Of a DNA stretch of 64,000 nt, positions 1 through 64,000 are shown piece after piece. How positions within the stretch are numbered: the first letter of the stretch is position 1; the number at the start of each line of letters is the position of its first letter. This stretch comes from Eledone cirrhosa (Eukaryota). The notes under the pieces were generated by a model, which was given only the letters and a program-made list of their open reading frames with translations, ran no database searches and was not told the origin of the DNA. The translations under genes were made by a program, and so were the position numbers. The stretch lies in assembly GCA_964016885.1 (NCBI GenBank), contig OZ024747.1, positions 79,360,001 to 79,424,000 on the forward strand, in the 5' to 3' direction.

Positions 1-3000
1 ATATATTTGAACATATATATATTTGAACATATATATATATTTGAACATATATATATATTTGAACATATATATATTTGAACATATATATATTTGGACATAT
101 ATATATATTTGAACATATATATATATTTGAACATATATATATTTGAACATATATATATTTGAACATATATATATTTGAACATATATATATTTGAACATAT
201 ATATATTTGAACATATATATATATTTAGACATATATATATTTGGACATATATATATTTGAACATATATATATATTTGAACATATATATATTTGGACATAT
301 ATATATATTTGAACATATATATATTTGAACATATATATATATTTAGACATATATATATTTGAACATATATATATTTGGACATATATATATATTTGAACAT
401 ATATATATTTGAACATATATATATATTTGAACATATATATATTTGAACATATATATATTTGAACATATATATATTTGAACATATATATATATTTGAACAT
501 ATATATATTTGAACATATATATATATTTGAACATATATATATTTGAACATATATATATATGAACATATATATATTTGAACATATATATATTTGAACATAT
601 ATATATTTGAACATATATATATATTTGAACATATATATATTTGAACATATATATATTTGAACATATATATATTTGGACATATATATATTTGAACATATAT
701 ATATTTGAACATATATATATTTGAACATATATATATTTGGACATATATATATATTTGAACATATATATATATTTGAACATATATATATTTGAACATATAT
801 ATATTTGAACATATATATATTTGAACATATATATATTTGAACATATATATATTTGAACATATATATATATTTAGACATATATATATTTGGACATATATAT
901 ATTTGAACATATATATATATTTGAACATATATATATTTGGACATATATATATATTTGAACATATATATATTTGAACATATATATATATTTAGACATATAT
1001 ATATTTGAACATATATATATTTGGACATATATATATATTTGAACATATATATATTTGAACATATATATATATTTGAACATATATATATTTGAACATATAT
1101 ATATTTGAACATATATATATTTGAACATATATATATATTTGAACATATATATATTTGAACATATATATATATTTGAACATATATATATTTGAACATATAT
1201 ATATATGAACATATATATATTTGAACATATATATATTTGAACATATATATATTTGAACATATATATATATTTGAACATATATATATTTGAAACATATATA
1301 TATTTGAACATATATATATTTGGACATATATATATTTGAACATATATATATTTGAACATATATATATATTTGAACATATATATATATTTGAACATATATA
1401 TATTTGGACATATATATATATATTTGAACATATATATATTTGGACATATATATATATTTGAACATATATATATTTGAACGTATATATATTTGAACATATA
1501 TATATTTGAACGTATATATATTTGAACATATATATATATATTTGAACATATATATATTTGAACATATATATATTTGGACATATATATATTTGAACATATA
1601 TATATTTGAACATATATATATATTTGAACATATATATATATTTGAACATATATATATTTGGACATATATATATTTGAACATATATATATTTGAACATATA
1701 TATATTTGAACATATATATATTTGGACATATATATATTTGAACATATATATATTTGAACATATATATATTTGACATATATATATTTGAACATATATATAT
1801 ATTTGAACATATATATATATTTGAACATATATATATTTGAACATATATATATATTTGGACATATATATATTTGAACATATATATATTTGAACATATATAT
1901 ATATTTGAACATATATATATTTGAACGTATATATATTTGGACATATATATATTTGAACATATATATATTTGAACATATATATATTTGAACATATATATAT
2001 ATTTGAACGTATATATATTTGAACATATATATATTTGAACATATATATATTTGGACATATATATATTTGAACATATATATATATTTGAACATATATATAT
2101 TTGAACATATATATATTTGGACATATATATATTTGAACATATATATATTTGAACATATATATATTTGAACGTATATATATTTGAACATATATATATTTGA
2201 ACATATATATATTTGAACATATATATATTTGAACATATATATATTTGAACATACCTATATATATTTGAACATATATATATATTTGGACATATATATATTT
2301 GGACATATATATATATTTGGACATATATATATTTGAACATATATATATTTGAACATATATATATATATATTTGAACATATATATATTTGAACATATATAT
2401 ATTTGAACGTATATATATTTGAACATATATATATTTGAACATATATATATTTGAACGTATATATATTTGAACATATATATATTTGGACATATATATATAT
2501 TTGAACATATATATATTTGAACATATATATATTTGAACATATATATATATTTAGACATATATATATTTGGACATATATATATATTTGAACATATATATAT
2601 TTGGACATATATATATTTGAACATATATATATTTGAAACATATATATATTTGAACATATATATATTTGAACATATATATATATTTGAACATATATATATT
2701 TGGACATATATATATATTTGAACATATATATATATTTGGACATATATATATTTTGAACATATATATATTTGAACATATATATATTTGAACATATATATGT
2801 TTGAACATATATATATATTTGAACATATATATATTTGGACATATATATATTTGAACATATATATATTTGAACATATATATATTTGAACATATATATATTT
2901 GGACATATATATGTTTGAACATATATATATATTTGAATATATATATATTTGGACATATATATATTTGAACATATATATATTTGAAACATATATATATTTG

Positions 3001-3262
3001 AACATATATATATTTGGACATATATATATTTGGACATATATATATTTGAACATATATATATTTGGACATATATATATTTGAACATATATATATTTGAACA
3101 TATATATATTTGGACATATATATATTTGGACATATATATATTTGAACATATATATATTTGGACATATATATATTTGGACATATATATATTTGAACATATA
3201 TATATTTGGACATATATATATTTGAACATATATATATTTGGACATATATATATTTGAACATA
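1..3262. repeat. Minisatellite, 16-18 bp unit TTTG(A/G)ACATATATATA(TA)
   Basis: Continuous tandem array running off the window start; the 1066-aa and other ORFs here are repeat translations. Confidence 0.97.
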
Positions 3263-3407
3263 TTTCGAACACATGTATACTTATATATTCAATTGTATAT
3301 TTGAACATATATATTTGAACATAAATATATTTGAAGGAATTTTGTACGTGATTATATATTTGGAGGGATTTAGTATTAAGCTGGTATTTAGAGCATAACT
3401 TAATAAG

Positions 3408-4025
3408 GTTTCGTACAGAAACCATTTTTTAGTGAAAAGACACTGCCTATGATTTGAAAATCATTTAATAATTATTCAACAATTTTGGAGGATTTAGTAA
3501 AAAAGCTACCTTTTCTCGTTATTATAAGGTGTCTTACAGAAACCATATGTTTAGTGAAAAGACACTGCCTATGATTTACAAATAATTTTGAAACAAATCA
3601 AGAATTTAGAGAGATTTAGTATTATAACTAACTTCTCATTACTAAGCTGATGTTGATGGCGGTGGATTGGCATAATCGTTAGAGTATCGGACAAAATGCT
3701 TTGCAACATAGAGTTATGGCCCTTTACGATCTGAGTTCAAATCACGCCGATGTTAACTTTACCGTTCATCCTTCCAGGATCGACAAAATAAAGTACCAGT
3801 CAAGTTTCTAAGGTTGATAGAAGGGACTTTCCCCTTCCTCACAAAACTGCTGGCTTTAACCTAAACTAGAAACAGTTATTACGTTGGTGTTTGGGGCATA
3901 ATCTCACAAAGGTTCTTACATAAAATTATGATGGAAGGGGTAGATAAATGTGTATACTCTAAATAAACCGTTTTGTATCGCAAAACCGTGGATGGTTTCA
4001 GGCAGTTTGATATTAAAAGGGTTAA
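3408..4025. mobile_element. piggyBac-like MITE remnant with internal duplication and a nested SINE
   Basis: Ends in AAAAGGG-TTAA (reverse complement TTAA-CCCTTTT); body similar to 12597-12845; 3408-3460 repeated at about 3530-3580. Confidence 0.55.
3658..3881 (+). mobile_element. tRNA-derived SINE family A, older long variant
   Basis: A-box-like TGGCATAATCG, B-box GAGTTCAAATC, shared body ...AAAATAAAGTACCAG and 3' end CTAAACTAGAAACAGTTATT. Confidence 0.8.
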
Positions 4026-4262
4026 ATATTGAGAGACTGACAAATATTCTGTGAGGAGAAATTGGGTGAGCAAATACTAGAGTGGGTGAAAATATATAAT
4101 AGGGAGCTGAGCTGTCTTAACAATATACACAACCAGAACATGTATAGATTAGCATTAGGTTAGTAGACCCGATTGGCTCGTGTAAAGTAATACATTGGAG
4201 TCTCTACATATACAACCATGGCATATAACTGCTTAGTGTGTCCATGTCTTTTGACAGTAGAA

Positions 4263-4307
<45 letters not shown>

Positions 4308-4727
4308 AGAAGGGGGAAATTGAGGAAAAAATATTAAAAAAAAACAATTCTCGGGAGAGGGAGAGGGATAAAGAAGAAGAGATGGAAAGAAATAAAGAGG
4401 GAGAGATGGAGGAAAAAGGGGTGAGAGAGAAGCAGAGAGAGGGGAAAGCTGGAGCGACAGTGGGGGAGAGAGGGGAAGAGGCACGCAGTTAAAGTGATGG
4501 AAAGAAGCTAAGAAAAATAGAGATAAATAGACAGGAGTTTATCGGAGCAGAGTTGGCTACTCGCAAGTGTGACCCCGTGAGGTGGAGTGGCTGTTCTTGA
4601 GCATCTCACTCGCCGTCCTCTGGGGCAATGTATTCTCCTCCCTGTCGGCCGGGACCAAGAAGCAGAGGGTAAGTTAGATGGCGGTGGAGGATACTCGTTC
4701 GGACATCACACACACACACACATATAT

Positions 4728-4764
<37 letters not shown>

Positions 4765-5257
4765 CACACACATATACACACATACACACACATACACACA
4801 CATATACACACATATACATATAAACACACATACATATAAACACACATACATATACACACAGACATACATATACACACAATAGATAAAAAGAAAGAGAGTA
4901 AAATATTGATATTTGAATCTTCTTAAAATAGACAGAATGAAAGAGATCGAAGAGAGTGAGGAGAGTGAGTGAAAGAGTGAGAGAGTGAGAGGGATTGAGG
5001 GGAGAGATAAGGAGAGATATAGAGAGGGATTGAGGAGAGAGATAAAGAGAGACAGAGATAAGCGAGAGAGGGATGAACGCGTGTTTAAGACACTAACAGT
5101 GTAAGAACCAGCTGGTCTCAATGATTATATTTAAATAAAGCTCGTTCATTGGTTGATAACAACTATTAAATAAAGAAAGAAAGGAAAGAAAATTGAATAA
5201 AAGCAGACGATATTTGAGAAGCTGAGTGGGTAATTAAATTTGATGAATACGTATTCT

Positions 5258-6520
5258 ATTGATTATTATTATTATTGTTGTTGTTGTTGTTGTTGTTATT
5301 CTACTTCTATTTATAATCGTTGTTGTTGTTGTTTTACTACTATTTATAATCATTATTGTTGTTATTGTTGTTGTTGTTGTTTTACTACTATTTATAATCA
5401 TTATTGTTGTTATTGTTGTTGTTGTTTTACTACTATTTATAATCATTATTGTTGTTATTGTTGTTGTTGTTGTTTTACTACTATTTATAATCATTATTGT
5501 TGATTGGATTGGCAGTATCGGTAGATGCTTTGAGGCATGGAGTTACGGCCCTTGCCATTCTGAGTTCAAACCTGCCGAGGTTAACTTTGCTTTTCATCCT
5601 TACGGGGTCGATAAAATAAAGTACCAGTAATGTACTGGTGTAATTGCTGGCCTTGTGCCTAAAGTAGAAACAATTATTGTTGATGATGTTGTTATTATTT
5701 TACTTCTGTTTATAATCATTATTGTTGTTGTTGTTATTTTACTTCTGTTTATAATCATTATTGTTGTTGTTGTTATATTACTTCTGTTTATAATCATTAT
5801 TGTTGTTGTTGTTATATTACTTCTGTTTATAATCATTATTGTTGTTGTTGTTATTTTACTTCTGTTTATAATCATTATTGTTGTTGTTGTTATTTTACTT
5901 CTGTTTATAATCATTATTGTTGTTGTTGTTATTTTACTTCTGTTTATAATCATTATTGTTGTTGTTGTTATTTTACTTCTGTTTATAATCATTATTGTTG
6001 TTGTTGTTATTTTACTTCTGTTTATAATCATTATTGTTGTTGTTGTTATTTTACTTCTGTTTATAATCATTATTGTTGTTGTTGTTATTTTACTTCTGTT
6101 TATAATCATTATTGTTGTTGTTGTTATTTTACTTCTGTTTATAATCATTATTGTTGTTGTTGTTATATTACTTCTGTTTATAATCATTATTGTTGTTGTT
6201 GTTATTTTACTTCTGTTTATAATCATTATTGTTGTTGTTGTTATATTACTTCTGTTTATAATCATTATTGTTGTTGTTGTTATATTACTTCTGTTTATAA
6301 TCATTATTGTTGTTGTTGTTATATTACTTCTGTTTATAATCATTATTGTTGTTGTTGTTATTTTACTTCTGTTTATAATCATTATTGTTGTTGTTGTTAT
6401 TTTACTTCTGTTTATAATCATTATTGTTGTTGTTGTTATTTTACTTCTGTTTATAATCATTATTGTTGTTGTTGTTATATTACTTCTGTTTATAATCATT
6501 ATTGTTGTTGTTGTTATATC
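5258..6520. repeat. Minisatellite: about 48-51 bp units left of the SINE, 39 bp unit TTACTTCTGTTTATAATCATTATTGTTGTTGTTGTTATT (about 21 copies) right of it
   Basis: Direct tandem periodicity; the ORF repeat ITTTTIMIINRSK is 13 aa = 39 bp. Confidence 0.95.
5505..5678 (+). mobile_element. SINE family A inserted in the minisatellite, 12-bp TSD ATTATTGTTGAT
   Basis: TGGCAGTATCGG A-box, GAGTTCAAACC B-box; TSD at 5493-5504 and 5673-5684. Confidence 0.9.
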
Positions 6521-6642
6521 TACAGTTTCGTCCCTTTCTTGATTACCCCTTCCCCACCCTTTCCTCAATGTAAACCCTCCTTGTGTGGTTTTTGTCCTTG
6601 TATTGTCCCTAAAGCTGTGCGCCCTTGTGGCCAATGAAAAAA

Positions 6643-6842
6643 TCCTCCTCCTCATCATTACCATCACCATCATCATCATCATCGTCATCGTCACCATCAT
6701 CATCCTCATCATCTTCACCATCATCATCATCATCATCATCACCATCATCATCATCATCGTCATCATCATCATCATCATCATCCTCATCATCTTCACCATC
6801 ATCATCATCATCATCATCGTCATCATCATCTTCATCATCATC

Positions 6843-6876
<34 letters not shown>

Positions 6877-6903
6877 CCTCATCCTCATCACCTTCACCAC
6901 CAC

Positions 6904-6963
<60 letters not shown>

Positions 6964-7090
6964 CATCATCTTCACCATCATCATCATCATCATCATCGTC
7001 ATCATCATCATCATCATCATCATCGTCATCATCGTCACCATCATCATCACCATCATCACCATCATCACCATCATCATCGTCACCATCATT
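6643..7090. repeat. (ATC)n imperfect microsatellite
   Basis: Visible trinucleotide run. Confidence 0.95.
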
Positions 7091-7199
7091 GATGGCTTAC
7101 ACAGTAAATATAACTGCTGGACCTTCTATTGCCTGTAGAATCTCAACAACAACCCCAGAGAACACTCTTCAGTGTGCCCTTCATGGCAGTCTATTTGAG

Positions 7200-7358
7200 T
7201 GTCGGATGCCATGCCTTGCACCACAGAGTTACGGCCCTTTACGTTCTGAGTTCAATCCCGCCGAGGTTAACTTTGCTTTTCATCCTTACGGGGTCGATAA
7301 AATAAAGTACCAGTAATGTACTGGGTAATTTGCTGGCCTTGTGCCGAAAGTAGAAACA

Positions 7359-7388
<30 letters not shown>
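7200..7388 (+). mobile_element. SINE family A, 5'-truncated, with (TTA)n tail
   Basis: B-box GAGTTCAATCCC, body matching other copies, TTA tail. Confidence 0.9.
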
Positions 7389-7389
<1 letters not shown>

Positions 7390-7795
7390 GTGAAGGGTGG
7401 CGAGTATTGTTGTTGTTTATCGGGTGGGGGGGGGGGGGGGGCGCTTGAATGTTGAGAGGGCCAACATTATTGACGCTTGTTAGGGGGCGGGGTAGATTTT
7501 AAGTGTATGTGTGTGTCTGTATGGGGTGGGGGGTGGGGGAGGTTATTTCGACAGGAAGGGAGATAAACAATGGTAGCAATAAATTGGTTGTGAACAGCCA
7601 AAGTCAATAACTATAGACTGCCGAGACATTGGCAATATGATATGGAGCAATTGTTAGGAGGTTCCTCTTGTTGTTGTTGTTGTTAATGTGTGATTACAAA
7701 TACGACGCGTGTGGCATACGGCGTACATGTATAATATAGAGATATGTATACATCTACCTCTCTCTCCCCCCTCTCTCTCTTTCTCTCTTTCTCTC

Positions 7796-7906
<111 letters not shown>

Positions 7907-7926
7907 TGTGTGTATATATATATATA

Positions 7927-8126
7927 TAGGAAAAGAGTCAGGACCCCGACGGCTGAGCTCCGGCCGTTTCGACAGCTAGATCCGAACAGTTCGGACCTAG
8001 CTGTCGATACGGCCGGAGCTCAGCCGTCGGGGTCCTGACTCTTTTCCTATTACCCACTCTACTACCCTAAGTATCGAGTACTCTGGTGCGTTATGGTCCG
8101 CCTGGTTCCTTACCCCACTTCCTTCG

Positions 8127-8128
<2 letters not shown>
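7927..8128 (+). mobile_element. Family B fold-back element: palindrome 7927-8049 plus about 80-bp 3' segment, between (TA)n tracts
   Basis: Arms TAGGAAAAGAGTCAGGACCCCGACGG... and ...CCGTCGGGGTCCTGACTCTTTTCCTA; related copies at 15239, 16486, 29611, 29836, 31379 and 54280. Confidence 0.9.
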
Positions 8129-8209
<81 letters not shown>

Positions 8210-8239
8210 CCAGAGTAATAAAACTCACTATTTAGCCTT

Positions 8240-8434
8240 AATAATAATTGTTTCCACTTTAGGCACAAGGCCAGCAATTACCCAGTGCATTACTGGTACT
8301 TTATTTTATCGACCCCGTAAGGATGAAAGGCAAAGTCAACCTCGGCGGGATTTGAACTCAGATCATAAAGGGACGTAACTATGCTGGAAAGCATGGCGTC
8401 CGACCCTCCACCGATACTGCCAATCCACCGCCCT
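8240..8434 (-). mobile_element. SINE family A, full length
   Basis: Reverse complement reads AGGGCGGTGGATTGGCAGTATCGG...GAGTTCAAATCCCGCC...AAACAATTATTAT. Confidence 0.92.
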
Positions 8435-8951
8435 ACTATCAATATTAATGTTATTGGGCACCCACTGAAGAATTATAAGAGCCCACTTGAATAAGTATCT
8501 GTTGATCTTATACAAGCTTCTACATAAATTGGTAAATTTCACCCAACTTGTAGGAATATTATAATGAAACGAGACGTCCGTCTGGGAAGAGATATATTTG
8601 ATATATCTCATATGAAATAATACAGCCAATTTTCCACACAATACAATTAGTTAGCACCCCGAACGTTTAATTAGGAATATACTCACTTATTTCCTAATGT
8701 TTGTTGAGTAAGTTGGGATTTGGCCGGAGTATCGCTATTAGCTTTCTCCGATAATGTATTTATATATATATATAGAAGTAAGTGACATAGTCACTACTTT
8801 AAAACTGATAGTGTATGGTCTTCTAAATGTGTTTAATTAAACATACTGTATATTGCCAAATATACTATACATACATTCATTAAAAAATATATATATAGTG
8901 AGGTTTTTTTACAAAATGAAAAATAACCGAGGTGTCCTACACGAGTGAAAG

Positions 8952-9182
8952 TATAAGGAAAAAAGATGAAATCGAAAATGCAACTGGAGTCTTATTTTTT
9001 TAAAAATATATATATTTATTTGGTTCCTTTACCGGTTTCGCAGTTCTTCTGCTTTTCAAAAGTAGAGTTGAGATGGAGGGTCTGTGGTTTTTCTCACAGA
9101 TGTAAAGGAACCAAATAAATATATATATATATTTTTAAATAAGACGCCAGTTGCATTTTCGATTTCATCTTTTTTCCTTATA
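8952..9182. mobile_element. Inverted repeat (arms about 80 bp) with a degenerate HHR on the minus strand at 9027-9062
   Basis: Minus strand: CTT-TTGAAAA-GCAG AAGAA CTGC-GAAA-CCGG-TA-AAG; core has two transitions from CTGAAGA. Confidence 0.6.
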
Positions 9183-9211
9183 TATATATATATATATATA
9201 TATACGTACAC

Positions 9212-9301
<90 letters not shown>

Positions 9302-9549
9302 ATGTCTATTTTTGTATATGTGAGTGTATGTATATGTGAGTGTATGTATGTATGTATGTATGTATGTATGTATGTATGTATGTATGTATGTATGTATGTA
9401 TGTATGTATGTATATGTTGCAGTACTAACTTACTTTCCGGATTCAAATCTTTCTGTGGTCAATAAAGTATGTACTAATCAAGTACTGTCGATCATTACCA
9501 TTCCTTCCAGCTACCTATGTATGTGTGTGTGTGTATGTGTGTGTGTGTG

Positions 9550-9649
<100 letters not shown>

Positions 9650-9821
9650 TGTTAACGATATATAATAAAATATTATTGATGTCTGTGAAGCTAGTGAAGA
9701 TCAAAGATTGACTAAAATCACCGCCACACTAACAAGTATCACTATACTAACCACCAATCAAAAACATTGTTTTACAGTACACACACACACACACACACTC
9801 ACATACACGCACTCTCATCCA

Positions 9822-9861
<40 letters not shown>

Positions 9862-10258
9862 CACACACACATACACACATACACACACACTCACACACAC
9901 ACACTCATACACACACTCACTCACATACATACACACACACACACTCACACCCACACATACACACGTACACACTCGAATACAAACACAATTATATATATAT
10001 ATATATATGCACACACACACATAGATGCACTCCTGCAAAGTGTGATATTCATCCTAACAACTCACAGACGAACAATTACCAGTAATATAACGATAGACGC
10101 CACCAGACCTTTTTATGTTTAAATATATATATTTATGTATGTATAACAATCAGCTTGAATTTTAGTTAAATTCGGCGATTTTAATTGAGATCAAAGGTGT
10201 TTTGATCAAAGATATCTTCTTCTTTCTATTATTTCTCTTTAATTTTACATGGATGTTG

Positions 10259-10411
10259 GTGAACACCAACAGACCTAAGATAGAGACATCCTGCCTTTGA
10301 TCCATCACCGAGTTGGGATCACGTGAACACCAACAGACCTAAGATAGAGACATCCTGCCTTTGATCCATCACCGAGTTGGGATCACGTGAACACCAACAG
10401 ACCTAAGATAG
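10259..10411. repeat. 64-bp tandem duplication (about 2.4 copies)
   Basis: GTGAACACCAACAGACCTAAGATAGA starts three times. Confidence 0.9.
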
Positions 10412-10467
10412 ACATCCACGTGATGTACGACCTGTTCTTTTACAACCACTTTTTAAACATGTTTCAA

Positions 10468-11268
10468 AGGTGGCGAATTGGCAGAGTCGATAGGATGTCG
10501 GATTAAATTTCTTGATATTTGCACCGGCTCACTCCTAGTTCAAATCCTGCCGGGGTCAATTTTGCCTTTCATCCTTTCGAGGTCGATAAATAAAGTACCA
10601 ATCCAGTACTGAGTATAAGTCTATTTCTTTTTATCATTTTCTTTCGCTCTCTCTCCTTTTCTGAAAGAAATCGGCTGTGTTCATACCTGCAATGGGATGG
10701 GCATCATCAGGTGTAAAATGCCCCGAAACACCGTTTGTCTGGACGGTGCTTCAACGACCCCGTCTGGAGTTAAGGTCCCTTTCTTTTCGTTTCCTTTCCT
10801 TTAAACACTCCCTCCCCTCAACACTTTAATTCATAAGTTGGACGTTGATCGAACAACTAAATGATGATCATCAAAACCAAGGGATGATCCATCAGCTTAA
10901 CCTTCTGAGTTCAAATCCCGCCAAGGTCAAGGTTTCTTTTCATCCTCACGGGTTTAATAAAATAAAGTACCAGTTACGTACTGAGGTCAATATAATCGAC
11001 TTTTTCTTTCCTTTCCGAAATTGCTGGCCTTGTGTCTAAATTAGAAATGAAGGGCGGCAGATTGGCCAAATAGTTAGGTCGTCAGACAAGTGCTTAGCAA
11101 TATTTGTTATGACTCTACGTTCTGAGATAAATTTAGCCAAGGTCAACTTTGCCTCTAATCCTTTCAAGGTCGACAAAATAAAGTTACGGTAAAATCTGGG
11201 GTCGATAATAACCACTTTCTCCTCCCTACAAATTGCTGGTCTTGTGCCTAAATTAGAAATCATTATTT
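10468..11268 (+). mobile_element. Cluster of three older SINE family A copies (10468-10613, 10903-11048, 11051-11268)
   Basis: Diverged A/B boxes, TTTCATCCTT..GGTCGA.AAA.TAAAG body and TTGCTGG.CTTGTG.CTAAATTAGAAA end. Confidence 0.8.
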
Positions 11269-11459
11269 AAGAGGTTTCAACATCTGGGGACATATACCCT
11301 AAAGAAGATACACGGATGGAATGTACTGGAATGTACTGACTTCCGGTCTATATTACAGTCTGGGCACGTCGGGTAAATAGTACACTGCATATCATGGACA
11401 ATGGTAAAGTGTGTGTGTGTGCGTGTGTGTGTGTGTGTGTGTATGTTTATGTGTGTCTT

Positions 11460-11519
<60 letters not shown>

Positions 11520-11591
11520 TGTATATATATATATATAGTGAAAGCAGGTTTGTATGTGCCTATATATATATACCTTTCTATACCTTTCATT

Positions 11592-11684
<93 letters not shown>

Positions 11685-11758
11685 GGGAAATCGGCAGTTA
11701 GAAACGTCGGATAATGTTTACCGGGTATTCGACTGAGCTCTCTGCACTCTGGGGCAAA

Positions 11759-11834
<76 letters not shown>

Positions 11835-11938
11835 TATTACCATCTTCATCGCCCCAAAAAATTAATTATGTCTGATTACACCACTAAAGTACCAGTAATG
11901 CACTGGGTAATTGCTGGCCTTGTGCCAAAAGTAGAAAC

Positions 11939-11974
<36 letters not shown>

Positions 11975-11983
<9 letters not shown>

Positions 11984-12341
11984 TTAAAAAATAATGAATA
12001 AAACAAAGAAACAGTTCCTTATATTAAACAAAAAAAGTTCATTATTTAACGATCGTTTCTAGGACATATATGTGTTAGAATTGGCATGCATATTCAAAAG
12101 ATCTATGTACAAAATTATACAAACTATCAAGGAGAATATACATTTCTGAAGACAGCATATATATGTGATGGTATGTATATTCTCCTTGATAGTTTGTATA
12201 ATTTTGTACATAGATCTTTTGAATATGCATGCCAATTCTAACACATATATGTCCTAGAAACGATCGTTAAATAATGAACTTTTTTTGTTTAATATAAGGA
12301 ACTGTTTCTTTGTTTTATTCATTATTTTTTTAATATTTTAT
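11975..12341. repeat. Near-perfect inverted repeat, arms about 169 bp, 29-bp spacer, abutting (TA)n
   Basis: 11975-12143 is the reverse complement of 12173-12341 with about one mismatch. Confidence 0.95.
12142..12272 (+). ncRNA. Candidate type-I HHR with about 104-nt stem II
   Basis: ATTT-CTGAAGA(12146-52)-[long hairpin]-GAAA(12257-60)-CGATCG-TT-AAAT; palindromic stem III ACGAUCGU. Confidence 0.6.
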
Positions 12342-12472
12342 CTTGACTCTGTATTCCGTTCATCTTTCACCGAAAGTGATTTTTGAATGCATCTCTTCTT
12401 TCCATGATATCCGGATTACATTGAGTTCTTCATACGGATTGGACACTACCGTAAACTCTTGGTAGATTTATC

Positions 12473-12518
<46 letters not shown>

Positions 12519-12596
12519 GTAAGAGTTGATTCAGTCAACTCTACATCTTATCCCTTCACCCAATGGATATCATGCCTAGCCAAATGAAATTATTAA

Positions 12597-12845
12597 TAAT
12601 CCTTTCGTTACTGTATTTCAAATGAAAGATGCTGCCTATGGCCCTTTTGAAAATACTCAAGAATTTGAAATGATTTAGTAATATAACTAACACAACTCTT
12701 AAGTTGGTGGTTGAAGTATAACGTAACAAAGATACATTAACATTATGGTGGAAGGGTTTTAGATAAATAAAAACACTTTAGAATAAATAGTTTTGTATCG
12801 TAGAACCAGGGGTGGCTTCAGTCGGTTTGATATCAAAAGGGTTAA
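12597..12845. mobile_element. piggyBac-like MITE
   Basis: Left end TAAT-CCTTTCG (degenerate TTAA-CCCTTT), right end AAAAGGG-TTAA; second copy near 3408-4025. Confidence 0.6.
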
Positions 12846-12851
12846 GTTAAG

Positions 12852-12930
12852 TCTGGTCAACTCTGGTCAACTCTGGTCAACTCTGGTCAACTCTGGTCAA
12901 CTCTGGTCAACTCTGGTCAACTCTGGTCAA
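12852..12930. repeat. (CTCTGGTCAA)n, about 8 copies
   Basis: Perfect 10-bp tandem. Confidence 0.95.
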
Positions 12931-13179
12931 GCGAATCTCTTTCTTTGAAGTAATAGTCCTTTTATTGTGAATGACCCTTCAATTTTTTTAATAATTGTTC
13001 ATACTGCACTTGATGACCATACGTCCATATATTACTACCTAAGATCAAAACCGGAAGCCTGACAGCTCTACAGGAAGTACGAAACATCGTTATCTCTTTA
13101 TTGATAAATCATTGAAATAATCAAATTTCAATAGTTAAAAATTGTTTGCTTGTTTGCTCACATTGTTTTCTCTCGGATC

Positions 13180-13416
13180 ACGGCTTAACTAAATTCCACG
13201 GACTAGTGTGTCCATAGCGTAGTTCTCAGGGAGATTCAGCGGGACACGGCGTGTGACAAGACTGTCTCTTTGAATTATAGGTACAACTCATTTTTACCAT
13301 CTGTGTGGCCTGTAGCAACGTGAAATAAAGTGCCTTGCTCATGGGCTCCATGTGTCACCTGGAATCGAAGTCATGACTTTTCGTTCGTGAACTGAACACC
13401 CTAACCACTATGCCAC
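13180..13416 (-). mobile_element. tRNA-derived SINE family C
   Basis: Reverse complement GTGGCATAGTGGTTAGG (A-box), TTCGATTCC (B-box), GAGCAAGGCACTTTATTTCAC core; downstream body shared with 23712-24090. Confidence 0.8.
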
Positions 13417-13922
13417 TTACTTTCACCAGTAATATACTCCAATTCAACAGATTGACAATAAACGGTTTGTTGTTGTTGTTGGTGCTGTTGTTTCTTTCAT
13501 TCTAAGTGGAATTTTGGCTTTATTTTTATATTTTGTCTTTCCAAAAGCAATTACAGGTGAATTACGAGTCTTATTACTAAAGAAGAAAGAAAACATTTTT
13601 CAGAATAAGTCGGCCCCTAAATTTTAGATCCTATAATTTAAAAGAAAAAAAAGTATAAATAATAACAAAAAAAGAAAAAAAAAAGAAAAAAGAAAACGGA
13701 AAAATAAAATAAAAATACACGAATTGAATGAGAGAGAAGGAGAGAGGAAGAGAGAAAGAGAGAAAGAGAATGAGAGAGGAAAAGAGAATGAGAGAAGAAG
13801 AGAGAAAGAAATAAAGAGAGAGAGAGAGAGAGAAAGAAAGAAAGAAAGAAAGAAAGAGAATGAGAGAGAAATGGAGAAAGAGAGAAAGAGAATGAGAGAG
13901 GAAGAGAGGAAAAGAGAAAGAG

Positions 13923-13957
<35 letters not shown>

Positions 13958-13961
13958 AAAA

Positions 13962-13995
<34 letters not shown>

Positions 13996-14513
13996 AAGAG
14001 TGAAAGAGAGTTATTACGACACGCAGGTGTTATTTTATAAGGTGCAACCTTAAGTAAATTCACGATTACTCACCCCACAGCTCTGGCTCTAAACCCTCAT
14101 TTTTATATGCTGATGAATTGCAAACCCATTATTTTAGGAAAGATGATGATGATAATATTGTTATATTTAGGGGGAAGGTCATGTTGTCCTAATATTGCCC
14201 CAAAATAGTAAAACAAACTCATTGTTTGTTTTTGTTTTCGTTTCAGTTTCAGTATATATATATTTTTTTTTATATTTCCATAAATAATTTAGCTGGCAAT
14301 CAATGTTTATCATTGATTGACCAACAGTTAAGAATATAAATATAAATATAAATATAATTTCTCAAAATTCTTTCGACACATTTCTGTGACAACTTCAGTG
14401 ATTATCTCTGTGTTTCCTCCCGTTGTGTTACTAAAACGTTACAGCAACGGGGCCATGCCAGGATCGTACCTTCCTGGCATGGCTCCGTTTTAGTAACTGG
14501 GCTTAATAATTAC

Positions 14514-14581
<68 letters not shown>

Positions 14582-15238
14582 AAGAGAGGGAGAGAGGGGG
14601 GAGATAGAGAGAGAGAGAGAGAGACCCATTATATGTGTGTATTTAGCTCCTCTAAAGTAATTTCAATCAAGAACAACACCAAAACCCAAAAGACAAGAAG
14701 AAGAAGAAGAAGAAGAAGAAGAAGAAGAAGAAGAAGAAGAAGAAGAAGAAGAAGAAGAAGAAGAAGAAGATACAACAGCAACAAACACATGGACGACAAC
14801 AACAACAGCTACAAGAACAACACCAATATGAAATAAGCAACAGTAATAAAAGAGTCGTAATGTTTCTTCTAGTTAAAGACCTATAGACTGAATAAAACGA
14901 CCAAGTCACGCAGAGATGTCAGAGGTGTTAGCGAGCATATGAAAACGAGGTTATGAAATATGACTGAGCAGACGATCACTTGGGATTCTTTCCTTTCCTT
15001 CTTTTTCTTTATTTTCTTCTACTTCTCTTTCAACGGGATTCTATTTGTTTTTCGTTCTGTTGGTTTATTATTGTTTTTTTGTGTGTAAAGGCGCCAGACA
15101 AAATGCCTCGATCATTAAATTATTTTTAAATTTTCTTTACTGGTTTCAGTCATTAGACTGCGGTCATGTTGGAGCACTTCTTTGACAGGATTTCAGTTGA
15201 ATTTATCGAATACAGTACTTCTTTTTCACTTATTTTTT

Positions 15239-15316
15239 ATTACCCACTCTACTACCCTAAGTATCGAGTACTCTGGTGCGTTATGTTCTACCTGGTTCCT
15301 TACCACACTTCCTTCG

Positions 15317-15318
<2 letters not shown>
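15239..15318 (+). mobile_element. Family B element, 3' segment only
   Basis: ATTACCCACTCTACTACCCTAAG...CCTTCGTTA followed by (TA)n. Confidence 0.88.
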
Positions 15319-15349
<31 letters not shown>

Positions 15350-15395
15350 GAAATGACAGGAGGCTGGATTTGTGTAAATCCTTGAAAGGTTTATT

Positions 15396-15453
15396 ATACT
15401 ATGATCATTTCAATGACCGGGTTCCGTATGAATCCGGTGATATCATCAGGTAT
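15396..15453 (-). ncRNA. Type-I HHR
   Basis: Minus strand: ATAC-CTGATGA-TATCACCGGATTC ATACG GAACCCGGTCATT-GAAA-TGATCA-TA-GTAT; stem III palindrome AUGAUCAU, AUA site. Confidence 0.72.
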
Positions 15454-16274
15454 TCGAAATATAATACGTGAATGTAATAGGTAAAATCCATGGGGCTGAA
15501 AATCGAGACCCGAGGGCGACCGCTATTCTGTTCCTTCAACCTCAGCCGGTCGCCCTGGAGTGACGTGGCTAAATTTTATAGTATGCTACTACCGGTCAGA
15601 TGAACGAAAACAGAAAGGGATGGGAGCATAAGTTAACGTCGATCCCATGACACAAGGTAAAAGAAAGAAAGAAAGGAAGGAGAGAGAAGAAGGGGGAAGA
15701 AAGAAGTAGAGAAGCCAGGGTTAATGTCAGCTAAAAGAGGAAGGCAACTACTACTGGTCAGATATAGGCAAGCAAGAGGGGGAAGGAAGATAAGTCTGCG
15801 GGAGGAAGACAGGAGGAGGGGAGAAGAGAAGGAAGGGAAGAGAGAAGTAGAAAAGTAAGGGTTGATGGCTACAAGAAGGAAGATAGAAAGAAAGAGGAAG
15901 AAAGGTCGATATTAATGTCAGACCACAGTCAAGCCAGGAGTGGCGCGAGAGAATTTTCACAGGGACCCGCATCTTAGCAGAGGTGAATATATTGGGAGTC
16001 AGTGTGTTACAGTGTTTAGACTTCTAGGATGAAGTTAAAAAAATTAATAATCAATATTCAGTATTAAAGAGGTTAGAAAATTTAAAGTTCAACAGTTTAA
16101 CATTTAATTATATAATAGTTCCGATTTGTTCTGTAATTTAAAGGTACTATGTGGCGGTTAAAACACCGGCCGCGCCCCGGGCCCCATGGCGAATTAAACC
16201 ACGCCGAGTATTTTCATTTACTGAAAGAAGGGGAAATTTATTTTTCCAAGCACTCCAGGTGAGCTCGTTCGCTC

Positions 16275-16330
<56 letters not shown>

Positions 16331-16341
16331 ATATATATATG

Positions 16342-16750
<409 letters not shown>

Positions 16751-16753
<3 letters not shown>

Positions 16754-17110
16754 CCTCTAAAATTGGTGCAGATGGTAAGATTTCTTGTCTTGGGTCTTGG
16801 CATTATTCCTGATGTCCCCCTCTTCTCATGTCTGTGACCTTTAAAAGTTTCAATGCGGAATCCCCTTAGAAGCTTGTGAACCTTGGGTAGTTTTCATAGA
16901 TCTATAGTTAAACTGTCAGGCCCAGAAGCTTTGCCTGGTTTCATTACCTTTAGAGCAATATCCACTTCTTCAACAGAGAAGTCAGCGATGTTTATCTCTG
17001 GATGGATTTCAAATATTGGGTTTATTTCTACATCTAGACCTCAAGGACTGTCTGCTGATAAGAGTTTGTAAAAGTGCTCCTCCAAAGTTGCCAGGCGATC
17101 TTCCACTTCA
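16751..17110 (-). pseudogene. LINE (RTE-like) ORF2 fragment at the RT N-terminus
   Basis: Own translation: IADFSVEEVDIALKVMKPGKASGPDSLTIDL*KLPK...GIMPRPKTRNLTICTNFRGI, matching the KAPGPDG and NYRGI motifs; in-frame stops. Confidence 0.85.
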
Positions 17111-17874
17111 ATGTATACCACCCTCTTCCTTTAACCAGAAAGTTCCGTCGAGGTCAACCATTGCATTTGATACTTCTGAGTTCACCAAAATAAATACCAG
17201 TAATGCATTCGTGTTGATTAAATTGCCGAAATTTATGGCCTTGCACCTAAGTTAGAAATCAATTATATTCATTTATATTTTATTTATGGTTTTAAATTTT
17301 TTGTTTGTTTTCTGTTATCATTTGTATTATTTATTGTATTCGCGTATCGTCAGGGAATCGAACTCACTACCTTACTATCGTGGCCAGGACACCCTAACCA
17401 ATACCTTCACAATTTCCATTTACACACTTCCTGAAGTAAAAAGTAGTTTAACACGACAACACCACAAGACAACAAACTACCCCATTATTTTTAGTGCTCC
17501 CAACAACATACAATGATGAACTGTACCTACTTTGCAGTTGACCCATTGATGGATACCTTTGGTCGCGAAAAGTCAAGTAATTGGCTGCATTTATCACACT
17601 AGTGCATGGGACAAATATACATTTATTGCAAGTTATTTATATTTGTATTTAAGGCTTCTTGTTTATGTAATCGTAGTTGTTTTAATTTTAGCTTATTTCT
17701 AGTATTTTACTGCTTTGCTGTTGGCAATAAAATTTAACGTAATGTCGCAGAAAGTCTATATAACGCGGACATTAAACTAGAAACTGGTCTGCTTAATGGC
17801 GTTAACTGTTAAAGCTTATTCTGAGAGTTATGGGTTGTGTAGGCTGTACTTTGAAGGTGTATTGAAGAGATAGA

Positions 17875-17943
<69 letters not shown>

Positions 17944-18277
17944 TATGGAAGAATGAGAGAGGGTAGAGAGAGAGAAAACGAGGAAGAGAGAGAAGAGAGA
18001 GAAGAGAGGGTACAACAGATAAACAGAGGATACATACACATATACACACACATATATACACACACACACATATATATACATACACACATATGCACATACA
18101 CACATACACACATAGACACACACACACACATGTACACATACACACACACACGTATACATATACATACATACATACATATATACATGAATGAGAAAGAGCG
18201 AAAGAAACTGAGAAAGTGACGGTGACTTAGTGAAATAGAAAAAATGGTGGGGCGAAATATATTGACAAAGAGTGGAG

Positions 18278-18355
<78 letters not shown>

Positions 18356-18430
18356 CGTGTGTGTGCATTTGCATGTAAATTTGTGTGTGTGCAATACAGT
18401 GTAGACTTAAGGTAGGACACAATGAGCAGT

Positions 18431-18710
18431 TGCTTGTAGAGGAGGGGAGGGCACCCGATCTAAGGACCCTGCTTGTAGAGGAGAGGAGAGGAGGGCACCC
18501 AATCTAAGGACCCTGCTTGTAGAGGAGAGGAGAGGAGGGCACCCGATCTAAGGACCCTGCTTGTAGAGGAGAGGAGGGCACCCGATCTAAGGACCCTGCT
18601 TGTAGAGGAGAGGAGGGCACACGATCTAAGGAACCTGTTTGTAGAGGAGGGGAGGGCACCAGATCTAAGGACCGTGATTGTAGAGGAGAGAAGGGCACCC
18701 GATCTGAGGG
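18431..18710. repeat. About 39-bp minisatellite GCTTGTAGAGGAGAGGAGGGCACCCGATCTAAGGACCCT (about 7 copies)
   Basis: Tandem periodicity. Confidence 0.93.
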
Positions 18711-18787
18711 CCCACTGCTAATTTATGTGTGCCAAGTTTTATACGCAAAAACCATATAAGCTTTAGCCTATTCCTGTCTCAGTAACG

Positions 18788-18848
18788 AGTAAGTAAATGT
18801 CACTGATGATGGATAAACATCCAGAAACAGCTGTCTGGCATTCTTACT
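18788..18848 (+). ncRNA. Canonical minimal type-I HHR
   Basis: AATGTCA-CTGATGA(18803-09)-TGGAT AAAC ATCCA-GAAA-CAGCTG-TC(18835)-TGGCATT; stem I extends via AGTAAG/CTTACT. Confidence 0.88.
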
Positions 18849-18884
18849 GTCGAAAAGGTTCGAGCTCAACCGTAGGGCAGTAAA

Positions 18885-19101
18885 TAATAATAATAATAAT
18901 TTCTAGGCCAATAATTTTGGAGGAGGGCAAAGTCGATAAAATCGACCCCAGTGCATTACTGGTGCTTTATTTATCCACCCCGTAAGGATGAAAGGCAAAG
19001 TTAACCGCGGCAGTATTTGAACTCAGACCGTAAAGAGCCGTAACCCTATGCCACAAAGCATGGTGTCCGACGCTCTACCGATATTGCCAATCTTCCACCC
19101 T
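18885..19101 (-). mobile_element. SINE family A, long variant with (TAA)n tail
   Basis: Reverse-complement A-box TGGCAATATCGG and B-box GAGTTCAAATAC; shared body. Confidence 0.85.
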
Positions 19102-19168
19102 AGATATTACTACTACTAATAATATATACATATAGACATGCATACACATATGCATATATATATGTGTG

Positions 19169-19214
<46 letters not shown>

Positions 19215-19368
19215 GCATGTACATATGCATGTGTGTGTTTGTCAATACTCCATAAAACTACAACAAAAAAGGTATGACGCTAATATCTGATAACGATAGT
19301 GATGGTTAGTGATGGCTTGTGATGCCTATAGTGGTAGTAATGTTAGTTATGGTTATGATGCTGCTGTG

Positions 19369-19402
<34 letters not shown>

Positions 19403-19460
19403 ATGGTGATTATGATTATGCTGATACTATTGTTGCTGGTTTTAGCGGAGGAAACCATTT

Positions 19461-19499
<39 letters not shown>

Positions 19500-20235
19500 G
19501 AGGGTCAGGCAAGGTGACGTGTCAGGGACCTGGCATGTGTCGATAGAGCTTTCTGGCACATGTTGTCCAAATCTTTCTTCCTCTACTCCCACTCCCACAT
19601 GTTGACAAATCTCCCCCACCCCATCCCACCCCACCCCACTCACACTATCCCCACACTATCCCCACACTATCCCCACTCCAGCTACGGCAGATTGGTCAGT
19701 GTCAATACTGTTAACTACTTGGATTAGAGAAACAAACTTGACAACTTTGTTTACAATATCAGAGGGGGGAAAAAAGAAGAAGAAAAGGGAGTGTATGTAT
19801 GTGTGTGTGTGTGTGGGGGGGGGGGGGGTTCTACACTCTTGGCTGGACAATATATCTCAGTTGTGTTCCATAAGATGGTGAAAGTATTGCCGTAGGGGAA
19901 CAGTCAGCGAAACCAACTGCACCAGCCATTCCACCTCATATAGCGCCTTCCTCGTTTTCACAGTAATCTCAAGAAAATCTCAAGAAAAACCCGGAGTCTG
20001 AGGGCCAGCGGAGGTCTCAACAGTGACCAGCTTAAAAAAAAACATAGTCGGTCAAGGTCTGGGAATTTAACCATCTTCTGCCCCTTTGTGGAAGTCTGAG
20101 AAACGAGGAGACTGGAGGTTTTGATGGTTGTAGTGTTGGTGGTAGCAGACGTAGCGGTGGGGTGGGGGAAGATTGTTGTAGGAAGGAAAGGAGGAAGGAT
20201 GGAAGGAAGGAAAGAAGGAAGGAAGGAAGGAAGGT

Positions 20236-20271
<36 letters not shown>

Positions 20272-21065
20272 AGAAGAAGAAGAAGAAGAAGAAGAAGAAG
20301 AAGAAGAAGAAGAAGAAGAAGAAGAAGAAGAAGAAGAAGAAGAAGAAGAAGAAGAAGAAGAAGAAGAAGAAGAAGAAGAAGACAAGGAAGAAAAATGAGG
20401 CGAAATAAATGGAACAAAATGGCGAATGAGGCGAAAGCAAAAGAAAGTAAGACAGGAAGAAAGGTGGAGGAAAAGAAACTGGTGTGAACAATTTTGTCAA
20501 AGAATCAGATCAACAATGGGGCCTCCAAATATCGCTAAGACATTTTGGGGCTCGGGTTTCTTAACTACCGACCCTTGCTAACCACCATCTTTTGGGTATA
20601 GTGGTGGTGATGGTGGTGATGGTGGTGGTGGTGGCTAGTGATGGTGGTGGTGGTGGTTGTGGTGATGGTGGTAGTGGTGGTGGTGGTTAGTGGTGGTGGT
20701 GGTAGTGGTAGTGGTGTGTCAGTGGTGGTGGTGTGTCAGTGGTGGTGGTGGTGGTTGTGATGAGGTGGTGGGGTGGGGTTTTTTGGTGGTGGTAGCGGTG
20801 GTGGTGGTGTGAGGCTATCTAAATAAGGAGACCCTAATTATGATATCGCGGTTGATCTGTCAAACAAAAGACCGTGGAAGTAAGATGGCGGCGGTGTGGG
20901 TAGTGGTGGTGGCGGTGGTGGTGGTAGTGGTGGTGGTGATGGTGGTGGTGTTGTTGGTGGTGGTGATGGGGGAAGGGGACAGCTTTTGTTCTTGTTTGAC
21001 ACAGTACACACACATACACACACATACATGTACATACAGATATATGTACGTAAACACACATATCA

Positions 21066-21273
<208 letters not shown>

Positions 21274-21376
21274 ATGTGTGTGTGTGTGCGTGTGTGTATG
21301 TGCGTGTGTGTATGAAGATGTGTACCACATATACGCACAAACATTCGTTTATATATATATATATATATATATATAA

Positions 21377-21447
<71 letters not shown>

Positions 21448-22427
21448 GGCACAAATAGCAGATACGGGCATTCTAAAACTTTTGTTATATACAAACGTAC
21501 AGACAAATGAAAAACAAACACTAAGCACTCGACACGACCCCTCCAACTCCTCATTTACACTCTCACTCACGCTATGTATCCGCCCCACACTCTCACATAT
21601 ACACACGCACTCTCATACATATACACACACACTCTCACACATACACACACTCTGACACATACACACACACACACTCTCACACATATACACACACTCTGAC
21701 ACATACACACACACACACTCTCACACATATACACACACTCTGACATACACACACACTCTCATACATACACACACTCTCACATATACACACACACTCTCAC
21801 ATATACACACATACTCTGACATACACACACACACACTCACATATACACACACACACTCTCTCACATATATACACGCACTCTCGCATACACACACACTCTC
21901 ACACATACACACACACTCTCACATATACACACACACTCTCACATATACACACATACTCTGACATACACACACACACACACACACTCACATATACACACAC
22001 ACTATGACACACACACGCACACACATTCTCACATATATACACACACTCTCACATACACACACACACGTACACACTCAATTAACCTCAGAAAAACAAACAC
22101 ATTTCGCGCTCCTTATACAATCGTTAGAGAGAAGACGGTTGGTTGGCCGAGGCGTGGCCTAATCATACCCGTCTGGCCATGACCACCCACCCTCGGACAT
22201 GTCAGTCGACCCGAGGTGTTGGAAAGAGATGTTGACACAAGCTTAACAAAAGGCCGCTCATTGAGTTGTAGGTACGTCTCATGTAACCATGTGAGTGAGA
22301 CTAATTGAGCAACGAAAAACATGCGAACGTGTGTCCTTCTCTGTATATGTGCGTGTATGTGTGTAAGTGTGTATATATATGTGTGTGTGCACGCGCCTGT
22401 ATATGTATGAATCTATCTATCTATTTC

Positions 22428-22490
<63 letters not shown>

Positions 22491-22656
22491 GTAGGAGGTG
22501 AGTTTTATTGTAGTACAATGAAGCAATGCAGATATCGGATAAGAAGCACTCTACAGTTTGTAGGACTGGAGTATACATAATATATAAGATCAAAAGATGG
22601 TTAAAGGAGTTCCATGTATTTTATTATGCGCATTTCAAAAACAAACATCATCATGC

Positions 22657-22850
22657 AATAATTGTTTCTACTTTTGGCACAAGGCCAGCAAATATCCAGT
22701 ACATTACTGGTACTTTATTTTATCGACCCCGTAAGGATGAAAGGCAAAGTTAACCTCGGCGGGATTTGAACTCAGACTGTAAAGGGACGTAACTATGCTA
22801 GAAAGCATGGCGTCCGACCCTCTACCGATACTGCCAATCCACCGCCCTCC
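22657..22850 (-). mobile_element. SINE family A with 19-bp TSD AACATCATCATGCAATAAT
   Basis: TSD at 22644-22662 and 22851-22869; the empty site is present in the opposite arm. Confidence 0.95.
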
Positions 22851-23126
22851 AACATCATCATGCAATAATATTTGTGTTTTCATCAGATAAAACAGGAGAA
22901 CATGATATGAAGGCTAAAAAACACTTGTGGATAGTGCAGTTTTAAATCAACATATGAAAAGTAGTTTTAGATTGATGTGTGATATTGGGAAAAATATTTT
23001 ATTTAGAGCCCTCTCTAAATAAAATATTTTTCCCAATATCACACATCAATCTAAAACTACTTTTCATATGTTGATTTAAAACTGCACTATCCACAAGTGT
23101 TTTTTAGCCTTCATATCATGTTCTCC

Positions 23127-23197
23127 TGTTTTATCTGATGAAAACACAAATATTATTGCATGATGATGTTTGTTTTTGAAATGCGCATAATAAAATA
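23127..23197 (+). ncRNA. Type-I HHR with 16-bp stem II
   Basis: TGTTTTAT-CTGATGA-[AAACACAAATATTATT GCAT GATGATGTTTGTTTTT]-GAAA-TGCGCA-TA-ATAAAATA. Confidence 0.8.
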
Positions 23198-23227
23198 CAT
23201 GGAACTCCTTTAACCATCTTTTGATCT

Positions 23228-23288
<61 letters not shown>

Positions 23289-23339
23289 CATATACATAAT
23301 ATACAACCATATACATATATAAATATATATATATATATA

Positions 23340-23400
<61 letters not shown>

Positions 23401-23434
23401 TTAACATTTATATGTAATTTTGAATTTAAAAAGC

Positions 23435-23623
23435 AAATTCCGTTTCCGCCCTGCCCCGTCTCCTAAATCTTTCAATTTCCTCTTTAATTTCTCATTATAA
23501 TTTCTGATGAAGGACTAGCGTCCGAAACATTAAGACTCTTTTCCTACTATATCAAGCATAAAACTAATAATATATTTCTTCATTGTACTGTGTCGTTTGC
23601 TTTGTTATTTCCGTTTGCCTTTT
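23435..23623 (+). mobile_element. HHR-bearing element, copy 1 (core 23504-23535, GAAACATT variant)
   Basis: Similar over about 180 bp to 36420-36590; CTGATGA-A-GGAC TAGC GTCC-GAAAC. Confidence 0.75.
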
Positions 23624-23711
23624 GCAAGGAAGAGAACGTTTAAATTTAAGACAATTTAAAATCTCGATTTAAAACTCCATTTGCACCCCATAAGGAATGG
23701 AATGGACCTCC

Positions 23712-24090
23712 GCCTGCTCATGAAATTAACTTGTAAGTGGTTAATCTTTCCACAGACATGTATTCCCTTAGCAAGCATAATTCAGTCTTAAATTCATCGT
23801 AACATTCTGTATGACAAAGCTTTCCCTTCAAAATTACAGGTACAATTCCAGTTTTGCTAGCTGAGTGAACCGTACATCGAGATGAAGGAGAGCTGTCTTT
23901 CGGACATCAATAGATAGACTTCCCTCGGTTTCGACAATAAATGCCTCAATTGTTTCGATGAACAGAACAGCCTGTTCGTGAAATTAACGTGAATGTAGGT
24001 GAATATTCCACAGACACGTGTATTCTTAAAGTAATTCTCTGTTAGACTCAGCATGACACGGTGTGTGACAAAGCTAACCCTTTGAATTAA
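23712..24090 (-). mobile_element. Two tandem SINE family C 3' fragments
   Basis: TGAAATTAAC.TG...TTCCACAGACA.GTGTATTC...TGACAAAGCT occurs twice and matches 13195-13300. Confidence 0.7.
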
Positions 24091-24315
24091 AGCCCCCCCC
24101 CCCCCTCCCAACAGGCTTCGAAAAAGTTTCGGTCTTACCGTCTACTTAATTTCATTCACTTAATTGCTCTAGAAACACAGTATGTCAATACGGCGTCCCT
24201 GCGACTCTCTCAAGAGTTAAGAGACCATTCATACATCTAATTTCACTCACATACCTGAGGATATGGTACATAACACTTATCTAAGATGCCATGTAGTGGA
24301 ATCGAACTAGGGACA

Positions 24316-24508
24316 TAATTGTTTCTACTTTAGGCACAAGGCCAGCAATTATCCCAGTGCATTACTGGTACTTTATTTTATCGACCCCGTAAGGATGAAA
24401 GGCAAAGCTAACCTCGGTGGGATTTGAACTCAGATCGTAAAGGGACGTAACTATGCTGGAAAGCATGGCGTCCGACCCTCTACCGATACTGCCAATCCAC
24501 CGCCCTAT
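24316..24508 (-). mobile_element. SINE family A
   Basis: Near-identical to 8240-8434. Confidence 0.93.
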
Positions 24509-25221
24509 CATGGCGTCCGACCCTCTACCGATACTGCCAATTCACCGCCCTAGCATGGCGTCCGGCCCTCTACCGATACTGCCAATCCACCGCCCTATCA
24601 TGGCGTCCAACTCTCTACCGATACTGCCAACCCACCGCCCTATCATGGCGTCCGACCCTCTACCGATACTGCCAATCCACCGCCCTATCATGGCGTCCGA
24701 CCCTCTACCGATACTGCCAACCCACCGCCCTATCATGGCGTCCGACCCTCTACCGATACTGCCAACCCACCGCCCTATCATGGCGTCCGACCCTCTACCG
24801 ATACTGCCAATCCACCGCCCTATCATGGCGTCCGACCCTCTACCGATACTGCCAACCCACCGCCCTATCATGGCGTCCGACCCTCTACCGATACTGCCAA
24901 TCCACCGCCCTATCATGGCGTCCGACCCTCTACCGATACTGCCAATCCACCGCCCTATCATGGCGTCCAACTCTCTACCGATACTGCCAACCCACCGCCC
25001 TATCATGGCGTCCGACCCTCTACCGATACTGCCAATCCACCGCCCTATCATGGCGTCCAACTCTCTACCGATACTGCCAACCCACCGCCCTATCATGGCG
25101 TCCGACCCTCTACCGATACTGCCAATCCACCGCCCTATCATGGCGTCCGACCCTCTACCGATACTGCCAACCCACCGCCCTATCATGGCGTCCGACCCTC
25201 TACCGATACTGCCAATCCACC
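24464..25221 (-). repeat. 45-bp minisatellite built from the SINE 5' end (about 17 copies)
   Basis: Unit CATGGCGTCCGACCCTCTACCGATACTGCCAATCCACCGCCCTAT equals the A-box-containing head of the adjoining SINE. Confidence 0.95.
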
Positions 25222-26243
25222 AGGGACATAATGATTGCTAACCAAACTCCGAGACCATTTCACCTTGCTGCGTCTACCAACAAAATATCGTCTGTGTAAT
25301 AATTGGTTCTCATTTTAAATACACTAGTTTATTTGCTGATCGTAAGTTCAATCCCTGCGTTAGTGTATGTATGTATCTGTGTATGTATGTATCTGTGTAT
25401 GTATGTATATATGTATGTATGTGTGTGTGTGTATGTAGGTAGGTATGTATATATGTATGTATGTATGTGTGTGTGTGTGTAGGTAGCTAGTTAGGTAGCT
25501 ATGTGTGGTGTGTGTAAGTAGGTAGGCAGATATGTGTATGTGAATGTGTATGTATGTATGTGTGTATGTATGTATGTATGTATGTATGTATGTATGTATG
25601 TATGTATGTATGTGTGTGTATGTATGTATGTATGTGTGTGTGTGTGTATGTGAATGTGTATGTATGTACACACACACACTTTTCACGTCTTTATATATAT
25701 ACTCCTCTCACTCTTCCTCTCTGTTTCTCTCTCTCCCTCCCTCCCTCTTTATCTCTCTCTTTCTCCCTTTTTCTCTCTCGCCCTCTCCCCCTCTCTCTCT
25801 CATATCTTTGGGTCATAAAATCGTTCTTCAAAAGAACAATCGCTATAACTTACTACAGCAGTTGTAGAAACAAGGAATGAGTGATGAGGTGAGGGGGTGG
25901 GGAGGCAACAGAGGTTCAACCATAACAACAACAGCAACAACAACAGTGGTGACAACAACAGCAACAACAACAGTGGGGACAACAACAGCAACAACAACAG
26001 TGGGGACAACAACAGCAACAACAACAGTGGGGACAACAACAGCAACAACAACAGTGCGGACAACAACAGCAACAACAACGACAGCAACCACAACAGCAAC
26101 AACAACAACAGTAACAACAACAACAACGGCAATAACATCAAGAGTAACAGCAACAAGAACAACAGCAACAACAATAACACTGTGTGTATGTATTCTGTAG
26201 GTATATATGTATATATATATATATATATTATATATTTTTATAT

Positions 26244-26275
<32 letters not shown>

Positions 26276-26276
26276 A

Positions 26277-26437
<161 letters not shown>

Positions 26438-26560
26438 ATGTGTGTATATATATATATATATGTATGTAAGTATATACACCCGAATATAATGTATTGGTTG
26501 AAGACTGCACGTAATCACCTTTGAAGAAACAGGAACCAACAGAGAAGCTGATATATGGAG

Positions 26561-27586
26561 GGCAGTGGTAGATATTGAGGCAGTGGTAGATACTGAGGCA
26601 GTGGTAGATATTGAGGCAGTGGTAGATACTGAGGCAGTGGTAGATACTGAGGCAGTGGTAGATATTGAGGCAGTGGTAGATACTGAGGCAGTGGTAGATA
26701 CTGAGGCAGTGGTAGATACTGAGGCAGTGGTAGATATTGAGGCAGTGGTAGATACTGAGGCAGTGGTAGATATTGAGGCAGTGGTAGATACTGAGGCAGT
26801 GGTAGATACTGAGGCAGTGGTAGATACTGAGGCAGTGGTAGATACTGAGGCAGTGGTAGATATTGAGGCAGTGGTAGATATTGAGGCAGTGGTAGATATT
26901 GATGCAGTGGTAGATACTGAGGCAGTGGTAGATATTGAGGCAGTGGTAGATATTGAGGCAGTGGTAGATACTGAGGCAGTGGTAGATACTGAGGCAGTGG
27001 TAGATACTGAGGCAGTGGTAGATACTGAGGCAGTGGTAGATATTGAGGCAGTGGTAGATATTGAGGCAGTGGTAGATATTGAGGCAGTGGTAGATATTGA
27101 GGCAGTGGTAGATACTGAGGCAGTGGTAGATACTGAGGCAGTGGTAGATACTGAGGCAGTGGTAGATACTGAGCCAGTGGTAGATACTGAGGCAGTGGTA
27201 GATATTGAGGCAGTGGTAGATATTGAGGCAGTGGTAGATATTGAGGCAGTGGTAGATATTGAGGCAGTGGTAGATACTGAGGCAGTGGTAGATACTGAGG
27301 CAGTGGTAGATACTGAGGCAGTGGTAGATACTGAGGCAGTGGTAGATACTGAGGCAGTGGTAGATACTGAGGCAGTGGTAGATATTGAGGCAGTGGTAGA
27401 TATTGAGGCAGTGGTAGATATTGAGGCAGTGGTAGATATTGAGGCAGTGGTAGATACTGAGGCAGTGGTAGATACTGAGGCAGTGGTAGATATTGAGGCA
27501 GTGGTAGATATTGAGGCAGTGGTAGATATTGAGGCAGTGGTAGATATTGAGGCAGTGGTAGATATTGAGGCAGTGGTAGATATTGA
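26561..27586. repeat. 18-bp minisatellite GAGGCAGTGGTAGATA(C/T)T (about 57 copies)
   Basis: Tandem periodicity. Confidence 0.97.
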
Positions 27587-27712
27587 CAATTGTTCTCCAT
27601 ATCCTTTGAAGATGATCGTAATATTACCAAATCTGACAGGTTTTTAGAACCTTCTTCCATCTCTCCTCTTAACCTCCTCTGCCATTCTTACGATGATAGA
27701 TGGAGGTATTAG

Positions 27713-29202
27713 GAACCACCCCTTTAGAACCACCCTTTAGAACCACCCTTTAGAACCACCCCTTTAGAACCACCCTTTAGAACCACCCTTTAGAACCACC
27801 CCTTTAGAACCACCCCTTTAGAACCACCCTTTAGAACCACCCCTTTAGAACCACTCTTTAGAACCACCCCTTTAGAACCACTCTTTAGAACCACCCTTTA
27901 GAACCACCCCTTTAGAACCACCCTTTAGAACCAACCTTTAGAACCACCCCTTTAGAACCACCCTTTAGAACCACCCTTTAGAACCACCCCTTTAGAACCA
28001 CCCTTTAGAACCACCCTTTAGAACCACCCCTTTAGAACCATCCCTTTAGAACCACCCTTTAGAACCACCCCTTTAGAACCACCCCTTTAGAACCACCCCT
28101 TTAGAACTTCCCATTAGAACGACCCCTTTAGAACGACCCCTTTAGAACCACCCCTTTAGAACTTCCCATTAAAACCACCCCTTTAGAACCACCCTTTAGA
28201 ACAACCGATTTAGAACCACCCATTAGAACCACCCCTTTAGAACCACCCCATTAGAACCACCCATTAGAACCACCCCTTTAGAACCACCCCTTTAGAACCA
28301 CCCCATTAGAACCACCCCATTAGAACCACCCCTTTAGAACCACCCCTTTAGAACCACCCCTTTAGAACCACCCCATAAGAACCACCCTTTAGAACCACCC
28401 CTTTAGAACCACCCCTTTAGAACCACCCCATTAGAACCACCCCTTTAGAACCACCCCTTTAGAACCACCCCTTTAGAACCACCCCATTAGAACCACCCCT
28501 TTAGAACCACCCCTTTAGAACCACCCCTTTAGAACCACCCCTTTAGAACCACCCCTTTAGAACCACCCCATTAGAACCACCCCTTTAGAACCACCCCTTT
28601 AGAACCACCCCATAAGAACCACCCTTTAGAACCACCCCATTAGAACCACCCCTTTAGAACCACCCCATTAGAACCACCCTTTAGAACCACCCCTTTAGAA
28701 CCACCCCTTTAGAACCACCCCATTAGAACCACCCCTTTAGAACCACCCCTTTAGAACCACCCCTTTAGAACCACCCCATTAGAACCACCCCTTTAGAACC
28801 ACCCCTTTAGAACCACCCCTTTAGAACCACCCCTTTAGAACCACCCCATTAGAACCACCCCTTTAGAACCACCCCTTTAGAACCACCCCTTTAGAACCAC
28901 CCCATTAGAACCACCCCTTTAGAACCACCCCTTTAGAACCACCCCATTAGAACCACCCTTTAGAACCACCCCTTTAGAACCACCCCTTTAGAACCACCCC
29001 ATTAGAACCACCCCTTTAGAACCACCCCTTTAGAACCACCCCTTTAGAACCACCCCTTTAGAACCACCCCATTAGAACCACCCCTTTAGAACCACCCCTT
29101 TAGAACCACCCCTTTAGAACCACCCCTTTAGAACCACCCCTTTAGAACCACCCCTTTAGAACCACCCCATTAGAACCACCCCATTAGAACCACCCTTTAG
29201 AA
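27713..29202. repeat. 13-14 bp minisatellite TTTAGAACCACCC(C) (about 105 copies)
   Basis: Tandem periodicity. Confidence 0.97.
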
Positions 29203-29503
29203 ATATAACCTTTTGAAAAAAGCAAGAAATGTTATTCTTTTAATTTATCCTTGAAAAATGTATTTAAAATAAAAAAAATTTCAAAAATTCACGACTGTTG
29301 TACCACATACTAACCCTACGTTCTACTCTCTTTATACAATACTGTCGGGTCCCACATAATAGGGGTGAGATAAGCGGGAGGAGGGGGAACATTTGTTTAA
29401 ATCATTTTAAGCGGTGAGGTGGGAGATCGGTTATTGGAGGACGTGAGAAAGAGTACTCAATACCGAAGTAGAGTTTACATTTATCATGGTTAAGTGGTGA
29501 GTC

Positions 29504-29549
29504 TTGTTACACTGGAGTTTCACCTCACACTTGCAGGATCATCAGACGG
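29504..29549 (-). ncRNA. Degenerate HHR
   Basis: Minus strand: CCGT-CTGATGA-TCCT GCAAGTGTG AGGT-GAAA-CTCCAGTG-TA-ACAA; core intact, stems mismatched. Confidence 0.45.
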
Positions 29550-29610
29550 ATTAAATTTTAAATAACAGAGACAGTATAAATATGCATATATATATATATA
29601 TATATATATA

Positions 29611-29794
29611 TAGGAAAAGGTTCAGGACCCCGACGGCAGAACTCAAGCCATTTCGACGGCTATTTCTGGACTCGAAACGGCTTGACCTCTGCCGTCGGGG
29701 TCCTGAACCTTTTCCTATTACCCACTCTACTACCCCAACTATCGAGTACTCTGGTGCGTTATGGTCCACCTGGTTCCTTACCACACTTCCTTCG

Positions 29795-29839
<45 letters not shown>

Positions 29840-30004
29840 AAAAGAGTCAGCGCCCCGACGCCTGAGCTCCGGACGTTTCGACCGCTAGATCTGGAGCTCA
29901 GCCGTCGGGTTCCTGACTCATTTCCTATTACCCACTCGACTACACTAAGTATTGAGTACTCTGGTGCGTTATGGTCCACCTAGTTCCTTACCATCCCCCT
30001 TTTG

Positions 30005-30006
<2 letters not shown>
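29611..30006 (+). mobile_element. Two tandem family B fold-back elements (29611-29796, 29836-30006) separated by (TA)n
   Basis: Each has a TAGGAAAAG...CCTA palindrome followed by the shared 3' segment. Confidence 0.9.
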
Positions 30007-30038
<32 letters not shown>

Positions 30039-30400
30039 GTGTGTGTTATTGCCGTTGAGTTGTTTGACTATTATCATCACCTCTTTTCCTTTCTCTTGTG
30101 TTTTACGGGTATCTTCTCTTTCTCATTTTTGTCTATTGGGTTAATTACCTACCTTATTCATACCTGTATTCCAGATAAAACTAGGGATTGATTGCCATTT
30201 CAGCTTAAGTACACACGTGTCGCTTAATTGCACTGACTGAACTAATTAACCGCTATTGTTCAATAATCACCTGTAAATCTGATGTAATAATAATCAGTCG
30301 CTGGTTGGGATGTGAATGGAATTTCTATGAAATTATTTATTTGTGTGCTGTGATGATGAGGGCTGGGGAATGGGAGCACATCTATATTTGTGTGTGCGTG

Positions 30401-30500
<100 letters not shown>

Positions 30501-30581
30501 TGAGGTAGAATCCCGACGGAGTGTCCTGCCGTTTCTAATGATTGCTAGTTTGGTTTCGCAATAGTTTGGTCAGTTAATACG

Positions 30582-30642
<61 letters not shown>

Positions 30643-31124
30643 CGATGGATAGCTGAATGTATAAGTAGAGAAGGTATTAAATCGAAATAAAAAAATTATT
30701 ATCTCGCTCAATATCAAATGTTCCCTCTTCTTTTGTGGCTCTCTGTTTTTATCAAACGGTATACTCCGATTTTACACACACACACACACACACTACACAC
30801 ACACACACACACACACACACGTATTGATACACACTCATAAATTCACACCTACACACACGCAGCCACCCCTAAACACACACAATCCATTGTACCTATGTTT
30901 ACAGACACATAAACCTATCCTATTCCACGGCTGGAGCGGTTGGTTAATCGTCAGAACCGTCCTCTGTCCGTTTTTATGTCTGTATCTGTGTTCTGAGTTC
31001 AAATCCTAGATTTGCTGACTTTATTACAATACCCTGTAAACCTTAACTAACTATTTTCACTGATAAAGTTATGATATATATATCTGGTTTTTTGTGTGGT
31101 TGATTATGCTGATTGGGAGAGGAA

Positions 31125-31307
31125 ATAATTGTTTCTACTTTAGGCACAAGGCCAGCAATTACCCAGTGCATTACTGGTACTTTATTTTATCGACCCCGTA
31201 AGGATGAAAGGCAAAGTCAACCTCGGCGGGATTTGAACTCAGATCGTAAAGGGACGTAACTATGCTGGAAAACATGGCGTCCGACCCTCTACCGATACTG
31301 CCAATCC
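31125..31307 (-). mobile_element. SINE family A
   Basis: Matches other young copies. Confidence 0.92.
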
Positions 31308-31378
31308 AAGGAAATAATGTATATATTTTATCAAATGATTCTATGGAATACTTTATTGTGTATATATATATATATATA

Positions 31379-31580
31379 TCGAAGGAAAGGTGGTAAGGAA
31401 CCAGGTGGACCATAACGCACCAAAGTACTCAATACTTAGGGTAGTAGAGGAGGTAATAGGAGTAAGTAAGACCCCGACGGCTGAGCTCAAGCCGTTTCGA
31501 CGGCTAATTCTGTACTGAATGAAAAAGAATTAGCCGTCGAAACGGCTTGAGCTCAGCCGTCGGGGTCTTACTTACTCCTA
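31379..31580 (-). mobile_element. Family B fold-back element (palindrome 31457-31580)
   Basis: TAGGAGTAAGTAAGACCCCGACGG... and ...CCGTCGGGGTCTTACTTACTCCTA. Confidence 0.9.
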
Positions 31581-31585
31581 TATAT

Positions 31586-31641
<56 letters not shown>

Positions 31642-31757
31642 AAGTATGTCCATAGAATCATTTGATAAAATATATATATATATAATTGGGTTGTGCTTAG
31701 TACTACCCTCCATATTTATAATTATATATAAACCATATATAAGTATAAATATTATTC

Positions 31758-31943
31758 TGTGGATTGGCAGTATCGGTAGAGGGTCGGACGCCATGCTTTG
31801 AAGCATAGTTACGTCCCTTTACGGTCTGAGTTCAAATCCTGCCGAGGTCACTTTGCCTTTCATCCTTACGGGCTCGATAAAATAAAGTACCAGTAATGTA
31901 CTGGGTAATTGCTGGCCTTGTGCCAAAAGTAGAAACAATTATT
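31758..31943 (+). mobile_element. SINE family A
   Basis: TGGCAGTATCGG, GAGTTCAAATCC, standard 3' end. Confidence 0.92.
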
Positions 31944-33132
31944 ACTATATATATATATATATATATTTGTGTGTGTGTGTGTATTTAAAGCCCCCCCCCC
32001 CCCCCTCGGTCACTAATAACCATGATTTTGTACCTAGAAAGTTTCCCTCCAAGGCACAAGTTCAAACAAAGTTGTTTGTGGAAGACTAGTAGTCACCCAT
32101 ACATAACAGTCTCCCCTCTCCACGCCACCGATGTTGTCCAAGAGAAAAGCAATGGCTGATACAGTTTGGCACCAGAAAGAATTGTTATTGTGAAGTCTTG
32201 CCATGATCGATAGTACCAGTAATTGTTGTGACTTGTTGTTGTGGTGTAATATTGCCGCGTGGAAAACGATTTTCCCCTATTACATTGATATGAATTTACA
32301 AATCAACACGACACCGCTAATTTTTATGTTTTTATTGGTTGCATGATTGACTTGGAAATCATGTGCTGTATTGAACAAACGGAAATGTCTTTCAATATGG
32401 CACCATATATGTTTTTGATGTGTTTAAGTTGGTTGATTTTGCGAGTGTGTATGTAGAATCTAAAAGTATTAAACTGCCTGGCCAGCTTGGAAGAATACGA
32501 GTCTGTCTGATGTAGAGCGAAGTACCAGACTCTTCCTGAGATCAAAATCTTTTGTAGTATGGATTTCCTTAGAGGAACGGAAATAGACCATAGTTACATA
32601 AGATACTCAATACATTAGAGAGAATACATAACATATTTCAGATTCAAATGTCCTCCATAGGATTATAAATGTTTCATTCTGTTGAAATCGTCAGGAAAGT
32701 CCCAATGCTTTACTGATGTATGTATGAAACAGTTCTGATCTTGCTAGTCATTTCCAAGTGAAATAAATTATATATATGTATATCGGATCTGACAGCTTCT
32801 TGATAACTTAGTGGCTAGTCACTAACACACATACACACGAGTCTCCGAGTCAATAAGTGTACGCAAATATACAACATATACATCACACCTATTATAAATG
32901 AATGTAATAATGTAATTATATTGAAAGAAAAAAAAAATCAAACCGGAGAATGTAAGAAAGAATGTGTGTATTGTCTCTCCGTGAGTGTATAATGTCTGTG
33001 TGTGTACTTGTTTCGACAGAAGATAAAAAGGGAAAAAGGGAATAACGAAATATTAGTATGCTCTAGCTTCACAGCAACTTTTATTTTATTTTAATAACTT
33101 CATGTGATGAACATATGTGTATGTACACATAC

Positions 33133-33163
<31 letters not shown>

Positions 33164-33310
33164 CATGTTTTATTTGTTACGTATTTCCGTGTAGAAAAGG
33201 TAGAGGAAAGAAGTGTGCTCTATATATAGTGTACAGAGCTATTTAATTACATAATAAACAACACAATATAATTATTCCATTACCAAAGGTTTCAAGAAAC
33301 TAGTCAAGGT

Positions 33311-33370
<60 letters not shown>

Positions 33371-33436
33371 ATATATATATATATATATAATATGGAAAAC
33401 GAAGAAACAGTGATGCATCGAAACACAATTTATTAC

Positions 33437-33527
33437 CGTATTACAATTGCTTCTCCGGCGAACAGCTCGAGGAACGATCTATTTGTGGATCGAACCTGAC
33501 TCTGGATTCGCAAGTTCTTCAGATACG
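33437..33527 (-). ncRNA. HHR with long stem II (GAAG core variant)
   Basis: Minus strand: CGTAT-CTGAAGA-[about 62 nt]-GAAG-CAATTG-TA-ATACG; homologous to 46855-46948. Confidence 0.62.
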
Positions 33528-33944
33528 TCTAGCGACTTCGAAACAAATATATATATATATAAAGGAGCCGATCAACAGAGCAAACCAAGGGAACTATGTA
33601 TCCATTAGTTTTACTATTACTAATACTATCTGCCGGTCGCCATACCTGGCAGAAAGGTGACCGTTTTACTGGTGACAAGTGGTGGAATTTTGACTCAGAA
33701 CGCACAAATTTTGAACAAATTATCGCAAATCATCCGATCCTATTTTTTGTCAATTCCGGCCCTGGATCGATACTTTATTTATCGACCCCTTGAGATGAAA
33801 GTCAAAATTGTCCCGGGTGGAATTTAAACAGGAAAAATATTAAGGCAATTCATCCGATGATTTCTGAGGTTATTTTTATTTCGAAAAAAAAAAAAAAAAA
33901 AAAAAAAAGATAAACGACCTGAAAATAAAACATAGTTATGGAAT

Positions 33945-34560
33945 AGTAGGAAAATAATGTTTATGGCATTGTAAAGAAAATACTGCACCAATATAGGGCA
34001 AACGCTGGTAAATAATGTTAGCCTTCTTAATCTGGTGCTGGTATGTGCAGATACTCGTCTTATTTATGTGTATGAAGAATAACGTGTGGTTGAAGTAACG
34101 TTGCTTAAACCAACTTCTCATCATACTAATGTAATCTTTACGTTGTATAGTGTGGTTCGGTTTACTGACATCTGATTCATATATTATCAGCCAGGGATGA
34201 TATGGCTAGTCAAGATATCATGCATTGGTGTTTCAGGATGTGCACTTAACATGTTAATTTTATTGGGTGGTGTGTTATAATACTTATCATGTTATAATAT
34301 TTCTCTCGTGTTACAGTTGTAACTCACTTTCAGGGAGTTCCTGTTCAATAGTTTCCTGTAGCAGTTGTAAATGTGGAAATGTCTTTATATCAGATTTCTA
34401 TAAATATCGACATAACGTTTAAGGAAAGTGGTGGGAGCCAAATTTGAGAAAGTATCTTTAGTTATTCTATACGATGGTTGTGATGTGTATTTATCAGAGG
34501 AGCAAGTAAACATGGCTAATTTATAGCCTGTGTCAGTGACCAGGTCGCAAACAGTGCGAC
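33945..34560 (-). pseudogene. Decayed Penelope-like element ORF, RT-thumb to GIY-YIG endonuclease region
   Basis: Frameshifted own translation: WLPPLSLNV; LI*RHF..YRKLLNRNSLKVSYNC; IIYESDV..KDYISMMRSWFKQRYFNH, matching PLE motifs WFNPPFS.NV, KIFNRN..KVSYSC and IIY...YIG...FK.RY.NH. Confidence 0.75.
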
Positions 34561-34653
34561 GAATGTTTTTACATTGAAAAATAACTGATAAAGTAAATAC
34601 ATTTTTTTTAATAGCTAAAATGGCTTTACCATGGAGTAACTATTTCAGTTTCA

Positions 34654-34685
<32 letters not shown>

Positions 34686-34718
34686 AAACAGGGACACAGA
34701 GAGCCAGAAGAAATGCGC

Positions 34719-34913
<195 letters not shown>

Positions 34914-35242
34914 CAATGATATTAAATAAATGGAAACTATATTTATAAAACCATATTTATTCTATTATATATATTTCAAGGATACCAAAACCTTTGGTAC
35001 GCTTTCATCAGATAAAATACAAAGTGTGTTTTATAAATTTTGACATATCCAAGGAAGTTTGCCATACCCAAGTTGAAGTTTTCCTTCCGTTAAGATATGT
35101 TCCTTGGGTATGTCACAATTTGTAAAACGCACTTTGTATTTTATCTGATGAAAGCGTACCAAAGTTTTTGGTTCCCTTGAAATATATATAATAGAATAAA
35201 TATGGTTTTATAAATATAGTTTCCATTTATTTAATATCATTG
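34914..35242. mobile_element. Fold-back element (about 143-bp arms, 43-bp spacer) with an HHR in each arm (34958-35019 minus, 35137-35198 plus)
   Basis: TATTTTAT-CTGATGA-AAGCGTACCAAA GTT TTTGGTTCCCTT-GAAA-TATATA-TA-ATAGAATA. Confidence 0.85.
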
Positions 35243-35340
35243 AATATTATACTCCAGAAAACCTATCGAGTGCTCTGAATCAGTTATAAACATTTATATT
35301 TGTTGAATTACCAACAAATTGAATATCCTTTTGCTTATAT

Positions 35341-35445
<105 letters not shown>

Positions 35446-35609
35446 GCATATAAAGAGAGCTAAAGGGGGGGAGGGAGAGAAAGAGAGATAACGAAGAAAT
35501 AAAAAAGTACTTAATCGTTGGTGGTCTTCGGTAGAAAGGAACAGAAACTACATATTGAGAATAAAATAGACAAAACAACTAATACACACACTCATACATA
35601 TATATATAC

Positions 35610-35640
<31 letters not shown>

Positions 35641-35750
35641 CATATATATACATATATATACACACACATATATATAATGGGCGGACCCATTTGTTGTCTT
35701 TCTTATCTCTCTCTCTCTCTATCTATCTCTCTATCTCTCTCTCTCTCTCT

Positions 35751-35816
<66 letters not shown>

Positions 35817-35974
35817 ATGCGATGATTTCATTGCCTGCTCCAAATCTTCACCTCCTTCTTTAACGTCTCTACAACACACCAACACCACCACCACCATTAG
35901 CATTACCACCACCAACACCACCACCACCACCACCACCAAGATAGATGGAAAGATCCTGTTTTCTGTTCTTTAAG

Positions 35975-36016
35975 GAGGACAATGATATGGACACAGACTT
36001 TGAGGTGACCGACTGA
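35975..36016 (+). CDS. Possible short terminal exon EDNDMDTDFEVTD* (or 30-nt microexon)
   Basis: Pyrimidine tract TCCTGTTTTCTGTTCTTTAAG followed by an acidic open frame; no homology recognised. Confidence 0.2.
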   Translation, partial: EDNDMDTDFEVTD

Positions 36017-36419
36017 CCGACGGTCAGTTGGCTGAAGACCATCATCATCATCATCGCGCCCACTACCGTCGCCACCGCCCACATATAGTAGACTGGTGGC
36101 TGATGTTATGCCATAAAAATATATCCTATGATAATGGTATAGTTATATTAATGTACCACCGTACACACACACACACACTCAACACACACACACATACACA
36201 CACACTCACTCACACACACTCACACCGGCACGCACGCACACACACTCACACACACACACTCACTCACACACAATACACACACACTCACATACACAGGCAC
36301 ATACACATACTCATTTCAATGCGTGTTTGTAAGTTTTGGTATGTGTTTGTATATATATAATTATATACTTCATACACATACATGAAATGGACTTGTTATT
36401 TTTATCTAAAGACATTTCT

Positions 36420-36588
36420 TCCAATTCCAACCTGCCCGTCGCCTCAATCTATCTTATTTTTCATTCTTTCTTCTGATGAAGGACTAGCGTCCGAAACGTT
36501 AAGACCCTCTTTCTGGTATATCAAGCGTTAACCTAATATATCCCTTTCATATACTGTACCGATTGTGTTGTTATTTCTGTTTACCTTT

Positions 36589-36590
<2 letters not shown>
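36420..36590 (+). mobile_element. HHR-bearing element, copy 2, intact minimal HHR at 36469-36504
   Basis: TCTT-CTGATGA-A-GGAC TAGC GTCC-GAAA-CG-TT-AAGA; stem III ACGU palindrome. Confidence 0.8.
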
Positions 36591-36661
<71 letters not shown>

Positions 36662-36737
36662 TGTATGTATATATATATATATATATATGTATATTGTATG
36701 TATGTATATATGTATGCATGTATGTATGTAGATTTAA

Positions 36738-37020
36738 AAAGTTAAAGACTGTTCCACAAGCCCAGCGCTTCATCAGGCCGGGTGCTTATCCCGGTTGCAT
36801 CGGTGTTAAGTGACTAAAGTGTACAAGACTCCCACACTGGACAGGACGCCAGTTCATTGCATTTTAACCCCCGGTGCTGCTGGTATATTTCTTCAGCTAA
36901 CTGAACTGGAACGATACGAAATTAAGTGTTTTACTCCACAACACAATGTGCTGCCGGTCCAACAATTGAAACCCATGGTATAACGTTCGTAAGTCTAAAT
37001 CCTTAACCACTAGGCCACGC
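36738..37020 (-). mobile_element. tRNA-derived SINE with V-domain-like centre and a LINE-like tail
   Basis: Reverse complement GCGTGGCCTAGTGGTTAAG...TGAACTGGCGTCCTGTCCAG...CCGGGATAAGCACCGGCC; tail also at 59976-60118. Confidence 0.75.
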
Positions 37021-37150
37021 GTCTTCACATGTGCACACACACATGCCCATAATTTAATCAAGGGCTTTAGATTTTCTCTGGCTCATCATCAGAATGTGGA
37101 GTGTTGTTTATTTGTACTGTTTTTATTGTATAGATAGATAGACAGATAGG

Positions 37151-37250
<100 letters not shown>

Positions 37251-37590
37251 AAAAGAAAGGGGAACTTTTTCATATTGCAAACTTGCTGGAAGAAAAGTTA
37301 ACATAATCTTTTGTAGATATTGTTGTTATTGTTGTTACTGTTGTTATTGTTGTTACTGTTATTGTTGTTATTGTTTTTGTTATAGTTATTGTTGTTATTG
37401 TTATTGTTGTTGTTGTTATTGTTACCATTCAGGGTGGACAGCTGCGCAAGAACTAACAATCATATGTCATATATCCATACATACATACATACATACATCC
37501 ATACCTACATACATACATACATACATACACACATACACACACACACACACATCCATACATACCTATATTCATACACACATCCATCCGTAC

Positions 37591-37630
<40 letters not shown>

Positions 37631-37637
37631 CTATCTA

Positions 37638-37675
<38 letters not shown>

Positions 37676-37883
37676 TAAACAGTGTCAAAGATGGTGATCC
37701 TTGTTTCTACTGCGACGACATGGTTTAGTCGTTATGTCTATTTAGTTATCTATTCATCCCTTCACCCCCTCGCATGAACGCGTATATATGTATATATGTA
37801 TGTTTGTGTAAGTATATATGTATGTGTATATGTATGTATGTGTATATGTGTGTATATATGTGTGTATATATGTGTGTATATGT

Positions 37884-37977
37884 ATTAGTCAACCAAATTT
37901 CAACACAGCTAGATTTTCACATTTCATTTCGTATTTTCACAAGTACTTTCGTGTCTTCTAGAACACTCTTCAGATGG
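37884..37977 (-). ncRNA. Left arm of an inverted pair, HHR at 37937-37977
   Basis: Minus strand: CCAT-CTGAAGA-GTGTT CTAGAA GACAC-GAAA-GTAC-TT-GTGA; partner arm at 39602-39683. Confidence 0.7.
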
Positions 37978-37994
37978 ATATTGAATGTTAAGTT

Positions 37995-39598
37995 TATATT
38001 AATATAACCACGATAGGTTTATATTAACATAAACCACGACAGTTAGGTTCATATTAACATGGCGACAATAATTAGGGTCATATTAACATGGCGACAATAA
38101 TTAGGGTCATATTAACATGGCGACAATAATTAGGGTCATATTAACATGGCGACAATAATTAGGGTCATATTAACATGGCGACAATACTATCGTGGTCATA
38201 TTAACATGGCGACAATACTATCGTGGTCATATCAATATGGCGACAATACTATCGTGGTCATATCAATATGGCGACAATACTATCGTGGTCATATCAATAT
38301 GGCGACAATACTATCGTGGTTATATCAATATGGCGACAATACTATCGTGGTCATATCAATATGGCGACAATACTATCGTGGTCATATCAATATGGCGACA
38401 ATACTATCGTGGTCATATCAATATGGCGAAAATAGTTAGGTTTATATTAATATAACCACAATAGTTAGGTTTATAATAATTGTTTCTACTTTTTGGCACA
38501 AGGCCAGCAAGTACCCAGTATATTACTGGTACTTTATCTTATCGACCCCGTAAGGATGAAAGGCAAAGTTAACCTCGGCGGGATTTGAACTCAGATCATA
38601 AAGGGACATAACTATGCTAGAAAGCATGGCGTCTGACCCTATACCGATATAACCACGATAGTTTAGTTTATATTAACATAACCACAATAGTTAGGTTTAT
38701 ATTAATATAACCACAATAGTTAGGTTTATATTAATATAACCACAATAGTTAGGTTTATATTAACATAACCACAATAGTTAGGTAATATTAATATAACCAC
38801 AATAGTTAGGTAATATTAATATAACCACAATAGTTAGGTTTATATTAATATAACCACAATAATTAGGTTTATATTAATATAACCACAATAGTTTAGTTTA
38901 TATTAACATAACCACAATAGTTAGGTTTATATTAATATAACCACAATAGTTAGGTTTATATTAATATAACCACAATAGTTAGGTTTATATTAATATAACC
39001 ACGATAGTTTAGTTTATATTAACATAACCACGATAGTTAGGTAATATTAATATAACCACAATAGTTAGGTAATATTAATATAACCACAATAGTTAGGTTT
39101 ATATTAATATAACCACAATAGTTAGGTTTATATTAATATAACCACAATAGTTAGGTTTATATTAACATAACCACAATAGTTAGGTAATATTAATATAACC
39201 ACAATAGTTAGGTTTATATTAATATAAGCACAATAGTTAGGTAATATTAATATTACCACAATAGTTAGGTTTATATTAATATAACCACAATAGTTAGGTT
39301 TATATTAACATAACCACAATAGTTAGGTAATATTAATATAACCACAATAGTTAGGTTTATATTAATATAACCACAATAGTTAGGTAATATTAATATTACC
39401 ACAATAGTTAGGTTTATATTAATATAACCACAATAGTTTAGTTTATATTAACATAACCACAATAGTTAGGTTTATATTAATATAACCACAATAGTTAGGT
39501 TTATATTAATATAACCACAATAGTTAGGTAATATTAATATAACCACAATAGTTAGGTAATATTAATATAACCACAATAGTTAGGTTTATATTAATATA
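37995..39598. repeat. 29/31-bp minisatellite with three unit variants, interrupted by a SINE
   Basis: Units AACCACAATAGTTAGGTTTATATTAATAT, ATGGCGACAATAATTAGGGTCATATTAAC and ATGGCGACAATACTATCGTGGTCATATCAAT. Confidence 0.95.
38473..38649 (-). mobile_element. SINE family A, 5'-truncated, inside the array
   Basis: Matches other young copies. Confidence 0.92.
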
Positions 39599-39601
39599 AA
39601 C

Positions 39602-39683
39602 CTGAGGAGTGTTCCAGAAGACACGAAACTACTTGTGAAAATATGAAATGAAATGTGGAAATCCAACTTTGATTGACTAATAT
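39602..39683 (+). ncRNA. Right arm with degenerate HHR
   Basis: CTGAGGA-GTGTT CCAGAA GACAC-GAAA-CTAC-TT-GTGA; the stem I 5' strand is replaced by array sequence. Confidence 0.55.
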
Positions 39684-39730
39684 ATTATCTGTGCACAATT
39701 CTACAAATTCTGAAGTATATATATATATAT

Positions 39731-39844
<114 letters not shown>

Positions 39845-39857
39845 ATAATATATATAC

Positions 39858-39890
<33 letters not shown>

Positions 39891-39896
39891 ATAATA

Positions 39897-39934
<38 letters not shown>

Positions 39935-39956
39935 ATAATATATATATATATATATA

Positions 39957-40121
39957 TGGTTGTGAGTTTGATTCCAGGACCGGACGATGCGTTATGTCCT
40001 TGAGCAAGACACTTTATTTCACATTCCTTCTACCTGGAGTTGTAACCGATAGATAGTATTAGCAATTGGAAAGACGAACGGAAACATTGTTTCTTCGGTC
40101 CGATTTGACGAAAGTCGATCG
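39957..40121 (+). mobile_element. SINE family C variant, 5'-truncated
   Basis: Close match to 45648-45812. Confidence 0.85.
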
Positions 40122-40128
40122 ACTGTCG

Positions 40129-40204
<76 letters not shown>

Positions 40205-40491
40205 ACTTTTAGTTGAAGCAGTCCTTCTCTTAACTAACCATCCAGTTACTAAACCAATCGAGGAATGGATTAATTATCTGACTAATAATAAAAAAATGAA
40301 GTGAAAGTTAACTGGTGAGTGTGTTTGTATTAGCAACATGACCCATCCAAAGTATAACTGTATATATGTATGCCGTATGGTTACTGTACCAATGTTAGAA
40401 ACAATTATTACTGTTAAGTCACGCTTATTCACACTTAGACAGATACTGAGAGGAAAATTAAAAGAGAGAAAATGACTGCATTAAATATATA

Positions 40492-40565
40492 CAGTTGTCC
40501 TCCAGTATTCGCGGGGTTTACGTTCCTACAACACCCACGAAGAGTGAAAAACCGCGAATATTGGA
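40492..40565. mobile_element. Tigger/pogo-like DNA transposon end
   Basis: TA-CAGTTGTCCTCCAGTATTCGCGG...CCGCGAATA resembles Tigger/MER2-type termini; the other end was not found. Confidence 0.45.
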
Positions 40566-41024
40566 CGTGGTCCATAAAAATGCCTATAAACGTCAAAACA
40601 TAACGCAAAATATTGGCCGGCAAATACGGTATATTATCAATAATTTAACATTAAAAAGCGTGAAAAAATATATATTGCCACGGCCTATTCTTATTGTATA
40701 TAATTATTTTGCTGCCAACATGCCTGAAACCGCCCCTGGTTACAAAACTATTCTAAACTCTTCCAATCATAATTTATTTTACGTAAGAACCTATGTTAAG
40801 TTTTGGTCGAAATACAAGCGTTGTAGCGAGAAAGTTTGGTAAATTACTGAATTCTTCCAAATTCCTGATCATTTTCAAAATTATTTAAAAACCATGGATA
40901 GTGTCTTTCATTAGAAATATGGTAATGAAAGAGCAAATTAAATGGTGTTAGGTTTTGAAGTTAAAATTTGAAACGTGTTATAATTCCATCCCCACCTTAG
41001 GCCATAAAAAGTTGAATCTTCCCT

Positions 41025-41121
41025 GTTGACTTTGCCTTTCATCCTTACGGGGTCGATAAAATAAAGTACCAGTAATGCACTGGGTAATTGCTGGCCTTGT
41101 GCCTAAAGTAGAAACAATTAT
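41025..41121 (+). mobile_element. SINE family A, 3' half
   Basis: Matches the family 3' half. Confidence 0.9.
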
Positions 41122-41152
41122 ATTATTAATATTTGCTTTTATTATTCTAAAG

Positions 41153-41222
41153 CAGCATTTCTCAACTGGTGTTCCTCGAAACCCTAGAGTTCTGCAAAAG
41201 GTCACTAGGGGTTCCTCGAGAA
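41153..41222. mobile_element. hAT (Charlie/Buster)-like end
   Basis: TTCTAAAG target-like 8-mer followed by CAGCATTTCTCAAC...GAAACCCTAG; the other end was not found. Confidence 0.4.
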
Positions 41223-42107
41223 AGAGTGATAAATAAATTAATGCATTTTTGAGTAATTTTTGTTTAATTTTATATTCGTAATTTTACTCTACACATACGG
41301 AATATTGTTGGAAAATCCTTGGTTATTATAATAAAATTTTCAACCTCTAAAAGAGATAAATATTAATAATAGTATATGATAATTTTTATATTAAGAAAGG
41401 TGTTGGTAAAACGATAAAGGGCTGCTCAATAATTTGTGTTCAAATCCTGCCGTGATCAGCTTTGTCTTGTATCTCGCAAACATTGATAGTATCAGTACCA
41501 GTAATATACAGGGGTAGAGGGGTCTATTATATCGACTTGGTCATGTGCATTGAAAAGAAATCTTTAAACCATAACAATGGATTATTTATTTATTTATTCA
41601 TTTTTCAGTGGAAATAACCATAGAGAGAGAGAGAGGAGACAGTGTGTGATAATCCCATTTAACTATCGAAGGGACGATTTGTTATACGACTGGCCAAACA
41701 ATTCCTGTCTAAGGTTACATTCCCACAATGGTGAAGCAGACGGTGGGGCCATATTGAATCACATAAAACAGTCCGCCATTTACAATTTATTTTTAACGGC
41801 ATTTCACACAGATAACATAGAAATTAAAAACTAGAAAGCAACCCCAGTTAATAAAAGAAGGGCCGTCTCAAACAACGAAACGTATAGAGGAAGGTTTAAA
41901 TAAAAAGGTTCCCATCAAACTGCCTGGAACTGTCCTACTGGTTCATCAGTAAATTCTTCTTTCATATATTGACATATAAATGCGTTATTTATTTCCTTCT
42001 AACAGAAATAAAAAAGAAAAGAAAGAAGAATAGAATACAGGAAAGAAAGAAATAAGGAAAGAGAGAAAGCCATCAACAAAGATAAATAGATAGATAGGTA
42101 GATAGAT

Positions 42108-42207
<100 letters not shown>

Positions 42208-42537
42208 TGGTGGATAGATGGATTCATAAATAGATGGATACATAAATTCACAACAGATAGATAGATAAATAGCTACATAGATATAGAGACAAAACGAAAA
42301 ACTGGAGAAAAGAAGCTCTAGTTATAATTGTTGGTGTTGTTGTTGTCGTTATTGTTGTTGTCATTGTTGTTATTGTTGTTGTTACAGTTTATACCTATGT
42401 CAGTTGTTTAGCTGGCCTCCTAAGAGGGTTTTCAGGTGTTTTAACGATATAGGCTCAAGACATACCACGAAAAGCAACTTGAAATGAAGAGTCTTGCTAA
42501 AGAACACGATGGTTCGTGGAAGAACGGATTAAATTAC

Positions 42538-42616
<79 letters not shown>

Positions 42617-42778
42617 ATATATGTTAGTTCCACAACAGCTAATTAACCATTATCGAGGACATGTCTTTCACCTCGCGGATCTTCACAAACGAGTTTCAAG
42701 ATCCGGGAGTTTCAGAAGATCCCGTTAAGGGTGAAAGCAGCGATTCTTTAATTAAACTTTAATTCGTTCTACGGGTTT

Positions 42779-42834
<56 letters not shown>

Positions 42835-42977
42835 CTTATCGAGCCCTCTTCGGATTTTAGTCTTCACATTTATTATTACTATATATATATATATATATTA
42901 ATATATATATATTTATATATATATATATATATATATTATTGTGTGCGCATATATTATAGAATATTTTATACACACAA

Positions 42978-43067
<90 letters not shown>

Positions 43068-43172
43068 ATATATATATACATGTATATATATATACACATA
43101 CATATATATATACATACATATATACATACATACATATATACATACATACATACATACATATATATATATATT

Positions 43173-43223
<51 letters not shown>

Positions 43224-43244
43224 TTTAATAATAACTTTGATAAG

Positions 43245-43710
43245 TTTGACCAGTGTTGTCCTCGGCTGTATCTAGCGTAATAGCACAACATGGCGTAGTT
43301 TTTGAGATAATGGTTTCAAAACCTAGTCATATTTTGGGTATCGTGGCCCACTCTAGTAAATAGTTGTTGTTTTCGGATACATATCCAGGTGTAGGGAGTT
43401 TATCCGGGGTTTCTTGGAGGAATTTGTCCAGGAAACCTTTAAATATTCTGGGATCTGGTTCCATCTCCATGTATTTTGGTATGATACTAAAGAGAGCTGG
43501 ACCGGTGGTGATGAAATAGTTGTTCTGTATCGTTGCTCGAGATGAGAGTTTGATTTTTGTAGTGAGTGGAAAGCACGGGGACCAAGACTTAGGGCGATAT
43601 TGATGGAATATTTTTCACATCATACAGATGAGCTGATACAGCGCCCAGCGGCGTTTGAGGGTCTAGAGTTTAAGTTTTTCTAGTCAACTCCAAGGCCTGT
43701 CATATCCTTT
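43245..43710 (-). pseudogene. CR1/L2-group LINE ORF2 C-terminal remnant
   Basis: Own translation pieces: LEKLKL..LKRR; YFITTGPALFSIIPK; FKGFLDKFLQETPDKLPTPGY. Confidence 0.75.
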
Positions 43711-43813
43711 TTGTAATTAATTCCTGGGGTGTTTCAATTTTCATATATCTTATATATATATACATACACACACATATATATATGTATATATATATATATA
43801 CATATATATATAC

Positions 43814-43864
<51 letters not shown>

Positions 43865-43870
43865 CAGATA

Positions 43871-43902
<32 letters not shown>

Positions 43903-43949
43903 CATATATATATATATACATATATACATATATATATACATATATATAT

Positions 43950-43996
<47 letters not shown>

Positions 43997-44346
43997 CATA
44001 TATATATACACAGATATATATATATATAAATATATTTCTTTATTAGCCACAGGGGCACAAAAGAAGGGGACAAATACAAAGGGGGAAGTTTACATACAAT
44101 AAAAACGTGTAAAATGTTATCACAGATGGAATTTAAAAGTTAGTCGATTTTCCCCAATAGAGGGAGACAGTTTATATGGGTATATATATATGTGTGCGTG
44201 TGTACACACACACGTATATATATATATATATATATACGTGTGTGTGTACAAGGTTATATATATATATACGTGTGTATACAAGGTTCGATCGCTCGTAACG
44301 GCCCTTGGCAATTTCAGTGGTTTTCACCCTATTTTATAAGCTACAA

Positions 44347-44435
<89 letters not shown>

Positions 44436-44588
44436 ATAAATAAGAGAAATGGTACATGTTTATATAAAATAAACATGTACCGTCTCTCTCTAATAAAACT
44501 CCGGATGGAAAAAAACTGTGGAGTGCTTTACATCTGTTAAAGAATAAGGCGGTAGATTTTTAATGAATCAACTTTCTTTACTTGTATA

Positions 44589-44708
<120 letters not shown>

Positions 44709-44711
44709 GTA

Positions 44712-44748
<37 letters not shown>

Positions 44749-44759
44749 ATATATATATA

Positions 44760-44909
<150 letters not shown>

Positions 44910-44997
44910 ATGTATTTATGTTTGTATATATATACAAAGACGGAAAGAACACGGCTTCATTCTGTTCACGCTGGATAAAGAAAATACAAAATAATAT

Positions 44998-45046
<49 letters not shown>

Positions 45047-45052
45047 ATGTGT

Positions 45053-45102
<50 letters not shown>

Positions 45103-45123
45103 ATATATATATATATGCATATA

Positions 45124-45284
<161 letters not shown>

Positions 45285-45401
45285 GCATATATATAGATAT
45301 ACATATATAAGTATATACGCAAACGATGTAAAATCATGATTTTTGTTCTAAATGAACTTTTTATTAGAAAATATGTGAAACCAATGAGAAATTCATTCAT
45401 T

Positions 45402-45437
<36 letters not shown>

Positions 45438-45503
45438 TAACAGATTAAAGTTTAAGCAAAGAATCGGTGCTTTCACCGTTAACTTGGATTTTAGTCTTCA
45501 AAT

Positions 45504-45812
<309 letters not shown>

Positions 45813-45823
45813 TTCAAAGAAGA

Positions 45824-45875
<52 letters not shown>

Positions 45876-46013
45876 CCAAAGATTAATATGGTTCGTTGAT
45901 TACGAATACAATTTTACAATATATAAACACGTTGAGAGTTGGTGAAATAAATCACTGCCAATACTGGAATTAAATAATCAAAATTGTAGCGGTATGTTGC
46001 ATCTTAAATCTTA

Positions 46014-46076
46014 TATTTTGCCTGATGAAAACGTACTTAAACACTATTGTACCTTTGAAATATGTATAATAAAATA
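46014..46076 (+). ncRNA. HHR related to 35137-35198 and 23127-23197
   Basis: TATTTTGC-CTGATGA-AAACGTAC...GTACCTTT-GAAA-TATGTA-TA-ATAAAATA. Confidence 0.6.
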
Positions 46077-46143
46077 TATATTTAGATAATGAGAATATTT
46101 TTCATTTATTAATATTTAGAATAATTTATATATATAATATATA

Positions 46144-46272
<129 letters not shown>

Positions 46273-46415
46273 ACACACATATATATATATATACAACTTT
46301 TACCGAATCCTCTCTGTATATTATATTATATATATATATACATTTATACTTATACACATTTATACTTATATTATACACATATACTTATATACTTATATAT
46401 ATACACATTTATACT

Positions 46416-46456
<41 letters not shown>

Positions 46457-46806
46457 ACACATAACCACAGATTAGAAAATTAAATCATTCATAACGAGAT
46501 CCTCATGCGTTTATTATACATAAACATATCATATAGGCTTTCATATACATCCCTATATATATGTATATATAACATAGAACCCATTTCTATATTAAACATT
46601 TATACTCTGCTATTCTGCTATCTATTTGCTACCTTATTGTGTTTACCCCCGACTGAACCTGGGATACGCACACACACACACACATATTTATATATATATA
46701 TAACCACTTCTAATAAATATATATATAGTTGTTGTAGGATTGCAATAAATGCGCCCGTAAGCGGTAAGCCGTTTGAGCACTCGATACTCGCGCAGAGCAG
46801 AGTATA

Positions 46807-47090
46807 TTATTATAGATTACAAGGAATCAGTAATGCATCAAAACACAATTTATTAACATATTACATATGTTTCTCAGACGATAAGCTCAAGGCAGGATCT
46901 GTTACCGATCGAACCTGATTCTGCATCCGCAAGTTCCTCAGATATGTTTTGCATTTTCAAAGTATTCCATCCGATGGAGCCGGGTTCGATCTGTAACAGA
47001 TGACTGCCTTGAACTGATCGTCGGAGAAACATATGTCATATGTTAATAAATTGTGTTTTGATACATTACTGATTCCTCGTTATCTATAAT
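46807..47090. mobile_element. Fold-back element: intact HHR core on the minus strand (46855-46948), 3'-half HHR on the plus strand
   Basis: Minus strand: AACATAT-CTGAGGA-[about 61 nt]-GAAA-CATATG-TA-ATATGTT; right arm GAAACATATGTCATATGTT; third copy at 48850-48960. Confidence 0.8.
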
Positions 47091-47102
47091 ACATATATAT
47101 AA

Positions 47103-47133
<31 letters not shown>

Positions 47134-47134
47134 A

Positions 47135-47262
<128 letters not shown>

Positions 47263-47296
47263 ATATATTTATATATATTTATATATATATATATAT

Positions 47297-47543
<247 letters not shown>

Positions 47544-47703
47544 TATAAGCACAAAATGTGTAATACTCAAGATTCAATTCATTTTCAATCATTAATAATT
47601 ATATTTTTCATTCCAGAAATACCAACAAAACCTGTCTGTAATGTTTAGAAAATCTTTAAAATTGTTCATATTTTCGCTCATTTTTCAATACATTATAAAT
47701 CAA

Positions 47704-48155
47704 TATTAGGATTGGTGCTCTGAAATAGCGATGTATACATGAATATATGTATATTTGGCAATATACCGTATGTTTAATTAAAAAACATTTAGAAGACCAT
47801 ACGCTATCAGTTTTATAGTAGTGACATAGTATATGCCAAATATACATTCATGTATACATTGCTATTTCAGGGCACCAATCCTAATACCTAATTTTTGCTG
47901 GACCGGCAATCGCTCTGTATAATCAGCTCCTGATTATTACTGGAATTCTATAAGAATCCAGCTTCTATCATTTTCGGCGAAAGCGGGGGAGTACGTGGCT
48001 CTGATGAACGCCAACCAGCGTGAAACAGACTGACAGCTACTCTCCCTTCTTTCGCCGAAAATAAGTAAGTGACATAGTCACTACTTTAAAACTGATAGCG
48101 TATGGTCTTCTAAATGTTTTTAATTAAACATACGGTATATTGCCAAATATACTAT
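47704..48155 (+). mobile_element. HHR element with nested inversions; HHR at 47971-48061
   Basis: GGCT-CTGATGA-ACGC CAACCA GCGT-GAAA-CAG A CTG-AC-AGCT within long stem I TTTTCGGCGAAAG/CTTTCGCCGAAAA; the 3' part recurs inverted at 47747-47825 and direct at 8776-8868. Confidence 0.75.
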
Positions 48156-48163
48156 TAAAAAAA

Positions 48164-48204
<41 letters not shown>

Positions 48205-48496
48205 TCATTTACCCACTGACCAATAGGGTCACTAACCAATAGGGTCACTGACCAATAGGGTCACTGACCAATAGGATCACTGACCAATAGGATCAGTGAC
48301 CCTATTGGTCAGTGATCCAAACTATTTCATCTTTTATTTAGTTTTTATGTCTTTTATTTTTTATTTATGTTTTATGTTACCTCTTGTACCTTTGAGACAT
48401 CAAAAGACTTTTATTGTAGTAGTAGTAGTAGTAGTGGTGGTGGTGGTGGTGGTGGTAGTAGTAGTAGTAGTAGTGGTGGTGGTGGTGGTAGTGGTT

Positions 48497-48540
<44 letters not shown>

Positions 48541-48580
48541 GGTGGTGGTGGTGGTGGTGGTGGTAGTAGTAGTAGTGGTG

Positions 48581-48625
<45 letters not shown>

Positions 48626-49333
48626 TTGGTGGTGGTGGTAGTGGTTGTAGTTCATGACACATATCGATTAACCAGGCTTGAAAACATCTGATAGAATCTT
48701 TGTGGTATTTGTACTGACTTTCTGTATTCTGCGTTCAAATCCCAGCATGGTCAACTTTGGGAATGTATCCTACATTACCTATTGAGTACTTTGAGATACA
48801 ACCGCTCCTTCCTGGCATTGATAAATATGCTGGGTCCGTCAACTCCTTATTAACGAGGAATCAGTAATACATCAAACCACATATTACATATGTTTCTACG
48901 TCGATCAGCTCGAGGTAGAATCTGTTACAGATCGAACCCGACTCTGCATTCGAAATATTCTCTGATCTGAGCGAGCATCGAGTGCTCAACCGGCATACCG
49001 CCTACGGACGCATTTAATTGCAACCCTACAACAACTATATATATATATATATACATACAACACAACAGGAGGAACAATGAATATAACACCACTGACGATG
49101 TTGCAGATGTGCAACGAAAGATTTATGTAAATTATGTAAACTATATATATGTGTTTGTGTCTATATTGTATCTGTATTATTTTTGACCGTCGGTCAGTCA
49201 ATGGCAACATTGAGGACCGAGTAAGTTAGATCGCAGATATAAAAGACAGCGAGAAGCGAAAACCAACCAAACAGTGAGTGTGTTCTGTTATTAATTCTGG
49301 CAATATTACGCAAATATGACCCTCCCCAAGTGT

Positions 49334-49369
<36 letters not shown>

Positions 49370-50024
49370 TCATCATCATCATCATCATCATCACCGTTTT
49401 ACGTCCATTCTTTGACAGGTTGTCCTGTTGTGGGCAGTGTCCAGTCGGCTGACCTTGTCTTGCTCATACGGGAACTGATTCTGGCTTGATTTCTACAGCT
49501 GGATGCCCTTCCTAACACCAACCTCATTTACAGTGAGTGGTGGGTGCTTTCCTTCCGTGGCGCCTACATGTCCACTTTACAGTGGGAGGGGTGAGGGCAT
49601 GTTGCCTATATGCTTCAGCTTATATACAATATGCCCCCATATATATATATGTGTGTGTGTGTCTATCTAAAGAAGAAGAAGAAGAAGAAGAAGAAGAAGA
49701 AGAAGAAGAAGAAGAAGAAGAAGAAGAAGAAGAAGAAGAAGAAGAAGAAATCGGCAGTGTCTCCGATAGGTTTAAGTGGTCAAGGCGGCGCCCCTATGAC
49801 AGCACGAGAAGTTAAATGGCCAAGTCTGTCGGTTGATGATAATGATTGAATAGCTTCTCGCGAGCGACAAACCAGAAACATTGGTCTCCTGACATATATA
49901 AAGTGGTGCTTTTTCTGACTTCTCTTCTCTTAGTGTGTGTTTGTGTTTCTGTGTGGGTATGTGGGGATGTGTGTGTGTATGTGTGTGCGTGTGGCTGTGT
50001 AAATCTACGTGTATAAATATGTAT

Positions 50025-50069
<45 letters not shown>

Positions 50070-50080
50070 TCATGTATAAC

Positions 50081-50166
<86 letters not shown>

Positions 50167-50301
50167 TAAATAATAATCAAAGAGTATTTAATCTTTCAAA
50201 CACACACACACACACATACATACATATATATAATATATATATATATACATATATATATATACATATATATACATACATATATATATATACATATATATAC
50301 A

Positions 50302-50343
<42 letters not shown>

Positions 50344-50393
50344 CATACATATATATATATACATATATATACATATATACATACATATATATA

Positions 50394-50426
<33 letters not shown>

Positions 50427-50451
50427 CATATATATATATGTATATATAGAC

Positions 50452-50489
<38 letters not shown>

Positions 50490-51078
50490 ATACATAATAT
50501 ACATATATATATATATACATGTGTGTGTGTGTGTGTATGTGTGTGTATATGTGTGTGTGTGTGGGGGGGGGGGTCCCATACAATTGTAGCCAGAGATCCG
50601 TTTGAAGGTTGAAAGATTAAAAAGGAGAAATAAACTTAACAACAATACTTAACGTTCTGTCGTAGCTATAAATGGTCGGAGGAATCTGTTTGAGGTGTTG
50701 ATAAACAATGAATGTTTTGTTTAGTGTCAACAACATATAGACAAATATACCTGAACCACGGAGTTCATATATACGTTGTTTATACCATGGGTACTTAACT
50801 ATTGATAGTGTCGTAGCGGCGCCGTCATTACATATGATGTGTTATGAATATTTTAAAACTGACGAGGCCCATCCCTCTCCAGGTCGTAACACAAACGATT
50901 TCTTCCAGGGAAATAGAGAAAAAAAAAAAATAAAAGATAATGTAGAGGAAGAATCGGCCCCAGTATTGTAATAAGAGGAAAGGCAAAGATAGGGTGAGAT
51001 TTGAACTCGGTACGTAGAAAACCGGGACCAATACTGCGAAGCGTTCTATCTGACGTTCTATCGACTCTGCCAATTCGT

Positions 51079-52375
51079 CATATAACTGATGGACAGTAAC
51101 ATCAACTCTGGGCCAGGAATTGGAGCCCCTACTCATGTATAACTGATGGACAGTAACATCAACTGTGGGCCAGGAATTGGAGCCCCTACTCATGTATAAC
51201 TGATGGACAGTAACATCAACTGTGGGCCAGGAATTGGAGCCCCTACTCATGTATAACTGATGGACAGTAACATCAACTCTGGGCCAGGAATTGAAGCCCC
51301 TACTCATGTATAACTGATGGACAGTAACATCAACTCTGGGCCAGGAATTGGAGCCCCTACTCATGTATAACTGATGGACAGTAACATCAACTCTGGGCCA
51401 GGAATTGGAGCCCCTACTCATGTATAACTGATGGACAGTAACATCAACTCTGGGCCAGGAATTGAAGCCCCTACTCATGTATAACTGATGGACAGTAACA
51501 TCAGCTGTAGGCCAGGAATTGGAGCCCCTACTCATGTATAACTGATGGACAATAACATCAACTGTGGGCCAGGAATTGAAGCCCCTACTCATGTATAACC
51601 GATGGACAGTAACATCAACTGTGGGCCAGGAATTGGAGCCCCTACTCATGTATAACTGATGGACAGTAACATCAACTGTGGGCCAGGAATTGGAGCCCCT
51701 ACTCATGTATAACTGATGGACAGTAACATCAACTGTGGGCCAGGAATTGGAGCCCCTACTCATGTATAACTGATGGACAGTAACATCAACTGTGGGCCAG
51801 GAATTGGAGCCCCTACTCATGTATAACCGATGGACAGTAACATCAACTGTGGGCCAGGAATTGGAGCCCCTACTCATGTATAACTGATGGACAGTAACAT
51901 CAACTGTGGGCCAGGAATTGGAGCCCCTACTCATGTATAACTGATGGACAGTAACATCAACTGTGGGCCAGGAATTGGAGCCCCTACTCATGTATAACCG
52001 ATGGACAGTAACATCAACTGTGGGCCAGGAATTGAAGCCCCTACTCATGTATAACTGATGGACAGTAACATCAACTGTGAGCCATGAATTGGAGCCCCTA
52101 CTCATGTATAACCGATGGACAGTAACATCAACTGTGGGCCAGGAATTGGAGCCCCTATCCATGTATAACCGATGGACAGTAACATCAACTGTGGGCCAGG
52201 AATTGGAGCCCCTACTCATGTATAACCGATGGGCAGTAACATCAACCGTGGGCCTGGAATTGAAGCCCCTACTCATGTATAACCGATGGGCAACATCAAC
52301 CGTGGGCCAGGAATTGGAGCCCCTACTCTTGTATAACCGATGGACGGTAACATCAACTGTGGGCCAGGAATTGAG
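51079..52375. repeat. 57-bp minisatellite (about 23 copies)
   Basis: Period 57; ORF repeat of 19 aa. Confidence 0.97.
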
Positions 52376-52511
52376 CCCTCACCACTGCTTGTGCAGAACT
52401 GTCCGAGAGTATCTCTGAATGAAACGATAGAAATGAAGTACAGAAACAGAGTCCATTGGAAACGAAAGATCTCCAACCTCTTCAGAAGAGAAGGAAGATA
52501 ATTGACTTGAA

Positions 52512-52664
52512 GGAGAGGTTTGAGAGAGGTTTGAGAGAGGTTTGGGAGAGGTTTGAGAGAAGTTTGAGAGAGGTTTGGGAGAGGTTTGGGAGAGGTTTCA
52601 GAGAGGTTTCAGAGAGGTTTGAGAGAAGTTTGAGAGAGGTTTGGGAGAAGTTTGGGAGAGGTTT
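52512..52664. repeat. 11-bp tandem GAGAGGTTTG(A/G)
   Basis: Tandem periodicity. Confidence 0.9.
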
Positions 52665-52894
52665 GCCAGCTATTTCTAGCAAGCCGAGCAATCAAGTCGT
52701 AACTATCGCGAAGTTATCCTTTCATCCATCCATCCATCTATCCACGGTCCTTTATTCTTGATGGAATTTGAGGCATTTAAACCTGGCGGATTCTGCCCCC
52801 TTCCATGTCTGAAAACAGTCAATTTTTCCAGAGAAATAGAGAGACTAAGAGAGCAAGAGAACGAAAAAGATGAAGTGAGAGAGATATATAGAAG

Positions 52895-53050
52895 AAGAAT
52901 CGATCATAATACAGGACTGGTATTCTATTTATGGAGCTCAAATTGATGAAAGGCAAAGTCGATCTCGGCGAGATTTGAACCTCAGGGCGCAGAGAGACGG
53001 AACAAATATTGCAAAGCATTCTATCCAACGTTCTAACGACTTGGCCACTT
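52895..53050 (-). mobile_element. Older SINE family A copy
   Basis: GATGAAAGGCAAAGTCGATCTCGGCGAGATTTGAAC; a similar old copy lies at 50958-51078. Confidence 0.75.
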
Positions 53051-53443
53051 TAACGGCTGAGCTGCGGAGTTATAGGAACGGCTAATTTGTATAATCAAAA
53101 GACTTCACCGCTTCTCACAGATAATTGTGACACTACTGTAAAAACCAAAAGCCACACAATAGGATCACAGAGCTGACCTTTAACGAAGGACTGCCTTAAA
53201 GTTAAGGACAGCGGTGAGTTAAGGAGCGGGAGTGGTTTCAACTTTAACAGAAATGTGTGTGTGGGGGGGAGGAGGGGGTTCTAAAGAATAAATATATGTG
53301 TGTGTGTATGTGTGTGTATGTGTGTATGTGTGCGTGCGTCCTTGTGTACGCCTGTGTGTACGTATGTGTGTATGCAAGCGTGTGTCTATATGTGTGCATA
53401 TGTGTGTATATTCACAACCACATACAATGACACATGCGCACAC

Positions 53444-53516
<73 letters not shown>

Positions 53517-54227
53517 AAGTTGTGTGTGTTTGTATGTATGTACATATATATATATGTATGTGTGTATAATTTATATATGTGGGCGCATATATATATATAA
53601 ATGTAATCTGACTTTTTCGAATATTAATAATAATATTCGATTCGTTTACAATTATGCAAACAACCCTCATTTTTAAAGCCTTATCAGTAGAATGAGCCCT
53701 TCATTTAAAAATTTATATATATATATATATATACAATAATTAGGTTTAATCTAAGAATATAAAATATATATATTGATAATGTTACTCAACAAAGAAGCTC
53801 AGAGCATTAATTGTACAAATTTAAACGATATGAATAAAAAAATGTTTCATATATCATTGATATATGAAATATATATTATAAATATATATATGTACTAGCA
53901 GTAATACCCGGCGTTGCTCGAGAATGTGATTACTCAGTCGTTGGATAATTTCTTGGAAAAGAATAATGGGGATTCAGCATAATTATAATATTTGAAACAC
54001 AATTATATTCTTTGTAATAGAGATACACAGTTAAAAAAATATTAATATATTTATTTAATGTGTTTTTCAAAAAATTAAATGGATCGGAATCCAACTTGTG
54101 GCTCACACAAGACATGATCGACTGCCTCATCAGGTGGGACGACTTCATCACCAACAAAGAAATCCGTCAACGAACCCACAAACAACGTGTGTCTAACATA
54201 ATCTGCAAACATCAACTTGGCTTCCCA

Positions 54228-54279
<52 letters not shown>

Positions 54280-54283
<4 letters not shown>

Positions 54284-54500
54284 AACGAGTAGAACCCCGA
54301 CGGCTGAGCTCAAGCCGTTTCGACGGCTAATTCTGGACTATTCCAGAATTAGCCGTCGAAACGGCTTGAGCTCAGCCGTCGGGGTCCTACTCGTTCCTAT
54401 TACCCACTCTACTACCCTCAATACTCAAAGTACTCAATACTTTATTGAGTACTTTGGTGCGTTATGGTCCACCTGGTTCCTTACCACATTTCCTTCGTTA
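54280..54500 (+). mobile_element. Family B fold-back element (palindrome 54280-54399)
   Basis: TAGGAACGAGTAGAACCCCGACGG... and ...CCGTCGGGGTCCTACTCGTTCCTA. Confidence 0.9.
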
Positions 54501-54675
54501 TATATATATATATATATTTTTTTTTTTTAAATAAATATTTGCTCTAGGGTTCTTATATCTTTATCGAGCTCTCTTTGGATTTTAGTCTTCACATTTATTA
54601 TTATTACTATATATATATACATATATATATACATAGAATTCACAAGATTCAAAGGTATGTTCAAAGCATTTATTC

Positions 54676-54720
54676 ACTTACAATTGTTTCATCCAAACCT
54701 AGGATTGAAGTCTTCGGAGC
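54676..54720 (-). ncRNA. Degenerate HHR
   Basis: Minus strand: GCT-CCGAAGA-CTTCAATCCTAGGTTTGGAT-GAAA-CAATTG-TA-AGT. Confidence 0.45.
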
Positions 54721-54818
54721 ATTTTTCAATGTTTGTACACATAATTGACCTCCATGCCAACACAAGAGACATACAGATACATATATATATATATTGATGT
54801 ACAGTGTACATCAATATA

Positions 54819-54982
54819 TGACTCTTAAGAGCTCCTTTGCCCTTTGACAGGTTTTGTTTTTAGTCCTGCAGGATGTCCAAAGTCACCCTCCTCACCAAGA
54901 AACCTTAGTGGGGTTGCCAGTTTAGTCGCCAACGACCCGACCATGAGACAGGTTGTACTGGGATACATGTTACCAGTAGCAC
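54819..54982 (-). repeat. About 160-bp direct copy of 57760-57923
   Basis: One visible mismatch (CCTTAG versus CCTTGG). Confidence 0.95.
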
Positions 54983-54995
54983 CAAGTATAGCACC

Positions 54996-55017
54996 ACATA
55001 TATATATACATACACAT

Positions 55018-55062
<45 letters not shown>

Positions 55063-55249
55063 TATATACATACATATATACATACATATATACATATATA
55101 CATACATATATACATACATATATATATATATATATACATATACATACATATATACATACATATATATACATATATATATATATACATACATATATACATA
55201 CATACATACACACATATACATATATACATATATATACATATATACATAT

Positions 55250-55284
<35 letters not shown>

Positions 55285-55317
55285 TATACATATATACATA
55301 TATATACATATATATAC

Positions 55318-55348
<31 letters not shown>

Positions 55349-55581
55349 CATATATATATATACATACATATATATACATATACATATATACATATACACA
55401 TATACATATATGTATATATATACATATATATATATATACATATATACATATATACATATATACATACATATATACATATATACATATATATATATATATA
55501 CACATACATATATATATACATATACACATACATATATATATATATATACACATACATATATACATATACATACATATATAT

Positions 55582-55628
<47 letters not shown>

Positions 55629-55680
55629 CATACACATACATACACATATATACATATACATATACATATATATATATATA

Positions 55681-55713
<33 letters not shown>

Positions 55714-55927
55714 ACATATATATACATATATATATACATATACATACACATATATACATACATATACATACACATATATACATATATATACATACATATA
55801 CATATATATACATACATATACATATATACACATACATATATACATATACATACATATATATATATATACATACATACATACACACACATACATATATATA
55901 TATACATACATATATACATATATATAT

Positions 55928-55977
<50 letters not shown>

Positions 55978-56233
55978 ATATATACATATATACATATATA
56001 TACATATACATATATATACATATACATATATATACATATACATATATATATACATATATATACATATACATATATATACACATACATATATATACATATA
56101 CATACACATACATATACACATATATACATATATATATATATACACATACATATACATATATATATATATACATATATACACATATACATATATATATATA
56201 CATACATATATATATACATATATATACATATAC

Positions 56234-56266
<33 letters not shown>

Positions 56267-56315
56267 CATATATACATATATACATATATATACATATACA
56301 TATATATATATATAC

Positions 56316-56364
<49 letters not shown>

Positions 56365-56553
56365 CATATATACATACATACATACATACATATATATATA
56401 CACATATACATATACACATATATATACATATATATATATATACACATATATATATATATATACACACATATATATACACATACATATATACATATATATA
56501 CATACACATACATATATATATATATATACATACATACATATATACACATATAC

Positions 56554-56584
<31 letters not shown>

Positions 56585-57303
56585 CATACACACACATATA
56601 TACATACATATATATATATATATACATACATACATATATATACATACATACATATATATACATACATACATATATATACATACATACATACATATACATA
56701 CATACATACATATACATACATACATACACACATATACATACATACATATATATACATACATACATACATACATATACATACATACATACATACATATACA
56801 TATATACATACATACATATATATATACATATATATATACATACATATACACATACATACATATATACATATATACATACATATACACATATATACATACA
56901 TATATATATATATACATACATATATATATATACATACATACATATATATATATATACATACATATATATATATACATACATACATATATATATATACATA
57001 CATACATATATACATACATACATATATATATATACATACATACATATATACACACATAAATATATACATACATACATATATACATACATAAATATATACA
57101 TACATAAACATATACATACATAAACACATACATACATATATATATACATACATATATATATACACATACACACATACACACATATATATATACACATACA
57201 TATATACACATACATATATACATATACATATACATACATACATATATACATACATACATATATACATATATATATACATACATACATATATACATATATA
57301 TAT
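54996..57303. repeat. 2.3-kb compound (TA)n/(TACA)n microsatellite
   Basis: Low complexity; source of the 759-820 aa spurious ORFs. Confidence 0.97.
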
Positions 57304-57923
57304 GGTGGCTGCCAACTCGTTTTCGAGTACGGCCACTACTTTACATCCATGTAGGATAACCCCTACCGAAGCGCTGAACGAGTGTGACTTTTTAGTCCAG
57401 CCAGCGACTTGAAACCTCTGGTACAAACACTACACCTGTGACAATCATTGACACATAGTGCTAGGCCCATGGTAGGACAATTATTGACACATAGTGCTGG
57501 GCCCATGTGAGGACAAGTGCAGAGAGATCTCCAGATATAAAGCAATGCCTGTGCCGTGAAGCTTTTATAGTGAGCAAAGGCACTGCACAAAGCCAGTCCC
57601 ACTCTCTTAACCAAGATGCTATTTACCAAAAAGAAGAACAAGTCAACATCATTGGATACCATCAGGGTTGCAGGTGTTATATCAGAGTTTTCCTTCTCCT
57701 AGAATTCTGCCTTGACTAAGGCTAAAGGGGTCATCTCTCCCGGTGATTTTGGATGGCCATTGACTCTTAAGAGCTCCTTTGCCCTTTGACAGGTTTTGTT
57801 TTTAGTCCTGCAGGATGTCCAAAGTCACCCTCCTCACCAAGAAACCTTGGTGGGGTTGCCAGTTTAGTCGCCAACGACCCGACCATGAGACAGGTTGTAC
57901 TGGGATACATGTTACCAGTAGCA
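57304..57923 (-). mobile_element. Probable internally deleted, non-autonomous RTE-like element
   Basis: 5'UTR-like CTAGGAGAAGGAAAACTCTGA, zinc-finger-like ORF end [20 protein letters not shown], 3' hairpin CTCGAAAACGAG, then a microsatellite tail. Confidence 0.55.
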
Positions 57924-58618
57924 TACATACATACATACATACATACATACATACCAACATACATACATACGTTTGTGTATACATACATACATACATATAC
58001 ATCGAAGGGGACAGATAATTCACACATACATAATGCATCCATTCAACACCCTCCAACACACACACCCAACACACACACGCACACATATATACAAATGCAT
58101 ACACAACCATACATACATACATACATACATACATACATACATACATACACAAACACTCACACATACATACATACACAAACACACATACACTCACATATAC
58201 ATACTCACTCACACACATACATACATACACAAACACATACATACACACGCACACACATACATACATAAACACACATACATATCCACTGACACACACACAC
58301 TAGCTAACATATGTGTGTGTATATAGGTGTGTGGAATGAAAGAGAGGTTAATGTCGAGTGAATGCATCATCAAAGTAATGGCGCGAAGTCAATATTTGAA
58401 GCAAATTTCACTGAATGGGCGTTTCTAACGAAAAGTCACGACATTAGCAAAATGTTAGATGTAAGCTGCTCCAGCATAGGCTTGCTCCAGGAAACTAGGA
58501 ATTTACTTTTCTGTTTGTGTTCTTACACGATTTCATTGAGTTTATTTGTTTTTATTTTCAGTTGCAAATATTGAATACTAGCCTCTTTGATATAGAATAG
58601 GGTTGTGATTGAGTACTT

Positions 58619-59142
58619 ACAAATGTTGACTGTAACAAATGTTGACTGTAACAAATGTTGACTGTTACAAATGTTGACTGTAACAAATGTTGACTGTTAC
58701 AAATGTTAACTGTTACAAATGTTGACTAGCAAATGTTGACTGTAGCAAATGTTGACTGTTACAAATGTTTACTGTTACAAATGTTGACTGTTACAAATGT
58801 TGATTGTAGCAAATCTTGACTGTAGCAAATGTTGACTGTAGCAAATGTTGATTGTAGCAAATGTTGACAGTAGCAAATGTTGACTGTTACAAATGTTGAC
58901 TGTAGCAAATGTTGACTGTTACAAATGTTGACAGTAGCAAATGTTGACTGTAGCAAATGTTGGCTGTTACAAATGTTGAATGTAGCTAATGTTGACTGTA
59001 GCAAATGTTGACTGTAGCAAATATTGACTGTAGCAAATGTTTACTGTAGCAAATGTTAACTGTAGCAAATGTTGACTGTAGCAAAGGTTGACTGTAGCAA
59101 AGGTTGACTGTAATAAAGGTTGACTGTTACAAATGTTGACTG
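58619..59142. repeat. 16-bp minisatellite CAAATGTTGACTGT(AG/TA/AA) (about 33 copies)
   Basis: Tandem periodicity. Confidence 0.96.
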
Positions 59143-61098
59143 GATTGACAGTTTATCGATGTTGATAGACAGTCTATAGAGCTGGTCTTTTTAATTACGA
59201 ATGCAACTAATTTTTGTCAGTTGAATTTCTCAGGAGCTAAAGTATCTTCCTCAAGGAAGCAACGTTCCGCCGTGAATTGAAGTCAGGTCCTTAGGATTGT
59301 GAGCCAAATGCGCTAACCACTACACCACCGCCACCATAACAAGACAGAACAAGTAACCAATTGTCAGACAGTTCAAATTAAAATTGGTTTCATGGATTTT
59401 ATTTATTTTAGTTGATTGGTTCGTGTTGTTGGCTCAGTTACTGTTGTTGTTGTTGTTGTTGTTGTTGATTGTATGACTGTATGTATGTATGTGAGTGTGT
59501 GTGTATGAGTGTGTGTATGTATGAGTGTGTGTATGCGTATATGTATATGAGTGTGTATGTGTGTGTACACAATCTATTATTTTCTATTTCCTCTCTGGCT
59601 GACATTGGTCATTATCATGTTTTATGTGGGTGTGGTGGGGAGAAAGGTCGAAGGGGTGTTGTGTGGCGAGGGGAGGTGTCAGTAGGGGAGGGGGTGGAAT
59701 GCCAGTTAAGGTGGAATGATCAATGGTAGGTGACCACATAAACGAAAAAGAAAAAAATATTACAGGTGATTAAAGTTAACATCTCTTGGGCGACAAACTC
59801 GGGCAGCGCTGCTCAGACTGTCATAGAAGGGTGGAAGCGATCGAAAATCCTGGGAATTTATCAAACGATTCCTTTTATGTCTGTTGCTACCGAGAGTTAC
59901 GGGGGTCTTTCGTCCTCGGACTTTTACACAGAAACGGAAGAGATCCAAAATACCGGGAATTTATCAAAAAAGTGTAAAGTCTAAAGACTGTATTCAGCCC
60001 GTAGGCTCATCCGACCGGTGCTTATCCCAGACCGGTGCTTTCTGTGGCGTTAAGTGACTGAGAGTTCAAATATCCGCCCCATAGACAGGATTCCAGTCTT
60101 TCGCAGGGTTAAACACCCAACCTTCCTTTTTGTGCCTGTTGCCGCCAAGATCTCCAGTGTCCTTGGTCCTCGGACTGTTACAGAGGAATTGCAGATATCC
60201 AAATACTGGAACTTGACCGATCGACCCTGTTATGTTGTCTGTAGCCGTCGGAATCTCCGGTGTTCTTGGTCTTCGGATTGTGAAATAAGAAGCGGAAGTT
60301 GTCCAAATATCGAGAGTTGACTGACCGCTTCCTTTCCGTGGTGACTGTGTTCGAAACTTCCAGTGCCTTCCTCAGTCTCCAGACTGCCGATTTGGGGGTT
60401 TTTTCCCGCAAAATCGGGAGTGCATCTCACTTGAGAAAGGAGGCCCTTGAGGCGGAATAGTGATGTAGCGGGTTTCAATGGTTGTTGCCCGTGTTCAGGG
60501 CCGGATTTAATAGAAGGCAATTTCCTCGGGTCCCGTGCAGTAGGGGGTTCCACCAGCGACGGCCGTAGCAATTTATTTGTGCCCTCAGTTGGGCTTTTAG
60601 GATGGTTAGAATTTTTTTATTTTAATACCTGTATAACTTTTCAATTACTTGCACCGAGCTAACTTTGATGTGAAACCGGGGAATTGCTGGCCTTGGGCCA
60701 AAAATAGAAACAATTATTTTATATTTCTGTTCGCTAATAAATCAGTTCCTAACTGACACAGACCATTGGCTTTTGTAACAGGTGAAAACTATTGTGTGGG
60801 GGGAGGGGGGGGATGCAAACGTGGCTGAGTCGTTGGGAAGTTCACTTCGCCATCAGGAGGTCTGGGGGTTCGATCCTAATAGCTGTCAAAAAGAACGGAC
60901 CCCCCACCCCGACAACACAACCACCGACCACGTGACCAATCTCCACAACCAATCGGAAGGAGCCGAAGACCTTTAAATACCCTGACCCCTCTTCCGACCC
61001 CTTTCATCGTTTCATACACACCGATGAATTGTAGTTGACTAACACCAGTTGCATGAAACATTTAGGTATGAGGAAAGAATCTGGTTTATCAACACATA

Positions 61099-61204
<106 letters not shown>

Positions 61205-61484
61205 CAATTTTTCTCTCCTATACCCTTTCCTATCCCATCTCACTCCCAAAGCCTCTCGCTCTCTCCTCTTTCTCTCCTCTCCCTCCCTCTCTCCTCTCTC
61301 CTCTCTCCTCCCCCCCTCTCTCCTCTCTCCTCCCCCCTCTCTCCATCTTTAAGGGATTAAGTGTAACAGCTCCTATGTCACGTCCGCTTTGTCTTTAGAT
61401 CCGTGTCGGTTTCTACAAAGAAACACCTCAGCTAATTTAACATTACGCACCTGTGATCTGACTGCTCATGCTAGTCATGTGACC

Positions 61485-61529
<45 letters not shown>

Positions 61530-61657
61530 CACACAGGCAGAAGCACATATACAATTATATTTGTACCAAGCCATATATATATACACATATAAACCCATGA
61601 TGTCCCATCACCAACCTCAGGTACCGTTACTATTTGCATACTAACTTATATGACGTC

Positions 61658-64000
61658 ACATACAGATACCCTGACACCCAGATACTCTGACATACAGATA
61701 CCCTGACACACAGATACCCTGACATACAGATACCCTGACATACAGATACCCTGACACACAGATACCCTGACATACAGATGCCCTGATATACAGATACCCT
61801 GACATACAGATACCCTGACACACAGATACCCTGACATACAGATACCCTGACATACAGATACCCTGACATACAGATACCCTGACACACAGATACCCTGACA
61901 TACAGATACCCTGACATACAGATACCCTGACACACAGATACCCTGACATACAGATACCCTGACACACAGATACCCTGACATACAGATACCCTGACACACA
62001 GATACCCTGACATACAGATACCCTGACACACAGATACCCTGACATACAGATACCCTGACATACAGATACCCTGAGATACAGATACCCTGGCATACAGATA
62101 CCCTGACACACAGATACCCTGACACACAGATACCCTGACACACAGATACCCTGACATACAGATACCCTGACATACAGATACCCTGACATACAGATACCCT
62201 GACATACAGATACCCTGATATACAGATACCCTGACATACAGATACCCTGACACACAGATACCCTGACATACAGATACCCTGACATACAGATACCCTGACA
62301 TACAGATACCCTGACACACAGATACCCTGACATACAGATACCCTGACATACAGATACCCTGACACACAGATACCCAGACATACAGATACCCTGACACACA
62401 GATACCCTGACATACAGATACCCTGACACACAGATACCCTGACATACAGATACCCTGACACACAGATACCCTGACATACAGATACCCTGACATACAGATA
62501 CCCTGACATACAGATACCCTGGCATACAGATACCCTGACACACAGATACCCTGACACACAGATACCCTGACACACAGATACCCTGACACACAGATACCCT
62601 GACATACAGATACCCTGACATACAGATACCCTGACACACAGATACCCTGACATACAGATACCCTGACATACAGATACCCTGACATACAGATACCCTGACA
62701 TACAGATACCCTGACACACAGATACCCTGACATACAGATACCTTGACACACAGATACCCTGACACACAGATACCCTGACATACAGATACCCTGACATACA
62801 GATACCCTGACACACAGATACCCTGACATACAGATACCCTGACATACAGATAGCCTGACACACAGATACCCTGACATACAGATACCCTGACATACAGATA
62901 CCCTGACACACAGATACCCTGACATACAGATACCCTGACACACAGATACCCTGACATACAGATACCCTGACATACAGATACCCTGACACACAGATACCCT
63001 GACATACAGATACCCTGACACACAGATACCCTGACATACAGATACCCTGACACACAGATACCCTGACATACAGATAGCCTGACACACAGATACCCTGACA
63101 TACAGATACCCTGACACACAGATACCCTGACATACAGATACCCTGACATACAGATACCCTGACATACAGATACCCTGACATACAGATACCCTGACATACA
63201 GATACCCTGACACACAGATACCCTGGCATACAGATACCCTGACATACAGATACCCTGACACACAGATACCCTGACATACAGATACCCTGACATACAGATA
63301 CCCTGACATACAGATACCCTGACACACAGATACCCTGACACACAGATACCCTGACATACAGATACCCTGACATACAGATACCCTGACATACAGATACCCT
63401 GACATACAGATACCCTGACACACAGATACCCTGACATACAGATACCCTGACATACAGATACCCTGACACACAGATACCCTGACATACAGATACCCTGACA
63501 TACAGATACCCTGACATACAGATACCCTGACACACAGATACCCTGACATACAGATACCCTGACACACAGATACCCTGACATACAGATACCCTGACATACA
63601 GATACCCTGACACACAGATACCCTGACATACAGATACCCTGACATACAGATACCCTGACATACAGATACCCTGACACACAGATACCCTGACACACAGATA
63701 CCCTGACATACAGATACCCTGACATACAGATACCCTGACATACAGATACCCTGACATACAGATACCCTGACACACAGATACCCTGACATACAGATACCCT
63801 GACATACAGATACCCTGACACACAGATACCCTGACATACAGATACCCTGACATACAGATACCCTGACATACAGATACCCTGATACACAGATACCCTGACA
63901 TACAGATACCCTGACACACAGATACCCTGACACACAGATACCCTGACATACAGATACCCTGACATACAGATACCCTGACATACAGATACCCTGACACACA
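61658..64000. repeat. 16-bp minisatellite CAGATACCCTGACA(T/C)A (about 146 copies, runs off the window end)
   Basis: Tandem periodicity; the three about 780-aa ORFs are repeat translations. Confidence 0.97.

Follow-up and report, generated by a model that had tools for sequence, protein, structure and literature searches.

Judged from sequence, the five short palindromic repeats in the window (the whole stretch of 64,000 nucleotides analyzed here, positions 79,360,001 to 79,424,000 of Eledone cirrhosa contig OZ024747.1, assembly GCA_964016885.1) are the shortest insertions of a Hydra-clade Penelope-like element (PLE). We consider it probable that these hairpins arise by double target-priming, run-off at a capped RNA 5' end and end-joining. 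In this mechanism, once a (TA)n target has been cut, its two 3' ends would prime reverse transcription at two fixed RNA sites lying 78 nt apart, both cDNAs would run off the RNA 5' end, likely capped, inside the ribozyme (hammerhead loop II), and the two cDNA ends would be joined head to head, likely by microhomology end-joining. We infer this joining pathway, and likewise the use of one RNA for both primings. Position +1 is the A of the initiator-like motif T[C/T]AGT that lies in loop II of the hammerhead; this places GAAA at +19, the predicted ribozyme cut after +41, the first priming site, where inverted arms end, at +60 (between CCUA and U), and the second, where the tail ends, at about +137 (between CGU and UAU).

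Each hairpin consists, in order, of (TA)n, an inverted arm from TAGG, a tail-bearing arm running to CCTA, a tail and (TA)n. The paired arms lie at 7927-8049, 29611-29717, 29836-29927, 31457-31580 (minus strand) and 54280-54399, which confirms the five palindromes of a preliminary description of this DNA. Copy 1, which belongs to a sister subfamily with its arm end at +62, sits between (TA)n runs at 7799-7928 and 8128-8197; its inverted arm (7927-7987, minus) runs from the fixed CCTA end back to +2, its tail-bearing arm (7988-8049, plus) starts at +1, the A of a TTAGTT initiator-like motif, and holds the hammerhead 3' half, and its 78-nt tail (8050-8127, plus) is the stretch bounded by the two priming sites. 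In copy 2 the inverted arm reaches +1 (29611-29672, minus) and is followed by a shorter tail-bearing arm from +18 (29673-29717, plus) and the tail (29718-29795, plus). Copy 3 has an inverted arm to +5 (29836-29893, minus), a tail-bearing arm from +28/29 that is without GAAA (29894-29927, plus) and a tail at 29928-30005 (plus). Copy 4 comprises a tail (31379-31456, minus), a tail-bearing arm to about -9 (31457-31525, minus) and an inverted arm to +6 (31526-31580, plus), and copy 5 an inverted arm to +1/-1 (54280-54340, minus), a tail-bearing arm from +3 (54342-54399, plus) and a tail with a 21-nt internal duplication (54400-54498, plus). The tail is thus 78 nt in four copies and 99 nt in copy 5, and ends in CCTTCGT. 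Copies 1-3 fall in two sister subfamilies, and predicted folds of the hairpins range from -56 to -123 kcal/mol. TAGG, the reverse complement of CCTA, opens every inverted arm beside (TA)n, and the earlier statement that this arm always stops at a CCTA running into (TA)n was true of all five copies. Of the type I hammerhead the arms contain the 3' half alone, as had been described; this applies generally, but the tail-bearing arm of copy 3 lacks the GAAA and that of copy 2 begins only at +18.

Motif scans recovered two copies of the same family that the preliminary description had missed, a tail-only copy at 15240-15317 (plus) and an un-inverted sixth copy at 16488-16685 (minus). The sixth copy carries a whole type I hammerhead and then the tail, with the core TTGATAA (U3-A8) at 16667-16673, +1 at 16628 and GAAA at 16607-16610, and its MFE fold yields stems I, II and III. 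It is the one copy inside the window of the sources that keep a whole hammerhead with a U3-A8 core and stems I-III. The U3-A8 variant is described for PLEs in the text of PMC4209133. Source copies had been predicted to carry ACCCC-CTGATGA; whole-hammerhead sources do exist, but because their core is the U3-A8 variant and not CTGATGA, a search with the latter misses them. MFE folds of main-subfamily source RNA gave no full hammerhead and no clear tail structure (z -1.4 and -1.1), and Rfam gave no match at gathering score in the window or on one whole source ribozyme. Other repeats in the window include a solo arm of another, rare hammerhead-bearing family at 30498-30584, which lies between TA runs and also ends in CCTA; a genome search returned only 1-2 matches to this family, one of them a partial relative. 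CTGANGA...GAAA hammerhead cores of unrelated repeat families occur at 23504, 36473, 39602, 48001 and 49092 (plus) and at 37973 (minus). A recurring SINE-like repeat, which we take to resemble one common in octopus genomes, is found at 8245-8440, 31125-31310 and 31750-31900, and at 24464-25221 its 3' part is repeated as a 45-nt tandem array.

The parent element was identified in the 3.0-Gb genome of the same species, in which the inverted end has 13,408 exact matches and the tail end 20,114, against none for the reversed control of either. In longer copies the sequence continues on the upstream side with the remainder of the hammerhead, a 3' UTR and a GIY-YIG domain, and an RT ORF follows the tail on the downstream side. 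A 718-aa RT/GIY-YIG ORF is intact within tandem units of 3.53-3.54 kb each; it has RWR at 37, DKT at 117, YRDD, CNCPDRSIC (CxCX5C) at 572 and YIGLT at 606, followed by CNLC (CxxC) at 670 and CKH (CxH) at 698 in the endonuclease domain (EN), which is C-terminal. G[KR][FY] (GxKF/Y) was absent from this ORF in a motif scan. The Pfam GIY-YIG match was below cut-off only (E 0.016-0.025), and the ORF product has 646 homologues. Three loci (L251, L252 and L253), likely the active sources, contain nearly identical arrays in which full 3.53-3.54 kb units with intact ORFs are arranged in tandem. At L197 and L199, copies of the element have as neighbours fragments of older Hydra-like PLE families distinct from this one, and at L198 both arms of a long inverted copy have a LINE-type RT ORF within or next to them.

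The element has the features of EN+ PLEs, namely a single RT plus GIY-YIG ORF, a hammerhead motif in the pLTR, tandem or partial tandem pLTRs, an inverted 5' copy and a tail at one end. Section 11 of PMC8557442 defines the Hydra clade by motifs, C-terminal EN and (TA)n targets, and our element matches it in C-terminal EN, RWR, DKT, CxCX5C, CxxC, CxH and (TA)n, an assignment made by motifs. As that text describes the C-terminal EN+ PLEs of the clade, they share with the element the single RT plus GIY-YIG ORF, RW[K/R], DKT, CxCX5C, the CxxC/CxH of the EN, the lack of GxKF/Y, (TA)n targets and a hammerhead near the 3' end. They differ in being generally <3 kb with a canonical hammerhead, both described there as tendencies, whereas our units measure 3.53-3.54 kb with a U3-A8 core, a long stem II and a 5-bp stem III. 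The N-terminus and ribozyme of Hydra-1_Obim (supplement of PMC8557442), compared by eye as printed, also differ from those of the element, and the element is set apart by its tens of thousands of arms, mostly abortive hairpins. By these comparisons it is a new Hydra-type family. Three other assignments were considered and rejected. The Naiad clade, our first guess, requires an N-terminal GIY-YIG and DKA, whereas here the EN is C-terminal and the motif is DKT. Non-LTR retrozymes require direct tandem units of 170-400 nt with whole hammerheads, whereas these copies are inverted and hold half a ribozyme. A MITE or TIR element does not fit arms that pair within copies, a tail that lies outside the repeat and junctions that vary.

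Evidence for the site at which the cDNAs end comes from the first 91 of the 13,408 matches, in genome order on contig C1, compared with 24 natural long copies. A tail was present within 1.15 kb in 81 of the 91; in 10 rows, internal deletions or decay of the ends called for manual correction. Arm ends were mapped by anchored extension; local alignment over-extends through internal palindromes. In this sample, 60 of the 75 inverted arms that reach +8 end at -6 to +8, as do 51 of 56 tail-bearing arms, and none of the mapped arms ends at -20 to -7. Genome-wide counts of 22-nt windows fell from 36,639 (+8 to +29) to 5,496 (-9 to +13) and 4,525 (-45 to -24). By these counts ~85% of arms stop in the shared zone, an approximate figure since the windows differ in subfamily degeneracy. 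Sister-subfamily arms, scored by eye in the first 30 of 1,186 matches, stopped there in 21 of 23 cases. Un-inverted copies joined straight to (TA)n end in the same zone, so the stop belongs to cDNA synthesis and not to the palindrome. Short-read contigs from four coded runs show a depth step near +1 and loose ends at -4 to +1, at +61 and at the tail end; opposite-strand joints also occur in these contigs, the four runs being from one study and possibly from the assembly's own sample.

From the position of these ends, +1, with a minor site near -4, would be a Pol II transcription start. PLE promoters have been located in the pLTR in the accessible texts of PMC2377424 and PMC3846280. Main subfamilies have a TATA-like box at -29, and no DPE was seen by eye. 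One sister subfamily with a different loop II keeps TTAGTT and is without the TATA-like box, which weighs against the start-site reading. Two further points count against run-off at +1: the stops are spread over 14 nt with many at +2 to +8, so that end trimming would be needed, and the tail-bearing arm of copy 4 reaches -9. Alternatively, double priming may take place on a longer RNA on which stem II/loop II structure or a bound protein is a roadblock, with RT adding a terminal C. The 14-nt spread suits such a block, and the stop lies just past the 3' strand of stem II, at the base of what may be an inner hairpin (GGATAAA/TTTAGTCC). Against it, the sister subfamily with a different loop II and the same initiator-like motif has the same stop, and, once past the zone, arms seldom end within the following 40 nt though they cross the rest of stem II. 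We consider a roadblock unlikely, also in view of the distribution of an extra G and of the length classes described below.

An untemplated G at the 5' junction of a retrotransposon has been read as a copied cap (PMC4859970, in its accessible text), and we would interpret the extra G found at the +1 ends in the same way. Genome-wide, G-AGT was counted 3,378 times and A-AGT 661 times, part of the former being explained by the other arm ending in TTCTG. Read-through copies have 6 G and 8 A at -1, so the G is not a source variant. When both arms of a head-to-head junction end at +1, G was present on both in 6 of 50 and on one in 3 of 50, and A in 2 of 50 (first 50 of 2,325); junctions with G on both arms occur in subfamilies whose -1 is T. 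Hand counts of distinct TA-joined ends gave G at -1 in 14 of 70, in 10 cases as a single letter after (TA)n, and the G was more frequent at +1 (6 of 20) than elsewhere (3 of 39), a borderline difference (Fisher p = 0.05). Enrichment of the G at +1, together with its near absence at +42 (see below), is not what the roadblock reading would give. The hairpin at L243 has a short TA run between its two arms, at the centre and beside the extra G.

Each arm, read from its TA flank, is an antisense cDNA, and both priming sites have a 2-4 nt AU match to the target. The preliminary description had proposed instead that the cDNA snaps back on stem II. In this snap-back, akin to the self-priming proposed in PMC3846280, the cDNA begun at the tail would turn back on itself as template and be extended as far as CCTA. 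Snap-back would account for the near identity of the arms, for arm ends within 5 nt of each other in 36 of 81 copies, for the microhomology at junctions (an overlap of 1-8 nt in 31 of 66 short uncorrected copies, the others having short or templated inserts) and for a few centres on the stem III palindrome (L039, L083 and L093). The inverted arm was, however, more than 20 nt longer than the tail-bearing arm in 20 of 81 copies, the reverse being seen in 4 of 81, an asymmetry inflated because the sample was selected by left arms no shorter than 25 nt. In the window, copies 2 and 3 have such a longer inverted arm. Despite the sampling bias, the existence of one-sided longer inverted arms excludes snap-back, unless all are products of later deletion. 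Solo inverted arms between TA runs, with no tail within 1.5 kb, made up 8 of 30 sister-subfamily copies, and 3 further arms of the 30 also had no tail within that distance. At L196 a 3.6-kb sense copy ends at +60, with CCTA directly followed by (TA)n, and its inverted arm is a 1.2-kb tail-primed piece. Since the inverted arm is often longer, occurs alone and can be full length, we conclude that it is primed on its own. G on both arms, seen even in a zero-loop join of CTC to GAG, also contradicts snap-back.

The position of the hairpin centre points the same way. It had been placed in or at stem II, yet the 5' strand of stem II (about -36 to -31) is missing from the copies, and the apparent pairing of GACGGCTA with TAGCCGTC is that of an arm with its own inverted copy. 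Mapping of the centres put the junctions in loop II, just 5' of the 3' strand of stem II. Taking these points together, we regard snap-back as very unlikely. The claim that insertions are born ribozyme-dead is borne out for short copies, which are without the 5' catalytic half, but fold-back is not the cause: with a start inside the ribozyme, the 5' repeat copy of the RNA would hold only the 3' half, which would leave short copies ribozyme-dead.

Comparison of arms over +19 to +60 (ungapped, 79 copies) showed that the two arms of a copy differ by 0.91 of 42 nt, compared with 2.74 for left-right pairs from different copies and 2.59 for left-left pairs. None of 5000 permutations of arm pairs gave a distance as low as that of own arms, and no column separates left from right arms. 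Two proposals in the preliminary description, that the inverted arm is regenerated at each insertion and that it is copied to a fixed site (CCTA at +60 beside (TA)n), stand, and left arms do not cluster with other left arms, as inherited ends would. The arms do not, as had been thought, share private variants: among variants common to both arms in the 79 copies, 0 were private and 113 were subfamily variants. Of the supposedly private strings, GAAAAG[AG][GT]TCAG has 1,186 matches and GAGTAAGTAA recurs in L241/L242. Gene conversion, offered earlier as the alternative, is not needed, because the shared variants are those of subfamilies. These distances also bear on whether the ~200-bp hairpin is itself a replicating non-autonomous element, SINE- or MITE-like, with inherited inverted ends, for which one could cite the very high copy number and the junction AAATTT in 11 of 50. 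In such an element left arms should group with left arms, which they do not; moreover, most copies have different junctions, junction strings that recur do so in different subfamilies, and no lineage with a long idiosyncratic common junction was seen among the copies retrieved. We find this explanation hardly credible.

Arm lengths are coupled as well. Of the first 100 long arms, 60 are in head-to-head long/long pairs (2 in the control orientation; ~12% expected), giving 30 long inverted pairs spaced 0.1-5.4 kb. That long arms pair with long arms indicates that length class is set once per event, whereas a roadblock would not make it common to both arms. Both primings likely use either the 5'-proximal sites, which would give a short hairpin, or a downstream set on read-through RNA, which would give a long copy; because long arms mostly pair with long arms, long copies would likely come from downstream priming sites on read-through RNA of a tandem source. 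Exceptions are tail/tail insertions and short arms joined to full-length copies (L205). Two loci (L132 and L232) have the tail end on both sides, the second site having served for both target ends; a strict model with one RNA and two sites does not foresee such insertions. At L206 (1312-2033) there is a mini tandem of a 257-nt unit that runs from -3 through the tail to ORF codon 9, with the same junction twice and an inverted +60 arm; it may reflect an RT jump from the RNA 5' end to the 3' end of a short RNA, or a small circle.

LTR-like strand transfer was also considered as the main route to long copies and is not supported: position -1 bears no G scar (6 G and 8 A, as above), no clear subfamily chimera was seen by eye at +1 in 24 long arms (one hybrid), and the pairing of long arms weighs against transfer acting independently on each arm. 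The long inverted pairs could be taken to favour another explanation, in which long inverted repeats are trimmed at the centre after insertion and their arms homogenised by conversion. Long palindromes are unstable. Nevertheless, un-inverted and solo copies stop at the same place, the G is untemplated, no private variants are shared and long pairs persist, all of which make post-insertion trimming very improbable.

A second, minor stop coincides with the predicted cut of the ribozyme. Among 55 distinct TA-joined tail arms starting at about +32 to +46, counted by hand, 22 start exactly at +42, 4 at +41/42 and 3 at +41, a pile-up at +42 with p = 2e-12 against a uniform distribution. An extra G was present at only 1 of the 22 ends, as expected for an uncapped end. 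Ends at +42 are about one-tenth as common as those at +1 (243 and 2,211 redundant matches, respectively). This stop may mark cleavage at the predicted ribozyme cut; stalling at the foot of stem III is a competing explanation, though ends at +41 would then be expected to prevail. The text of PMC11167929 and PMC4209133 covered here contains no in vivo cleavage of PLE hammerheads.

The inverted pLTR with a tail is a known PLE trait. Canonical PLE insertions, as set out in parts of PMC8557442, PMC3846280 and PMC2377424, likewise have a head-to-head inverted copy without tail and a tail at one end, but that tail is 30-40 nt and truncation is variable, whereas here the tail is 78 nt and truncation is fixed at one site. 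Those portions of the literature explain the inverted pLTR by self-priming or by resolution through the EN, and do not invoke double priming with run-off. The closest experimental parallel is Poseidon of Anolis, for which the text of PMC11167929 reports that, in vitro, two internal RT start sites bound the tail and the enzyme cuts and extends both strands. Our element is similar in its two start sites, the use of both target strands and AT-rich targets; that text leaves inverted copies unexplained and has no reads at the ribozyme cut, whereas here ends pile up at +42. In LINE-1 twin priming (PMC4859970, accessible text), too, both target ends prime, an inversion results and full-length 5' ends carry an extra G, but there each cDNA copies its own part of the RNA and the position of the second site varies; in our element both sites are fixed, and the overlap of the cDNAs produces a hairpin. 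Non-LTR retrozymes (bioRxiv 10.64898/2026.07.22.740005, in part) are also short PLE-derived repeats tied to type I hammerheads, but form direct tandem repeats with whole ribozymes, in contrast to these inverted, half-ribozyme dead ends. A search of the open-access literature yielded no paper in which Penelope is linked to any of strong-stop, strand transfer, cap G or twin priming. The combination of double priming, a start inside the ribozyme, a cap-like G, arm coupling and cut ends was not found in the open-access text, including that of PMC13282606, PMC11722881, PMC8969392, the bioRxiv report and the supplement of PMC8557442. What is new here, at the level of sequence, is the shared arm stop at T[C/T]AGT, the cap-like G, the coupling of arms and the ends at the predicted ribozyme cut.

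A wider reading is possible, though we hold it only tentatively and would not expect it to prevail. A PLE RNP dimer might place two RTs on one RNA, staggered by 78 nt, with each end of the double-strand break priming one of them; this would explain the tail, the inverted pLTR and the identity of arms in all EN+ PLEs. The promoter would start inside the hammerhead, so that half a ribozyme would stand at the 5' end of the RNA and a complete one further along it. From the 5'-proximal sites, 'strong-stop' cDNAs like those of LTR elements would arise and mostly go to waste as hairpins, and the 41-nt repeat that separates the cap from the ribozyme cut could act as an R-like transfer site.

For annotation, our results carry a warning: these hairpins, at ~200 bp, would be taken for MITEs or SINEs. 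Their transcription, if it occurs, is predicted to give 35-60 bp dsRNA against the element. The tens of thousands of young insertions record the ends of the reaction at base resolution, and the intact source ORFs in the genome make each step open to an existing in vitro assay. Double priming, if true, would explain the long-puzzling inverted structure of PLEs.
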